Source of the DNA: an uncultured delta proteobacterium
Lineage (GTDB): Bacteria > Desulfobacterota > Binatia > UBA9968
Direction of reading: 5' to 3'
Assembly (NCBI GenBank): GCA_963760795.1
Contig: CAVXEP010000011.1
Location: forward strand, 24,349 to 88,348
DNA: 64,000 nucleotides
The notes beneath the pieces were generated by a model that saw nothing but the letters and a program-made list of their open reading frames with translations, was not told the origin of the DNA and did not search any database. The position numbers were made by a program, and so were the translations under genes. Shown here one piece after another: positions 1-64,000 of the stretch. Numbering within the stretch: position 1 is the stretch's first letter; the number at the start of each line of letters is the position of its first letter.

Positions 1-317
1 AAACCGAAAGGTTGTTCCATGCGACGCGTGACTGCATGGCGGAATGGATCGAGCGTCTACGCAAAGATACCGGCAAGAATTTCCCCGAGCGGGTGACTGC
101 CTTCCGCGACGATATGGCGGTTCACGGCAAGTATCGCAAACCCTGTCCGGTGTGCGGCGCGCCGGTGCAGCGCATTGTCTACGCGGAGAACGAGACCAAC
201 TACTGCGCCAAGTGCCAGACCGGCGGCAAGTTGCTCGCCGACAGAAGCCTGTCGCGTCTGCTCAAAGATGATTGGCCGCGCACCTTGGAGGAGATGGAGG
301 ATGGGAGACGTTCCTAG
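1..317 (+). CDS. Fpg/Nei family DNA glycosylase, C-terminal part (5' end outside window)
   Basis: C-terminal zinc finger [26 protein letters not shown] is typical of Fpg/Nei enzymes. Confidence 0.85.
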
Positions 318-450
318 ATTATGAGCGATTGCGTCCTGTTGCCCTAACTCGCCAATGTTGTATCTTTTCGCCTGTGTTTACCCACTGCGCGGGTGTTAGT
401 TGTCTTCATCCAAGCGCGGATCTTTGAACGTAACGAATGGAGTCCGGCAC

Positions 451-2160
451 TTGCCACACAACGTTGCCCTGATTACGACGCTCGTTGCCGCGCTTGGCGC
501 GGCATTGGCTTTTGGCTTTTTGGCCGCGCGGCTCAAGCTGCCGGTTCTGGTCGGCTACCTCGCTGCCGGCATTGTCATTGGTCCATTTACACCCGGCTTT
601 GTCGCGGACGCCGAACTTTCGGCCCAGTTTGCCGAAATTGGCGTCATGCTGCTTATGTTCGGTGTGGGACTGCATTTCTCCATTGACGAGCTGCTGGCGG
701 TTCGCAAGATTGCCATACCCGGAGCGATCGTGCAGATCACCGTCGCGACACTGCTTGGACTTGCTCTTAGCAATCTTTGGGGTTGGAAGCTCGCCGAGGG
801 GCTCGTGTTCGGACTGACATTATCGGTCGCGAGTACGGTTGTGCTCCTCAGAGCCTTGGAAAGCCGGGGTATTCTAGAAACGGTCAACGGGCACATTGCG
901 GTCGGTTGGTTGATCGTCGAGGATTTGGTCACGGTGCTGGTTTTGGTTTTGATGCCGCCCCTTTCTTTGTGGCTCGGCGGTTCCGGGGGCGGTCAAGTTA
1001 CCGGTCAAGACTTGTTCATCGCCGTTGCGTTGACCTTGGGCAAGGTCGCGCTCTTTGTCGGCTTTATGGTGATTGGCGGGCGACGTTTTGTTCCCTGGAT
1101 TGCCTGGCATATCGCGCGTGTTGGACCGCGCGAACTTTTCACCTTGTGCGTCATTGCCATCGCGATGGGGATCGCTTACGGCGCCGCCGAACTCTTCGGG
1201 GTCTCGTTCGCCCTCGGCGCATTCTTCGCGGGAATGGTCATGCGGGAGTCGCCATTGAGTCACCGGGCTGCGGAGGAGTCGTTGCCATTCAGAGACTCTT
1301 TTTCGGTTTTGTTTTTCGTTTCGGTCGGCATGCTCTTTGATCCGCAGGTCCTGCTTCACGAACCGCTGCGTATTGTGGCGGTCGTGGCGATTATAGTTAT
1401 AGGCAAATCGCTCGCCGCTTTTGTTTTGGTCTTGCTCTTCGGTTATCCGCTCAATACCGCTCTAACGGTCTCCGCAGGTCTAGCTCAGATCGGCGAGTTT
1501 TCTTTTATCCTTGCTGGATTGGGGCTGTCCCTGGGCATTCTGCCGGAAGAAGCTAGAAGTCTAATTCTCGCCGGAGCGATTATTTCGATCGCCGTCAATC
1601 CGTTGGTCTTCCACGCGATCGAGCCTTTACAGGTATGGATTCGGGCAAAATCTAAACGCGCCCAACTCTTCGAACGTTCCGAGGATCCGCTCGCGACATT
1701 ACCGATGAGCGTCGATCTGAATCGACTCTCCGGCCATGTCGTTATCGTCGGTTTTGGCAGAGTGGGGCGACGCATCGGGGCTGCGCTCGCCGCGCAGGGG
1801 ATTTCGTTTGTGCTCGCTGAGGAAAATCGTGAAATTATCCAGGCGGCCAGAGAGCAAGGAATCGCAGCCGTATCGGGAGATGCGACCGAACCGATGGTGC
1901 TGGTCCAGGCGCACATCCACCGCGCGCGCTTACTGGTCATCGCCACGCCCGACAGCTTGAACGTTCGCCGCATGATCGAGATCGCCCGCACCGTCAACCC
2001 GCGCATCGAGACCGTGGTGCGCACCCATAGCGAGCAAGAGGCGGAGCTGCTGGAGAAGGAAGGCGCGGGCAAAATTTTCCTCGGCGAACATGAACTGGCC
2101 AGCAGCATGAGCCAATACGTGCTCGGCCGCTATGCGGTTAAAGTCGAGCAGGCAGGCTAG
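451..2160 (+). CDS. ybaL: Kef/CPA2-family cation:proton antiporter with C-terminal TrkA-N (RCK) domain, YbaL-like
   Basis: Many TM helices; motifs AEIGVMLLMFGVGLHFS and LAQIGEFSFIL; GFGRVG nucleotide-binding motif in the C-terminal domain. Start placed at TTG 451 after GGAG (ORF open from 400). Confidence 0.9.
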   Translation: MPHNVALITTLVAALGAALAFGFLAARLKLPVLVGYLAAGIVIGPFTPGFVADAELSAQFAEIGVMLLMFGVGLHFSIDELLAVRKIAIPGAIVQITVATLLGLALSNLWGWKLAEGLVFGLTLSVASTVVLLRALESRGILETVNGHIAVGWLIVEDLVTVLVLVLMPPLSLWLGGSGGGQVTGQDLFIAVALTLGKVALFVGFMVIGGRRFVPWIAWHIARVGPRELFTLCVIAIAMGIAYGAAELFGVSFALGAFFAGMVMRESPLSHRAAEESLPFRDSFSVLFFVSVGMLFDPQVLLHEPLRIVAVVAIIVIGKSLAAFVLVLLFGYPLNTALTVSAGLAQIGEFSFILAGLGLSLGILPEEARSLILAGAIISIAVNPLVFHAIEPLQVWIRAKSKRAQLFERSEDPLATLPMSVDLNRLSGHVVIVGFGRVGRRIGAALAAQGISFVLAEENREIIQAAREQGIAAVSGDATEPMVLVQAHIHRARLLVIATPDSLNVRRMIEIARTVNPRIETVVRTHSEQEAELLEKEGAGKIFLGEHELASSMSQYVLGRYAVKVEQAG

Positions 2161-2254
2161 AGGGCACGCTTGGTTTTGCGACTAGAGGCGATTAGTAATG
2201 GTGTTTCAGAATGCCACGGCAAAAATTTCAGGTTAGATTGCCGCGGACTTCACG

Positions 2255-2848
2255 CTAGCAGGACATCGGCAAAAATTTAGGCTGCTCGGTTACGCGCCCT
2301 ATCCAGCCGCGAATCTTTGGAAAATCACTCAGTGGAAAGCCGCCTTCATCCGCGACATGAGTATAGGCGAACAGCGCGATGTCGGCGATGGAATAGTCGC
2401 CGACGAAGAAGTCGTTCTTTGCCAGATGGTCTTCCATGATTTTGAGCGCGGCCCAGCCGCCGTCGCGTTTGGCTGCTAGCAACGCGGCGCGCTCGGCAGT
2501 GTCGGGTTTGTGCTGGAGCCAGAAGCGCGAAGTGGCGATAAACGGCTCGTGGCTGTATTGCTCGAAGAACATCCACTGAAATACCTGGCCGAATCTCTTG
2601 CGATCGTCGGGGAGATATTTCGTGCCGCGGGCGAGGTAGGCGAGGATGGCGTTGGATTCGGCCAGGATGAATCCATTGTCGTCGAGCACCGGTGTGCGGC
2701 CGTTGGGATTGATCTTGAGAAACTCAGGGGTGCGGCTTTCGCCTCTTAATATATCGACTTCGACGATCTCGCAGGGAATTCCCAACTGCGCGAGCAGCAG
2801 GCGGACTTTGTAGGAGTTGCCCGAGTAGGCGACGTTGTATAACTTCAT
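2255..2848 (-). CDS. Glutathione S-transferase family protein
   Basis: SGNSYKVRLLL, INPNGRTPVL, ESNAILAYLA and SIADIALFAY GST motifs. Confidence 0.92.
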   Translation of the reverse strand: MKLYNVAYSGNSYKVRLLLAQLGIPCEIVEVDILRGESRTPEFLKINPNGRTPVLDDNGFILAESNAILAYLARGTKYLPDDRKRFGQVFQWMFFEQYSHEPFIATSRFWLQHKPDTAERAALLAAKRDGGWAALKIMEDHLAKNDFFVGDYSIADIALFAYTHVADEGGFPLSDFPKIRGWIGRVTEQPKFLPMSC

Positions 2849-2859
2849 CAAATACTTCT

Positions 2860-2967
2860 GTTCAAGGGTTCAAGGTTCAAAGGTTCAACGTCAGAGGCTC
2901 GCTGCCACAAAATGACTACGCTCTGTTGTTGTCCGATTGAACCTTGAACTTTCGAACCTTTGAACGG
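2860..2967. repeat. Inverted arrays of GGTTCAA-type short units (long imperfect hairpin)
   Basis: gttcaagggttcaaggttcaaaggttcaa at 2860-2888 faces ttgaaccttgaactttcgaacctttgaac at 2937-2965. Confidence 0.8.
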
Positions 2968-2979
2968 TTTAAGCTTCGC

Positions 2980-4116
2980 TTAAACCTGACTTTCCAGTAT
3001 TTCCAGTCCGTCATAGCGATCGATCAAATACAGCTTGCCGTCCTTGTCGTGGAAAACATCGTTGCTCATGACGACGCTCTGGTCTTTGCCCGGGTTGGGG
3101 ACGTAGCAGCCAACTTCCTTGGGTTGGTACGGATTGGAAAAATCCACGGCGCGCAGGCCGCCGGCGAACCAGGTGACGTAGAGCGTGTTGCCGTAGACTT
3201 GCTCGGCCGGCTGGTGCGCGCCGAAGCGGTTCTTCGGTGTCGATTTTCCTTCGAAGGGGACGATGAACGTGGCGACGGGCAGCGGCAAATCCTCTTTGGT
3301 GATGTCGACCACCCAGAGAAAGGCGTTGTGGGTTTCGTTCAACTTTTCGCCGACCTCCTCGTCGGTGACGATGAGCCAGTCGCGTTCCATGATTTTGTTC
3401 AACAACGGCAGAGTCGTGTGGGTTGGGCAGGGATAGGGCGGGCTCCAGTCGAGCATGCTGACGGTTCTCGGCGTGGTTAAATTGGATATATCGACGATGG
3501 CGAAGCCGCCATGCCAGTAGCTGATGTAGAGGCGATCGCCGCGGCGGATGGGGTGATGGCAGCGGGTGTCGGCGCCTTTGAAATTCGGCGTCTCGCCGCC
3601 GGCGACCCATTGTCCGGGCATCCACCAACGCATGGCTTCTTCCGGCTGCTCGGGATTCTTCATGTCGAGCATCATGGCGATATTACCTTGGTAGCCGTCC
3701 ACCGTCGGCGAGATGTAGGCGTAGCGGCCGTCGTAGGTGAAACGGTGCACGCCCTTGCCCGGCGTCTTGTACATGGCGATCTCACGGGGTTTCGACTTAT
3801 TCGATATGTCGAATATCTTGAGGCCCGATTGCAGCTCGTGCTTGGCCTTGTAGCGCTCGTAGTTGACCAGCATGATGTCGCCGCTGACGCGCACTTTGTG
3901 AGAGTGCAATCCCTCGGGGATTTCAATGTGCGCGACGATCTTGGGATTCTTGGGATCTTTGACGTCGATGATCGAGGTGCCATGCGGCGGGTCCATGTGG
4001 CCGACGTAGGCGTAGCCGTTTTCGACCACCACCGAGCCGCCGCCGGGTAAATCCATGCGGCCGATCTGTTTGATGTTCTTGCTGATGCCGACTGGGGCGC
4101 TGATGTCCGATGCCAT
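2980..4116 (-). CDS. LVIVD-repeat beta-propeller protein
   Basis: Repeated IIDVKDP / IFDISN / IVDISN / VVDIT / AVDFSNP blades with conserved His motifs. Confidence 0.85.
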   Translation of the reverse strand: MASDISAPVGISKNIKQIGRMDLPGGGSVVVENGYAYVGHMDPPHGTSIIDVKDPKNPKIVAHIEIPEGLHSHKVRVSGDIMLVNYERYKAKHELQSGLKIFDISNKSKPREIAMYKTPGKGVHRFTYDGRYAYISPTVDGYQGNIAMMLDMKNPEQPEEAMRWWMPGQWVAGGETPNFKGADTRCHHPIRRGDRLYISYWHGGFAIVDISNLTTPRTVSMLDWSPPYPCPTHTTLPLLNKIMERDWLIVTDEEVGEKLNETHNAFLWVVDITKEDLPLPVATFIVPFEGKSTPKNRFGAHQPAEQVYGNTLYVTWFAGGLRAVDFSNPYQPKEVGCYVPNPGKDQSVVMSNDVFHDKDGKLYLIDRYDGLEILESQV

Positions 4117-4151
4117 AGGTGACTCCTTAGTTAGTCGATCAAATTTCTATC

Positions 4152-4231
4152 TCACCACGAAGGCACGAAGGACACGAAGGGTTCGGATAGATATTATTCC
4201 GAACTTCGCGCTCTTCGTGCCTTCATGGTGA
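4152..4231. repeat. CACGAAG-unit palindromic intergenic repeat
   Basis: tcaccacgaaggcacgaaggacacgaag ... cttcgcgctcttcgtgccttcatggtga; a related copy begins near 34044. Confidence 0.8.
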
Positions 4232-4245
4232 AAGATGTCTTCACA

Positions 4246-4884
4246 TCATTTCCCAGCCTTTTCGATCATCGCGATCACTTGCGCCGTCGTGCGCACGCGC
4301 GACATGCGCGGGAACACCAGTTCCATCAGCATGTCATGGGCGCGCTGGTCGTGGGATGTGCCGCAGGCGTCGCTGACGACGATGGAGTTATAGTCCAAGT
4401 CGCGGGCGGAATACAGAGTCGAGGTGACGCCGACGTCGGTCGAGCCGCCTGACACGATTAGTGTGTCGATGCCGCGGCTGCGCAGGGCGAGATCAAGATA
4501 GGTCTGGTGAAACGCGCTCCAGCGATATTTGACGATGTAGTAATCGTCCGGCGCCGGCCCCAAGTCAGCGAGCACGTCGGAACTCTTGTCGCCGGCGATA
4601 ACATGCATTTTGGTTTTGGTCACCTCGCCATTGGGCCAAGGGATCAACGAGTTATTGGTGTCGGTGGCGATAAGCGCGGTGGTGGCGTTGTCGGGCCGAT
4701 GGTTGCCCTTGGCGAAGAATACCGGCAAGCCGGCGGCCCGGCCGGCTTTGCTGAGCCTGACGGCATTCTGTATCCACGGTTTCAGCACCCGCGGCTGTCC
4801 CGGCGCGGGCTCGGCAACGTAGCCGTTGAGTATGTCGAAAAAAAGCAAGGCGGTTTTCGTGAGATTGAAATCGCTGATGTTCAT
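4246..4884 (-). CDS. Isochorismatase-like cysteine hydrolase family protein
   Basis: TALLFFDILN, KYRWSAFHQTYLDLALRSRGIDTL and VVSDAC motifs; the usual catalytic Cys position reads TDVGV. Confidence 0.85.
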   Translation of the reverse strand: MNISDFNLTKTALLFFDILNGYVAEPAPGQPRVLKPWIQNAVRLSKAGRAAGLPVFFAKGNHRPDNATTALIATDTNNSLIPWPNGEVTKTKMHVIAGDKSSDVLADLGPAPDDYYIVKYRWSAFHQTYLDLALRSRGIDTLIVSGGSTDVGVTSTLYSARDLDYNSIVVSDACGTSHDQRAHDMLMELVFPRMSRVRTTAQVIAMIEKAGK

Positions 4885-5024
4885 TTCTCGTCTTAGCTCC
4901 TCTTGGCGCTGGTAGTCAATTCAATTCGCTGCACTCTAGCGCGGCTTGTGGTTTCGGTCCAGTTGTCTAAATGTGTTCACCACAACAGGTGAAGCTACCC
5001 CTGAAGAGAATCGGCGCCCGAGAA

Positions 5025-5106
5025 TTAGCCGCAAAGAACGCAAAATTCGCAAACGGGTTGAGTATGAAATTATTGGAATTGTGGCCTTTGCGTTCATTGC
5101 GGCCAA
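5025..5106. repeat. GCCGCAAAGAACGCAAA-type palindromic intergenic repeat
   Basis: ttagccgcaaagaacgcaaa ... ctttgcgttcattgcggccaa; related copies near 13343, 34085, 35396, 36058 and 44820. Confidence 0.78.
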
Positions 5107-5135
5107 CCCTTCGAATCCGAATCTATTTCTGACAG

Positions 5136-5894
5136 CTATCTGATTTTGCTCCCCTGCTTTTCTTTTTCCTCGACGACTTTCCAGCCTTGGTTGGCGTACC
5201 ACTCGATCTGGCGGAACATGCCGGTCAAGATTCTTACGTCCCTGTCTTCGAGGGCGGCACGGCCGAAGATGCGCCGGAAGGCGAGCAGCATATGTTCGGG
5301 ATTCTCCACGTTCAAGAAGCCGATTTTGAGCAGCGAGTTACGCATGATGTCGAAGAGCCGCTCGATCGTCTCGGCTTCGGCACGTTGGATGGCGTCATCC
5401 GCCGTGGTCTCCAATGTGGCGATGTAGAACTCGTATAAGCAAACCACCGCGGCCTGGGCGACGTTGAGCGAACGGTAATCGGGATGAGACGGGATATCCA
5501 CCAAAAGCTGGCAGTGCTCGAGGTCTTTATTGCTCAGACCGTGATCTTCGGGGCCGAAGATCAGCGCGACTTTGCCTTGCTTGGTGGCGGCGGCGACGAT
5601 GGGCGCAACTTCGCGCGGCGCTTGGCTATGGGCGCGGTAGAGCCCCTCGCGGCAGGTGGTGCCGATCACCAGCGCGCAATCGGCGATGGCGGCGCGGATG
5701 GTTTCGTAAAACTTCGCTTCGCTGAGAACGTCGCGGCCGTGCACGGCCATCGCCTTGGCCCAGAAGCTCTGGGTGCGCGCGCTGCCGACGATGGCGAGTT
5801 CGCCGCCGCCGAAGTTTTTCATCGCGCGCGCCACCGAACCGATATTGCCCGAACCGCGCGGCCGAACCATGATAATTCGGATGTTATTCAGCAT
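5136..5894 (-). CDS. trmJ: SPOUT RNA methyltransferase, TrmJ/YjtD/LasT family
   Basis: GNIGSVARAMKNFG, LIFGPEDHGLSN and SLNVAQA motifs; TrmJ-type C-terminal helices; ATG at 5894. Confidence 0.88.
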   Translation of the reverse strand: MLNNIRIIMVRPRGSGNIGSVARAMKNFGGGELAIVGSARTQSFWAKAMAVHGRDVLSEAKFYETIRAAIADCALVIGTTCREGLYRAHSQAPREVAPIVAAATKQGKVALIFGPEDHGLSNKDLEHCQLLVDIPSHPDYRSLNVAQAAVVCLYEFYIATLETTADDAIQRAEAETIERLFDIMRNSLLKIGFLNVENPEHMLLAFRRIFGRAALEDRDVRILTGMFRQIEWYANQGWKVVEEKEKQGSKIR

Positions 5895-6016
5895 GGAAAA
5901 AGCTTTTGGAACATTTGGCACGATTTGAACGTCTGGAAGCTATTCCATTTGATTCCAAATGATTCAAGGTGCCAATCGATCCAGGATCTTGCTGAACACG
6001 ACTATCGCCGTGCGAG

Positions 6017-6673
6017 TTATTTGGCAAATGGGCAGGAGCGGTTGTTTTGGATGATCTTGCGGTTCTTGGCGTCGAATTCGCTGCGATATTCGAAGTTCTC
6101 GTGCATGATCGAGTTGAAGTCGTCGACATGTTCGGCGCCGAACACATGGCCAACCTCGTGGACTAATGCGAGGACGTCGGAGTCTAGTTCCGTGGTCTGC
6201 CCAGTGTAGCGAAACAGTTTCCGTGTCGGCAGGATGATGTAGCGCGCCAAGCCTTGGCTGCAATTGCCGATGCGATCGACGCGCGGCCGGCCGTCGCTAA
6301 GGATGCGGCTGACATTTTCCCCGGAAAAAGCGACGACAATGTCATAGCTGCCATCCGCTGATGTGACCGGGAATTGTTTCAGTAAGCGCGCCAGCAAGGT
6401 TGGCGTGGACGGCACTCTCTCGTTTTCGGGCCAAGCGGCAACGCTTTGGGTAATCAGTCGAATGCCGAACTCTTGTTCATAGTAGTCCGATGCCGCCTCG
6501 ATCAGACCGCGAGCCTCTCGGTCCCACCCAGGATTTCGATTTCTGAAAGGGACGTCCACCAGCGCCTTGACCCGAACCACGCGCGCGGGCGGCGATGGCT
6601 CGAAGGCCGAGCAGGCGGCGAGGAAGACGAGCGCGCTAAGGATTGAGCAGATTGTCCGTCGGTGCGAAATCAT
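6017..6673 (-). CDS. Metzincin (matrixin/M12-like) metalloprotease, predicted lipoprotein
   Basis: HEVGHVFGAEH zinc motif followed by an SIM Met-turn; N-terminal lipobox LAAC. Confidence 0.82.
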   Translation of the reverse strand: MISHRRTICSILSALVFLAACSAFEPSPPARVVRVKALVDVPFRNRNPGWDREARGLIEAASDYYEQEFGIRLITQSVAAWPENERVPSTPTLLARLLKQFPVTSADGSYDIVVAFSGENVSRILSDGRPRVDRIGNCSQGLARYIILPTRKLFRYTGQTTELDSDVLALVHEVGHVFGAEHVDDFNSIMHENFEYRSEFDAKNRKIIQNNRSCPFAK

Positions 6674-8144
6674 CGGTCAGGATCGGGGCGTCCTCCGGCA
6701 GCGGCCGGTCATAGTAGGCGACGGCAATGTCTTGGACTGGGTCGGGAAACAGCCCCTTGTCGAGAGCCGTGGCGCGTTTGACGATTTCCTTGATGTCGAC
6801 GCGCTGCTTGTCCCTGGTGGCGACGACGATGACGTTTTGGATGGTTTCCAAGCTGACATTGTCGGGGCGTCGCGATGCGAATATATAGGTCTGCGGGAAA
6901 ACCTGCCGTTGGGTGCGGATAAAAGAACGTGCGATCTTGCCCGAAGGGCCGGTGACCGCACTGATGAGATTGGACACAATGATGCCGTTGGGGGCGAGCT
7001 TTTTCTGTGCCAGTTCGAAAAATTGTTTGGTGGCCAAATGAAACGGCATCGAGTCGGTGAAGTAGGCGTCGAGCATAATGATGTCGTACTGATGCTGGGT
7101 TCGCGTCAAGAACAACCGGCCGTCCTGCGCGTGCAGCGCAAGATTCTTATTTTCGGCGAGGTTGAAATGATCTTTGGCGATCCGAATCACTTCAGGGTCG
7201 AGATCAATGCCGTCGATGACGAGATTGGGAAATTCCTTGTTGAGCTTTTTCGGAATCGACCCGCCGCCGACGCCGATCAGCAGCATGCGTTTGGCATCCG
7301 GACGGAACGTCATGCCGATCGATGTGTAGCGTGAATAGACCAGCCGCAGCGCCGTCGGGTCTTTGAGCGTCATCGCGCTCTGCAGCGTGCGGTCGAAGTA
7401 CATGTAGCGCGCTTCTTCATCCTCCTCGACGCGGATGCGATGGTAAAAAGTATCTTTTTGCAACAAAGTTTTCGCCCAAGCGACGGGCGTCCCGATCAAG
7501 TTGAACGAGCCGAACAACAACCAGCTCGCGGTGACCGCCCGCGTCACCGCCATGCGTTGCAGCCGCATCAAAGGTACTACAATAAGCGATAAAACCACCA
7601 GAGTGACCCCCAAAGAATGAATAATATTGCTGACGCCTAATACCGGTATCAGATAAAACGCGGTAAGCAACGTGCCGAAAATACTGCCGGCGGTGGACAC
7701 CGCGTAGAGCGTGCCGGCGGTGCTGCCGACGGTGTTAATCTTGGTCGCTGCCAGACGAATGACATAGGGCGAGACCGTGCCGAGAAAGACTCCCGGCAAG
7801 AGAAACAGCACGCCGCACGCCAAGAGCGGGCTCAGGCGAATGCCGAGATCGAAGCTGGCGATCCAGTCGTTCATCGCCGGATAGACGAACGGCAGAAAAA
7901 ATATCACGCCCCCTGGGATCGCCAAGAGAGTCGCGAGCTTGCCATAGGAGGGTTCGCGCGCCGACAACCAACCGCCCCAGTAGTAACCGATGCTGAGCGC
8001 GGTCATGACTACCGAGATCAAGCTGCCCCAGACAAAGATCGAGCTGCCGAAGTTGGGCGCCAGGACGCGGCTGCCGGCAATCTCCAACGCCATCAAGACC
8101 GCTCCGCTGACGAATACCACCAAGTAATGCAGGAGCTGCACCAT
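6636..8144 (-). CDS. Fused MFS-like membrane domain / spermidine-synthase-like SAM-binding protein
   Basis: N-terminal TMs (LMALEIAGSRVLAPNFGSSIFVW; YAVSTAGSIFGT) and C-terminal LLIGVGGG, DGRLFL, YDIIMLDAY, ILTDDFAP. Confidence 0.9.
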   Translation of the reverse strand: MVQLLHYLVVFVSGAVLMALEIAGSRVLAPNFGSSIFVWGSLISVVMTALSIGYYWGGWLSAREPSYGKLATLLAIPGGVIFFLPFVYPAMNDWIASFDLGIRLSPLLACGVLFLLPGVFLGTVSPYVIRLAATKINTVGSTAGTLYAVSTAGSIFGTLLTAFYLIPVLGVSNIIHSLGVTLVVLSLIVVPLMRLQRMAVTRAVTASWLLFGSFNLIGTPVAWAKTLLQKDTFYHRIRVEEDEEARYMYFDRTLQSAMTLKDPTALRLVYSRYTSIGMTFRPDAKRMLLIGVGGGSIPKKLNKEFPNLVIDGIDLDPEVIRIAKDHFNLAENKNLALHAQDGRLFLTRTQHQYDIIMLDAYFTDSMPFHLATKQFFELAQKKLAPNGIIVSNLISAVTGPSGKIARSFIRTQRQVFPQTYIFASRRPDNVSLETIQNVIVVATRDKQRVDIKEIVKRATALDKGLFPDPVQDIAVAYYDRPLPEDAPILTDDFAPTDNLLNP

Positions 8145-8146
8145 GT

Positions 8147-10147
8147 TTAACTCTCCCAATTCCAATAAGAGCCCTCGGGCACGAGGGCGACCGGCTCGAG
8201 CATGCGCGACGACATGCCGTCGATAAACTGCGAAGGTTGAGACAATACCATGCGCAAGGTTTTGTCGAAAACCCGGGTTGGATACGAGATGAAAAGATTT
8301 TGCTTCGCCCGGGTGGCGGCGACATAGAGCAGGCGGCGCTCTTCTTCCAAGTCTTCTTGGGAGTTGGTGTTGTAGAGCGACGGGAAGCGGCCTTCGAGCG
8401 CCCAGATAATGAATACCGAGTGAAACTCCAACCCCTTGGCCGAATGAATTGTCGACAGGATCAGCGGCCCTTCGTCGGGATCGACGGCCAGGACGCCGCC
8501 GATGCTATCGTTGGGCGGTTCCAGGGCCATGTCGCTGAGCAGCCGTTCGAGACTGCGATAGCGCTCGGTCATGCTCTGGAAGTGTTCCATGTCTCGCAGA
8601 CGCTTGGGATGATCGTCGGGATAGTGCTGTTTCAAGATCGGCAGATAATACTGCATCAAGTACTGCGCCTGCTCGGACGGCAGTTCGGCCTTGGCTGCTT
8701 CTTCCAACACTTGAGCGAGAGTTCGCAGCCCCTGGGCAATCTTGCCCTTGGCGTTGTAACTGCGCAGCCGCTCGACGGCGTTGCCGCCTTCGAGCAGCCA
8801 TTTGATTACTTTCTGGCTGGCGCCGGGGCCGATGCCTTCGTGCAGCATCAACACGCGGTTCCACGATACCGCGTCCTGCGGATTGGCGATGATTCGTAAA
8901 TGCGCCAGCAGATCTTTGACATGGGCCGCTTCCATGAACTGAAAGCCGCCCCGTTTGACGAATGGAATGTTGTGGCGCGCCAGCTCGATTTCCAGGTCGA
9001 AGGAGTGAAAGCTCGAACGGAACAGCACGGCGATGTCCCACAGCGGCACGCCTTGCTCGCGCAATTCCAAAACTTTCTGGCAGACGAACTGCGATTGCAT
9101 CTGCTCGCTGTCGGCCTGGACCAGCTTGGGCCGGGTGCCGACGCTTTTGCGCGTGAACAGCCGCTTCTCGTAGCCTTCCTTGGCGCGGCTGATGATCTCG
9201 TTGGTGACGTTCAAGATCGGCTGGGTGCTGCGATAATTCTCTTCCAACTTGATGATGCGCGTGCCGGGAAAATGCTTGGGAAAGTCCATGATGTTGCGAA
9301 AGTTGGCGCCGCGAAACGAATAGATGCTCTGGGCATCGTCGCCGACCACCGCGACGTTGTCGTGGGTCGCGGCCAGCAGGCGGACGATCTCCGCCTGCAA
9401 ATGATTGGTATCCTGATACTCGTCGACCATGATGTAACGATAGGTGTCGGACAGGCGGCTGCGGATCTCCGCATGATCGGCGAGCAGATCGCGCAGCTTG
9501 GTCAATAGATCGTCGTAGTCGATCAGGGATTTGGTTCTTTTGTAATCCGTATAGCGGCGCTGGATTTCGCCAAGTTCGAAATTCACCTCGACCAGATGGG
9601 GATACTCGAGTTCCAACAGATCGTTCAACGGAATTTTCTTGTTGAGCGTCATGCTCAAGATCTCGGCCACGGTCTGTTTGCGCGGGAAGCGTTTCTCCTT
9701 GGTATTGAGCCCCATGTCGGCGCGGATGAGCTGGATGATATCCTCGCTGTCGGGACGGTCCATGATGGTGAACGACGAAGCGAGATTGATATGACGGCCA
9801 TGCACGCGCAGCACCAGATTGGCGAACGAGTGAAATGTCCCGCCGGCGATCTGGTTGCACCGGCCATCGATCAATAAACTGGCGCGGCGAATCATCTCCT
9901 CGGCGGAGCGCCGGGTAAAAGTGAGCAAGAGTATCGACCGCGGATCGATCCCTTGATCGATCAGATGGGCGACGCGATAGACCAGCGTGCGGGTCTTGCC
10001 CGTGCCGGCGCCGGCGATGATCAAAAGCGACCCGTCGATCGCCGTCGCCGCCTCATACTGCGCCTCGTTCAACTCCTTGCGGTAGTCGAGCCCTGAGCTG
10101 TTACGAATCGTTTCGCTTAGATCTTTAAGAATGTAAGTGGTGGTCAA
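8147..10147 (-). CDS. uvrD: UvrD/PcrA/Rep family ATP-dependent DNA helicase
   Basis: AGAGTGKT, VDEYQDTN, VGDDAQSIYSFRGA, LEENYRS, STIHSAKGLEF and EERRLLYVAATRAK. Confidence 0.93.
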   Translation of the reverse strand: MTTTYILKDLSETIRNSSGLDYRKELNEAQYEAATAIDGSLLIIAGAGTGKTRTLVYRVAHLIDQGIDPRSILLLTFTRRSAEEMIRRASLLIDGRCNQIAGGTFHSFANLVLRVHGRHINLASSFTIMDRPDSEDIIQLIRADMGLNTKEKRFPRKQTVAEILSMTLNKKIPLNDLLELEYPHLVEVNFELGEIQRRYTDYKRTKSLIDYDDLLTKLRDLLADHAEIRSRLSDTYRYIMVDEYQDTNHLQAEIVRLLAATHDNVAVVGDDAQSIYSFRGANFRNIMDFPKHFPGTRIIKLEENYRSTQPILNVTNEIISRAKEGYEKRLFTRKSVGTRPKLVQADSEQMQSQFVCQKVLELREQGVPLWDIAVLFRSSFHSFDLEIELARHNIPFVKRGGFQFMEAAHVKDLLAHLRIIANPQDAVSWNRVLMLHEGIGPGASQKVIKWLLEGGNAVERLRSYNAKGKIAQGLRTLAQVLEEAAKAELPSEQAQYLMQYYLPILKQHYPDDHPKRLRDMEHFQSMTERYRSLERLLSDMALEPPNDSIGGVLAVDPDEGPLILSTIHSAKGLEFHSVFIIWALEGRFPSLYNTNSQEDLEEERRLLYVAATRAKQNLFISYPTRVFDKTLRMVLSQPSQFIDGMSSRMLEPVALVPEGSYWNWES

Positions 10148-10249
10148 GGAAACTCCGGTTGCAGGGTAAATTACCTACTTTCTCTCAGCCCGGCAAGCGG
10201 TTGGCGCAAATTGAAGGAGCAAATTGAAAACTGATTGGATTTGTTGTCT

Positions 10250-10403
10250 AGCACGCCGCGACTTGCCCGCGCCGCAAAGATAAACCGATTCAAGAGTATT
10301 GGTCTCGCCGCACGGATAATTCGCACAGCACGCCGAGACTTGCCTGCGCCGCAAAGATAAACCGATTCAAGAGTATTGGTCTCGCCGCACGGATTATTCG
10401 CAG
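10250..10403. repeat. 77-bp tandem duplication (2 copies)
   Basis: 10250-10326 and 10327-10403 match except for 3 internal substitutions and the last base. Confidence 0.93.
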
Positions 10404-10846
10404 GATATCCTACGCGGTTTAGTTCTCCGATTTCACTGAGTTAACTGGTTCGCGCTGATAATCGTCAGTAGGCTATCTCCTACAAGCGCGTTACGACGAT
10501 GTCGCGGCAATTATTGAGTTAGTGCTTCAATCTAAGCAGGTTAGGTCGATTCCTTCGCAGTTGATACGCCGATGCCGAACCTTGTCATGGCCTGCGCCCG
10601 GTGCCCGATGCATCGAGCTATCATACGATAAATTCTTGCGGCAATACCATCATCACTCCCCGAACTGCGTAACGATTTTGCTTACTGGATCACCCGCTGA
10701 ACGAAGCGACGTCGGGCGGGCAACTATCTAGCGTCGGCATCGTCCAGTTTCATTTGGTTTACGGCATTGCACCCGCCTATCAGCGATTTGTTCGACGGCT
10801 ATTTGCAATCGGCGTAGCGCAGCGTCGACGCCCCCTCAAGGGCCAG

Positions 10847-10999
10847 GCGTTTTACTTCATGTCGACACAAACTTTCTTCTTGGCGACTGGTTGCGAGGCG
10901 CGGGACTTGGCCGAGTTTGCCGACGCCTTGCGCTATATCAAAGTTTATTTGTTGGCGTTTCTCTCACTGGAACACAATGACGACATCGAGCACTTGTGA
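10847..10999 (+). pseudogene. Possible DUF5752-like gene remnant upstream of otsAB
   Basis: AFYFMSTQTFFLATGCEARDLAEFADALRYI resembles the DUF5752 repeat; no intact start or full-length ORF. Confidence 0.4.
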
Positions 11000-11023
11000 C
11001 TCGCACCGGTCGGCGCTACGATC

Positions 11024-13297
11024 ATGAGTATGGAAAATCAGCCGGCGCAAAGAATCGTCCTGGTGTCCAATCGCTTGCCCTTCACGGTGGCGACGGTTGA
11101 CGGCGCCGTCGAGTTTCTTCCCAGCGCCGGCGGTGTCGCCACCGGCCTGCATGCGCTGCTGACGGCGGCCCATACTCCCATCCTCGAAAACACGGAATAT
11201 GTTTGGATCGGCTGGCCTGGCGCCGCGGTCAGCGAGGAGTCGCGCGACCAGGTGCGCGCGGAAGCGCTTTCGCGCTATCACGCTTCGCCGGTGTTTTTGT
11301 CCGAGGCGGAAATCGAGTCCTTTTATTCCGGCTTTTGCAATAAAACGATTTGGCCGCTGTTTCACTATTTCCCCCAATATGCCCGCCATGAGCCGGAGTA
11401 TTGGGCGCACTACCTCAAGGTCAACCAGGCCTTCGCCGACGCCGCGCTGGAAGTTCTCCGTCCCGGCGATCTGCTCTGGATTCACGACTATCACCTGATG
11501 CTGTTGCCGCAGCTGATTCGCGCCCGGCTACCGCAGCTGTCCATCGGTTTCTTTTTGCATATCCCGTTTCCCCACTACGAGATTTTCCGGCTGTTGCCGG
11601 AGCAGTGGCGGCGCGAACTGCTCGAAGGGCTGCTGGGCTCCGACGTGATCGGCTTTCATACCTTCGACTATGGCCAATATTTTCTTCGCTGTGTGCTGCG
11701 CGTGCTCGGCCATGAAAGCCACATGGGTAGACTCTTGGTCGGCGATCGCAGCGTCAAAGTCGGCGCGTTTCCCATGGGCGTGCCCTTCGATAAATTTGCC
11801 GCCGCCGCGGCCAGCGGCGCGGTGGCGGAGGAGGCGCAAACGCTGCGCGGCATGCTGCCCGGCACTAAACTGGTACTGTCCATCGACCGCCAGGATTATT
11901 CCAAGGGGATTCTTCATCGGCTGCAAGGGTTCGAGTCGATGCTCGAAGCCAATCCGCACTGGCGCGGCCAGGTCACGTTGCTGATGGTCGTGGTGCCGTC
12001 GCGCATCGGCATCGAAGACTACGAGCAGATGAAGAAGCAGATCGAAGAGCTGGTCGGCAGGATTAACGGCAAGTTTGGCGATATCGGCTGGACGCCGATC
12101 CTTTACCAGTACCGCAGTCTGTCCTTCGACTCGTTGGTGGCGCTGTACTCGATCAGCGACGTGGCCCTGGTGACGCCGCTGCGCGACGGCATGAATCTGA
12201 TTGCCAAAGAATATATCGCCAGCCGGTTGCACAACGACGGCGTGCTGATTCTCAGCGAGATGGCCGGCGCTGCGCGCGAGCTTGGCGAAGCCATCATCAT
12301 CAATCCCAATATCCGTGACGAAATCGCCAGCGCTTTGGTCGCGGCCTTGAATATGCCGGCGATGGAGCAAGGCCGGCGCATGGAAATCATGCAAGAGCGG
12401 TTGTCGCGCTGCGATCTGTCCCAGTGGGCGCAAGATATTTTGCGCGAGCTGGTCGCGGTCCAGCCCAGCCGCCAGCGGGTATTTGCCAAGCTCCTTGGCC
12501 TTCAGGAAATGGCTGCGCTCCTAAACCACTACCGCCGGGCGCCGCGCCGGCTGATCATGCTCGATTTCGACGGCACCCTGGTGCCGCTGGTCGACGATCC
12601 GCGGCGCGCCAACCCGACGCCGGCGCTGTTGAAGATTCTCGCTTCGCTGGCCGCCGATCCGGCTAACGAATTGGTTCTGATCAGCGGTCGCGACCGGGCG
12701 ACATTACATGAATGGTTTGCCAACCTGCCGGTGGGCCTGGCCGCCGAACATGGCGCATGGCGTAAAAAGCGCTCACAACAATGGACCTTGGCGCGCAACT
12801 TGAGCTGCGACTGGAAGCCAAAGCTCAGTCCGATGATGATCCAGTACGCCGACCGGCTGCCCGGGGCATTCGTCGAAGAAAAAGAATTCTCCCTGGTCTG
12901 GCACTATCGCCGCGCCGACTCGGAACAAGGCATGGTGGTGGCGCGCGAGCTAATGGACGATCTGCTGCTTTTCACCGGCAATATCGACGTGAAAGTTGTC
13001 CAGGGCAATAAAATCGTCGAAGTTCGCAGCTTGGGTCTCGCCAAGTCGTTGGCGGCACGCAGCTGGTTGCGCGACGGCGAGTTCGATTTCATTCTTGCCG
13101 TCGGCGACGATCACGACGATGAAGAACTGTTCGGCGTGTTGCCACAGCAAGCCTACTCCATCCGCGTCGGCATCACCCAAACTGCGGCGCGCTTCAACCT
13201 GCGCGAGCCCAAGGAAGTGGTCACGCTGCTCGAAGCCTTGACGGAAGCCCACGCCTTGACGCGGCCGGCGGGGAGTCCGAGCGGGCCGTTGGGTTGA
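11024..13297 (+). CDS. otsA: Bifunctional trehalose-6-phosphate synthase / phosphatase (OtsA-OtsB fusion)
   Basis: VSNRLP, IWPLFHY, WIHDYHL, FFLHIPFP and RDGMNLIAKEY (GT20), then HAD motifs LDFDGTL, ISGR, AEHG and GDDHDDE. Confidence 0.95.
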   Translation: MSMENQPAQRIVLVSNRLPFTVATVDGAVEFLPSAGGVATGLHALLTAAHTPILENTEYVWIGWPGAAVSEESRDQVRAEALSRYHASPVFLSEAEIESFYSGFCNKTIWPLFHYFPQYARHEPEYWAHYLKVNQAFADAALEVLRPGDLLWIHDYHLMLLPQLIRARLPQLSIGFFLHIPFPHYEIFRLLPEQWRRELLEGLLGSDVIGFHTFDYGQYFLRCVLRVLGHESHMGRLLVGDRSVKVGAFPMGVPFDKFAAAAASGAVAEEAQTLRGMLPGTKLVLSIDRQDYSKGILHRLQGFESMLEANPHWRGQVTLLMVVVPSRIGIEDYEQMKKQIEELVGRINGKFGDIGWTPILYQYRSLSFDSLVALYSISDVALVTPLRDGMNLIAKEYIASRLHNDGVLILSEMAGAARELGEAIIINPNIRDEIASALVAALNMPAMEQGRRMEIMQERLSRCDLSQWAQDILRELVAVQPSRQRVFAKLLGLQEMAALLNHYRRAPRRLIMLDFDGTLVPLVDDPRRANPTPALLKILASLAADPANELVLISGRDRATLHEWFANLPVGLAAEHGAWRKKRSQQWTLARNLSCDWKPKLSPMMIQYADRLPGAFVEEKEFSLVWHYRRADSEQGMVVARELMDDLLLFTGNIDVKVVQGNKIVEVRSLGLAKSLAARSWLRDGEFDFILAVGDDHDDEELFGVLPQQAYSIRVGITQTAARFNLREPKEVVTLLEALTEAHALTRPAGSPSGPLG

Positions 13298-13449
13298 CGG
13301 AAAAGGGTTTTACCACAAAGCGAGAATTTCGGATTCGAAATGTTAGCCGCAAAGATCGCAATACACGCTAACAATATTTCAGAAACGTCGGAGCGGGGTT
13401 GATACCCGCGCTCTTATCTTTGTGTCCGTCGTGAGCAAGCGGCCCGACA

Positions 13450-14076
13450 CTAGCGGTTTATGCTGAAGATCAGGAACGACTGGCGGTCGAGGAAGGTCAG
13501 TTCTTGTTGCAGCGTGTAGCCGGCCTGTTCCATCTCGCGTTTAATGAACTCTGCCGGGGTGTAGTGGCGCAACAGCCCTGCCAGCCAGGCGCGCCGGTCG
13601 AAGTCGATGATGGCGATGCGGCCGGCGGGTTTTAAATATTTGCGCAGGTTTGAAAAGTAGACGATGCGGTTGTCGAAGTGATGGTAGGTATTGCTGGTAA
13701 AGATCAGATCGACGGCGGATTCCGGCAGCAGCGGGTCATTCGATTTCGCGAGGATGGTTGTGATGTTATCGGCGCCATCTTTCTTGGCCCGTTCGGCGAT
13801 CAATTGGTTGGTGCCTTGATCAATATCGACGGCGTAGACTTTGCCGCTCGGACCGACTGCCTTGGCGAGATGGAAAGTAAAGTAGCCGCCGCCGGCGCCA
13901 AGGTCGGCGATCTCAGCGCCAGGCGGGATCTGCAATGTAGCGATTACCTTGTCCGGCTGCTGCCATTGGTCGCGGTCGATGCCTTGGTAGGCCCATTGCT
14001 TGAGCCTGCTGCAGCCAGCATTGAAGCAGCAGAGAAGAACGAGAAGGTAAATTAGTTTTTGCTGATTCCGAGACAT
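13450..14076 (-). CDS. Class I SAM-dependent methyltransferase with N-terminal signal/lipoprotein peptide
   Basis: RDQWQQPD, IADLGAGGGYF, KVYAVDI and YHHF; N-terminal hydrophobic stretch ending NAGC. Confidence 0.88.
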   Translation of the reverse strand: MSRNQQKLIYLLVLLCCFNAGCSRLKQWAYQGIDRDQWQQPDKVIATLQIPPGAEIADLGAGGGYFTFHLAKAVGPSGKVYAVDIDQGTNQLIAERAKKDGADNITTILAKSNDPLLPESAVDLIFTSNTYHHFDNRIVYFSNLRKYLKPAGRIAIIDFDRRAWLAGLLRHYTPAEFIKREMEQAGYTLQQELTFLDRQSFLIFSINR

Positions 14077-14280
14077 TGCCGCTCAAAACTTATGCACTAC
14101 GAAGTGAATCGCGATTACCCACTCCCACAGATAATTAAGCGACCCGTCGAGCGCGTTGGTCCTGCTCGAGTGAGGAGTAAGTAACATCATCAACGCAGGC
14201 GTGGCAGCCCGCTGCCCACCGGCTTTCGCAATGCCGTCGAGGGGTGGCATGCACCGCCGAGCACAGGGGTGTACTCTCTG

Positions 14281-14342
14281 GCCGAAACGATCTGATCGTT
14301 TCGGCGGTTCAAAACGTTCCAATCGTTCAAGCCGTTCAAAAC
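14281..14342. repeat. Perfect hairpin followed by a 9-bp GTTC(A/C)A tandem array
   Basis: gccgaaacgatc-t-gatcgtttcggc (14281-14305), then gttcaaaac gttccaatc gttcaagcc gttcaaaac. Confidence 0.75.
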
Positions 14343-14400
14343 CTTTCGGATATGCCGGCCGGAGACGCTGATCACACGCCGACGAAGAGGATCACATTTC

Positions 14401-15163
14401 CTATTTCCCACCGGCCAGTAACTTACCCCAGCCTTGCACGGGCGGAATGATGCCGGGGCGCACCAAGTCGTTCCACACCTCCGTGCTCATGTTGGTGAAA
14501 GCCGGTTTGCCAAATTCGTCCTCGATGGCGGGGATGACGTGGAGCGCCATGGCGGCGCCGCCGGGGATTGAGATGGCTTGGGCCTCGGGCCAAGTTCTCG
14601 CGGCTTCCCGACCGACTTCGAGGGCCATTGCCAAACCTTCTTCCAGGCTCATGGCGAATGAATCCGATGCCCACTGATTTCTTTTGGTGATGCCGAGGAC
14701 TTGGATGCCGCCTTCTTTCAAGTACTGAATGATCGCGTTGTTGACCTTGTCCGCCCAGCGGCTGCCGACAGCGATTTTCGTGAGACCGAGATGCTTGAGC
14801 GCCGCGAGCAGCGCTTCCAACGGCGCATCGGCCGTGATGCCGGTCTTCTCTTTGGTTTGCTTGAGTAAATCCAGCACCCTTGTGCGGGTCAGACACCGCG
14901 GAGATGGGCGCGCCGCTGAAAATAATATGATCGACTTTTTCTTTGACCAGGCGGTCGACGCAGGTCCAATAATTTTTGATCGCTTTCTCGACGCCTTCTT
15001 CGGTGTAGTTCTCCAAGCCCAGGCCGGTGGCGATTTCGATGAAATCGAGCGGCAGCAGCTTATACAGCTGGTAACTGCGGGCACGCGAGACCTCCTCATT
15101 GGCGCGCGGTTGGATGACGCCGTAGCGAAAACGGGGGAGCAGCTTGCTGATGTAGTCGGCCAT
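14401..15163 (-). pseudogene. Maleate isomerase / arylmalonate decarboxylase (Asp/Glu racemase superfamily)-like protein, one frameshift near 14893
   Basis: ORF 14423-15163 supplies the N-terminus and ORF 14401-15099 the C-terminus (ALKHLGLTKIAV, IEDEFGKP, GWGKLL); removing one base joins them; may be a sequencing error. Confidence 0.78.
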
Positions 15164-15199
15164 TTTGTTGTCCTCCTTTTATTGTTTGTTGTTCCCGGA

Positions 15200-15223
15200 A
15201 GGGCGACCGCCGGTCGCCCCTAC
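15200..15223 (-). repeat. GTAG-type REP palindrome
   Basis: Reverse strand reads GTAGGGGCGACCGGCGGTCGCCCT. Confidence 0.75.
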
Positions 15224-15285
15224 AGTCGGCAAATTTAGTGAATTTTTCATCACCGGTCAATTTTTATCTGACCACCGGTGATCGA

Positions 15286-16278
15286 TTATTTATTCCAGAG
15301 GGTCGCGAAAAACCCCTCTTTCACAAGTTCCAGCACCAAGCTGTTGTCATAAAACTGTTCAGCCTTCGCTTGTTTGGCTTTGGGATTTTTCCTGCCGCTC
15401 TCATCCATGGTCACCTGAATCGCCTCGCGCTTGACCAGGGGGATTTTTTGCACGAAATCGTAGGCGTACTGCAGGGTGCCCTCGAGCATGATCGGATCGC
15501 TGACCTTTGTGTAGCGCGAAACGATCGCCTTCGATTCCTCTTTTCGGGTATGCATGAAATGCACCGCGCTGCCGTAACCGCGCACGAACGCCTTGGCCTG
15601 AGCCCTGCGCTCGCGCAAGAATTTACCGGTCGTCGTCAGACCCTGATGGAGAAAAGGGATCTCCTCTTTGGCTAGATTGGCCAGCACCTTCATCCCGGCT
15701 TGCTGCGCCACCAGCCCCATGGGGTAGGACATGGCCGCGGCGTAGATGGATTTCTTGGAGAGCGCCGCGGCCAACTCCGGCAGTCCGCCGATTTGGATGA
15801 TTGGCACATCCCGGATCGGCTCAAGACCGTATTTTCTAAGAAACATTTGAATGCCAAAGTCGGTAGTGGCGCCGAATCGGCTCACACCAACGGGCTTACC
15901 CCGAAGGTCCGCGACGCTCTTGATCTCCGGCGCTGCGATAACATAAAGCGCGACAAAATTGACGATGGCGCCCACCGCCACGAGATCGCCCCCCTGAAGG
16001 CCGGTGTCGACCACGGCCTGGCTGTTAGTGGTGGAGATGGCGACCTCGCCGGCCAGCATCGCTTGCGCCATGGTTGATGAGGAGGCGATATAGATGAGAT
16101 CGGCATCGAGCCCTTCTTGCTTGAAGAAGCCGGCGTCCTTCATGATCCAGAAAGGGGCTTGTATCGCGGTGACCCCAGAATAACCGACCATCAATTTTTG
16201 CGCTGCGGCGATACTAGGAAGAACAAAAATTGCGACGATATACAGCAGGATGTACCGACGAGCATTGCGCTCTTTCAT
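15286..16278 (-). CDS. NitT/TauT (NMT1-like) ABC transporter substrate-binding protein
   Basis: Signal peptide; GFFKQEGLD, IKSVADLRGKPVGVSRFG and FYDNSLV; RBS GGAGGAG. Confidence 0.88.
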   Translation of the reverse strand: MKERNARRYILLYIVAIFVLPSIAAAQKLMVGYSGVTAIQAPFWIMKDAGFFKQEGLDADLIYIASSSTMAQAMLAGEVAISTTNSQAVVDTGLQGGDLVAVGAIVNFVALYVIAAPEIKSVADLRGKPVGVSRFGATTDFGIQMFLRKYGLEPIRDVPIIQIGGLPELAAALSKKSIYAAAMSYPMGLVAQQAGMKVLANLAKEEIPFLHQGLTTTGKFLRERRAQAKAFVRGYGSAVHFMHTRKEESKAIVSRYTKVSDPIMLEGTLQYAYDFVQKIPLVKREAIQVTMDESGRKNPKAKQAKAEQFYDNSLVLELVKEGFFATLWNK

Positions 16279-16479
16279 ATACTCCTCCCGGCTGATGAGC
16301 CCGCATCTACTTAGTACACCAGTCACGAATCGGTCAAGGGCGGATTCGCTGCCGATTAAGACGAGTCAGCGAATAATCGACGGTTCTCGATATTTCCCAA
16401 CATTTTGCGATTGACGGACCTAGCGCGCTGTAATAAACGAAAACTCTTTGTCGGTAACGCTTAATTTCAGGAGGCAACC

Positions 16480-18160
16480 ATGGCCCGAGTCACTGGGAGC
16501 CATTTAATCTGCAAAGCGCTCAAGCTCGAAGGCGTTAAGAATATTTTCGGTTTGGCCGGCGATCATATTCTGCCGGTCTTGGACGTCATGGCCGACCAAG
16601 ACTTTCGCATCATCGACACGCGCCACGAGCAGGCGGCGGTGCATATGGCCGACGCGTGGAGCCGTCTGACCGAGCAGCCGGGCGTGTGCATGTACACGAC
16701 GCCAGGTTTTGCCAACGCGATCCCCGGTCTGACCAATGCCCTGCACACCGAAGCCCCGGTGATATCCATCGCCGGCTCAGCCGACACGCACGACTTGGGA
16801 CGCGGCGCGCAGCAGGAGATCGACCAAGTGCACATGGCCGCGCCGGTTACCAAAGGTTCGTACATGGTCGACAACGTTCGACGAATCCCGGAATTCATCG
16901 CCCGCGCCATGCGCTTGGCCTTTAGCGGCCGGCGCGGCCCGGTGCATTTGACGATTCCCATCGACATCCAAGAGCAGAGCGTCGAGGAAGATGACGTCGG
17001 GTTCATCGAGCCGGACGGCTATCGGCCAAAGGTGCCGCAGTTGACCGATCCTGAGCTGGTGCGTCAGAGCGGTCGCTCTGCTACATAACGCGCAGAAGCC
17101 TTTGGTCGTCGCCGGCATTGCCGCTGGTTACACACTGTCGGGCGAATCCATGCAGCGCTTCATTGAGACCACGCGTTTGCCGCTGCTCACCGAGGAGCAG
17201 TCGCGCGGACTAGTCGGCGACGATCACCCGTATGTTTTCGGCTATTTCGAGCGCGGGCTGAACCGCGCCGCGGCGAAAGTGCGCGAGGCCGATCTGGTCG
17301 TGTTGCTTGGCCGCAAGCAAGATTTCACCATCGGCTTTTGCCGGCCGCCTCATGTCGCGGCGAATGCGAAAATCATCCAGATCGATCCATCGCCCTTGGA
17401 AATTGGCCGCAATCGCGGCGTTGCCGTCGGTATGGTCGGCGATGTCGCCAGCGTCTTGGAACAGATGACGAAGGAAGCGGCAAACTATCAGTGGCAAGAT
17501 CTACCCTGGTTGGACGAACTGCGCGCCGCGCGCGCCGCGCAATCCGAGTGGGCGGAAGATTTGACTCGCCGCACGGCGCCGATGCATGCGCTGTACGTGC
17601 ACAAGACGCTTAATTCGATCCTTCGTCCCGACGACTGCCTGATCTTCGACGGCGGCGACTTCTGCCATTTCGGCCGATCCTACTTGCCCGCGCTCAAGCC
17701 CAAGCGCTGGCTGAACGTGTCGAGTCTGGGCATGCTCGGCTCATCGTTGCCCTCGGCACTGGCGGCGAAAGTCGCGTACCCCGACTCACGCGTGTTCGTG
17801 CTCAGCGGCGACGGCGCTTTCGGCTTCAACGCCATGGAGTTCGACACCGCGGTGCGCCACCAGCTCAACATCGTCGAGATTATCGGCAACGATTCGGCGT
17901 GGGGTATCGACCGGCAAATCCAGCTGGGTCTCTACGGCCGCCCGGTTGCCACCGACTTGTTGCAAACCCGTTACGATCAAATGGTTGAAGGCTTGGGTGG
18001 CTACGGCGAGTTTGTCGAACGCGCTGAAGACTTAGAGCCGGCGCTGCAGCGCGCATTAGCCAGCGGCAAACCGGCGCTGCTGAACGTCGTAGTCGAGCGC
18101 GCGATCAGCCCGCGCGCCGAGGCAGCCATCGGCCGGCGTAAAACGGCGGCGCAGAAGTAA
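16480..18160 (+). pseudogene. Thiamine-diphosphate-dependent enzyme (acetolactate synthase / HACL / benzaldehyde lyase-like), one frameshift near 17068
   Basis: TRHEQAAVHMAD and GPVHLTIP in 16480-17088; GDGAFGFNAMEFDT...GND in 17102-18160; one extra base separates the frames; may be a sequencing error. Confidence 0.85.
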
Positions 18161-18248
18161 GAAGCCAACCGTTTTGTCGCGGCTGAAAGCAGCAAAAATC
18201 GTTTTCGTCGCCAATCGTCGGATTACAGATCACTAACTAGGCTGACAA

Positions 18249-18352
18249 TATGACCCGAGAAAGGCAGCATCCAACCTGGCCGGGCATGGTGTGTGGTTCG
18301 AAGAAGCGCTCATGGTATTCGGGGAGGTTCTTGCACGGAGTTTTGATGACGA
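18249..18352 (+). pseudogene. brnT: BrnT-family toxin remnant (N-terminal third)
   Basis: Frame from 18249 reads YDPRKAASNLAGHGVWFEEALMVFGEVLARSFDD, matching the BrnT pattern WDxxKAxxNxxKHGVxFEEAxxVF; no start codon and no C-terminus. Confidence 0.7.
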
Positions 18353-18611
18353 GTCCGACGATGATCCTTATCGTCTTGCCCGCGTAGGACGGTGTCCGAG
18401 CTTGCAGGTTTGCGGTCCAAGGAAAGCGGAAGGATTCTACAGCAGCGCTTAGGCGCTTAAACTTCTCGGCGAAAGCAAAGCAGGAAAAGCGCGAAGCCAG
18501 CTATTTTCCTCATAGGTCATCTCTCCTCCGCAGCCTCTAGCGGCGGTCTTAATAAAAAGATTTCTCCGCGAACTCAGCGTCTCAGCGGTGATCAATCCGT
18601 CTCGACGGTCA

Positions 18612-19688
18612 TTACTTGCCGATCGCGAAGATCTCATTATAGAGCTTGGTGAACTCTTTGAAGTTGGGTCCGACGATCTCGGGTTTCACCACCAGATATT
18701 TATCGACTCGAAGTTGGGGAAATCGCTCTTTCAATCCCGTGCGCGTCGGCGTGCGGCCGAACTTCTCGGCGAAGAATTTCATGCCGCCATCCGCCGCTAA
18801 CGCCCAGTCGATGAAGAGCGCCGCGGCGTGCGGGTGGGGCGAATTTTTGGTCAGCAAAAGATACGCGGGATTGGACAATACCGGGTCGAAAAGCACAGTC
18901 TCCACCGGCGCGCCTTCGTCTTTTAACTGCAGCGGCCGGTAGCCGTAGAGCCACGGCGCCATTTGAATCTCTCCGGCGCCGACAAGATTGGCCTGCTGGG
19001 TGTGTCCCGAAACCATTCTGGGATCGAGCTTGGCGAGGTTCCTAAAATAACTTAGTGCCTTCTCCTTGCCCCAGTGGAGCAAGAGCGCGCCGAACAGATC
19101 CTGATCCGCCGGATCGAGCGAAAAGCGCCCTTTCCATTTTGGGTTGAGCAGCTCCTCGTAGCTCTTGGGCGCCTCCGCGGGCTTGATATGCTGGGTGTTG
19201 AAACCGAGAGCCAAAACGAAATGATAATGCGCCGTCCAAAATCCTTTCTCGTCCATGAAGTCTTTGGGAATTCCATCGCGGCTGGGCGAGAGATAGGCGT
19301 CGATGAGTCCCGCTTGCAAAAACGTGTGCGCCTCGCCGGCCGAGATGTCGATCACGTCGGCGAGAGTTTGTCCGGCGCGCGATTCAGTGGCGAACTTATT
19401 GTACACCCCGGTCGCATTGGCCCGGTAATGTTCCGGCTTGATGAACGGATAGCGCTTTTGAAACTCGTCGAGCAAAGGCTTCAACTGATCGACGGCGGTA
19501 AAGCTGTAGACTACGACCCGGCCCTCTTTTTTCGCGCCGTCGCCGAGCTTCTGCTCCCGTTCCTTGCCCTTAACTCCGTCAAATTGTTTGAGCAGCGATG
19601 CCGCGCTCTGACCAAGAGCGTAAAACGGCAAAAATAGCGTAGTAACCGAAGCAATGAGGAGCGACAAAAGTAAAACTTGCCTTCTCAT
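18612..19688 (-). CDS. Extracellular solute-binding protein (Fe3+/thiamine/polyamine-type cluster)
   Basis: Signal peptide; AKKEGRVVVY, PKSYEELLNPKWKG and PHPHAAALFIDW. Confidence 0.88.
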   Translation of the reverse strand: MRRQVLLLSLLIASVTTLFLPFYALGQSAASLLKQFDGVKGKEREQKLGDGAKKEGRVVVYSFTAVDQLKPLLDEFQKRYPFIKPEHYRANATGVYNKFATESRAGQTLADVIDISAGEAHTFLQAGLIDAYLSPSRDGIPKDFMDEKGFWTAHYHFVLALGFNTQHIKPAEAPKSYEELLNPKWKGRFSLDPADQDLFGALLLHWGKEKALSYFRNLAKLDPRMVSGHTQQANLVGAGEIQMAPWLYGYRPLQLKDEGAPVETVLFDPVLSNPAYLLLTKNSPHPHAAALFIDWALAADGGMKFFAEKFGRTPTRTGLKERFPQLRVDKYLVVKPEIVGPNFKEFTKLYNEIFAIGK

Positions 19689-19835
19689 ACGTTCTCCTAT
19701 TGTTTGGATGCCTTGACAACCACGTCTCTATCGTAGGAAAAGCTGAAGCCAATAAGGCTTTCCGGCAGACGGTGAAAACTGACCTTGTACGAGCCGATCA
19801 AAGTCATAGAACTTCACAGGCGTCAAGGAGAATTT

Positions 19836-21239
19836 ATGTCAAAAGCGCAGGTAAAAGAATTCGCCGCAGCCGACTCTCCGACTCAGACTCTAGCTGCATA
19901 CGTTTCGGGGCTCGCTTATAAAAACATCCCCCAGGAGGTGATTTCGCACATCAAGCTTTGCCTGATCGATTCTCTCGGCTGCGCGCTTTTCGGCGCGACG
20001 CTGCCGTGGGGCAAGATCATCACTTCGTTCACCAAGGAGATGGGCAGAGGCAAGGGAGCGCTGATCTGGGGCGATGGCGCAGAGGTGCCGAGCACCAGCG
20101 CGCCACTGGCCAACGGCACGCTGATACACAGCTTCGAGATGGACGATTTGCACCGCGTTGGCGTCATTCATCCGGGCGCGGAAGCGATACCGGCTGCGGA
20201 CGCGCTGGTGCGTCGTGTCGGTCACGTCGACGGCAAGCGGTTTATCACCGCCCTGGTCGCCGGTTACGAAGTCGGCAGCCGGGTCGGCATGACCGGCGGG
20301 GCCTCTCAGCTGCGCCGAGGATTTCACCCCAGCGCCACCTCCGGCACATTCGCCGCCGGAGCGGCCGCGGCGAAAATGCTCCGGTTGAGTCCTGTCAAAA
20401 CGCTCCATGCGTTGGGCATCGCCGGCACTCAAGCCGCGGGACTCATGGCTGCCCAATACGCCTCGATGGTAAAACGCATGCACCCTGGCCGCTCCGCGCA
20501 GGCCGGCGTCTATGGCGCTCTGCTCGCGGCTAAAGGATTTACCGGTATCGAGGACATTCTCGAAGCGCCCTACGGCGGCTTCTGCTCGACGTTCTGTGAC
20601 AATCCCAATCTGTCGCACCTGACTCAAGATCTGGGCGAGCGCTTCGAGACGCTCAACGTCGGCTGCAAACCCTATCCCTGCTGTGGCAGCAATCACACGT
20701 CCATCGATGCGCTGAAAAAAATTCTCCGCGAGCATCCGGAGGTGCGCGCCGAGAACGTGGACAAGATCCGCATTCGCACCACCCGCGCCACCAAGCTCCA
20801 CGTCGGCTGGCCCTACGAGCCCAAGAGCATGACCACGGCGCAGATGAATCTGCCGTTCTGCGTCGCCGTGCTGCTGCACGACCGCGAGTTTTTCGTCGAT
20901 CAGATTACCGAAAAGTCGATTCGCAGCGCAGCGGTGCTGAAAACGACAACGAAAATCGAAGTTCTCGAGGACCCCGAGTTCGAAGCGCTCGGTGACGAAG
21001 GGCGTCATGGAGTCAACCTGGAGGTTCAACTGCAGGACGGCCGAAGCTACAGCGAAAAAGTCCTCCACGCCAAGGGCAGCGACAAGCATCCGATGACGCG
21101 CGATGAGGCGCTTAAAAAATTCCGCTTGCTAGCGTCCCGCGTCCTATCGCGTTCTCGCGTCGAGCGTTTGGAAGATACGCTGCTCAACTTGGAGAAGCTC
21201 GATGACGCCGGAAAAATCGCCAAGTTGCTTACGGCGTGA
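19836..21239 (+). CDS. MmgE/PrpD family protein
   Basis: NGTLIHSFEMDDLH, HPG, GYEVG, RGFH, KRMHPG and KPYPCC; ATG after AAGGAG. Confidence 0.92.
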   Translation: MSKAQVKEFAAADSPTQTLAAYVSGLAYKNIPQEVISHIKLCLIDSLGCALFGATLPWGKIITSFTKEMGRGKGALIWGDGAEVPSTSAPLANGTLIHSFEMDDLHRVGVIHPGAEAIPAADALVRRVGHVDGKRFITALVAGYEVGSRVGMTGGASQLRRGFHPSATSGTFAAGAAAAKMLRLSPVKTLHALGIAGTQAAGLMAAQYASMVKRMHPGRSAQAGVYGALLAAKGFTGIEDILEAPYGGFCSTFCDNPNLSHLTQDLGERFETLNVGCKPYPCCGSNHTSIDALKKILREHPEVRAENVDKIRIRTTRATKLHVGWPYEPKSMTTAQMNLPFCVAVLLHDREFFVDQITEKSIRSAAVLKTTTKIEVLEDPEFEALGDEGRHGVNLEVQLQDGRSYSEKVLHAKGSDKHPMTRDEALKKFRLLASRVLSRSRVERLEDTLLNLEKLDDAGKIAKLLTA

Positions 21240-21381
21240 TTTACCGATGCAAAGGCCGATCAGCCCGAGGGCGCAGCCGCCATCGGCCGGGACAAAGCGG
21301 CCGTGCCGAAATTTCGATTATCCTTTGCGCCGATGCGATTGCGCTCGACCATGGAGCAAAAAGATCGGGGCGGTCAGCGGC

Positions 21382-22263
21382 TTAAGTGCCGCGGCCCCAC
21401 AGACCGCAATAGCGCCTCAAGACGAAGGGCAAAGCTGTCTTGTAATTGGGCCATTTCTCGTATTTTGGCAGCTGCAGCTCTTTCTCCGCCGGCTCCCAGC
21501 ATTTCCCCTCACGCGCCGCGGCCTTCACCGCTTCGGAGGCATCTTGCAGGAAGGTCAGTTGATCCTGCGCGTCCTGTTTGGAGCCTAACCGCTCGCCGGG
21601 ATTGCCGGGGTGGCCGGGTATCAGCCGTTCCCAATCCATCGCCAGGACTTGCTTGATCGAGCTCTCCGTCTCGAGCGGATAAAAGTCGATCATGCCCCGG
21701 GCCGGCAATGTACCGACCGGAAGCCAGTCGACTGCGAAGATGATCTTCTCCTTCGGCAGCCGCATGACGATCGAGCTGTCGGAGTGGTTGAGTCCAACGT
21801 ACGTCAACTCCAGGGTCGTGCCGCCGAGGTTGATCGTCCTCTTCTTGTCCATCGTTTCATCGGGCAACGGAGTCGTCGGATCCTTGAGGACGGCGAGGCG
21901 TTCCTTCGCCCGTTTGTGGGCGATGATCTTCGCGCCCGCATCCTTGAAGGGCTTGCCCCCGGCGATATGGTCATAGTGATGGTGGCTGTAGATCAGGTAC
22001 TTGATCGGCTGGTTGGTGATCTTTTTGATCTCATCAACATAGGTTGTCACCGCTTGCAACTGTCCGTAGCCGATCGGATCAGTGGCGATCACGCCGTCTT
22101 TGGTGACGACGAACATCGCCTGGCGGCCACCGTAGCGAAAAACGTAGACATTTTCAGTGCCCTCGACCCTGGTGGTCGCGAACGGCGGCGGTTTTTGCTC
22201 TTGGGCCTGTGTCGTCGATGCTAGCAGCGCGCCTAACGCAATTGTGTAAAGAATTCTCGACAT
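21382..22263 (-). CDS. Secreted MBL-fold metallo-hydrolase
   Basis: Signal peptide; SHHHYDHIAG, NHS, AVD and IPGH motifs. Confidence 0.9.
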   Translation of the reverse strand: MSRILYTIALGALLASTTQAQEQKPPPFATTRVEGTENVYVFRYGGRQAMFVVTKDGVIATDPIGYGQLQAVTTYVDEIKKITNQPIKYLIYSHHHYDHIAGGKPFKDAGAKIIAHKRAKERLAVLKDPTTPLPDETMDKKRTINLGGTTLELTYVGLNHSDSSIVMRLPKEKIIFAVDWLPVGTLPARGMIDFYPLETESSIKQVLAMDWERLIPGHPGNPGERLGSKQDAQDQLTFLQDASEAVKAAAREGKCWEPAEKELQLPKYEKWPNYKTALPFVLRRYCGLWGRGT

Positions 22264-22375
22264 GGTCGCCTCCTTATAACAATTGATTGGAACTCCCTTT
22301 TAGTATCAACTGAAGCGCACATTATCTAAACACGTAGTCTAATGTTAACGTGGCGCGGTAGCCGGTGCGTCAATT

Positions 22376-23359
22376 TCAAACTTTCAGTTTCAGTAACTGA
22401 ATGACATTGTCGCCGAGGATTTTTTCTTTCTCCCGTTTCGCGATCGGCATCGCCTCGATGCTCGGCACAGCGGCGGGGAGATCGCCGATGATCAGCGGGA
22501 AATCGCTGCCGAGCACCATGCGGCCGGCGCCGTAAAATTGATAGGCCATCATCAGCGCGGGCTGGTAAAACGACACGGTGTCGCAGTAGAGATCGCGCAG
22601 GTATTCCGATGTCGGTTTCTTGGTCTTGATGCCGCAAGTAGGGTCGTGGTAGCCGCGGTCAATTCTGCCGGCGAGAAAGGGGATGCCGGCGCCGAGATGG
22701 GAGATCACGAAGTTAAGCTCAGGGAATTTATCGAGCACGCCGGCGTAGGCGAGCCGGGTCGCCGACAGGACGATGTCGAACTCAAAACCGAGAATGATCG
22801 CCAGCCGCCACTCCTGCATGACTTGCGCGCCCAGCGGCGTGGTCGGGTGAATGAAGATCGGCACGCCAAGCTCCTGGGCGCGCGCGTAGACCGGCAGGAG
22901 AAAATCCGAGTCGACCATCTTGCCGGCGACGTTGGTGAGCATGCACATGCCCTTCAAACCGAGATCGAGGACGGCGCGGTCGAGTTCTTTTAGCGCCAGC
23001 TTGGTATCGACCAGCGGCAACATGGCGAGGCCCTGGAACTGCTTGGGGTATTTTCTTACGGCCTTGGCGATGCCATCGTTGATGATCCGGCTCATCTCGG
23101 CGCTCTCGTCGGGGGAGAAACGGTCGACGCCCGGATGCGGCGAAGACAATATCTGCATATCGACGCGGTGTTCCTTGATGCGCTCGACGCGCACGTCAGT
23201 GTCGAAGAAATCGGCATTGATCGGCCCGGCTCTGGCGCCCATGCTCAAGATCCATTTCTGGCCTTTAGCGTCGGTCTCGATGCGCACGTCGCCGGTCGAG
23301 GCTTCGAGCTTTTTCAGATAATCTTCCGGATAGATGTGGGCGTGGAAATCGATGTTCAT
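22376..23359 (-). CDS. Amidohydrolase_2 family protein (ACMSD-like decarboxylase/hydratase)
   Basis: IDFHAH, IFIHP, SHLG and GSDFP. Confidence 0.9.
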   Translation of the reverse strand: MNIDFHAHIYPEDYLKKLEASTGDVRIETDAKGQKWILSMGARAGPINADFFDTDVRVERIKEHRVDMQILSSPHPGVDRFSPDESAEMSRIINDGIAKAVRKYPKQFQGLAMLPLVDTKLALKELDRAVLDLGLKGMCMLTNVAGKMVDSDFLLPVYARAQELGVPIFIHPTTPLGAQVMQEWRLAIILGFEFDIVLSATRLAYAGVLDKFPELNFVISHLGAGIPFLAGRIDRGYHDPTCGIKTKKPTSEYLRDLYCDTVSFYQPALMMAYQFYGAGRMVLGSDFPLIIGDLPAAVPSIEAMPIAKREKEKILGDNVIQLLKLKV

Positions 23360-23501
23360 TTTTCGGTCTCCTTCAAATCGTTCGAATTTTTCAAAAGGTT
23401 CCGAAGCAGCTCAAACCGTTTCCGAGTGAACTCGGCCTGGCTGAAGTGAACCGGAATCCAGTGACTTCCGGTGAAGTATCCTTCGCGACCCATCCGGCCC
23501 G

Positions 23502-24344
23502 CTACAAGCCCAAAATGCGCTCGGCGTTGCCGTGAAAAAGTTTCTCCATCAGCTCGTCGGAGTAGCCGAGCTCGCGCCATTCCTTAAATATGCGTTCGTA
23601 GGGAATGCTCGGATAATCGCTGCCGAACATGACTTTGTCTTTCAATCGGCCTTTGATATCGCGCTTGATGGCGTCGGGAAAATATTTCGGCGCCCAACCG
23701 GACATCTCCCACGACACGTTGCCCTTGTGCAGCGCCACCGCGATCATCTCGTCGGTCCACGGCCAGCCGGGATGGGCTGCGACGATATTCAAGTCGGGAA
23801 AATCCGCTGCCAGCTGATCGATGGCCGAAGGATGGGCGTGGCGGATCACCGCGCCCAAGCCGCCGGGCATGCCTGCGCCCATGCCGGTGGTGCCGACATC
23901 GATCATGACGGGAACTTTGAGCGCGTTGATGGTCTCCCACAGCGGGTAAAACTTACGGTCGTCGACGGAGAAATGGCCCATGATCGGATGAAAGTGAAAG
24001 CCCAAAAGCTTTAAATCGTTGATCGCTGTTTTTGCCGCTTCGATGGCAACTTCGCCCTTCAGGGGATCGACGGCGCCCCATGCTTGCCGAATTACCCCGG
24101 GATGTCGGTCGCGCATCTGCGCAACATACTCATTCGTACAGGGCGGCGCGCCGGTGACCGATTCGATGTCAAAGGCCACCAGCATCGCTTCGACGCCGGC
24201 TTGTTTGAATTCTTCGATGACCTCGGATTCTTCCTTCCACGTCCAAGCTCGATTCCAATATTTCGCCAGCGCTTCGACGTAGGGGCCCTGGGATTTGATC
24301 CACGGTTCGGTGTTGGGATAGCAGTGTAGGTCGATGATTCTCAA
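23502..24344 (-). CDS. Amidohydrolase_2 family protein (CouO-like beta-ketoacyl-CoA hydrolase type)
   Basis: IIDLH, GTTGMGAGMPGG, AHPGWPW, SGWAPKYF and GSDYP; TTG start overlaps the stop of the upstream ligase. Confidence 0.82.
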   Translation of the reverse strand: MRIIDLHCYPNTEPWIKSQGPYVEALAKYWNRAWTWKEESEVIEEFKQAGVEAMLVAFDIESVTGAPPCTNEYVAQMRDRHPGVIRQAWGAVDPLKGEVAIEAAKTAINDLKLLGFHFHPIMGHFSVDDRKFYPLWETINALKVPVMIDVGTTGMGAGMPGGLGAVIRHAHPSAIDQLAADFPDLNIVAAHPGWPWTDEMIAVALHKGNVSWEMSGWAPKYFPDAIKRDIKGRLKDKVMFGSDYPSIPYERIFKEWRELGYSDELMEKLFHGNAERILGL

Positions 24345-25990
24345 GGTTTGCTTTCTTCCTTCAGCTTTAACGTAATTCTCTCGGTCAAATCTTTTTTCGA
24401 CACCTTGCCGAATGGCGAGAGCGGAAAATCGTCGACAATCTCCAACCGTTCCGGCAGTTTATGCTTGGCGATTTCCTCGTTCATGAGGAAGGTGACGAGT
24501 TCCGGTAATGTTAGAGCGCTGCCGGCGCGCAGGATCACATAGGCGCACATGCGCTCGCCGAGAATCGGATCGGGCATCGGCACGCAGGCGACGTTTTGCA
24601 CGGCGGGATGAGTGAGTATGAGATTTTCAATCTCCTCGGCGCTGATCTTTTCGCCGCCGCGGTTGATCAAATCTTTTTTTCGTCCTTCCACCATGTAGCT
24701 GCCGGAGGGATGGCGGCGCATGAGATCGCCGGAGCGGTAAAAACCGTCGGCGGTAAACGCTCTGGCGTTGTACTCGGGCACGCCGAAGTAGCCGCGCAGG
24801 GTGTACGGCCCGCGGGCGAGCAGCTCGCCGACTTCCCCCGGCGCCACTTGGTTGTCGTCGTCGTCAACTAGCCGCACTTCGTCGTCGGGGCTCACCGGCC
24901 GGCCGACCGTCTCAAGCCTCACATCTTCGGGATCGTCGGCACGGATGAACATCAGCATGCCTTCGGCCATGCCGAAATTTTCCTGGACGAAGACGCCGGG
25001 AATCAACTCTTTAGTCCGCCGGCGCACTTCCGGTTGCAGCCGCTGGCCGCCGCTCTGAATGACGCGCATCGAAGCCAGATCATATTTCGCGATTGACGGA
25101 TCATTGATCAAACGGATCAACAGCGCGGGCACGACGGCGATATGACTCACGCGGTGGCGCTCGATCAACGCGAAGATTTCCTCGCTGCGGGTCGAGTTGG
25201 CGAGAACAACCTTGGCGCCGTGCAAGAAATATCCTTGGATACCGGGACAGGCGAGGGGCAGGTTGTGCGCCAGCGGCAGCACGCTCAGCATCACCCGCTC
25301 GGGACCGACGCCCGTCACAGCCGCGGCCATTTTCGAATTGTAAACATAATCGTTGTGCGAGCGTGGAATTAACTTGGGAATGCCGGTGGTGCCGCCGGAG
25401 AGTTGGAAGAGCGCCGGATCTTCGGGATCGATGGCGATCTCACGCAACTCGCCGGGCGCGCGCTTGCTGGGCCGCTCGATGAGCGCGGTCAGAGACAAAT
25501 ACCCGGCTGGCGCATCCCCCAAAATAATTCCCAAGCGCAGAGTTTTGCTCGCTGGGCGAATGCGCCGCACGAGGTCGCGGTAGTCGAAGTCTTTGGTCTG
25601 GTCCGGCGTGGCGCAGGCGACGGCGCCGGAGAGCTCGATGAATTGGCTTATCTCGCGAAATCGGTGGGTCGGCAGAGCCATGATCGGAATCGCGCCGATT
25701 TTTTGCAAGGCGCAGTAGAGATAAACGAATTCGACGACGTTGGGCAGCTGCACCACCACGCGGTCGAGCGGCGCGAGCCCTTCGTCGAGGAGATTGAGCG
25801 CCAAGCGGGTCGAGCGTTGGTCGATTTGCGCATAGGTGACGGCTTGATCCCGGTCGATGACGGCAACACGCTCCGCGTGGCGGGCGAAAAGTTCATCGAA
25901 AGTATCGCGCAGTGAGCGATCTTCCCAATAGCCCTTAGCGCGGTAGCGCGCGGCGAACTCGGGCGGAAAGCGGACGACACCGTCTAACAT
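24341..25990 (-). CDS. Aryl-acid adenylating enzyme (DhbE/EntE family; salicylate-AMP/CoA ligase-like)
   Basis: FQLSGGTTGIPKLIPRSHNDY, HNLPLACPG, FGMAEG, RGPYTLRGY and INRGGEKI. Confidence 0.9.
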   Translation of the reverse strand: MLDGVVRFPPEFAARYRAKGYWEDRSLRDTFDELFARHAERVAVIDRDQAVTYAQIDQRSTRLALNLLDEGLAPLDRVVVQLPNVVEFVYLYCALQKIGAIPIMALPTHRFREISQFIELSGAVACATPDQTKDFDYRDLVRRIRPASKTLRLGIILGDAPAGYLSLTALIERPSKRAPGELREIAIDPEDPALFQLSGGTTGIPKLIPRSHNDYVYNSKMAAAVTGVGPERVMLSVLPLAHNLPLACPGIQGYFLHGAKVVLANSTRSEEIFALIERHRVSHIAVVPALLIRLINDPSIAKYDLASMRVIQSGGQRLQPEVRRRTKELIPGVFVQENFGMAEGMLMFIRADDPEDVRLETVGRPVSPDDEVRLVDDDDNQVAPGEVGELLARGPYTLRGYFGVPEYNARAFTADGFYRSGDLMRRHPSGSYMVEGRKKDLINRGGEKISAEEIENLILTHPAVQNVACVPMPDPILGERMCAYVILRAGSALTLPELVTFLMNEEIAKHKLPERLEIVDDFPLSPFGKVSKKDLTERITLKLKEESKP

Positions 25991-26162
25991 CTACTCCTCG
26001 CTGCGCTCGTCGCATTCCAATGTTCCAGTTGTTCCAAACGTTTAAGGTGTCGGAATTGAACGACTTGGAACAGCCAATCGAACATTTTAGCGCTAGATTC
26101 TCGTCGGAATGATTTGAATTCTGGAATCTGTAACTGGAACATTTGGAATCGGCGATCCTTTA

Positions 26163-26927
26163 TTACGTGGTGCTGGCGAACCCGCCGTCGACGATAATGA
26201 TCTCGCCGGTGACGAAGCGGTTGTGTAGGATGAGACTCAGCATGCTGTCGGCGACATCGTCTTCGGTGCAGCAGCGATTGAGCGGCGTGTATTTCGCTCG
26301 GCGCGCCATCAAGCCTTGGTAGTTCTCCGCCAGCGTCCGCTTCATCCACTCGCCTTCGATCCAGCCGGGCGCCACCGCGTTGACGCGGATTTGCGGTCCT
26401 AACGCGTTGGCCAGTGTCTTGGTTAGGTTCGCCACCGCGGCTTTGCTGGCCGCGTAGGGCAATGGCTGGGCGCTGGGCCGCAGACCGGCGATGCTGCATG
26501 TGTTGACGATGCAGCCGTTGGGCGATTTTTTCAGTAGGGATGTCGCCGCCCGGGTGACCAGAAATAAACCGAGGACGTTCACATTAAAGACTCGGTTCCA
26601 GTCCTCGACTGTCATGGCTTCGAAATTTTTCGGGTCGACATCGACCGTCGTGCCGGCATTGTTGATCAGCACGTCGAGTCTGCCGAATTCCTGTTCGGTC
26701 GCCGCCAGCATGGCGCGCACGGCGGCGTCGTCACTGACATCCGCCCGGTAGAGCAGCGCGCGGGCACCCGCAGCTTCGCATGCGCGCGCCGTGATCCTCG
26801 CCGCGTCTTCGCTGCGGCTAAAATTGACGGCTACATCGTAGCCGTTTTGCGCCAACGCCACGGCGGCGCTGCGACCGATGCCGGTGGCCGCGCCGGTGAC
26901 GAGCGCGGCGGGTTTATCGTTGCTCAT
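26163..26927 (-). CDS. Short-chain dehydrogenase/reductase
   Basis: TGAATGIG, NNAG, YAASK and NAVAPG. Confidence 0.93.
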   Translation of the reverse strand: MSNDKPAALVTGAATGIGRSAAVALAQNGYDVAVNFSRSEDAARITARACEAAGARALLYRADVSDDAAVRAMLAATEQEFGRLDVLINNAGTTVDVDPKNFEAMTVEDWNRVFNVNVLGLFLVTRAATSLLKKSPNGCIVNTCSIAGLRPSAQPLPYAASKAAVANLTKTLANALGPQIRVNAVAPGWIEGEWMKRTLAENYQGLMARRAKYTPLNRCCTEDDVADSMLSLILHNRFVTGEIIIVDGGFASTT

Positions 26928-27008
26928 GGTGGCTTTGCTTGTAGCAAAAAAGTCGAATCGCCGTCAACGCGGCGGTGCTCTCGGCGCCGGCCGCGCGTTC
27001 GAACCAAG

Positions 27009-28166
27009 CTACGAGCCCTGCCGCGGGGCGGCGCCGCGCTCTCGATCGATCCGCGCCATGAACTTCGGTGACAGCTCGCGCAGCCGTTCGTCGGTCATGC
27101 GGCCGCTGCGGGTCATGTAATCGTAGGCGAGCTGCCAGGGTTCCAACTTCATTTTCTCGGCGATGCGCTCGTACCAATAGGAGCTGGCGTTGGCGGCGGC
27201 GACGATTTTTTCGACGATGGGCCGGCGCTCGCGCTCGAAGAGGTCCAGCGCGCGCGGTGCATCTTCGCCCGCGTCAGCGAAGGCGCGATCGAGAGCGATG
27301 GCATCTTCGAATGCGAGGCGGGTGCCCGAGCCGATGGAAAAATGCACGGTGCGTTGGGCGTCGCCCAAGAGCACGGCGTTGCCAACGGCCCATCGGTTGG
27401 TAACCAGCAGCGGAAACTGGCGCCAGATGGATTTATTGGATACCAGCGAATGGCCGTTTAAATCCGGCGCGAAGACCCGCTCACAGTAGGTGCGGCTGGC
27501 ATCCTCGGACATTCGATCCAAGCCGGCGCGGCGCCAGGTCGCTTCATCGCATTCGACGACGAACGTGCTCATCGTTTGACTGTGGCGGTAATGGTGCGCG
27601 ACGAAGTGGCCGTCTGCGTTGGCCCGGAAGGTTAAGCTAAGACACTCGAACGGCTGCGTCGTGCCGTACCAGGCGAAGCGGTTGGTGAGCCATTCGGTTT
27701 TGAGTTGGAATTCCGCTTCCAGGGCGCGGCGCACGAACGAGTTCGCGCCATCGGCGCCGACCAGAAGATCGCAGTCCTTTGCTTGAGCGAGTGATTCGAT
27801 GAATTGGTTGTAGATGACGCTCACGCCCGCGGCGCGGCACAGCGCGTCGAGAAATTGATTGAGTTCTAATCTCCCGATGGCCGAGAAACCGTTGCCGTCG
27901 ATATCGACGCGCTCGTCGCGATGGACGATGCGCTGCATGGGCCAGGATTCTAGCTGCGGAACTAACAGCGCGTGAAAATCGGCCACGTCGCGTTCGAGGA
28001 ACGCGAGGGCATTGAGCGAGAACACCACGCCGAAACCGAAGGTGGCGTCGGGCGGGTTCTGCTCGAAGACATTGACCTGCCAACTTGGATAGCGGCGCTT
28101 GATCAGCAGCGCGAAGAGAAGGCCGGCGGGACCGGCGCCGATGATGTTAACCTTCACAGCTGCCAT
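27009..28166 (-). CDS. FAD-dependent monooxygenase, salicylyl-CoA 5-hydroxylase / anthraniloyl-CoA monooxygenase N-terminal-domain type
   Basis: IIGAGPAGL, TFGFGVVFS, ADGANS, GDAQRTVHFSIGSGTRLAFEDA and YMTRSGR; no C-terminal oxidoreductase domain. Confidence 0.88.
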   Translation of the reverse strand: MAAVKVNIIGAGPAGLLFALLIKRRYPSWQVNVFEQNPPDATFGFGVVFSLNALAFLERDVADFHALLVPQLESWPMQRIVHRDERVDIDGNGFSAIGRLELNQFLDALCRAAGVSVIYNQFIESLAQAKDCDLLVGADGANSFVRRALEAEFQLKTEWLTNRFAWYGTTQPFECLSLTFRANADGHFVAHHYRHSQTMSTFVVECDEATWRRAGLDRMSEDASRTYCERVFAPDLNGHSLVSNKSIWRQFPLLVTNRWAVGNAVLLGDAQRTVHFSIGSGTRLAFEDAIALDRAFADAGEDAPRALDLFERERRPIVEKIVAAANASSYWYERIAEKMKLEPWQLAYDYMTRSGRMTDERLRELSPKFMARIDRERGAAPRQGS

Positions 28167-28190
28167 TTGCTCCGATTCGAAGACATATTC

Positions 28191-28334
28191 CTCACGCAAG
28201 GCGCAAAGGCGCCAAGTGACGGGCCGAGGCCCGTCATCCCGAGTGGATGCGAGGGATCTAAGAAAGATTTCTCCCTTCGGTCGAAATGACATTTTTCCTC
28301 TACGGCCTTTGCGGCCTTGGCGCCTTTGCGGGAG
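28191..28334. repeat. Nested composite palindromic repeat
   Basis: Outer arms cgcaaggcgcaaaggcgccaag and cttggcgcctttgcg enclose gtcatcccgag..gagggatct ... agatttctcccttcggtcgaaatgac (28233-28290). Confidence 0.8.
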
Positions 28335-28427
28335 ATATTCCGACCGCATTGAATTTTTTTTGCGAACTTTGCGTGGCCAGTTCCTTCGCTCCGCTCAGGA
28401 TCTTTGCGGCTAATTCTCTGGCCGATG

Positions 28428-29351
28428 TTAGGCGAAGCGCGGAAATAGCCGTAACGCGTTTTGTTCTTCGATAGCGCGCCGCGCCGCGTCGTCGAAGCCG
28501 TCGTAATGTTCCCAGTGCTCGACTTCGCGCTGCAAGCGCGTGCCATAGACGAACGGCAGATCCGAGCCCCACAGGATATGGGTCGGATCGGCGAACTCCT
28601 GTAGCGAGCGGAGCGCGAATGCAGACGTGGTACTCGCGGTCTCATAGTAGAGCGCGCGCAGCGTGGGAATCACGTCAGTGACTTTTTTGGCGCCGCGGTG
28701 GCCTTCCATCATGGCGATCCGTTCGGCAAGGAACGGCACCGTGCCGCCGCCATGGGCGACGATGAAGCGAATGTCGGGGCAACGCTTGAGCGTGCCGGTA
28801 TAAATCAGATTGACGATGGCTCGGGTGGTGTCGAACACATACTCGACGGCGAACGGCGGCGCGCGTAAGCCAGTGTGCTCGGGCGCTTCGCAGTGGGTCG
28901 GATGGATGAACACCACGGCTTGGCGCCGGTTCAGCTCGTCAAACAGCGGATCGAACAACGGGTCGCCCAAGTAGTGGTCGTTGACGCTGGAAAAAAGCCC
29001 GACGCCGTCAAGGTGCAAGATGTCGAGCGCATAGGTTAATTCTTCCAGCGCGCCGTCAACGTCCGGCAGGGGAAGAAGAGCGAAGGAGCCGAATCGCGTG
29101 GGGTGTTCCAGTAACATTCTGGCTTGGAATTCATTGCATACGCGGGCGACTTCGCGCAGACGATTGAGATTATTCAGGACGACGCGCGGGGTGAGCGAGG
29201 TGATCGCCGATTGAATGTGCCAACTATCCATGGAGCGCAGTTGCGCTCCGGTAGTCGGCAGCTTGATCGGCATGGATTCGTCAGCGTACTGCGGCGGCAC
29301 CACGTGGTGATGCACGTCGATGCGCCAATTTTCTGGTGTATTCTGACTCAT
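28428..29351 (-). CDS. Amidohydrolase_2 family protein (6-methylsalicylate / aromatic acid decarboxylase-like)
   Basis: RIDVHHHVVPP, VFIHPT, FDTTRA, AHGGG and GSDLP. Confidence 0.88.
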   Translation of the reverse strand: MSQNTPENWRIDVHHHVVPPQYADESMPIKLPTTGAQLRSMDSWHIQSAITSLTPRVVLNNLNRLREVARVCNEFQARMLLEHPTRFGSFALLPLPDVDGALEELTYALDILHLDGVGLFSSVNDHYLGDPLFDPLFDELNRRQAVVFIHPTHCEAPEHTGLRAPPFAVEYVFDTTRAIVNLIYTGTLKRCPDIRFIVAHGGGTVPFLAERIAMMEGHRGAKKVTDVIPTLRALYYETASTTSAFALRSLQEFADPTHILWGSDLPFVYGTRLQREVEHWEHYDGFDDAARRAIEEQNALRLFPRFA

Positions 29352-29690
29352 ACGCTCGCACTCGCTGCCGAAGCTATTTGATAATGCGCCGTTCTGTCAA
29401 CTCAAAGTCATTCTACTTGACAGCGGGAGCCTGCACCGGTCTATAGTCCGGCGTGAACGAGAAACATTGCTCTTGATTCAACGAACTGGTCTCGAGCTGA
29501 CATTTGCCAAAATCTCCCCTGGCCTCTCTTCTTCAGAGGGGCAACCGGGTGTCGCCAGCAGCCGTCTTCCCCCGTTGGAAAACGCATCCAGGGGATGGGG
29601 ATGGAGCCCGGATTTTCTTCGGAGGACGATGTCGGGAACCATTTGGCGTTTGGTCAGAGTTACCGCTGGTCAGGTGGAAGCAGGGCAAAA

Positions 29691-30675
29691 ATGAACAGAA
29701 GAACCGCCATCCGGCGACTGGCGACTTTTTTTCTGACTACTGCTTCTCTCGCCGAGGCGCAGCAGGCGGGGAAAATCTTCCGCATCGGTTTCCTCGATGG
29801 AGGCACTGCTGCCGGTATGGCGAGCCTCGTGAAGGCGTTCCTGCAAGAGCTGAGCAAGCTTGGTTGGATTGAGGGAAAGAATTTCACTATCGAGTACCGA
29901 TTTACGGAGGGCAAAGGCCAGAGCGCCGGCCTGAGCTTGCGGCGGACCTGGTTCGTCTTAAGGTTGATCTGATCTTGGTCTCGTCGCGACCGGCGGCATT
30001 GGCGGCCAAGAGCGCCACTCGCTACGATCCCGATCGTAATGACGAATGTTGGGGACCCCGTGGGTGCAGGTTTGGTTGCCAGTCTGGCGCGGCCGGGAGG
30101 CAATGTCACCGGGTTCTCGAGTTTATCGCACGGAACTAAACACAAAAAGGCTAGAGATACTCAAGGACGCGGTCCCCAAGCTCGCCCGAGTCGGCCTTCT
30201 GCGGTCGGCGGGCACAGGACAATTCCAAATGAAAGAGATCAGGCCTGCGGCTCTGCACCTGAAGCTAAAATTGGAGGAGATCGAGACTCAATCCGACGCC
30301 AAAGGTTTAGAGAGCGCCTTTAAAACCGCCAAGCAGAAGCAGGTGGGCGCGATTATGACGATGACCACTCCCGCCTTTTTCGCCGAACGAAAGCGGATCG
30401 TCGAGCTTGCCGTCAAATACCGCTTGCCGGCTATTTACTATCAGAAGGAGTTTGTCGATGAGGGCGGTCTCATGTCCTATGGGGCGGATTACGATGATCT
30501 GTTCCGCAAGGCTGCCCACTACGTAGACAAGATCCTCAAGGGAACGAAACCTGCCGATCTGCCGGTACAGCAGGCGACGAAGTTTGAATTCGTCATTAAC
30601 CTCAAGGCGGCAAAACAAATTGGTCTTACGATTCCACTCGGAATGCTGGAGCGGGCGAATCAGGTGATTAAATGA
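29691..30675 (+). pseudogene. ABC transporter substrate-binding protein (putative Trp/Tyr-type), multiple frameshifts
   Basis: AEAQQAGKIFRIGFL, DPVGAGLVASLARPGGNVTG, GGLMSYG and KPADLPVQQATKFEFVINLKAAKQIG are spread over different frames. Confidence 0.85.
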
Positions 30676-30813
30676 ATTTTAGATTTTGGATTTTCGTCCG
30701 CGGGGCGGCATTTGGATTAAGGGAGTGCCGGTTCGTAAACTCGGCAATTTATGCCAGATTGAATCCGATTCCGAGTCCCGACAATCCAAAATCGACAATC
30801 CAAAATCCAAAAT
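30676..30813. repeat. Inverted AATCCAA/TTGGATT heptamer arrays
   Basis: attttagattttggattt at 30676 faces aatccaaaatcgacaatccaaaatccaaaat at 30783-30813. Confidence 0.78.
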
Positions 30814-30938
30814 GCAGTGGCGGCGTATGGACATCGGCTAGAGCTTGCGATATGCGGGGCGAGACGTTGTCTTGACCCGCGAACTTTGGCGCGCGGCGAA
30901 TCGCGCCGCGCAACCGCAGGGACAAAGGGAGGTGCGCG

Positions 30939-31946
30939 ATGACTTATTTTCTTAGGCTGCTAGCGCTAATCGGCATTGTCCTGTCGACCGGTCTCGGCGC
31001 GGTGCACGAAAGCGCCGGACAAACTTCCAGTCTCACGGCATTTTACACCGCGCCGGTGGTGTCGATGGCGCCCATGTGGATCGCCAAAGAAGCGGGATTT
31101 TTCAAGAAGCAAGGCTTAGACGTTCGCTTGGTGTTCATCGCCTCCGGTCCGCTCGGTACCACGGCGATCCTGTCGGGCGACGTCGATGTCGGAGTGATCG
31201 GCGGCTTCGCCCCGATACGGGCGATCGCCGGCGGGAATAAGAATTTGGCGATGATCGGCCAGACCAAAAACCGCATGACCGGCGCCATCGTCGGCAAGAA
31301 AGAAATCGCCAGCGTCCAGGACCTGAAAGGCAAGCGGCTCGGTATCGACCGGATCGGTTCGAATCCGGACATGTTCACTCAAGCATCGCTGGCGCGTTTC
31401 AACATAGATCCGCTCAAAGACCTGCAATACATCCAGCTCGGCAGCATCGGTCAGGGAATCCCGGCGCTCAAGGCGGGAACCATCGACGCCGTTAGCACGA
31501 GCACGCCGCACGATCTGTTTGCCCAGAGGCTGGGCTTCAAGGTGATCCTGGATATCACGGCCATGAAGATTCCCTTGGCATCGACGGTTCTCCTCTCCGC
31601 GCGCAACACCGTCGAGCGCAAGCAAGCTGACCTGATGAAATTTATGCGCGCTTACGTCGAAGCGATTCACTATTTTCTGACGAACAAAGAAGGGACCATC
31701 CAGATCGTCGCCAAATATACCAAAGTCGAAGACCGCGAAGTGAATGGCCATGCGATCGAGTCTGAGCGGGAGGCCGTGGAACGAACCCTCCAAGTCGATC
31801 CCAAAGGCATCGAGCTGATCCTCACGCTCATGAGTAAATCGATGCCCCAGGGTCCGGCGGTGAAAACCGAGGAGTTTTACGATTCGCGTTTCACCAACGA
31901 GCTGAGGGACAGCGGGTTTCTCAAAAAATTGTGGGGAGAGAAGTGA
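30939..31946 (+). CDS. NitT/TauT ABC transporter substrate-binding protein
   Basis: Signal peptide; EAGFFKKQGLDV, SVQDLKGKRLGI and FYDSRF. Confidence 0.88.
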   Translation: MTYFLRLLALIGIVLSTGLGAVHESAGQTSSLTAFYTAPVVSMAPMWIAKEAGFFKKQGLDVRLVFIASGPLGTTAILSGDVDVGVIGGFAPIRAIAGGNKNLAMIGQTKNRMTGAIVGKKEIASVQDLKGKRLGIDRIGSNPDMFTQASLARFNIDPLKDLQYIQLGSIGQGIPALKAGTIDAVSTSTPHDLFAQRLGFKVILDITAMKIPLASTVLLSARNTVERKQADLMKFMRAYVEAIHYFLTNKEGTIQIVAKYTKVEDREVNGHAIESEREAVERTLQVDPKGIELILTLMSKSMPQGPAVKTEEFYDSRFTNELRDSGFLKKLWGEK

Positions 31947-31992
31947 CGGTAAGAGGTAAGGGGTAAGGAGTGAGGGGTTCGGAGTAAGAAAA

Positions 31993-32147
31993 GATTCTTC
32001 TGAAAAACCCCTAGGAATGCTTCGACGGGCTCAGCATGAACGGAAAACCTCCAGTGATTTTAACCGATCTTCCGTTCTTCCTTCGTCAAGCTCAGGACGG
32101 GCTCTGAGGCTCGTCGAAGGATGAACGGAGGGTTTTTCAGCAGAATC
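31993..32147. mobile_element. 155-bp MITE-like element with terminal inverted repeats and a 6-bp flanking direct repeat
   Basis: Left end GATTCTTCTGAAAAACCC versus right-end reverse complement GATTCTGCTGAAAAACCC; AGAAAA at 31987-31992 and 32148-32153; internal CTTCGACGGGCTCAG...CTGAGGCTCGTCGAAG palindrome. Confidence 0.72.
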
Positions 32148-32215
32148 AGAAAAAATGACCGATACGATTTGAACGGCTGGAACGACTTGAACGTTTTGAA
32201 CGCGAGGAGATTTTT

Positions 32216-33964
32216 ATGATCGAGACCGAAGGCTTGACCGGCGCCGATACTTTGTTGCGCGTGCTCTCACATATGGGAGTGGATCGAATCTTTTCTTCCC
32301 CCGGCTCGGAGTGGGCGCCGGTGTGGGAAGCGTTTGCCAAAGCCAAGGCGCAGAGCGAGGGTGTGCCGCAGTATATCAGCTCGCGCCACGAAGAGGTCGC
32401 CGTCGGCATGGCCAGCGGCTACGCCAAGGCGACAGGAAAACTTGCCGCGGTGATGATCCACACCACGGTCGGCGCGCTGCATGCGACGATGGCGCTGCGC
32501 GGCGCGCTGCATGAACAGATTCCCATGGTGGTGTTCACCGGCGAGTCATTAGGTTTCGGCGAAGAGGCGGGTCCGGACGTGGGCGCGCAATGGCTCGGCG
32601 CCTTGGCCGATATTGGCGGACCGGCGCGTCTCGTGGAACGCTGCGTTAAATGGAGCTACGGCGTCAACGCGAAATCGCTGTTGCCGTCGACCATCCAGCG
32701 TGCCTGCCAATTGGCGATGGGCACTCCCAAGGGACCGGTCTTCGTTTCGCTGCCGATGGAATATTTGTTCGATAAAATGACCAAGAACGCGGCGGCGGAA
32801 AATGTCGCGATTCCGGCGCCCATGGCCGATCCGGCGGCGCTCGATGAACTCGCGGCGTCCCTCGCCGGCGCGAAAAATCCCCTGATCGTCACCGAGGAGG
32901 CAGGACGCGACCCACAGGTGGTCGAACAACTCGTCGAGCTGGCCGAGTTGCTCGGCGCCGGCGTCGTCGAAAGCCGGGCGTCGAGCTACATCAACTTTCC
33001 GCGCACCCATCCGCTGCATGCCGGTTTCGAGCCGGTCGAATTCTTGGTGGAATCGGACGTGATTTTTCTTTTGGGAGTCGTCGCGCCCTGGCATCCGGCT
33101 TCGAAGAAATTAAACCCTGGAACCAAACTCGCGGTCTTGTCGGATAATCCGCTGCGCTCGGAGATGCCTTACTGGGGCTATCCGGTCACTCAAATTCTTA
33201 CCGGCGAGATCGAAAGATCGATGAAGTATTTACTCGAAGCGGTGAAGAAAAAAGTTTCGAAAGGTAACGGCGACGCGGCGCGGCGCGGCGAGACATGGAG
33301 CGGCCGCCATGCCGCGCGCAGAGCGGCTTGGCAAGAAGACGCGCTCAAGCGCAGGGAGCAAAAACCGATCGACACGCGCTGGGTCACGCATGAGTTGGCA
33401 CAGGTCATTCCGGCCGATGCCATCGTCGTCGAGGAAACCATTACGCACAGACTATCGATTCACCGCTATCTCGACATGCTCAAGCCGGGCACGTTCTTTG
33501 CCGGCTGCATCGGTGGACTCGGCACCGGCACGGGCACCGCGCTTGGTGTCAAAGCGGCGAATCCCAAGCGGCCGGTTTTGTGTCTGATCGGTGACGGCGC
33601 GTTCAACTACGATCCCGGACTGGCGACTCTTGGAGTTTGCCAGGAGCACAATCTGCCGATCATGATCGTGCTCTTCAATAATTACGGCTACCACTCGCAA
33701 AAATCCGGCGTGCCGCGTTTCTTCCCCGACGGCTTCGCCGTGAAGAACCAGGACTTCATCGGCATTTCGATCAATCCCAGTCCGGACTACGCGATGATCG
33801 CGCGCGCCTTCGACGGCTACGGCGAAAAAGTCGAAGAGCCCGGCGAAGTGCGCGCCGCGCTCCAACGCGGCTTGAAAGCCGTGGCCGGCGGACAAGTGGC
33901 GCTGATCGACGTTCGCCTGGCGAAAGCGGCGGAGAGCAACGAGAGACCGGATCGGGCGAATTAG
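32216..33964 (+). CDS. Thiamine-diphosphate-dependent enzyme (acetolactate synthase / benzoylformate decarboxylase-like)
   Basis: SRHEEVAVGMASGY, GPVFVSLP and GDGAFNY...NN. Confidence 0.9.
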   Translation: MIETEGLTGADTLLRVLSHMGVDRIFSSPGSEWAPVWEAFAKAKAQSEGVPQYISSRHEEVAVGMASGYAKATGKLAAVMIHTTVGALHATMALRGALHEQIPMVVFTGESLGFGEEAGPDVGAQWLGALADIGGPARLVERCVKWSYGVNAKSLLPSTIQRACQLAMGTPKGPVFVSLPMEYLFDKMTKNAAAENVAIPAPMADPAALDELAASLAGAKNPLIVTEEAGRDPQVVEQLVELAELLGAGVVESRASSYINFPRTHPLHAGFEPVEFLVESDVIFLLGVVAPWHPASKKLNPGTKLAVLSDNPLRSEMPYWGYPVTQILTGEIERSMKYLLEAVKKKVSKGNGDAARRGETWSGRHAARRAAWQEDALKRREQKPIDTRWVTHELAQVIPADAIVVEETITHRLSIHRYLDMLKPGTFFAGCIGGLGTGTGTALGVKAANPKRPVLCLIGDGAFNYDPGLATLGVCQEHNLPIMIVLFNNYGYHSQKSGVPRFFPDGFAVKNQDFIGISINPSPDYAMIARAFDGYGEKVEEPGEVRAALQRGLKAVAGGQVALIDVRLAKAAESNERPDRAN

Positions 33965-34043
33965 CGCTGATCTGAAATTCGCCGAAGCTTGAGTCAGGTG
34001 CACTCAAAGAATTGAGCTGATCCAGGTTTGCTGTCGGAAGTAT

Positions 34044-34157
34044 TCACCACGAAGGACACGAAGATCACGAAGGAAAGACTATCTAGCCGCAAAGAACGCA
34101 GATGGCGCAAAGAAACTATAGGTAAATCCTGTAGGGGCAACCCCCTGTGGTCGCCCT
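34044..34157. repeat. Stack of CACGAAG, CGCAAAG and GTAG-REP repeats between convergent genes
   Basis: caccacgaaggacacgaagatcacgaag; gccgcaaagaacgcag; gtaggggcaaccccctgtggtcgccct (34131-34157). Confidence 0.75.
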
Positions 34158-34198
34158 CTTCGAAAGGCTTGCGGCGTCAGGGATGCACCGACGGCGAA

Positions 34199-35156
34199 TC
34201 ATTTCACGGCCTTTTGCACAAAGCTGAAATCAAACACCTGGCTCGGCGGAACTTCCTTGGCGGCGCCGCCGAGAGTTTTTTGGGTGAATTCGATGGCGCC
34301 TTTCATCCAATTGTCGTCCACCGAGCCGTCCACCGATTGGCGCGTCAGATAGAGATCGTAGAGCTGATCGATCAACGCGGGGTCTTTGATGCCCAAGTAG
34401 CCCGGCATGATTTTTATCATCTCGGCGCGGTTTTTCATCGAATACTGAAGAGCTTTGATGGTGCCGCGCACGAAGGCGAGAACCTCTGCGGGGTTGGTTT
34501 TAATTTTTTCGTCGGTGACGCCGATGCCGCCGTTGGCATAGGTTGACAGATAATCACCCGAATAAGCGATGCGGTTGAAGCCATCACGCTGGAGCATGAA
34601 ATTTCTCGGCGGGGTAATAAGTGCGGCGGCTATTCTGCCGGTTCGAAGGGCAATTACCGATTCTTCTTGGGCTCCGACAATGATGACTGTGACATCCTTG
34701 TTCGGCGCGAGGCCGTTTTTCTGTAAAATTATTTGCAGCATCAAATCGTTGGAACCGCCGCGCGACGAAATGCCGACGAGTTTTCCTTTCAAATCCTGAA
34801 CGGATTTAATCTGCGGCTGGGACATCAGTTCGAACTGCGGCTTGGATGAAGAAATGAACACCAGCTTGACCGGCAAGGCGCGCACCGCCGCGGCGATGGT
34901 CGAGCCGGAAGCCGAGGTGTAATCGACCGAGCCGCCCAAAAGCGCCTGCATGCCGACCGCGCCGCGGATGAGAATCGCTTCGACATCGAGGCCTTCTTCG
35001 CGCCAGAAGCCTTTGACCTGGGCGACTTTGAAAGGGCAGTTCGGAAATGGAAACCCCGGTGGTGGAGAATCTGACTTTCTTGAGTTGCGCTGAAGCCGTG
35101 GACCCGCCGATTAGGATAATGAGAATACCAAGAACGGGGACGGATTTGATTCGCAT
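34199..35156 (-). pseudogene. NitT/TauT substrate-binding protein, one frameshift near 35030
   Basis: Signal peptide MRIKSVPVLGIL..SAQ, then ELPF|KVAQVKGFWREEGLD joins ORF 34199-34951 if one T of a TTT run is removed; may be a sequencing error. Confidence 0.82.
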
Positions 35157-35304
35157 ATCGACTCCTTTAGACGGTGCCGAATGTGTACCACAAGACACAG
35201 TGCGCGGCATAGCCGCGATCAAGGAAGTGAAGATGAGAACTGAACAACCCGCGGCTCTAAGCCGAGGGGTTCTGAAATTGTCGACTCGAAGTCGACTTTC
35301 CTTT

Positions 35305-35462
35305 CGTCATTCCGGCCTAATCGTCACCCCGGTGAAAACCGGGGTCCATCCCCATCCCGTTAACCTGGATACCGTTTTCCAACGGTATGACTGACTCCGC
35401 AAGAAACGCAAAGAATTAAATAAAGAAATGAGATTCGTAGGTGTGGGTTTGAAACCCGCCCT
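35305..35462. repeat. Cluster of GTCA-type and GTAG-type REP palindromes
   Basis: gtcaccccggtgaaaaccggggtcca, ggataccgttttccaacggtatgac and gtaggtgtgggtttgaaacccgccct (35437-35462). Confidence 0.75.
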
Positions 35463-35534
35463 TTTGCTTGACCGGTCGTTAACCGCGCTGTTAGTGTTCG
35501 CCACACAGCTCGAATTCCGGAAGGAGAAAGTTCT

Positions 35535-35963
35535 ATGGCAGACGCGCATATTCTGAGAATCGATTCGTTGCCGGTGGTCGACCGCGGTAACGGCATCCAA
35601 ACGACTCCCTTGGTCACGAAAGAGCTCGGCTCCAAGCATATCACGACGGGGATTACTCGATTTCCGGTGGGCGCGAAGGTTCCCATGCATTCGCATAACT
35701 GCGATGAGCAGGTGACCATCCTCGAAGGGGAGGCCGACGCGGAAATCGACGGCCAGAGCCATCGGCGGCTGCACGCTTACGACACGACGCTGGTTCCAGC
35801 CAATCAGCCGCACCGTTTCGTCAACGTCGGCACGACGCCGCTGGCGATTCTATGGATCTATACTTCCACCGAGGTGACCCGCACCTTCGCCGAAACCGGC
35901 GAGACGGTGGCGCATCTGTCCGAGCGTGATCTGGTGAGTCCGCTTGCTCCTAAGGGAAAGTAA
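35535..35963 (+). CDS. Cupin_2 domain protein
   Basis: HSHNCDEQ...G and VPANQPHRFVN cupin motifs; RBS AAGGAG. Confidence 0.88.
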   Translation: MADAHILRIDSLPVVDRGNGIQTTPLVTKELGSKHITTGITRFPVGAKVPMHSHNCDEQVTILEGEADAEIDGQSHRRLHAYDTTLVPANQPHRFVNVGTTPLAILWIYTSTEVTRTFAETGETVAHLSERDLVSPLAPKGK

Positions 35964-36212
35964 AGATTTATTCAACACGAAGGTCCCAGCTCGGAGAAGA
36001 GAATTAACCACAAAGGGCACAAGGGTCACATAGAAAGAAGATTCGGATTCGGAGGGTTACCGCAAAGCGCGCAAAAAAGAATTTGGATATACAAGGGGCG
36101 GGTTTGAATTTGTTTCGAGTTTCGTGCTTCGAATTTCGGATTTATTTCGCCGGCTGCTTGGCGCGAGAAACTCCCATGAGGTCGTTGTGTTCTAGATTCA
36201 CGACGCAAGCGT

Positions 36213-37208
36213 TTAATCGACTTTATAGCCCAGCTCTTTCGCTACTTCTCTGGCGATGCGCGCGTCGGCGACCTCGTCGAAAGCGATTTTCCTGCCGCTG
36301 AACTGCCCCAACAGCTGCAGCGATTTAACGATCTGCTCGATCCCCTCGCGGCTCGGCACGCCATTGCCGCTGACGGTTTTCTGGTAATCGGCATAGGTAT
36401 CTTCGGCGGTTTCGCGATTCACTTTGAGATAACGGATCATCAGGTCGATGCCTCTTTCTTTCGACTGCAACAGATTGCGCTTGGCGAGTTGCATCGCGCG
36501 CATCAGGCGGCGCATTTCGGCGGGGCGATTCTGAATCGTCGAAACTAAAGTGGTCAGGCCGCCGAGCGGCATCTTGACGTGGGCGCCGATGTCGAGAAGA
36601 TCGCGAAAGCCTTTTTTCTTGGCGTAGTAAAGCAGCGGCGGATTGAGCAGCGCCGCATCGATGCTGCCGCTTTCGAGGGCGCTCATTAAATTTGCATTGC
36701 CAACACCGAGAATGACGAAGTCCTTGGGGTTTTCACCGGCCGCTTCCAGACCGACGCGCAAAGATACTTCGGTGGTATCGCCTAAGCCACCGACGCCGAG
36801 GCGTTTGGACCGCAACTCCCTCAGTGTCTTGATCTCTGGCCGGGCGATGAGCGAATAGATCAGTTGGTCGGAAGCGAACCAGACCGCGCGCGACGCCATG
36901 CCGCGCAGCGTCGCCGCCACTGAATTGGGACCGACGCCCGCGAAATAGTGAATTTCACCGGCGATCATGGCGGCGTTGGCCACCTGCGGGCGCATCTGGA
37001 TGATCTCGACATCCAAGCCGGTTTCTTCGAAGGTTTTCCATTGCTGCGCGGCAAACAAATGCAGGCAACAAATCGACGGGCTGGGAATCGCGATGCGAAT
37101 TTTTGGCTTTTCTTGCGCCAAGCCAGCTGGGGCCGCCATCGTCAAGAAAGCCAATCCATACGTCAACGTCAGCCACGCCAAGCGTCGCCAACTTCTAATC
37201 TGCGCCAT
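36213..37208 (-). CDS. NitT/TauT ABC transporter substrate-binding protein
   Basis: Signal peptide; ETGLDVEIIQM, EIKTLRELRSKRLGV and GSIDAALL. Confidence 0.86.
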   Translation of the reverse strand: MAQIRSWRRLAWLTLTYGLAFLTMAAPAGLAQEKPKIRIAIPSPSICCLHLFAAQQWKTFEETGLDVEIIQMRPQVANAAMIAGEIHYFAGVGPNSVAATLRGMASRAVWFASDQLIYSLIARPEIKTLRELRSKRLGVGGLGDTTEVSLRVGLEAAGENPKDFVILGVGNANLMSALESGSIDAALLNPPLLYYAKKKGFRDLLDIGAHVKMPLGGLTTLVSTIQNRPAEMRRLMRAMQLAKRNLLQSKERGIDLMIRYLKVNRETAEDTYADYQKTVSGNGVPSREGIEQIVKSLQLLGQFSGRKIAFDEVADARIAREVAKELGYKVD

Positions 37209-37250
37209 TGTGATCACCTCGTAAACTTTCCACAGGCGATGCGGACTGCT

Positions 37251-37690
37251 TCAGATGTCTAGTAAACTTTTCGCGTTGCCTGCTAAACATTTGCTTCTCG
37301 GTTGCCAAAAAGGACAACGTTTCGATTGTGTCGACGCACTGCCGGTCGCCGAGAACGTAGGCAAAGTCGTTGCCGAGCAGCAGGTGCTCGGCGCCGACTT
37401 TGCGGCGCAGAAAATCGAGCGTCCCGGCGTAGTAAACCAAAGTATTGAAATAAAGAGTTTTGAGATATGCGCACGGAGCGCGGCGCGTTGAGCCGGCCGG
37501 CCCAACGCGTGGCTTGTTGCCCGGTGATAAACTCACGGTCGAAGCGGCTCATGTGATAGGGGAAGAATCCGCCGCCACGGCAGGTGCACAGTTTTAAATT
37601 AGTAAAGCGATCGAAGACGCCGCTGTAAATTAGCATCCCAAGAGAGAGTGTCGTATCGGCGGGATTGGCGCAAACCGGCCGCAGGCCAAC
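37251..37690 (-). pseudogene. ACMSD-like amidohydrolase remnant (C-terminal third, frameshifted)
   Basis: NPADTTLSLGMLIYSGVFDRF..GGGFFPY, then YLKTLYFNTLVY..VGAEHLLLGNDF in another frame; N-terminus missing. Confidence 0.75.
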
Positions 37691-37805
37691 GGTTAATGTT
37701 TCGGAAAGGAGATTTTGCCACAGACATCATCAGAGCCGAACGTAACGTTTTCGGTTTCTCGTTGCTTCGATTCAGGACGCATCATGGCCGAGAAGGTCCA
37801 TTGTC

Positions 37806-38891
37806 TCACGCCGTGAATGCAGATGTGACCGTTTGATGGCCGCCGTTGTCGCTGAACTCTTCTTCGTAGTAGAGGCCGAGAGCGTTGAGCACGGGGGCGT
37901 CTTGGATCGAGAACAGCACCGCGTCGGCTTTCGCCGAGCTATTGACATGTTCATGCATCGACCAGGGTGGCAGGGCGATGATGTCGCCTTTGCGCCAGGT
38001 GAAGCTTATGCCGTCGATAATCGTCTGGCCTTGACCTTGGACCACATGGTAGACCGCGCTGCCGGTATGGCGGTGCGCTTGGGTATGTTCATTGGGGCGC
38101 AGCAGCTGGATGCGGCAAGCCATGGTCGGCAGCACCGGGCCGCCGGTCTGCGGGTGCCGATAATCCAGTGAAATGCCGTCGAAGGCGCTGCCGATCTGAC
38201 CGCGTAAGGCGTCCAGCGCTTTCCAGGTTTGTTCCCAGGAGTAGAGCAGCAGCGGTGAGGCGTTAGTCTTCTCTTTAATCCAGGTCGGATTGAGTTGGCC
38301 GGTGCCGTACATGGCTTGGGAAGTATGCGCGGGCCGCGATGCCGGCACTTGAGTCTGGCTGTAAAACTGAAAAAACATCGCTTCCAGCGAGGCGATCAAG
38401 GGGATGTCGAGTCCGTCCATCCAAACGATGCGGTCTTTGGTTTCGTTGCCATGGTCGTGCCAGGACCAGCTTGGCGTCAGAATCAAATCGCCCGGCTCCA
38501 TGTAGACGCGCTCGCCGTCGACGGCGGTGTAGGCGCCGCTGCCTTCGACGATGAAGCGGATCGCCGTCGGCGTGTGGCGGTGCGCGCGCGCGACTTCCCC
38601 GGGGAGCAGCACTTGCACCGCGGCGATTAAGTTATTCGTCGTCGCCCAACGGCCGTTGAGTCCAGGATTAAATAGCTGCAAGGCGCGCCGCTCGTCGCCC
38701 ACCGGCACCGCTTGAGTGGATTCGCTGACGAGCGGCTCCAAGGTCGACCAAGGCCAGATATGGGCGACCATTTTAGGCTGCGGCTGTGGCGTCATCTGAC
38801 TGGCGAGCTCCCACAGACCGTACATGTTGTTGGCGTGCATGCGCTGGTGAAAGGCTTCGCGGGCGGCATCGGATGGCTTTTCGGCTTTCAT
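37806..38891 (-). CDS. Gentisate 1,2-dioxygenase family bicupin
   Basis: ERRALQLFNPGL, AHRHTPTAIRF, WHDHGN, WMDGLDIPL and HRHTGS. Confidence 0.9.
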   Translation of the reverse strand: MKAEKPSDAAREAFHQRMHANNMYGLWELASQMTPQPQPKMVAHIWPWSTLEPLVSESTQAVPVGDERRALQLFNPGLNGRWATTNNLIAAVQVLLPGEVARAHRHTPTAIRFIVEGSGAYTAVDGERVYMEPGDLILTPSWSWHDHGNETKDRIVWMDGLDIPLIASLEAMFFQFYSQTQVPASRPAHTSQAMYGTGQLNPTWIKEKTNASPLLLYSWEQTWKALDALRGQIGSAFDGISLDYRHPQTGGPVLPTMACRIQLLRPNEHTQAHRHTGSAVYHVVQGQGQTIIDGISFTWRKGDIIALPPWSMHEHVNSSAKADAVLFSIQDAPVLNALGLYYEEEFSDNGGHQTVTSAFTA

Positions 38892-39095
38892 GATCTTCCC
38901 TCTCGGTGAAATGTTCCGGCTCGGAACCGACTCTGCTCTCGCGCGTGAGTCATCATTATCGAGCTTAAAGAAAACGCTAATACGGTTACCGATGTCGGTC
39001 AAGCGATGGAGCTTGCCCATGATTAGAGCGAAGGCTAGGTTCAGCGCCAATGCCTCAAAGGCAAGCGCATTGGGATCAATTATTCCGGCAGATCG

Positions 39096-39440
39096 TTGGA
39101 CTACATCACCTTCAGGGCAGCACGTCGCGACCCAGAAGAAGATCCTAAAGACGGAAATGAAATCGCTCGGTTGTTACGCGCGCTGCGCTCGGCGAGCCTG
39201 TTTCTTCAGGAACAGCGTGGCTACGCAGTCGGCCTGTTCGAAAAAAACTTGCGCTTCGATAGTCCCTCCGCCGAAAAGTTTAATAGCCGTTGCGCGACCG
39301 ATATAACCCCGAGCTAACCTTGCCCGACGGGATCGAAGATTTCCTTGTGGTGGGGACTTTTGGTTCGAAGGAAAAGGAGAAAGCGGCGGCCAATCTACCA
39401 ACCGTGAGGGAGTGGAGTTTCGCCGAAAGAGCGCAGGGCT
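39096..39440 (+). pseudogene. C-terminal remnant of a NitT/TauT-type substrate-binding protein
   Basis: EIARLLRALRSASLFLQEQR..FEKNLRFD and, after a frameshift, ..VREWSFAERA resemble SBP C-terminal helices. Confidence 0.5.
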
Positions 39441-39800
39441 ATAAATTTTTGCGGTTGGTGCGGTTGTTGGGATTTGTCGAGTTTGTTCTCGCCGCTCCGG
39501 TTGTTCCGCATGACGGCATTGAGCAATATTGTGCACATAATGGAAGTTGTCAGTTTATGATCCTTCGAACCGGCAGTTCAATTCCGTTCACCGACTGCTA
39601 TTCCCTGCGCTCTTTGTGAAGCTATTCGCAGTCAGTTGTTGTAAAAAGCGCAGTTTAGATGCCGAATTTCTCTTGACGAGTAGTTCATTTGCTGTCATTT
39701 ATTATCAGTTATGGCGTTTTATTGAGGTTTTTGACGCTGGTCTACGTCTCAGTGTGATCGTGGCAATTCGACTAGAGATTCTTGCTGCTTTTTGGATTTC

Positions 39801-39816
39801 TGGCACTTTGCTTGCT
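39801..39816 (+). promoter_or_regulatory. Sigma-54 (-24/-12) promoter
   Basis: TGGCAC-TTTGC-TTGCT exactly matches TGGCAC-N5-TTGCW, 72 bp upstream of the bactofilin ATG. Confidence 0.8.
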
Positions 39817-39888
39817 CCAAAATTATCCGTTTGTCGAGAATACTCGCGTTTCCATCCGAAAATAGTTTCCGTGATCAAGGAGGTTTCC

Positions 39889-40434
39889 ATGGCATTGTGG
39901 AATCAAGCTACCCCCGAGGTGAGTTCAGAAAAACCGCAGCCGACACCGCCGGGGCTAACACCCACTCCGACCGCGACCACGACCGCACCGACACCGACCC
40001 CGGCGCCGACGCCGGTGGTGCCGACACCTAAGGAAAGCGCACCAACGGGTCGCCGCGAGTCGGTATTTGGCCCGGGCGTCACTATCGAGGGCAAGATCGA
40101 AGGCGACGCCGACATTCGCATCGGCGGTAAGTTTAAGGGCGATATCCAAATCAAAGGCGATCTGAATCTCGACAAGGGCGCCAAGGTTTCAGCCAAAGTG
40201 CAAGCCGCCAATGTCACCATCGGCGGCGAACTGGAAGGCAACGTGGTCGCCGGCGCCCAAGTGAAATTACTGGAGTCCGGCCAACTCATCGGCGATCTCA
40301 AAGCAGCGGTGCTGACGGTGGTGGCGGGCTCGCGCATGCGCGGTCATGTCGAGTTTGGCTGGAGCGCCAGCGAAGTCGCCAAATTTTCCAACGGCCACGC
40401 CGAGGAGAAAGAAAAAATCGGAGCCGCCGGATGA
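39889..40434 (+). CDS. Bactofilin (polymer-forming cytoskeletal protein) with Pro/Thr-rich N-terminal tail
   Basis: SVFGPGVTIEGKIEG..IRIGGKFKGDI..VTIGGELEGNV..LIGDLKA..GSRMRGHV beta-helix repeats; RBS AAGGAGG before ATG 39889. Confidence 0.92.
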   Translation: MALWNQATPEVSSEKPQPTPPGLTPTPTATTTAPTPTPAPTPVVPTPKESAPTGRRESVFGPGVTIEGKIEGDADIRIGGKFKGDIQIKGDLNLDKGAKVSAKVQAANVTIGGELEGNVVAGAQVKLLESGQLIGDLKAAVLTVVAGSRMRGHVEFGWSASEVAKFSNGHAEEKEKIGAAG

Positions 40435-40766
40435 AAGTCGGGCAGGCGACGGCCGGCGATTCGCGCAGCTGTCCCCACTGCAGAGCGACGATCCTTAAAA
40501 GCGCGGCGACCTGTCCGATGTGTCGCCATAATCTTCGCTTTGTCTCAATCGGCGCCGAGTCGCACGCCAAGCCATCCAGTTGCCCGCTCTGGGTGGAAGG
40601 GACTCTGCAAAATGCCAGCGAAACCGAAACGCTTGAGTATTATCTCCTGATGGAAGTGCGCGACGAGGCCGGCAAGGTGATCTCGCGGCAAAGCGTCGGC
40701 GTCGGCGCGATCCCGCAGGCGGCGAAAAGAATCTTCTCTCTGCGCGTCGAAACAACGCCGGCATAA
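40431..40766 (+). CDS. Hypothetical protein: N-terminal zinc ribbon plus beta-rich (FxLYD-like) domain
   Basis: CPHC-x10-CPMC; ATGA overlap with the bactofilin stop codon. Confidence 0.78.
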   Translation: MKVGQATAGDSRSCPHCRATILKSAATCPMCRHNLRFVSIGAESHAKPSSCPLWVEGTLQNASETETLEYYLLMEVRDEAGKVISRQSVGVGAIPQAAKRIFSLRVETTPA

Positions 40767-40790
40767 GCGCAACTTTTATCCGAGTCGACC

Positions 40791-40842
40791 ATGGGCTCAA
40801 GACGTACGCTGTCAATCGCGTAGCGCCTTGAGCCCATTTTTT
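40791..40842 (+). terminator. Intrinsic terminator after the bactofilin operon
   Basis: ATGGGCTCAAG...CTTGAGCCCAT stem followed by a T run, between convergent genes. Confidence 0.7.
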
Positions 40843-40851
40843 CAGTATCTA

Positions 40852-41952
40852 CTAGCGCAGATTCGCCAGCAGCGGTTTTAGCGCTTCGACTACGCCGTTA
40901 GCGATGCGGTGCATGCCTGCGTCGTTTGGGTGGACGCGATCGGTAACGAGCAGGAATAGCGGTTCGTTGACCATCGCCAAGCCGTCGGCTAGGTGCAATT
41001 GCGTATCGCTGTTCTGCCGCTGGCGGACGACGCGGGTGATGCCTTCGCGGTACAACTCGGGGCGCTCGCCGTTTTGATTGCCGCCGCGATCTAGGTCCGC
41101 CCGGTTCAGGATCGGTGTCACGCAAAGAATCGGCTTGGTCGGCGCGCTGCCTCTGATGGTCGTTAGAAATGCGTCGTACTTGGCCGCGTACTGCGCCGCG
41201 GTTTCCGGTTTCCCGGTCGCGTCCGTTCCGGCAAATGAGTTTGTCCCGAGCATGATCGACAGCACATCCCAATCGTTGCGGCTGGCGATGGTCTGGGCGA
41301 CGATATTGTCGGCCCAGGCGGTGCCGCCGAAGCCGAAGTTGATGCCGACACAGTTCAACTGCTCGGCAACTTGCCAGACATAGGTCTCCCGCGGGCTGGT
41401 AACGCCATGGCCTTGAGTGATGGAGTCGCCGTGGAAAAAAATCCGTGGCCGTTTATCCGGCGCAGCTTGTTCTAACTGCGCGGCGGCGTCGATACCGATG
41501 GCGTGCAAGACAACCTCGGAGTTGCGATAGTAGAAGGGCAGCAGCACTTGGATCTCCGCCGTGCCGGCGAGTTCTCGATCGTTGAAGATGGTTACTTCCT
41601 GCGGTTCGAAGTGAGTGAGCCCGGCCATGCTGGCGACATACTTGCGGTCTCGGTAGAGCGAGAAAAAATTTGGCCGCGAGCGCTCCCAGCCCGAAGCCGG
41701 TGTCGCCGGCGGCGTGTCCGGAGCGTCGACGAAGGTGACGCGAAAAACCAGTTTCTTCGCGTCGGTGCGAAAGCGCACCGACATGCCCGCTGACGACATG
41801 GCACGGCGCGCGGTCTTCTTCGGCCACTGGTCGCGCCAAGCCTTGGTGACGCGCACCGGCTGCAAGCCTTCGCCCCGCGGTTCCCAATCGGCGACATTGA
41901 GCCAATCGAAACGTCGATCGCGCGGTTCGAGCCATTGCATCGCATCGCTCAT
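40852..41952 (-). CDS. SGNH/GDSL hydrolase with N-terminal GxDLY-like accessory domain
   Basis: HGDSITQG, NFGFGG, GTN and DRVHPN catalytic blocks. Confidence 0.88.
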   Translation of the reverse strand: MSDAMQWLEPRDRRFDWLNVADWEPRGEGLQPVRVTKAWRDQWPKKTARRAMSSAGMSVRFRTDAKKLVFRVTFVDAPDTPPATPASGWERSRPNFFSLYRDRKYVASMAGLTHFEPQEVTIFNDRELAGTAEIQVLLPFYYRNSEVVLHAIGIDAAAQLEQAAPDKRPRIFFHGDSITQGHGVTSPRETYVWQVAEQLNCVGINFGFGGTAWADNIVAQTIASRNDWDVLSIMLGTNSFAGTDATGKPETAAQYAAKYDAFLTTIRGSAPTKPILCVTPILNRADLDRGGNQNGERPELYREGITRVVRQRQNSDTQLHLADGLAMVNEPLFLLVTDRVHPNDAGMHRIANGVVEALKPLLANLR

Positions 41953-41977
41953 TGCCAATTTCCCCTATTACTTGCTT

Positions 41978-43021
41978 CTAAGCTCCCAGCGCCGGCATGA
42001 CCTTGGTGCCGAACAGTTCAAGGGAATGCATCACCTGTTCATGTTTCAAGCCGCCGAACTGGAACATGCCGACCAGGCTGTCAGGCTTGGCCGTCGCAAT
42101 CATGGCGCGGGCTTTTTTCACGATAGTTTCGGGGCTGCCGATCAGCGAAGTCCCCCATTCATCCAGACGCTTGATCGTCAAACCGCCGGGATAATAGACG
42201 TAGCGTTCGGTGAAGCGCGTCAGATCGGCTTCCGAAACCGTCTCGCCGCGCCAGTAATTATCGGTGGCCAGTTGCCAGAAGCGCATGATTTCAGGCACCG
42301 CTTCGCGCCAGGCCTGTTCGTCGGAGTCGGCGACGTAAATATCGCGCACCATGATGGCGTCGCCTTTGCCATTGACATGGCCAAGGTTGGCGAGCTCGGC
42401 GCGGTATTTCTCGATGGCTTTGGCGCAGTTCGCCAGGGGCTGGCGCGACAGCGCGAGATTCCAACCGCGCCGCGCCACCATTGCCGGGCTATCCGGCGAT
42501 GTCGCGCCATAATAGATCGGCGGGTGCGGTTTCTGCAGCGGCTGGGGCCGGCAGGATATCTCTTCGTAACCCCAGGCTTTGCCCGTGTAGCTGAATGTCT
42601 CGCCGGTCCAGGCGCGCAAGAGGATCTCGATGCCTTCCTCGAAGCGCGCCTGGGCGGTTTCGCGGTCGAGCCGATGTTTCATGTCGTCCTTGGGCACGCC
42701 GCGGCCGAGGCCGATGTTCAATCTGCCGTTAGTCAAAATATCCAGCATGGCGCACTCTTCGGCGAGGCGCATGGGATCGTAGAGCGGCAACACGCTGACC
42801 AGGTTGCCGAAGCGCAGCCGCTCGGTGCGGCGCGCCAACGCCGCGATCATCAAATTAGGCGAGGCCAGCATGCCGTAGTCTGAATGATGATGCTCGGCGA
42901 ACCAGGCTTCGTTGAAGTTGAGTCTTTCGGTGAGCTCGATCTGTTCAAGCAGTTCGTCGAACGCCTGCTTTTCGGATGCCCAGGGCCGCCGCTGATTGTA
43001 ACTAAAGGTGCCAAATCGCAT
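41978..43021 (-). CDS. Luciferase-like (LLM class) flavin-dependent oxidoreductase
   Basis: WFAEHH, PMRLAEECAMLDILTNGRLNIGLGRG, PQPLQKPHPP and IGSPE. Confidence 0.93.
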   Translation of the reverse strand: MRFGTFSYNQRRPWASEKQAFDELLEQIELTERLNFNEAWFAEHHHSDYGMLASPNLMIAALARRTERLRFGNLVSVLPLYDPMRLAEECAMLDILTNGRLNIGLGRGVPKDDMKHRLDRETAQARFEEGIEILLRAWTGETFSYTGKAWGYEEISCRPQPLQKPHPPIYYGATSPDSPAMVARRGWNLALSRQPLANCAKAIEKYRAELANLGHVNGKGDAIMVRDIYVADSDEQAWREAVPEIMRFWQLATDNYWRGETVSEADLTRFTERYVYYPGGLTIKRLDEWGTSLIGSPETIVKKARAMIATAKPDSLVGMFQFGGLKHEQVMHSLELFGTKVMPALGA

Positions 43022-43105
43022 CTGTTTGCCTCGCTAAAAGTTAATTTCTGAGCGAACCTAGCGGATGACTCGCCGCGCTGTCAATGCCTCTGGGAACCGG
43101 CCGAG

Positions 43106-44080
43106 CTATCTGCCGGCGCTAAGTTCCTTCACCACCCGGTTGAGCGGGGCGAAGTCGGCGACTTGGCTGAGTGGAACTTCACTCTTCACGCCGAGCAGCT
43201 CGCGTTGTTCGTTGATAATCTCCTGCACCACTGCGTCGGCGATGCGGCCGTCGGGGCTCATCGCTTTTAAGTAAAAATCCAGTGTGCCGGCTAGCGTGTT
43301 GCGCTCTAGACCGGGGAATTCTTTCATGAGAACCGTCAGCGCTTCCTGTTTGTGTTCCCGGGTGTAGATCATGCTGCGCACACTGGCGCGCAGAAAGCGC
43401 TGCACTTGATCGGGCCGTTCCTTCAATTTTTTCGCGCTGGTGCTGAGGCCATTGGACGGCGTGTCGCCGAGGAGATCGCCCAGCCAGACCAGATTACGCA
43501 TGCCTTTTTGCTCGGCCATCACGGTGTAGGGAGGCGTCAGAATCGCCGCTTCGATGGCGCCGGAGAGTAGCGACTGAAAGCGCACCCCGGTATCGCCCAT
43601 GGCGATCAGCGTGACATCGCGCAACGCTTCGAGCCCCGCCGGCTTGAGCGCCTCGCGCGCCGCTTTGTCGGTGGAGCTGGCGAAACCCGAGATGGCGATG
43701 CGCTTGCCTTTCAAGTCCTGCACGCGCTTGATCTCGGGCTGCGCGTAAAGAAAAAAACTCTGCTTGGTGATCAAGGTCGCGATGATCTTGAGCGGCAGGC
43801 CGGACACCGCCGAACGAATCGTCGAACCGTAGATCGTCGTGTAATCGAGCTCGCCCGAGAGCAGCGCCGGGATGATAATGCCGCTGCGCATGACAATGAA
43901 CTGCGGCTCCAATCCTTCGCTGCGATAGATGCCGGTCTTGATGCCGACGAAGAACGGCGCGAAGTCGACCAGCTTGCCGGGAATGCCGATGTGAATGGTT
44001 TCCGGCGCCGGCTGGGCGGCGGTGCAAGGCAGTCTGGTTGCGACGACGGATAGAATGAGCAGAACGACGCGTCCAATCAT
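43106..44080 (-). CDS. NitT/TauT ABC transporter substrate-binding protein
   Basis: Signal peptide; IYRSEGLE, IKRVQDLKGKRIAIS and QVADF. Confidence 0.88.
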   Translation of the reverse strand: MIGRVVLLILSVVATRLPCTAAQPAPETIHIGIPGKLVDFAPFFVGIKTGIYRSEGLEPQFIVMRSGIIIPALLSGELDYTTIYGSTIRSAVSGLPLKIIATLITKQSFFLYAQPEIKRVQDLKGKRIAISGFASSTDKAAREALKPAGLEALRDVTLIAMGDTGVRFQSLLSGAIEAAILTPPYTVMAEQKGMRNLVWLGDLLGDTPSNGLSTSAKKLKERPDQVQRFLRASVRSMIYTREHKQEALTVLMKEFPGLERNTLAGTLDFYLKAMSPDGRIADAVVQEIINEQRELLGVKSEVPLSQVADFAPLNRVVKELSAGR

Positions 44081-44190
44081 GGCGCCGATATTATCAACAT
44101 TTGTCTGCCGATGCGAAGAATTCCATTTGACGGCGCGGTTTTGTTTCGGCTAGGTTTCAGACTTCAAATGACTGATGGGAGGAATTCAAT

Positions 44191-44814
44191 ATGACCGCTG
44201 AGAAAAAGATCGATGTGCCGAGCGAACATTGGGACAAGCTGTTTGCGCCGAGCGCGTGTCTGGTGATGATCACCACGGTGGACGATGCCGGCCGGGTTAA
44301 CGCCGCTTCCTACGGTACCTGCGTCAGGGTGTGCCACGATCCGGTGTACATCGCGTTTACGACCGGTGCGACCAAGGATACCTACAATAATATTTTGGCC
44401 AACGGCGAATTTGTCGTCAACGTGCCATCCTATGAGCGTGAGATTCTCGAAAAGGTGCGAGTTGTCGGCCTCGAATTTCCGCCAGGAGTCAATGAGCTTG
44501 AGAAGGCAGGACTAACGGCGGTCCCGGCCAAAGTTGTCAAGCCGCCGCGCATCGCCGATTGCCGGAGTCACTTTGAGTGCAAAGTCGAGTGGACCAAGCA
44601 GTGGTTGCACCGGCTGATGGTCGTGGGGAAAGTCGTTGCTGCATCCGTCGACGATGGTTGTGTCGACGATAAGGGTTACATTCTGTGGGACAAACTAAAG
44701 CCGGCGCACTATTGCGGTCATGAATATAAGAATGGTTTCGTCGCGGCCTACCAGCCCATGTGGGTGGATATGATTTACAACGAACCGATACCGCCGCGGC
44801 CGACGGGGAAGTAA
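44191..44814 (+). CDS. Flavin reductase-like protein (DIM6/NTAB family)
   Basis: ITTVDDAGRVNAA, KDTYNNILANGEFVVN and PPRIADC..FECKV. Confidence 0.88.
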   Translation: MTAEKKIDVPSEHWDKLFAPSACLVMITTVDDAGRVNAASYGTCVRVCHDPVYIAFTTGATKDTYNNILANGEFVVNVPSYEREILEKVRVVGLEFPPGVNELEKAGLTAVPAKVVKPPRIADCRSHFECKVEWTKQWLHRLMVVGKVVAASVDDGCVDDKGYILWDKLKPAHYCGHEYKNGFVAAYQPMWVDMIYNEPIPPRPTGK

Positions 44815-44938
44815 GAGTTTAGCCACAAAGAGCACAAAGGTTACAAGAAGAAACTCGGAGTCGGATTTTTAACCGCGCCCTTCGACAAAGCTCCCGTGCG
44901 ATCAGGAATGCAAAGAGCGCAAAAAAGATTTAGGACCC

Positions 44939-44964
44939 GTAGGGGCGGGTTTTAAACCCGCCCT
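44939..44964 (+). repeat. GTAG-type REP palindrome
   Basis: GTAGGGGCGGGTTTTAAACCCGCCCT. Confidence 0.78.
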
Positions 44965-44980
44965 AGCTCGGAGGTGATCT

Positions 44981-45703
44981 ATGTTCGAAAGCTGGCGGGG
45001 CGTGGTCGGCGATATCAAGCCGACGCACCGGCCCGGATCGTTGGAAGAGTTTATCAAATTGCTCCCCGAGGGCATCGGCGTGATTCCGCTCACCGTCGGC
45101 ATAAGCTCGGGCACCGAGCAGGAGTTTCACGCGGTCCTCGCTGACTACCAGCAGAAGGCCGCGCAGCTGGCGGAGTTGGGCGTGGACTTGATCTCCATCG
45201 GCGGCGCGCCGCCGATGATGGTGCATGGCTTTAAGGGTGAGGAGAAAATCGTTAAAGATCTCGAAGCCAAGCATGGCATCCCGGTCAACACTTCGGGGCG
45301 CTCGACGGCAGCAGCGATGACGGCGCTGGGGATCAAGAATTTCGTCGGCGTGACTTATTTCCCGGAGCGCATGAATCAAATCTTTAGCCGTTATTTCACC
45401 GAGGCAGGCTTTGAAGTCGCGGCCATGGAAGGCATCGACGTGCCGTTCAAAGATGTCGGCAAGCTGTCCGGCGAAGAGATTTACAAACACACCAAGAAAG
45501 CTTTTCTCAAACACGCCGGCGCTGACGCGATCTACATGCTTGGCTCCGGTTGGCGGTTGCTAAAGATCGTCCGGCTGCTGGAACAGGATCTCCAGGTGCC
45601 GGTGGTTTATGCGCTCGGCGCCAAACTTTGGGAGGTGCAGAAGCGGTTTCACGTGCGTGAACCGATCAAAGGTTACGGCCGGCTATTGGACGAGCTTCCA
45701 TAG
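44981..45703 (+). CDS. Maleate isomerase / arylmalonate decarboxylase (Asp/Glu racemase superfamily)-like protein
   Basis: AMTALGIK, YFTEAGFEV, ADAIYM, LEQDLQVPVV and GYGRLL; contains no cysteine. Confidence 0.82.
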   Translation: MFESWRGVVGDIKPTHRPGSLEEFIKLLPEGIGVIPLTVGISSGTEQEFHAVLADYQQKAAQLAELGVDLISIGGAPPMMVHGFKGEEKIVKDLEAKHGIPVNTSGRSTAAAMTALGIKNFVGVTYFPERMNQIFSRYFTEAGFEVAAMEGIDVPFKDVGKLSGEEIYKHTKKAFLKHAGADAIYMLGSGWRLLKIVRLLEQDLQVPVVYALGAKLWEVQKRFHVREPIKGYGRLLDELP

Positions 45704-45783
45704 CGCGTGCTGCGCTGTGAATTTCTTATTTCAAATTCGATATTTCATATTCCGGACGATTTGGAATCTGTAATTCTCCCCGG

Positions 45784-46824
45784 TCAACCGCCGCGGACCG
45801 CGACGCGGAAGGTTTGCTGGTGCTCGCTGATCCAGGTTTGGATGCGCTCGCTGACTTTTGGATCTGGCGGCGCCGGGTGCTTGATATTGTCGAGGGTCAA
45901 TCTCGGGAAACGCGCTTTGACGCCAGCGTGGGAACTGGTAAATCCTTCTTCGGTGAAAAGGTTTTGTCCCTCGACTGAGATGAGGTAATTGTAAAACAAC
46001 CGCGCCGCCGCCGGGTGCGTCGCTTTTTCCGAAATACCGACCGGATGGATGCTGATGACGATCGGATTGGCCTCCGCGGACCAGTCCACCGGCGCCCCTT
46101 TGGAGCGCGCGTCTTCGATCCGATGGGCGCGAGTGATGGCCACTGGAAATTCACCGGCAACCAGTAGATTCGACGTGTTAGTGTAACCTTGCTGGGTTTG
46201 TGGGTCCTGGGCGGCCAACGCTTTCATAAAGTCGCGCCCGGCCTTGTCGCCTAAGTAGGTCACCATGCCGCCGTACCACTGGAACGCCTCGACCGGCAGA
46301 CCGATCTTTTTTCCTTTCCACCGGGGATCCAAGAGATCCTTCCAGTCTTTCGGCGCCTCGGCCGGTTTAACCATCCGGGTATTCCAGGCGATGGTCGCGA
46401 TGGCGCCATAGATGCTGACCCATGCGCCATTGGGATCGCGATGTCTTGGCGAGATCTGCGCCGCGTCCGGTGACGCATAGCGCGCCAGCGCCACATGCTT
46501 GGAGAGCTCGGAGAACTGGATATATTCCGACGTCACCACGTCCCACAAATATTTTCCCGCCCGCGCCTCGCTCCTGATCCTTTCGACAAACGACGCGCCG
46601 CCGAGACGCAGGTATTTGACTTTGATGCCGGGGAATTTGCTTTCGAAGTTTTTAATGATGTTGCCGACGATCGCTCCGCCGGTGAGAGTGCCGTACCAGA
46701 CGACCTCGCCTTCCTTTTTCGCTTGATCGATCGTTGGCATAGCTTGTTGAGCCCCGGCCTGATGGGCCGGATTAAGCGAAACCAACAGCAGTGTCACCGT
46801 CACTAGGCTTCGAAGAATCGCCAT
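45784..46824 (-). CDS. Extracellular solute-binding protein (Fe3+/thiamine-type cluster)
   Basis: Signal peptide; AKKEGEVVWY, PKDWKDLLDPRWKG and HPAAARLF. Confidence 0.88.
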   Translation of the reverse strand: MAILRSLVTVTLLLVSLNPAHQAGAQQAMPTIDQAKKEGEVVWYGTLTGGAIVGNIIKNFESKFPGIKVKYLRLGGASFVERIRSEARAGKYLWDVVTSEYIQFSELSKHVALARYASPDAAQISPRHRDPNGAWVSIYGAIATIAWNTRMVKPAEAPKDWKDLLDPRWKGKKIGLPVEAFQWYGGMVTYLGDKAGRDFMKALAAQDPQTQQGYTNTSNLLVAGEFPVAITRAHRIEDARSKGAPVDWSAEANPIVISIHPVGISEKATHPAAARLFYNYLISVEGQNLFTEEGFTSSHAGVKARFPRLTLDNIKHPAPPDPKVSERIQTWISEHQQTFRVAVRGG

Positions 46825-47078
46825 AAGGAACTCCTTTTGAATGGACGGATAGCCTGTGCTGAGTCTGGCTATCCTCATAGCGCCAATGGGAGCCGGATGT
46901 AAATGGCTATTTTTCAGGTTCAACCGGCGGCCGAATAGGCAACCTCGGATTGTCATCCTGAATTACAACTATTCCTCACTTAACGAGAATAACCCTGAGT
47001 CACTGTTTGTTCGCGAGTTGACAGTCATTGCGCCGTAGCGCTATGCAAGACGGAAGATCGCAGGTGGAGGTGATCGTC

Positions 47079-48109
47079 ATGAATCAGCTGGCACCGAAAG
47101 ATAGCGTCGCGCTCCTCGACCGTGACATGGCGGGGAAAAATCTTTCTGGGTATTGGCGGCTCGGTATGGAGGGGTTGCCGAATCATCCGGTGACATCGGT
47201 GCAGCCTTGTCTGTGGAAGTGGCAGGATGTTTACGACAGTCTGGTGCGCGCCGGTGAGGTGATCAGCCTGGAGCACAGCGAGCGGCGGGTAGTGCGGCTG
47301 GTCAATCCTGGCCTCGATCGCACGCACGCCTTTGCGACGCACACGATCCAAGTCTCTTTCCAATACGTCAAGCCCGGCGAAAACGCGCGCGCGCACCGCC
47401 ACACGCCGGCGGCGCTGCGTTTCGTCATTCAGGGCAACGGGGCGTACACGACAGTGAACGGCCAGCAATGCGTCATGGAGCCTGGCGATTTGATTCTCAC
47501 GCCCGAAGCTCACCTGGCACGATCACTCCAACGATTCGAAAGAGCCGATGCATTTGGCTCGACGGTTTGGACTTTCCTCTGGTCACGGCGCTGCATCAAG
47601 TCATGCAGGAGCGCTATCCCGAGCGGCGCCAACCGATCGACAAGAGTAGCGAAGATGTGATGGATCAGCTCGGCAGTTCGATTCGCCACAGCCTGCTGCC
47701 GGGGGATTATTTTCATTACAAATGGCGCGACACCGAGCCGGCATTGCGCGCCTTGACAAAAACGCCGGCGACGCGAGATCGCTTCGATGGCTTCTTGCTC
47801 GATTACCGGAATCCCGTGACCGGCGGGCCGACGATGACGACGATTCAGTGCGCGGTTCAACTGCTGCCAGCGAAACAAGAGACGAAATCGCACCGCCACA
47901 CGAGCACGGTGATGTATCACGTGTTTCGCGGAAGCGGAGCGACACAAATCGGCGAGCGGCAGTTCGAATGGCAGCAAGGCGACACCTTTGTCGTTCCGCT
48001 CTGGCACGTGCACCGGCACAGGAACGCGTCATCCGAGGAAGCGATTCTTTTCTCCATGAGCGATGCGCCAGCGCTCAAGGCGCTCGACCTTTATCGCGAA
48101 GAGTTTTGA
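47079..48109 (+). pseudogene. Gentisate / 1-hydroxy-2-naphthoate 1,2-dioxygenase family bicupin with two single-base frameshifts (about 47503 and 47551)
   Basis: ERRVVRLVNPGL and AHRHTPAALRF, then TWHDHSN in a second frame, then WLDGLDFPL...HRHTS in a third; may be sequencing errors. Confidence 0.85.
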
Positions 48110-48126
48110 GCCTACGGGGGTTAATT

Positions 48127-49092
48127 ATGTTTGGCAGCGCCCGCACCTTTCTAAGCATGATCTCAATGCTATTCAGTCTGCTTGCGATGTGCTTGCTGGC
48201 CGCGGCGCAGCCGGCGTGGGCGCTTGAAGAAATTTTGATTTCTTACGCTGGCCCAAGCATCACGTTTTTGCCCGCCGAGGTGGCGCGCCAGCGCGGTTTC
48301 TTTCGCGAGCAGAATCTCGACGTCAAGCTGCTGCTCACGCGCACCGAGGTCGATCGCGCCGCGCTCGCCAGCGGCAATCTACATTACACGCTCAGAGCCG
48401 GCTCGACTTTCGTTTCGGCCGCCAGAGGTTTGCCGGTGCGAATCGTGCTTCTCGGCACGACCAAACCGTTTTGGGGTTTGGTCGTGCGCCCGGAGATCAA
48501 GTCGGTAAGCGATCTCAAGGGAAAATCGATGGGCGTCCCGGGGTTGCTCGGTTCACAGCAGATTTCGGCCAAGTTTATTCTCAAGCAAGGCGGACTGGAT
48601 CCGGATCGCGACATCATCTATCGCGTCGTCGACACCGGCACGCGCATCGGCGGCATGCTCTCCGGCTCCATCGACAGCGCGATGATGGATTACGGCGAAG
48701 CGTTCAGAGCCAAGAAGATGGGCCTCAAGCTATTGATTAACGCCGCCGATTATCACGGCCTGCTCGCCGGCGGGCTCGGCGTCAACAGCGGCAAACTGCG
48801 CGATCACCCCGATCAAGTGCGGCGCGTGATCCGAGCGATGCTCCAAGCGCTGCGCTACCTGCGGGAAAATCCTGAAGGCACGCAGCAGATTATGATGAGT
48901 TGGCTGAAGCTCGACCGCGAAATGGCGGCCGAGATCTATCAGATGGCGATCAACAACTACACGAGAAACGGCATGGTCGAGGATTCAATGCTGAATTCGC
49001 TGGTCACAACCATGCTGGCGGAAGCCGGTATCAAAGGCGTCGCGCCGTCACAGCTCACCGACTTCACGCTGCTGCAACAAGCGCTCAAGTAG
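48127..49092 (+). CDS. NitT/TauT ABC transporter substrate-binding protein
   Basis: Signal peptide; GFFREQNLDV, IKSVSDLKGKSMGV and TDFTLL. Confidence 0.88.
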   Translation: MFGSARTFLSMISMLFSLLAMCLLAAAQPAWALEEILISYAGPSITFLPAEVARQRGFFREQNLDVKLLLTRTEVDRAALASGNLHYTLRAGSTFVSAARGLPVRIVLLGTTKPFWGLVVRPEIKSVSDLKGKSMGVPGLLGSQQISAKFILKQGGLDPDRDIIYRVVDTGTRIGGMLSGSIDSAMMDYGEAFRAKKMGLKLLINAADYHGLLAGGLGVNSGKLRDHPDQVRRVIRAMLQALRYLRENPEGTQQIMMSWLKLDREMAAEIYQMAINNYTRNGMVEDSMLNSLVTTMLAEAGIKGVAPSQLTDFTLLQQALK

Positions 49093-49094
49093 TT

Positions 49095-49619
49095 ATGTTG
49101 GGAAATTTAACAGCAAAGCTTTCGCGCTCATTAGGTCATTGCTGGGCGTTCTTCTTGCCGGTCTATTTTCTCGCGGCAGCAGCATTGGACCCGAGTGAAG
49201 TCACCAACGGCGAGTATCTGAAGTTCGTCGTGGCGACGCGCCACGCTGCGCCGGACTATTGGGTTAATGGTCACTTTCCTGCCGGCAAAGACAACGATCC
49301 GGTCGTGCTCGTCAATTTTCATGATGTGAATGGCTACTGCCGCTTCGTTGGGCGTCGATTGCCGACGGTCGATGAGTGGAAGTCGACTTGCGAAGCCGGC
49401 AAGCTCAAAAAGCGCGGCGATATTTGGGAGTGGACTTCAACCGACGTCGATGTAGGCGGGCAAACTTACAAAGCCCTGTGCGGTCCGGCTAACACATGCG
49501 ATTGCTCGCACCGCTATCTGTCGGAGTGGAAAAACGAAGTGAAAGGTTTTCGTTGCGTGCAGGATCAGACGCCGGTGACTTGGTTGCCGGAGTTGTTTGA
49601 GGGGGAAGTGGTTTTGTAG
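49095..49619 (+). CDS. Minimal FGE-sulfatase (SUMF1/EgtB/PvdO) domain protein
   Basis: EVTNGEY, PVVLVNFHD, RRLPTVDEW, GDIWEWT and GFRCV hallmark motifs in only 174 aa. Confidence 0.8.
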   Translation: MLGNLTAKLSRSLGHCWAFFLPVYFLAAAALDPSEVTNGEYLKFVVATRHAAPDYWVNGHFPAGKDNDPVVLVNFHDVNGYCRFVGRRLPTVDEWKSTCEAGKLKKRGDIWEWTSTDVDVGGQTYKALCGPANTCDCSHRYLSEWKNEVKGFRCVQDQTPVTWLPELFEGEVVL

Positions 49620-49687
49620 TTTACGGAGTTGTGGTAGTCGAAGTAAATCTTGATGACGATGTCGAAGAAACGGCTTATCTCAGGCAT
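49620..49687 (-). pseudogene. DUF4160 family gene, N-terminal remnant
   Basis: ATG at 49687 gives MPEISRFFDIVIKIYFDYHN, matching the DUF4160 start MPEISRFxGIVIxMYxxDHNPPH; truncated. Confidence 0.75.
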
Positions 49688-49940
49688 GAGCCGGCCGTTC
49701 GCGTAGGGCGGGACAAATATCTCCAGGCTTCTTGCCCGTCACTTTGAGGTAAAGCGCATCGGGACACAGATCGATCCTATCGCTCCAACCCAGGTCACCG
49801 GATGAACCGATACGAACCTGATCGAACTTGAGAGGTTCGCTCTATACAGCAAACACATCTTTGCTGACGTCTTCCGACAGGTCCACGCTCCAGGAAACTC
49901 CGTCGTCAAACTCCAGCTTTAGCCAATATGCCGGCAAGAG
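49680..49940 (-). pseudogene. DUF2442 family gene remnant with internal stop
   Basis: Reverse frame LLPAYWLKLEFDDGVSWSVDLS..VFAV*SEPLKFDQVRIGSSGDLGWSDRIDLCPDALYLKVTGKKP..PAHA*; its stop overlaps the DUF4160 start. Confidence 0.78.
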
Positions 49941-49942
49941 CC

Positions 49943-50163
49943 GTAGGTCGGGTTAGCCAAGCGTAACCCGAGGCTCGACTACTCATGCTAGCCCGGTCGA
50001 ACTCCAACGACTCGCATGTCGCTACGGCAGAGAAATTCCTGGCTTCATGGTGCGGCTGAAAGCGCTGCGTCACGTGGTGCTGAATGAGAACCTGTTACGC
50101 GGTACGACGGTACTTCATCGCGGTTCGCGGAGGCGTCGGGTTACGTTGCGCTAACCCACCAAC
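49943..50163. mobile_element. Inverted pair of GTAG-type REPs flanking a possible deleted RAYT (REP-associated tyrosine transposase) gene
   Basis: GTAGGTCGGGTTAGCCAAGCGTAACCCGA at 49943; reverse GTTGGTGGGTTAGCGCAACGTAACCCGAC ending at 50163; MKYRRT* starts at 50118 on the minus strand. Confidence 0.55.
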
Positions 50164-50227
50164 AAGTTGGTAATGCGCCTGGCATAGGGCGCACTGGAGG
50201 AGTTCCGGCCGGAAGCTGACTAAAGCT

Positions 50228-51463
50228 CTATTGCGTGCTGTCGTCGTCGAGGATCGTTGTCTGTTCGCGCTCTCGATCAAGCGTGTAAAGATCCTGTGGC
50301 TTGCCGACGCCGCGCAGCGCATAACGTCCGACGGAAACCAGAAGTTTCTTGGGTTCGCCGATGGCCGAGGCGAAAGCAGATGACACCAGCAGCGGTTGAT
50401 CGACGGAGCGGCATAGGCCGGCGATGCGGCTTACTTCATTGACCGCGGGACCGACGACGGTGAAATCGAGGCGCTCGCGGCTGCCGATGTTGCCGTAGAA
50501 GACTTCGCCGATGTGAAGACCCAAATACATGTCGGTCGTCGGTAGATTTTCGGCGTCGCGCCGTTGATTGACCAAGTCCACCGCGGCCCGGGCGGTCTCG
50601 GCGGCGGCTAATGCGGCGTGGCAAGCGCTGGCGCGGTCGTCAGCGGTAAAGATGGCCAGAGTGCCGTCGCCCATCAGCTTGAGAACATCGCCGCCGCAAT
50701 CGTGGATCGCCGATAAGATCGCATCGGCGTAATCATTCAGCAGCGGAATAATCTGCTCCGGCTCGGCTGAATCGCTGATCTTGGTGTAGTTGCGCAAGTC
50801 GCTGAACCAAAGAACTGCTTCGATGCGATCGGCAACGCCGCGATCGATGCGGCCGGCCAAAACTTTTCGTCCCGCGTCCCGGCCGAGATAGGTCTCGACC
50901 AACGTCTCGGCGATACGTGCTAGCGATGCTGATTTCATCGCGAGCGCCACTGACGGCATCAGCCGTTCGAGTTCACCGACAAAATTGTCGTCGAACCCTT
51001 GAGGCAATTCGGTCGCCCACGACGAATAGACGCAGTCCATATCACCGACGATACCCTCGGCGGCGAAACGTATGGCGATGGCGATATAGTCGGTGAGTCC
51101 TTCGGTGGCGAGGTCAGAGAAGATCGGAAACTCAGGTATCGTTTCGGCGGTCAATCGTCGCCTCAGTAGTTGTTCACCAGTGAGTTCCAGATGATAGAAT
51201 GGGCTGCGTTCCCAGCGGTCTTCCCCAGCGTCGCTGCGACCGAACTCCGAGAGCATCGTCGCCATCTTTTCGCGTTTCCAGGTGAAGGCGCGGCCTTGGT
51301 AAACCGGATGCAAGGTGTCGATGACAATGTTGGCGCGAGCAAGCGGTGCGCCGCAAGCCAGCAGGCGTTCGCAAACTCCGGTTAAAATTGCCGATTCCCC
51401 CAATCCTGACAGCCCGGCTTCGGTGATCCATGTCACCAACTGGTCGACTTGCGAGTCTTTCAT
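50228..51463 (-). CDS. Class III adenylate/guanylate cyclase with N-terminal GAF-like region
   Basis: FSDLRNYT, VLKLMGDG, GLHIGEVFYGNIGS and DFTVVGPAVNEVSRI. Confidence 0.92.
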   Translation of the reverse strand: MKDSQVDQLVTWITEAGLSGLGESAILTGVCERLLACGAPLARANIVIDTLHPVYQGRAFTWKREKMATMLSEFGRSDAGEDRWERSPFYHLELTGEQLLRRRLTAETIPEFPIFSDLATEGLTDYIAIAIRFAAEGIVGDMDCVYSSWATELPQGFDDNFVGELERLMPSVALAMKSASLARIAETLVETYLGRDAGRKVLAGRIDRGVADRIEAVLWFSDLRNYTKISDSAEPEQIIPLLNDYADAILSAIHDCGGDVLKLMGDGTLAIFTADDRASACHAALAAAETARAAVDLVNQRRDAENLPTTDMYLGLHIGEVFYGNIGSRERLDFTVVGPAVNEVSRIAGLCRSVDQPLLVSSAFASAIGEPKKLLVSVGRYALRGVGKPQDLYTLDREREQTTILDDDSTQ

Positions 51464-51585
51464 ATGTTTAGTTCTATATCATAGGCGGCGCTGACCTGCC
51501 TCTGCAGCGATTGACAGAAAATCGTTTCCCTTTCCCAGGCAAATTAGGGTAAAAAATAGATCGGAATCAATTGAGGAGCACTTTC

Positions 51586-53307
51586 ATGGAAACCAACAAA
51601 TCAGTCACCATCCAAGTCGAAACCGTCGGCCAGGCGTACCTGGAAGTTCTGCGCGCGCGCGGGATCAAATATTTCTTCGGCAATAGCGGCACGGACTTTG
51701 GGCCGGTCATTGACGCGTTAGCGCGCTTTGGCGCGGAGAAAAAAATCCATCCGATGCCGATTACCGTGCCGCATGAGTTTGTCGCGGTGAGCATGGCGCA
51801 GGGTTATGCAATGATTACCGGCGAGCCGCAGGTGGTGATGGTGCATGTGATCGTCGGCACGGGCAACGCTTCGGCCGCGATCATGAACGCTTCGCGGCTC
51901 AATGTGCCGATGCTCTTTTCCGCGGGCCGGACACCCCTGACCGAGGAAGGATTGCGCGGCAGCCGGAGTAACTTTATTCACTGGGGGCAAGAGTCGTTTG
52001 ATCAGGGCGGCCTGGTGCGCGAGTTTACGCGGTGGGATTATGAGCTGCGCAATGGCGATCAAGTGGAAACCGTCGTCGATCGGGCGCTGGAAATGGCGCT
52101 CGGCACGCCCCAGGGTCCGGTCTATTTAACCCTGCCGCGCGAAGTGCTGGCGCAAAAAATGGACTCGATCACGATTCATCCCAATCGCAAATCCCAAGCC
52201 GAGGCATTGCAGCCGAGCCCGGCGTCGATCAAGCGCACCGCGGAGGTCTTGCGCGGGGCGGTCAATCCGTTGATCATCACCGGCCGGCTGGGCTCCGATC
52301 CCACCGCGGTGAGCGCGATGGTTGCGTTCGCCGAAGCGTTGGTCGCGCCGGTGGTGACGCCGGCGAGTCCGTTCGTGAGTATGCCCAACACCCATGAGTT
52401 TCATCTCGGCGTCAGCTCCGCGCCCTATATCAAAGACGCCGATGTCATCGTCGTGGTGGAGTCCGACGTGCCGTGGTACCCGCAGCAGGGCAAGCCATCG
52501 GAAAGCGCCAAGGTGATTCAAATCGCCCGGGATCCGAACTACGGCGACATTCCTATCCGAAACTTTCCCAAGGACATCTCCATTGGCGGCGATCCCAAGC
52601 TCGCGCTGGAATTGTTGGCGCAGGAATTAACCAGCGGGCCGCGCAACGAAAAATTACTCGCCGAGCGCGCCGAAAAGATTCGCGCCAAACACAAACAGTA
52701 TCGCCAAGGGGTTATCCAAAAGGCTGAGCATGGCGGTAGCCAAAGACCGATCAGCCACGCCTGGCTGGCCTACTGTGTCGATCAGGTGCGCGACGCCGAC
52801 ACCATCGTGATCAGCGACCATGGCATCGGCAACGAAGTGCTCAATATACGCGAGCCCGGAAGTTACTACGGCGGTTCTCCCGCCGGCGGACTCGGCTGGG
52901 GCATTGGCGGCGGCTTGGGCATGAAGCTGGCGCGCCCTGAGAAAACTTTGATCGTCACCGTCGGCGATGGAACTTATATGTTCAATAATCCCACCGCCTG
53001 CCATTTTGTTTCGGAGGCGTACGATCTGCCGCTGCTGACGATCATCTGCAACAATGCGATTTGGCACGCCAGCAAGGCGGCGACCCAACAGGTGATGCCG
53101 GACGGCTGGGCGGCGAGCACGGGAAACTTTCCGTTGACCGAGTTAGCGCCGTCGCCGCGCTACGAAAAAGTCGTCGAGGCCCATGGCGGCTACGGCGAGA
53201 TGGTCGACGACCCGCAACAGGTGCTGCCGGCGCTCAAACGCGCCCTTAAAGTCGTCAAAGAGGAGAAGCGCCAGGCGGTGCTGAATGTGATTTGCGGCAG
53301 TCATTAG
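51586..53307 (+). CDS. Thiamine-diphosphate-requiring enzyme (acetolactate synthase-like)
   Basis: FGNSGTDF, PHEFVAVSMA, GPVYLTLPRE and GDGTYMF...NN; ATG 51586 after GAGGAG. Confidence 0.92.
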   Translation: METNKSVTIQVETVGQAYLEVLRARGIKYFFGNSGTDFGPVIDALARFGAEKKIHPMPITVPHEFVAVSMAQGYAMITGEPQVVMVHVIVGTGNASAAIMNASRLNVPMLFSAGRTPLTEEGLRGSRSNFIHWGQESFDQGGLVREFTRWDYELRNGDQVETVVDRALEMALGTPQGPVYLTLPREVLAQKMDSITIHPNRKSQAEALQPSPASIKRTAEVLRGAVNPLIITGRLGSDPTAVSAMVAFAEALVAPVVTPASPFVSMPNTHEFHLGVSSAPYIKDADVIVVVESDVPWYPQQGKPSESAKVIQIARDPNYGDIPIRNFPKDISIGGDPKLALELLAQELTSGPRNEKLLAERAEKIRAKHKQYRQGVIQKAEHGGSQRPISHAWLAYCVDQVRDADTIVISDHGIGNEVLNIREPGSYYGGSPAGGLGWGIGGGLGMKLARPEKTLIVTVGDGTYMFNNPTACHFVSEAYDLPLLTIICNNAIWHASKAATQQVMPDGWAASTGNFPLTELAPSPRYEKVVEAHGGYGEMVDDPQQVLPALKRALKVVKEEKRQAVLNVICGSH

Positions 53308-54083
53308 CGTGCAGGATCCAGATCTCAACAGCGTGGTGAAAACTAACTCGTTCCAGGTGGCTTAGCACAATCCATTGATCTAATCCGGCAGCGGGAAGCT
53401 GTCGATGAGGGGAATAGACTCGCCGCTGCTAGCTTTCTAGTCCTTGTATTTGGGTGTCTCGCCGGACTCGCCAGCGCGCAAATCGGTGCATCAGACGACT
53501 ACTACTGCTACGATCTCAAATACACCGGAGAAGACAACTTTGTCATTGGTTCAGGCTAGGGCCACAACGACACCTCCAGTGAGATCGGAGCGTTGAAAAG
53601 CATCAGACGCCGTGACGACGTCCCGGCGGCACAGATTGACAAATTCTCAATGCCAATCCGAAGGCGCTGTAGTATCTCTAACTGATGTTGCTATCCTGCA
53701 ACACTGCTCTCTGGGCGCCAGCAATGCGGTGATAGAATAAAGGATGCCGGAAGGTGGGTGGCGGCGACGGAATCGTTGATTTCCAGTAAGTGTTGTCCGT
53801 GCTCAAACAGCGCTAAAAGTTGTTGGGGAAGAAGAAACCTCTAGCACGTGGAACGCTATGCACGGCACTCACTAACTAAATGGTTGAGGGGAAAGCATAA
53901 ATTACCGCTTCATTCATGGGGGTTAAGACGCGGTCGTATTCTTCGATGTCGCGAAATTCGTAGTCCTATCAGAAAGAAAAACTCTTACCCCTTCTCCCAG
54001 AATAACATCTCTTGGTGTTGCTCCTGTCTGTTCTACCTGAACCGACAATAAGCAAATCCAGATTAAACTAATTCTGAATTGAT

Positions 54084-55310
54084 ATGCGATTTTACAAATA
54101 CAGCTTAATGGTCATTCTCGTATTCGGTCTCTGCCTCCACGGAAGGATGTTATGGTACCAGTGGCAGGAAATAGTATCGGGTTCGGGCGATTTTGTATCT
54201 TACTATACAGCTGGGAAAATTATCGAAACGGAAAATAGTCGCGCGTTGGCGGATTTCAAGTTGCAGGAAGAACTCCAACAGCGATTGAATTTTTCCGGTC
54301 AAACAGAGTTCCTGCCATTTTACCATGCTCCTTATCAGGCGATCTTATTTTGGCCTTTCTCATTTCTTTCGTACCCAAATGCGCACTTGGCTTGGTCGGC
54401 TCTATCCTTAGTATTGTTGATACTTGTTTTTGCGCGCCTTGCTCCCTTTCTTGACAAGAAGCAAATATGGCTATCTGGATTGGTCCTGCTCGCGACCTAT
54501 CCCACTTGGCTTTCATTTGTCAAAGGCCAAGATACGATGATGTCTGCATTAATTCTTGTTTGTGTCTTTGGGTATTTGAAATTGGGGCACAATACATTGG
54601 CTGGGTTTACTCTGGCTCTGGGGTTGTACAAACCGCAGCTAGTATTACCTATTGCTGGAATTCTAGCGCTCAGTAATCATAGGCGTGCAACAGCATCCTT
54701 CGTTGTCACGGGTCTTGTTTTGGTGGCGATTTCTTTGTCGATGATAACCTGGGATGGCGCCATTGGGCTCGGCTTAACGCTTGCCGCGAGTATGCGTCAA
54801 GGTGTTTTAGACTATTCGTTTCACATGCCTACGATAAGAGGTCTAGTATCCACGTTATCGGGTCCATACGGAAACCCGACTGGCGCGCTGGCTTTAGGTG
54901 CTGTAGTGTCGATCCTTCTTTACACAGGCTGTGTGACGCTATTAAAGAACCAATTCAATGGTAGCAATGAATTGTTTGGGTTACAGTTCTCGTTTGCCCT
55001 TGTGACCACACTCCTGATTAATCCCCATTGCCACGCCTATGAGTTCGTATTGCTTGCGATCAGTTTGATTTTCGCGTTCGACTATATCACGCACGAAACA
55101 CCCCGACAGCGTTTCTTGCGCCCTTGTGTCTTGAGTGTGTTGTTAATGTTTTCTCTGCCAGTCCTTCCAAATTTGCTGGCCAGTTACAGGCTAATGGGTT
55201 TTGCAAGTCTGCCGGTACTGGTTCTCTATTTCGCGTTGTGGAGTGAGATTCGTACCTCCAGTCGCGGGACTCCCAAAGACAGTATCGGTGAAAAGTTACA
55301 GAGTATATGA
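54084..55310 (+). CDS. Glycosyltransferase family 87 (DUF2029, GT-C fold) membrane protein, low GC
   Basis: DFVSYYTAG, PFYHAPY, KGQD, YKPQL and PHCHAYE; multiple TM helices. Confidence 0.85.
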   Translation: MRFYKYSLMVILVFGLCLHGRMLWYQWQEIVSGSGDFVSYYTAGKIIETENSRALADFKLQEELQQRLNFSGQTEFLPFYHAPYQAILFWPFSFLSYPNAHLAWSALSLVLLILVFARLAPFLDKKQIWLSGLVLLATYPTWLSFVKGQDTMMSALILVCVFGYLKLGHNTLAGFTLALGLYKPQLVLPIAGILALSNHRRATASFVVTGLVLVAISLSMITWDGAIGLGLTLAASMRQGVLDYSFHMPTIRGLVSTLSGPYGNPTGALALGAVVSILLYTGCVTLLKNQFNGSNELFGLQFSFALVTTLLINPHCHAYEFVLLAISLIFAFDYITHETPRQRFLRPCVLSVLLMFSLPVLPNLLASYRLMGFASLPVLVLYFALWSEIRTSSRGTPKDSIGEKLQSI

Positions 55311-55480
55311 GTTTCCTGCGATATAATGGTGTAGCATAATGTAGGTCGTTGCTTCAGTAACATCGAGGCCTAAGATTAGCGGTGGGATGCAACCGTGGTT
55401 CCTTAAAGGAAAGAATAAGGTTGTACTTTTCTAATTCCTATCGATTGCGCCCTGGGGTCATTGTGATGAGTAGTTTGTCA

Positions 55481-56066
55481 AAGCCGAGCATGGCGGCAGC
55501 CAGAGACCGATCAGCCACGCCTGGCTGGCCTACTGTGTCGACCAGGTGCGCGACGCCGACACCATCGTGATCAGCGACCATGGCATCGGCAACGAAGTGC
55601 TCAACATACGCGAGCCCGGAAGTTACTACGGCGGTTCTCCCGCCGGCGGACTCGGCTGGGGCATTGGCGGCGGCTTGGGCATGAAGCTGGCGCGCCCTGG
55701 GAAAACTTTGATCGTCACCGTCGGCGATGGAACTTATATGTTCAATAATCCCACCGCCTGCCATTTTGTTTCGGAGGCGTACGATCTGCCGCTGCTGACG
55801 ATCATCTGCAACAATGCGATTGGCACGCCAGCAAGGCGGCGACCCAACAGGTGATGCCGGACGGCTGGGCGGCGAGCACGGGAAACTTTCCGTTGACCGA
55901 GTTAGCGCCGTCGCCGCGCTACGAAAAAGTCGTCGAGGCCCATGGCGGCTACGGCGAGATGGTCGACGACCCTCAACAGGTGCTGCCGGCGCTCAAACGC
56001 GCCCTTAAAGTCGTCAAAGAGGAGAAGCGCCAGGCGGTGCTGAATGTGATTTGCGGATCTCATTAG
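55481..56066 (+). pseudogene. Second copy of the 3' 587 bp (52721-53307) of the ThDP enzyme gene
   Basis: Near-identical to 52721-53307, with about 11 substitutions and one T deletion near 55821. Confidence 0.95.
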
Positions 56067-56340
56067 ACCGGATCATTTAGATTTTTGTTGCTTTTAGCTT
56101 GTTTGTTTTTACGGCAAGCAGATGGGAATCAGCATTTTTGATTCTTCATTGGAAACGGCCGCTCGCAGCGCCGTTAAAGTACTCGGTGTCAATCCACAGT
56201 ATGACGTGATCTTGTTGCAGAGCGGCAATGAGGATCCTTATTGTTGCCAGCAAACGCTTGAACCGAGTACAATCGCATGTACGACTGCGTCAAGGCGGGG
56301 TCGCCTTGAGCTTAGCTAACCGGTTTGACCTGCGTAAGCT

Positions 56341-57285
56341 ATGGAAGCAATAAGAAAATATTTAGCGGCATTAAAGCATATATTGATCGCGGTGCCGGTT
56401 TTTCTAACCCTCCTCGGCGTCCTCCATTTTCCCTATGACGTTGACGTGCCGCTAACGCAGCAGGAGATCGCAGCTGCGCAAAAATATTATGCCGACGCCT
56501 ATCGCGCGCCGGTAAAGGAAGGCACAACAACCGAATACGAAACGAAATATCTTCGCCTCGCGGAGGTGACGGCAAAAGCGCTTCGAATCGAAGAGCAGGT
56601 AGCCGCGTTTGCGCGAGAGTTCAACTTGAGCAGTCGGAAGATTTTGGAAATCGGATCGGGACGAGGATACTTGCAGGATGTTGTCGAAAATTATACCGGG
56701 CTCGACATCTCTACGAGCGTGGCGCGTTTTTACCACAAGAAATTTGTCCTAGGCTCGGCCACTGCGTTGCCCTTCCCCGACGACAGCTTTGACGGTGTCT
56801 GGTCTATCTGGGTATTCGAGCATGTGCCCAATCCCGAACAGGCATTTCGCGAGGCTCGACGGGTTACACGAGATAAGGGAGTCATTTTTTTACTACCAGC
56901 CTGGAATTGTGTGTCTTGGGCGGCCGAGGGTTATGAAGCAAGACCCTATGCCGATTTCGATCTGGCCGGCAAACTTATCAAGGCGAGCCTTATCATGCGA
57001 GCTGACCCGGCGTTCAGGATTGCCAGCCTTTTGCCGATTCGCGGGATACGCACTCTGACCGCTCAATTCGGCCCAACACGATTGAGATATAGACGTCTAA
57101 CACCGAATTACGAAAAGTATTGGGTGCCCGACAGCGACGCGGTGAATTCGATCGACCGGCAGGAAGCCAAGTTGTGGTTTCTGAGTCGAGGCGACGAGTG
57201 CATTGACTGCGGGGGAGCACTGTCTGACTTTTCCTCGGCCCTGATTATTCGCGTTCATAAAAGTCGGCCCGTTAGGCAAAGCTAA
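56341..57285 (+). CDS. Class I SAM-dependent methyltransferase with N-terminal membrane anchor
   Basis: ILEIGSGRG, YTGLDIS, GSATALPFPDDSFD and VFEHVPNPE. Confidence 0.88.
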   Translation: MEAIRKYLAALKHILIAVPVFLTLLGVLHFPYDVDVPLTQQEIAAAQKYYADAYRAPVKEGTTTEYETKYLRLAEVTAKALRIEEQVAAFAREFNLSSRKILEIGSGRGYLQDVVENYTGLDISTSVARFYHKKFVLGSATALPFPDDSFDGVWSIWVFEHVPNPEQAFREARRVTRDKGVIFLLPAWNCVSWAAEGYEARPYADFDLAGKLIKASLIMRADPAFRIASLLPIRGIRTLTAQFGPTRLRYRRLTPNYEKYWVPDSDAVNSIDRQEAKLWFLSRGDECIDCGGALSDFSSALIIRVHKSRPVRQS

Positions 57286-57417
57286 TGGTGCAGAGGCCGA
57301 AGTACGCCGTCTCCCACAAGCCGCATTGCGTAACCGTGGGACGAATTTGCCGACAGGCAGCGACATTTCTGCCGGCGATCGAAACATTTTTTTGCAGATG
57401 AGGCAGTGGGAGCAGTC

Positions 57418-57757
57418 ATGAAGTATTTGATCGCATTGAGAAATGTCATATTCGCCGCACTTTTTCTGACAATTCTCCTCGGTGTCCTCCATTTTCCCTA
57501 TGACGTTGACGCGCCGCTGACGGCTGCAGGAGATTGCGGCCGCCGCCCGATTTGGTTCAACCGGATTGAGATATAGACGTCTAACACCGAATTACGAAAA
57601 GTATTGGATGCCCGACAGCGACGCGGTGAATTCGATCGACCGCCACGAAGCCAAGTTGTGGTTCATGAGTCGGGGCGACGAGTGCCTCAACTGTGAAGAT
57701 GCTCTGCTTGATTCTTCCGGACCGCTGATTATTCGGGTTCACAAGTCGGCCAGCTAG
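57418..57757 (+). pseudogene. Internally deleted tandem paralog of the 56341 methyltransferase
   Basis: Keeps the N-terminus (LLGVLHFPYDVDAPLT) and C-terminus (RYRRLTPNYEKYWMPDSDAVNSID..IIRVHKS) but lacks the SAM-binding core. Confidence 0.9.
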
Positions 57758-58007
57758 TTGGTCGCTCGTGATGACATGCGACAAGCCGATGTCTCTGGTG
57801 CCTCTTTAATGATTTACCGTTACGGCAAATCATTCGACAATCAACGAGGGTTTTTGCGTGCGTTGAGAGCCATCAAAGAGGAAAACGGCAATCGGGGTTG
57901 AATGAGATCCGCGGAACCGTTAAATGATGTCAGGGGTTAGGCGTATGGGGCCAGGTGTTCGCCCGGTTTCGATCACGCGAGCGAAACTCGTTTGGTTTGG
58001 TCGCGTT

Positions 58008-59120
58008 ATGAAATTTCCGCCGCGATTCTTTTTCGTTGTTGCGGTTTTGCTTGCAGCGACCGCCGGTTTGGCTAACGCCCAGACGAACTGGCAGGCGGAG
58101 TGGGACAAGACTGTGCGAGCCGCCGAGTCGGAAGGGCAGCTGACCTTGTACGGCTGTTGCTACGACTACGACCGGGTTCTCGAAGTCTTCAAAAAAAAAT
58201 ATCCCAAACTCAAAGTCTCGACAGTGCTTAGCGGAGGCCAGTTAGCGGCGCGGATTCTTGCCGAACGGCGTGGCGAGAAATATCTCGTGGACGTTGTCAG
58301 CTCGGGCGCCAATACCCTGCACGACGCGCTCCACAAGGCCCACGCGCTCGACCCGATCAAGCCGGCGCTGCTGCTTCCTGAGGTTGTCGATCAATCGAAA
58401 TGGTACGACGGCGAGCACCGTTACATCGATACGGAAAGGCGTTACATATTCGCCTTCAACGCCAACTCACAGTCCGGCCAAATTACTTACAACCTCAAGC
58501 AGGTCAATCCTGGCGAATTCAAATCGTACTGGGATCTGTTGAATTCCAAGTGGAAGGGCAAGTTGCTCTCGCTCGATCCGACGAGCTTTGGTATGGGTAC
58601 CACGTTGCAATTTTATTATCATCACCCGGAGCTCGGCCCGCCGTATCTCAAGAAACTTTACGGCGAAATGCAAATCACGACCGGCCGCGACCCGCGCCAG
58701 ATGACCGACTGGCTATCAACGGGAAAGTTTCCGGTGTGCATCCGGTGCAACGCCGGCAGCGAGATCGGCAAGGCGGTGCAGCAGCAATTGCCGATCGGTT
58801 ATTTCGACACAGATGAATGGAAAGAGGGCGGTAGCCTCAGTGCGGCCGGAGGCACGCTCGGCATCCCAACGCGCGCCCCGCATCCCAACGCCGCCAAGGT
58901 TTTTATCAATTGGCTGCTGTCCCGCGAAGGACAGATCGCGTTGCAGAAATTGGGGCGCCCCGACGCGCACAACTCACGGCGTATCGATATCCCCAAGGAC
59001 GACGTCGATCCAACCAATCGTTTGGAGCCAGGAAGAAAATATTTCGATCTGGCCAAACCCGAGTACCAGGATCTGACGCCGATCTTCAAACTGGTCAAAG
59101 AAGTGCTGCCGCAGAAGTAG
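58008..59120 (+). CDS. Extracellular solute-binding protein (Fe3+/thiamine-type cluster)
   Basis: Signal peptide; AESEGQLTLY, SYWDLLNSKWKGK and APHPNAAKVFINWLLSREGQ. Confidence 0.88.
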   Translation: MKFPPRFFFVVAVLLAATAGLANAQTNWQAEWDKTVRAAESEGQLTLYGCCYDYDRVLEVFKKKYPKLKVSTVLSGGQLAARILAERRGEKYLVDVVSSGANTLHDALHKAHALDPIKPALLLPEVVDQSKWYDGEHRYIDTERRYIFAFNANSQSGQITYNLKQVNPGEFKSYWDLLNSKWKGKLLSLDPTSFGMGTTLQFYYHHPELGPPYLKKLYGEMQITTGRDPRQMTDWLSTGKFPVCIRCNAGSEIGKAVQQQLPIGYFDTDEWKEGGSLSAAGGTLGIPTRAPHPNAAKVFINWLLSREGQIALQKLGRPDAHNSRRIDIPKDDVDPTNRLEPGRKYFDLAKPEYQDLTPIFKLVKEVLPQK

Positions 59121-59262
59121 TTTCCTTTGCTCCGATATTTGGGGAAGAATCTTCCCGAACCCTTCCTTTTCAATCTCTGTGCGTCGATTCCTCGTAGCTT
59201 GCAGTGAGGCAGCTCATTGTTGATCGCGCGATTTCACCCGCAGCGGATCCAGCGTGCGCCGT

Positions 59263-59290
59263 GGAACGAAACCCGTTCTCCATCGTCTAA
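59263..59290 (+). promoter_or_regulatory. Candidate ECF sigma factor promoter
   Basis: GGAACG-N16-GTCTAA, 46 bp upstream of ATG 59337. Confidence 0.55.
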
Positions 59291-59336
59291 GGTTATCGTA
59301 AGCCTTGTGCCGATCGACCTAACGGAGGGGATATCT

Positions 59337-61076
59337 ATGTCCAATTATCGTGTTATTAGAACGATTCGCTTGCCGATTATGCTGGCGATTCTCGCCTTGT
59401 TCTTGGGCGCCTGTAGCCTAGAGACCGAGATGCAGCCAGCAGAAAAGCTGCAAAACGCTTCGAGCGCGCAAAGCAACGAGTCAAAGGCGCCGTTGCCGCC
59501 ACCCACGCCGGGCGGGCCAAGCGCGAGCAGCGACTCGCTACGACGCATGCCAGAATCCGCTCGGATGGGTGGCGCGATAATGTCACCTAATTCTTACCCC
59601 CGCCCTCGTACTTTCCGCGACCGCCAATCATTACTGGAGTTGACCGCTTCTCCGGATAAAGACCCGACGAGTGTGCTCAGCGCCGCCGAGCATCCGGTGT
59701 CGACCTTCAGCATCGATGTCGACACGGCGTCCTATGCTTTCGTTCGCCGCAGTCTCACCGGCGGGCGTATGCCGCCGCGGGAATCTGTTCGCGTCGAGGA
59801 GATGGTCAACTATTTTCCGTATGCGTATTCCTCACCCGAGAATCGCGCCCAGCCGTTTCGCGTGACCACGACCGTAATGCCGAGTCCCTGGGCAGCGGAG
59901 AATCAGCTGCTCCACATTGGTATTCGCGGCTACGATATCGCGCGCAGTGAAAGGCCGCGCGCCAACCTCGTGCTCTTGATCGACACCTCGGGTTCGATGC
60001 AGCCGAGCGATCGTCTGCCGTTGTTGCAGCAGGGCTTTCGCCTGTTTGTCCAGCAATTGCGCGACGATGACCGGGTTGCCATCGTCACCTATGCGGGCCA
60101 GGCGCAAACTGCCCTCGATCCGACCCTAGGGCGGGATAAGCAAAAGATTCTCGACGCCATCGACAACCTTCGAGCTTCCGGATCGACTGCGGGCGGCGAG
60201 GGCTTGCAGCGCGCTTACGCTCTCGCTGAACGCCACTTCGACAAAGAAGCGGTGAACCGCGTGGTTCTCGGCACCGACGGCGACTTCAACGTCGGTATTA
60301 CCAATCCAAAAGATCTCGAACGCTTCATCGCCGCCAAGCGCAGGACCGGGATTTATCTATCGATCCTCGGCGTTGGTGTCGGCAACCTCAACGACGCGCT
60401 AATGCAGCGGCTGGCGCAGGCCGGCAATGGCAACGCCGCGTATATCGATTCCTTGCTCGAAGCGCGCAAGGCGATGAGCGAAGAACTGTCGTCGACCCTG
60501 TTTCCGATCGCCGATGATGTGAAAATCCAAGTAGAGTTCAACCCAATGCAGGTAGCCGAATACCGGTTGATTGGCTATGAGACACGCATGTTAAAGCGCG
60601 AGGATTTCAACGATGACAAGGTCGACGCCGGCGACATCGGCGCCGGCCACACCGTGACGGCGATCTACGAGATCACTCCCGTGGGCGCGAAACAACGCCG
60701 GCTCGATGCGCTGCGCTATCAGCAAGAGCGCGAGCGATCGGCGCCGCCTACCACCGCGCGCGCGGATGAGATGGCTTTCGTCAAACTGCGCTACAAACTT
60801 CCCGGTGAAACCAATAGCCGTCTCATCGAGCAGCCGGTGCGTGGGACCGACGCGCTGGCGAAGGTCGAAGCCGCGCCGGCGGAGCAGCGCTTTGCCACTG
60901 CTGTCGCAGCCTTTGGCCAACGACTGCGCGGCGAGAATGCCGTAGACAGTTTTAGCTATGGGAAGATTGCCGAGCTGGCAAATGGCGCCCGCGGCGCGGA
61001 CCCGGAAGGCTACCGAGCTGAGTTCGTCCGGCTAGTGCGCATGGCGGAAACTTTGGGTGCAGTGGCGCAACGCTGA
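59337..61076 (+). CDS. yfbK: YfbK-like von Willebrand factor A domain lipoprotein (vWF_A + VWA + DUF3520)
   Basis: STFSIDVDTASY, VRVEEMVNYF, MIDAS DTSGSM, TDGDFNVG and EYRLIGYE..DFNDDKVDAGDIGAGH; lipobox LGAC. Confidence 0.9.
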   Translation: MSNYRVIRTIRLPIMLAILALFLGACSLETEMQPAEKLQNASSAQSNESKAPLPPPTPGGPSASSDSLRRMPESARMGGAIMSPNSYPRPRTFRDRQSLLELTASPDKDPTSVLSAAEHPVSTFSIDVDTASYAFVRRSLTGGRMPPRESVRVEEMVNYFPYAYSSPENRAQPFRVTTTVMPSPWAAENQLLHIGIRGYDIARSERPRANLVLLIDTSGSMQPSDRLPLLQQGFRLFVQQLRDDDRVAIVTYAGQAQTALDPTLGRDKQKILDAIDNLRASGSTAGGEGLQRAYALAERHFDKEAVNRVVLGTDGDFNVGITNPKDLERFIAAKRRTGIYLSILGVGVGNLNDALMQRLAQAGNGNAAYIDSLLEARKAMSEELSSTLFPIADDVKIQVEFNPMQVAEYRLIGYETRMLKREDFNDDKVDAGDIGAGHTVTAIYEITPVGAKQRRLDALRYQQERERSAPPTTARADEMAFVKLRYKLPGETNSRLIEQPVRGTDALAKVEAAPAEQRFATAVAAFGQRLRGENAVDSFSYGKIAELANGARGADPEGYRAEFVRLVRMAETLGAVAQR

Positions 61077-61352
61077 AGGGTGAACTGGGCGAGGATCTAG
61101 CGGGGTTCGAGGGCCAGATGTTACATCTTGCTCTTCCTGTGCAGCCGAGCGATTTCCGGCGAGCTCTACGTTCGCGTCGATAGGTTCTGCGCGTTCTCCG
61201 ATCAATGTTCCCGCCGAAGGACGAACGGAGGGGATTTTGAAATTATTGAAATAAATCCGTTCATGCTGTGCTTGTCAAAGCATGTTCCGGCTTTATTGAG
61301 CAAGCTGATAAAACTGAACGGCAACACCGTAAAAATATCCTGGAGGAAGTTT

Positions 61353-61895
61353 ATGGAAGCAGCCGCATTGGCTTTGGATGCCTTAGGCCGGGTGCGCGAG
61401 ATGGTGCGCGAAGCGCTGAAGGATTTAACGCCCGAGGAAATGTTAGCAGCACCAAAACCGCACATCGCGTGGTTAACCTGGCACATCGCACGGGTGCAGG
61501 ACTCCAATTTTTCCGGCTTGCTCGATCGACCGCAGCTCTGGATCGCCGACGGCTGGCACCAGCGTTTCAATATGCCGCCCGACCCAAGAGACTACGGCTC
61601 CGGCCATCGTCAGACCCGCGAACAGGTGGATGCCTTCATCGTCACCGACACGCCACTGCTGCTCGCTTACCACGACGCTGTGTACGCGCAGACCAAAGAT
61701 TATCTGTCGACGGTGACCAATGCCGACCTGAACCGCGTCCTCAACGAACCGCAGTATTCGCCGCTGCCGACGCTGAGTATCCGGCTCGCCAGCGTGATCA
61801 ACTGCAACACGCGCCACGCCGGCCAGATCGAGTATCTGCGCGGGCTGGTGAAATTCAAAGGCTGGTTTCCAGGGGCGGAGAGACGCTCCGTCTAA
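61353..61895 (+). CDS. DinB / DUF664 family four-helix protein
   Basis: IAWLTWHIARVQD and RHAGQIEYLRG; RBS GGAGG. Confidence 0.85.
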   Translation: MEAAALALDALGRVREMVREALKDLTPEEMLAAPKPHIAWLTWHIARVQDSNFSGLLDRPQLWIADGWHQRFNMPPDPRDYGSGHRQTREQVDAFIVTDTPLLLAYHDAVYAQTKDYLSTVTNADLNRVLNEPQYSPLPTLSIRLASVINCNTRHAGQIEYLRGLVKFKGWFPGAERRSV

Positions 61896-62007
61896 CGCGC
61901 GGCAACCTGTGAGGTTAAAGCTCTATGACCGGGCAAACGCGAAGCTTACTTCCAATGGCGGTCGCGCGGCCGGTCATCGCTCGGTAGCGGACAGGACCAT
62001 TCCCCCT

Positions 62008-62841
62008 TCATTCATGAATCTCGAAATAGAGCAGCGAGTGATCCGAGAACTTGCCGATCCATTCGTCCTTTTTCGCGGCAGTCGGCTCGTTGACCCAGCC
62101 ACGCACGTCGACCTCGACTGGCGTTCCATTGATGGAATGGAAAAAGGTTTTGAAGCGGAGATTTTTTGACGCATAGACATTATCTAGATTGGACGGGGGA
62201 ATGGACGATGTGCTGCCGTTGAAAAATGGTCGCATCATGCGACTTCGGCAACCGTCGCATCAAGATCGTCGGCCGGGCGGCGTAGTTGTCCCACTTCTTC
62301 AATTCGACCTCCGCTAGAATCGAGCGGTCGATGGGTATTTCATGCCCATCGTGTTGAAGTCGCCGAGGAATAGATAACGCGCCTTACCCGCACCGCCTTC
62401 GGCGTTATCGAGGGTTCGGCGAAATTCAAAGGCCCGCTCGAGCATGTCGTCGCGCAGCCCCATGCCGCGCGGATCGGTTCCGCTCGACAGGTGCAGGAAA
62501 AGCAGCGCGTAGTTCTTTCCATCCTTCACGATGGTGACGAGCTGGCCCGGACGCATGTGTGTAGTGCCCGAGCGAAACTCGGTCTTCTGGGTGATGAAGG
62601 CGGTTAGCGGCTTCTTGACCCCGACGAGAATCTCCTGGGTTTCTACTCCCTCGGTAATCTGGAACGTGTAGTTTGGCATCTTGCTCACCAGCGCGCTGAA
62701 TACGGTCGCGCCCTCGACTTCATACAAGCCGAAGACATCCGGATTCTGCGCCTTGACGAAATCGATGACTCTATCTACACGAGTTGGATCTTCCTTGAAG
62801 TGCTCGACGTTCCACGATGCAATGGAAAAGACTTTTGCCAT
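62008..62841 (-). pseudogene. Endonuclease/exonuclease/phosphatase (EEP) family protein with two frameshifts
   Basis: ASWNVEHF, DVFGLYE and LGDFN in 62314-62841; LDNV and FSDH in 62008-62238; linker FDRSILAEVELKKWD lies in a third frame. Confidence 0.8.
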
Positions 62842-63320
62842 GGGAGTCGTTCCTTTCGAGGGCTAGGACAGCTTGTTGTGCAATGTCTAGACTCGCCGCC
62901 GGCGGCCATGGTGTGCGATCTGCCGCCGAACCGCGGTTGCAGTATCTTGAGGCAAATAATTGGGCACGCGATCGCTAGCTTGAAGTTGCGCCGTCGCTCA
63001 ACCGATGATCCCGGCCCAGCATAGACGATGTTTATCTCGCGAAATGGTGATTGTGAAACCGCATCCATCCTGTCGATTCAACGATTCGCGTGATTCGACC
63101 GGACTCACGCTAAAGGTTGCTTGCGTGTCACCGGCGGAAGGCGTTTGCTAAGGTTACGGCTGCACAGCTTTTTGGCACCGGCGCCGCCAGCTCTTGCAGA
63201 TATTTATCCTGTTCCTTCGGTGTGAACATCGCCAGTGAAGCGTCGGCGTTTTTCGGCATGCCGTAGACGAAGTGGAAGGCGTGGCTGTCCCAGTCGTAGA
63301 ACTCGTCATAATGAGTCACG

Positions 63321-63521
63321 TTAGGTATCGACGGACATTCCCCCAACGCGCTGCAACAACGCCTGATAGCTTGCCCGTTCTGAAAAGAGCTTCAGGTCAT
63401 ACTCTTTCTGCGAAACCAAGCCTTTGTCGATTAGGAGCTTCGCCACAACGTCAGCCGTCGCGAGTGCCGTTATCATTAGCTCTTGGAGCGTGAGGATTCC
63501 ATCTTTGTCCAATTGACCCAT
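63321..63521 (-). CDS. Small helical hypothetical protein
   Basis: MGQLDKDGILTLQEL..DVVAKLLIDKGLVSQKEY; purine-rich RBS-like AAAGGAAGG upstream. Confidence 0.55.
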   Translation of the reverse strand: MGQLDKDGILTLQELMITALATADVVAKLLIDKGLVSQKEYDLKLFSERASYQALLQRVGGMSVDT

Positions 63522-63633
63522 TTTAGCGTTCCTTCCTTTCAGCGCAGCTATTTTCGGCGGCACCCCTCAGGTTTGAAGTTCCTATAGAACCGCGAAAACG
63601 GGCATCCATCAGCAATCAATTTCCCTGGGATTC

Positions 63634-64000
63634 CGGTGGGCAGATCGGACGCAGGATCCGCATTATGTTGCCGCTGATCGTCCCCCGGTTGCACGGCCGG
63701 ATCGCTGACCATCGCCGCGGCATTGGCAAGTGCTGGAGCGGCAGCGTGGATATCTGCTAACGCAGCCAATTCCGCATGTGTGGTGAGTGCGCCGATGCGC
63801 ACATGGTCTCCCTGCCGCGCGATACCCCGCAGTTCCGCGATGCGACCGATGTCGATCACGGCCGATGGCGCGGCGAGGCGCAGCTTCAGAAGCGGCACCA
63901 GGCTGTGGCCACCGGCCAGCAACTTCGCGTCGGGATGCGCGGCCATGAGCTTCTGAGCCTCGGCGACGGAGCTGGCGCGGTAGTAGTCGAAGTGGGGTGC
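63634..64000 (-). pseudogene. coxM: CoxM/CutM-type FAD-binding subunit (xanthine/CO dehydrogenase family), decayed and truncated
   Basis: FDYYRA, AKLLAGGHSLVPLLKLRLA and IGALTTH; the RNRGTIGGN motif is disrupted by deletions; homology stops after ADPASDLPT. Confidence 0.85.

Follow-up and report, generated by a model that had tools for sequence, protein, structure and literature searches.

Is a bactofilin gene that is preceded by a sigma-54 type promoter element and overlaps the gene of a small zinc-ribbon protein part of a genuine module, and what might the small protein contribute to the bactofilin? Bactofilins are described in the passages cited as widespread scaffolds for which few partners are known and whose client choice is poorly understood (PMC12448750). 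The window, that is, the entire 64-kb stretch of DNA analyzed here, contains such a gene pair. An earlier note on this DNA had portrayed the pair as a self-contained operon with a perfect -24/-12 promoter, an AAGGAGG ribosome binding site, a bactofilin with a MALW start and a Pro/Thr linker, an ATGA-coupled 111-aa CPHC-x10-CPMC protein with a beta-sandwich-like domain, and a terminator. Each of these parts was recovered, and the pair is a genuine module whose second protein is a bactofilin partner of an undescribed kind.

Composition and inheritance of the gene pair

The bactofilin gene occupies positions 39889..40434 of the forward strand and encodes a 181-aa protein that starts with MALWNQ (ATG at 39889) and belongs to Pfam PF04519. 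Its Shine-Dalgarno sequence, AAGGAGG (39877..39883, forward strand), lies 5 nt before the ATG and is conserved in 12 upstream regions. The gene for the 111-aa protein, whose translation combines a zinc ribbon with a beta domain, follows on the same strand (40431..40766). An ATGA stop/start overlap (40431..40434, forward strand) joins the two genes; the same 4-base overlap is found in 68 of 79 related loci and is consistent with translational coupling.

Downstream of the pair, an intrinsic-terminator-like element (40791..40842, forward strand), made up of a hairpin (40791-40837) and T6 (40837-42), separates the operon from a convergent GDSL gene that ends at 40852. A simple consensus scan overlooked this element because its loop is longer than 8 nt. 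The 101-nt terminator fragment folds with -34.7 kcal/mol (z=-4.0), and none of 200 shuffles folds as well. By a crude script test, a hairpin with a T-run is present in 7 of 80 sources (79 loci and the window slice, itself one of the seven), so that the conserved unit does not include the terminator.

The neighbors of the pair in the window are unrelated metabolic genes, encoding a cupin, a GDSL hydrolase, a luciferase-like oxidoreductase, and NMT1 proteins. Only the bactofilin and zinc-ribbon genes are common to at least 12 loci, the flanks vary between lineages, and no third conserved gene lies beside the pair among related loci, which bears out the description of the operon as self-contained. 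The absence of a wall hydrolase, also proposed earlier, agrees with the finding that no M23 peptidase is encoded among the window neighbors or the 29 neighbor ORFs from 12 loci.

The genome search, which used alignment A3 (14 sequences), yielded at least 585 matching genome stretches, of which the best 80, each with 44% or higher identity to the query, were examined. The same bactofilin lies directly upstream on the same strand in 79 of these best 80 loci; the remaining one, L064, is cut by a contig end and begins 55 nt before the zinc-ribbon gene. By label, the best 80 loci comprise 11 from Binatia/'delta'-type bacteria, 29 from Gemmatimonadota, 39 from Pseudomonadota, and 1 from Methylomirabilota. 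Carriers in the Pseudomonadota are Xanthomonadales/Steroidobacteraceae, and cultured carriers include Xanthomonas and Pseudoxanthomonas, among them the non-pathogenic Pseudoxanthomonas japonensis DSM 17109. Similar pairs in distant bacteria, which the earlier note had mentioned, thus exist. On the genomic evidence, the association of the bactofilin with the zinc-ribbon gene is not a product of chance.

Moreover, across 72 sources, among them the window's own pair, the distances between bactofilins rise with those between the partner proteins (r=0.84; 2556 pairwise comparisons; L012 and L064 were excluded besides the loci with ambiguous bactofilins). This correlation shows joint inheritance of the two genes and says nothing of binding. 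Two candidates for true bactofilin/zinc-ribbon fusions, P0225 and P0233, were rejected; garbled Arg-rich segments break their conserved stretches, and they look like read-throughs of frameshifted assemblies.

The sigma-54 element and its upstream region

The sigma-54 type -24/-12 promoter element, TGGCACTTTGCTTGC (39801..39815, forward strand), is the sole exact match to TGGCAC-N5-TTGC in the 64-kb window. Its GG and GC doublets are ten bases apart, and its 3' end lies 73 nt upstream of the bactofilin ATG. When one mismatch is permitted, the window contains 5 matches against 4.97 expected; consequently, only the exact site stands out. Shuffling gives an expectation of 0.12 exact matches per window, with at least one match in 12 of 100 shuffles, a frequency that favors dismissing adjacency and promoter match as coincidences in one genome. 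However, this explanation is refuted by the adjacency in 79 of the best 80 loci and by the promoter itself, which is kept 73-113 nt before the ATG in all 11 same-clade loci (8 of them exact) and has no exact match in 1.15 Mb of background; its probability is close to nil. The promoter-element columns are also invariant in alignment A6, which contains 12 upstream regions.

Among the other 68 loci with a bactofilin, none scores 9/10 or higher for the promoter, and 5 score 8 against a chance expectation of about 5.2. These loci are at background level, and promoter conservation is therefore restricted to the window's clade. Hence the earlier claim of a signal-induced sigma-54 operon stands for the clade, all 11 loci of which retain the element, and does not extend to the other 68. 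From this comparison, the sigma-54 element is a lineage-specific addition, not a property of the two-gene module.

Upstream of the promoter lies an AT-rich non-coding region (39500..39800, no strand assigned; GC 0.41-0.44), and the composition profile gives GC 0.41-0.44 across 39500-39900 versus 0.55-0.67 on either side. This region could contain an enhancer or a DNA bend. The low GC content noted earlier was confirmed, but the activator sites suspected there were not found in the 12 upstream regions. Their alignment reveals nothing conserved in 39500..39800, and a search that allowed one mismatch returned no 9-mer common to at least 8 of the 12. The single 9-mer from that search, TTTTCCATT, occurs in 7 of 12 upstream regions. 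Visual inspection showed a stretch resembling GACAATTTTG in roughly half of these regions. No Rfam family matches positions 38500-41200.

A GAFTGA-type enhancer-binding-protein motif is absent from the six frames of the window and the 80 loci, and no RpoN-box motif is found in the 64-kb window or the loci. Because the activator is possibly encoded elsewhere, the absence of these motifs is compatible with sigma-54 control.

The bactofilin and its zinc-ribbon partner

The match of the bactofilin to Pfam PF04519 spans residues 59-154 and nearly the entire profile (positions 2-97 of 98; E=1.7e-20; 73.5 bits versus a cut-off of 27.9). The N-terminal motif MALW (residues 1-4) is followed by a Pro/Thr-rich linker (residues 5-56), and the AlphaFold2 model assigns low confidence and no regular structure to residues 1-56. 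Strands extend over residues 57-156 (nt 40057-40356; block pLDDT 88-96), a core that we take, from knowledge of the family, to be the beta-helical bactofilin domain. The core ends in AGSRMRGHVEFGW and gives way to a low-confidence tail, which includes a low-confidence helix at 160-167 and residues 169-181, also of low confidence. In this prediction, the beta-helical core carries an unstructured tail at either end.

The bactofilin list omits seven loci whose ORFs are ambiguous or look frameshifted (L019, L023, L024, L037, L044, L059, and L068), and alignment A5 includes 64 of the remaining 72 bactofilins. W4 is present in at least 90% of the 65 sequences of A5, and the C-terminal motif is conserved. 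Relatives share the N-terminal motif MA[LI]W[KN], with N replacing K in the window's clade. In the cited passages, membrane targeting is ascribed to N-terminal bactofilin peptides that contain lysines and two hydrophobic residues, with the global consensus MFSKKKK (PMC12448750). The motif found here resembles this consensus without matching it, and is followed by an acidic residue or Gln.

The partner consists of two zinc knuckles (residues 14-31; nt 40470-40523, forward strand), C14-P-H-C17 and C28-P-M-C31 separated by ten residues, and a four-stranded beta domain (residues 50-108; nt 40578-40754, forward strand), which AlphaFold2 models with block pLDDT 90-95. The mean pLDDT of the partner model is 82, and short strands at 11-13 and 20-22 surround the knuckles. 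Seven residues, C14, P15, H16, C17, C28, P29, and C31, do not vary across 78 partner sequences; alignment A4 took in 67 of the 80 locus proteins. With two CxxC knuckles on beta-hairpins and conserved ligands, the N-terminal part is a zinc ribbon.

Zinc ribbons often bind nucleic acids. The partner, though co-expressed with the bactofilin, might accordingly be a nucleic-acid-binding or regulatory protein whose main contact is DNA or RNA and not the polymer; it might, for instance, regulate its own expression or provide a chromosome link. The partner is more basic than the bactofilin (median pI 8.9 versus 5.95); the two parts of the window protein differ, with a pI of 9.3 for the zinc-ribbon half and 5.3 for the beta domain. 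The basic ribbon, in which R12 is invariant and R36 nearly so among the 78 sequences, is in line with such a role, as are Myxococcus bactofilin scaffolds, which, in the passages cited, hold chromosome-segregation proteins via an adaptor (PMC12448750). However, no DNA-binding family was matched, ribbon and acidic beta domain are equally conserved, and an overlap kept across phyla suggests matched protein amounts, which would be unusual for a regulator. Nucleic-acid binding as the main function is thus considered unlikely.

No Pfam or NCBIfam family scores above threshold for the partner. The best curated zinc-ribbon model is PF13240, with 17.2 bits versus a cut-off of 25, and the FxLYD_dom model (NCBIfam NF038353) aligns with residues 55-110 at 17.2 bits (E=0.0036), below its curated cut-off of 23. 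Although 29 of 78 relatives match FxLYD_dom at E<=0.01 (best 2.4e-05), the similarity, judged from such scores, is a remote likeness only. Comparison with solved structures by sequence yields only weak RING-finger tails (E>=0.011); by fold, Foldseek returns no matches at E<=0.001 (best 0.46), and the top rows are Ig- or Fn3-like. The ESM Atlas holds unnamed zinc-ribbon clusters and one cluster that scores lower, in which 29% of the members carry PF13240. Literature searches found no paper on the zinc-ribbon partner and, in full text, no relevant paper on the FxLYD domain name. Database labels of the partner read "hypothetical" or, sometimes, "glutaredoxin". In keeping with the earlier view of the protein as uncharacterized, the partner is an uncharacterized and undescribed kind of bactofilin partner. 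Its family is large, with 2553 clusters (90% identity) at E<=1e-10 when a Xanthomonas member serves as query, and the plasmid collection contains no match to it.

The FxLYD likeness raises a further alternative. In the typical architecture of zinc ribbon, membrane segment, and Ig-like domain, the Ig-like domain is extracytoplasmic. If the C-terminal domain of the partner were placed likewise, the protein would connect the bactofilin with the cell envelope. The FxLYD_dom matches of the window protein and its relatives point this way, as do the Ig- or Fn3-like top rows of Foldseek, none of them significant. Against it, the partner, read by eye, has no signal peptide and no hydrophobic segment between ribbon and beta domain, and its FxLYD score falls under the curated cut-off; an extracytoplasmic placement is highly improbable.

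Proposed role and relation to known bactofilin systems

The retention of the pair in several phyla suggests an as yet unstudied partner for the bactofilin cytoskeleton. We consider it reasonably probable that the pair is a two-gene cytoskeletal module made from a single transcript, in which the partner is a dedicated cytoplasmic binder of the polymer and which is under sigma-54 control in the window's lineage. By analogy with its family, the bactofilin would polymerize via its beta-helical core and would probably be held at the inner face of the membrane by MA(L/I)W, its short hydrophobic N-terminus. The small basic partner would be made together with it through the conserved stop/start overlap and would bind the polymer, a physical contact that we infer from linkage. 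The pI values of the two proteins, higher for the partner than for the bactofilin, also speak for this reading. The partner could be an adaptor whose zinc ribbon or variable tail recruits a further component, or alternatively it could modulate assembly. The sigma-54 promoter would drive the operon in the window's lineage with the help of an activator encoded elsewhere; since such promoters need an ATP-dependent activator, production of the module would depend on a signal. Lineages outside this clade retain the pair without this promoter. Complex prediction for the full-length bactofilin and the partner with separate alignments gave 0.06 and 0.02 (mark 0.32), values that count neither way.

A partner that caps the bactofilin, or holds it unpolymerized until it is at its site, would be an assembly factor instead of a stable polymer component. 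Co-translation via the overlap suits this role, and the four-stranded sheet of the partner could in principle pair with the open end of the beta-helix. The computed data do not separate an assembly factor from a stable adaptor, but the bactofilins studied to date polymerize without helpers, according to the passages cited (PMC12448750), and we regard this alternative as improbable. A more far-reaching version of the polymer-binding module, which we hold only tentatively, sees in the pair a distinct class of bactofilin cytoskeleton with two components, of which the partner is the obligate second subunit. Kept in matched amounts by coupling, the partner would either decorate the polymer or assemble together with it, and would offer a zinc-dependent docking surface. 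This class would span at least several hundred species in four or more phyla, including cultured Xanthomonadales, and would never have been studied.

The polymer-binding module would add to the bactofilin field a new partner family that is large, consists of small and soluble proteins, and is strictly linked to one bactofilin subfamily (in the best 80 of at least 585 loci). It would also exemplify one cytoskeletal module that is under sigma-54 control in one lineage and other promoters elsewhere. Carriers in culture, such as Pseudoxanthomonas and Xanthomonas, permit direct testing, and the "glutaredoxin" labels in databases are corrected.

Several known systems share features with the pair. 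Like FxLYD (NF038353) and the zinc-ribbon families PF13240 and PF12773, the partner combines two N-terminal CxxC knuckles with a small all-beta C-terminal domain, and a stretch (M/L)-x-(V/I)-R-(D/N) was placed by eye where the FxLYD name motif would fall. Unlike these families, it has no membrane segment, and the window matches remain under the cut-offs (17 bits versus 23-27).

Caulobacter BacA, as portrayed in the cited passages, has an N-terminal peptide, a core followed by short tails, and polymer-dependent client recruitment (PMC12448750). The window bactofilin likewise has an N-terminal peptide, a core, and short tails, and recruitment would be a shared feature by analogy. The N-terminal motif differs, reading MA(L/I)W(K/N) here in place of MFSKKKK. 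In contrast to the Caulobacter client PbpC, described there as a bitopic cell-wall synthase encoded elsewhere, the candidate client here would be cytoplasmic and translationally coupled.

In Hyphomonas, the M23 peptidase LmdC binds the BacA polymer through a short cytoplasmic region, according to the passages cited (PMC10945521). As in BacA-LmdC, a bactofilin gene is kept beside a dedicated partner gene in many species. Unlike LmdC, the partner is a 111-aa soluble zinc-ribbon protein without a membrane segment, an M23 domain, or a wall-hydrolase signature. Finally, the ParB-like adaptor PadC of Myxococcus binds a long C-terminal tail with a lysine-rich motif in BacNOP, as the excerpts cited report (PMC12448750). 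The zinc-ribbon partner is unrelated to PadC as described there, and the tail of the window bactofilin is short. Nevertheless, like PadC, the partner proposed here would be a soluble cytoplasmic protein that attaches to a bactofilin scaffold and connects it with further machinery.

Architecture and conservation of the gene pair

In the window, the operon was read from region 39300-41100. A sigma-54 core (TGGCAC-N5-TTGC, within CTGGCACTTTGCTTGCT; 39801-39815, + strand) precedes a ribosome-binding site (AAGGAGG; 39877-39883, +) and a bactofilin reading frame of 181 aa beginning MALWNQ (39889-40434, +; ATG at 39889), which was assigned by translation and Pfam. The partner, a 111-aa zinc-ribbon/beta-domain protein with a CPHC-x10-CPMC motif, is translated from 40431 (+), its start lying inside the bactofilin stop codon as ATGA (40431-40434, +). 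Downstream of the partner gene, a hairpin with a T6 run (40791-40837, +) stood out when its fold was compared with shuffled sequences (z = -4.0; 0 of 200 shuffles as good), and GC content drops to 0.41-0.44 across 39500-39900. The earlier note had listed this promoter, ribosome-binding site, MALW bactofilin, ATGA-coupled CPHC-x10-CPMC protein, terminator, and AT-rich upstream region; its observation is confirmed because each feature is present in the sequence. The terminator is not conserved: by a crude test, a terminator-type hairpin with a T-run occurs in only 7 of 80 sources (79 loci and the window slice).

The flanking genes in the window encode a bicupin (divergent), a GDSL hydrolase (convergent), a luciferase-like oxidoreductase, and binding proteins of the NMT1 type, and no Rfam family matched the operon region. 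The approximately 840 nt that separate the bactofilin start from the divergent cupin gene (39051-39888) hold no convincing gene. A 109-aa ORF at 39290-39619 had no Pfam match, and the interval yielded neither an ORF common to at least five of the best 80 loci nor an Rfam match.

A scan of genome contigs gave at least 600 matching stretches, at least 585 of them confirmed, and the best 80 loci were analyzed. By label, these comprise 11 Binatia/'Deltaproteobacteria'-type MAGs, 29 Gemmatimonadota, 39 Pseudomonadota (including Pseudoxanthomonas, Xanthomonas translucens, X. maliensis, Lysobacter, Lysobacteraceae, Rudaea, and Steroidobacteraceae), and one Methylomirabilota. One of the 11, the closest locus, L001 (DASPXM010000348.1), is labelled Verrucomicrobiia; its protein identity, MAVWNQ N-terminus, and sigma-54 promoter nevertheless place it with the Binatia/'Deltaproteobacteria'-type loci, and its contig may be mis-binned or its label too coarse.

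The earlier note had mentioned similar pairs in distant bacteria, and scoring homologs of 40431-40766 for bactofilin adjacency bears this out: in 79 of the best 80 loci, from several phyla, a window-like bactofilin lies directly upstream of the partner on the same strand (tblastn, both window proteins). In the sole exception, L064, the contig starts 55 nt ahead of the zinc-ribbon gene, and the upstream gene therefore falls outside it. With the partner start codon picked by closeness to the aligned residue-1 position, independently of overlap, 68 of the 79 loci have a distance of -4 between bactofilin stop and partner start, as ATGA or GTGA. The others show +2 (2 loci), 16-20 (5 loci), or 66-113 nt (4 loci, including ORFs with a frameshifted look). 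The pairwise distances of one protein correlate with those of the other (r = 0.84), which is consistent with inheritance as a unit and indicates nothing beyond it.

When every ORF of at least 70 aa was compared all-versus-all across the loci, inspection of the window slice and of six representative loci showed that only the bactofilin, the partner, and their alternate-frame shadows were common to at least 12 loci; flanking ORFs were common to at most 11, among close relatives. Scanned against Pfam, 29 ORFs flanking the pair in 12 loci returned unrelated functions (NMT1, luciferase-like, DNA polymerase III alpha, ECF sigma/anti-sigma fusion, short-chain dehydrogenase, DNA ligase, DnaJ, and MnmA) and no M23 peptidase, in agreement with the earlier suggestion that a zinc-ribbon partner takes the place of a wall hydrolase. 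Downstream of the pair in one Gemmatimonadales locus (L016:4490-5317), an ECF sigma factor is fused to an anti-sigma zf-HC2 domain, an arrangement not conserved elsewhere in the loci.

Distribution of the sigma-54 promoter

The exact TGGCAC-N5-TTGC element occurs once in the 64 kb, against 0.12 expected and at least one match in 12 of 100 shuffles; with one mismatch permitted, the 5 matches found against 4.97 expected correspond to chance. Upstream of each bactofilin start, 300 nt were scanned for versions of the element that keep GG and GC and match 8 or more of the 10 specified bases. All 11 loci of the window's own clade (L001-L011) carry the element (8 exact, 2 at 9/10, and 1 at 8/10), ending 73-113 nt before the ATG (window, 73 nt). 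Of the 68 remaining loci, five score 8 and none scores 9 or more; a score of 8 occurs in the background (rest of the 79 loci and window slice, both strands) at a rate of 0.076 per 300 nt, which means that approximately 5.2 such matches are expected in these 68 loci, and the exact element is absent from 1,148,118 nt of background. Because the clade loci conserve the element and the other loci stay at background, the promoter appears to be real and clade-specific. The earlier claim of a sigma-54 operon thus stands for the clade and fails for the remaining loci, and sigma-54 control is probably an addition in the Binatia-type lineage.

Across an alignment of 12 upstream regions (clade loci and window), conservation is confined to the -24/-12 element, the ribosome-binding site, and the start, and no upstream 9-mer, one mismatch permitted, is common to at least eight regions. 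The activator sites envisaged for the AT-rich upstream region were therefore not borne out, none being conserved. No GAFTGA-type or RpoN-box motif was found in any frame of the window or loci, and the promoter's activator is probably unlinked to the operon. In about half of the clade regions, a GACAATTTTG-like stretch with (G/A)AC(G/A)ATC after it lies approximately 200 nt before the -24 element (alignment columns about 40-75; e.g., L002, L004, L005, L008, and L010); no clear copy is visible in the window, and the stretch escaped the k-mer search.

Features of the partner protein

Exhaustive phmmer against 1.84 billion cluster representatives returned 187 relatives of the partner at E ≤ 0.001, 70 of which reach E ≤ 1e-10, and a word-indexed search gave 82 close relatives (52-99% identity over the aligned part, fragments included), one of them named Candidatus Binatia. 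The X. translucens partner as query retrieved 2553 clusters (90% identity) at E ≤ 1e-10. Database names for the family are 'hypothetical protein', 'Zinc-ribbon domain-containing protein', 'YbaR (Trm112 family)' (some JGI records), and 'glutaredoxin' (the NCBI name of X. translucens and X. arboricola orthologues; L075:3983-4348, P0234, and P0242). The last two are probably annotation errors suggested by the CxxC pairs, since neither named family matched the window partner in Pfam/NCBIfam scans.

Zinc-ribbon matches in Pfam were all sub-threshold (best 17.2 bits vs a cut-off of 25), as was NCBIfam FxLYD_dom (residues 55-110; 17.2 bits vs 23), which reaches E ≤ 0.01 in 29 of 78 relatives (best 2.4e-05). 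The AlphaFold2 model (78-row alignment; mean pLDDT 82, pTM 0.46) surrounds the cysteines with a pair of short hairpins, shows residues 38-45 as a linker of low confidence, and builds residues 50-108 as four long strands (block pLDDT 90-95). Foldseek found nothing in the PDB at E ≤ 0.001, its best rows (E 0.46 and weaker) including Ig-/Fn3-like domains of large enzymes; a profile search of PDB sequences gave weak RING-finger tails only, and ESM Atlas clusters were unnamed ('zinc ribbon' or 'hypothetical'). Invariant in 78 sequences are G9, R12, C14, P15, H16, C17, L22, C28, P29, C31, G81, G92, and R100.

In many relatives (P0088, P0095, P0101, P0103, P0111, and P0115; loci L026, L029, and L051) a Pro/Ala-rich low-complexity tail of 60-150 residues, absent from the window partner, follows the beta domain, often finishing in a short basic stretch such as RL(R/H)IFRKP, conserved in three sequences.

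By eye, partner sequences carry neither a signal peptide nor a hydrophobic segment between ribbon and beta domain, which makes an envelope-exposed beta domain highly improbable. In the window partner, a basic zinc-ribbon half (pI 9.3) is joined to an acidic beta domain (pI 5.3); median pI is 8.9 for the partner vs 5.95 for the bactofilin (72 sources, i.e., 71 loci and the window's pair). A nucleic-acid-binding regulator is an unlikely reading of this protein. P0225 (301 aa) and P0233 (286 aa), database entries that hold both domains in one protein, were rejected as fusions: their garbled, apparently frameshifted stretches mark them as assembly or read-through artefacts, which in public protein sets could mislead fusion-based inference. 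The case for a putative bactofilin-partner contact rests on linkage, conserved overlap, and complementary charge.

The pair and known bactofilins

The window bactofilin matches Pfam Bactofilin at residues 59-154 (E = 1.7e-20). AlphaFold2 gives confident strands at 57-156, a weak helix at 160-167, and a Pro/Thr-rich N-terminal region (1-56) of low confidence and no regular structure. Across 65 aligned sequences, the N-terminus is MA[LI]W[KN] (W4 in at least 90%), the following linker is Pro-rich and variable, and a conserved AGSRMRGxVEFGW closes the core.

What is conserved as a unit is two proteins: a bactofilin of one subfamily and a basic, soluble protein with zinc-ribbon and beta domains. 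The two would be made by coupled translation, a topic that PMC6728339 treats together with ATGA overlaps. In our best reading, the partner would be a dedicated cytoplasmic companion of the bactofilin polymer, acting as an adaptor or assembly modulator; we give little weight to a transient capping factor. Within the literature searched, which left most subscription journals outside, the partner is undescribed: no paper combined a bactofilin with a zinc ribbon, and FxLYD returned nothing relevant. Among the papers listed for bactofilin and zinc, titles and abstracts indicate no such partner ('zinc' in excerpts of PMC10945521 being an inducible promoter and an affinity column), and those on bactofilin and RpoN no sigma-54-driven bactofilin.

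A Xanthomonas bactofilin annotated CcmA (XAC1344) is up in planta (PMC5504864), and CcmA of Xanthomonas was recovered together with the response regulator VemR (PMC9218911); both are candidate orthologues of the window bactofilin. The global consensus of the bactofilin N-terminal membrane-targeting peptide is given as MFSKKKK, two hydrophobic residues of which enter the bilayer (PMC12448750, in part). MA[LI]W[KN] is alike in design and not identical in sequence, and membrane binding by this subfamily is therefore suggested by analogy. Across many different species, bactofilin genes adjoin those of M23 peptidases (PMC10945521, in part); here the proposed partner is of a new kind, and the cytoskeletal family is one already known.
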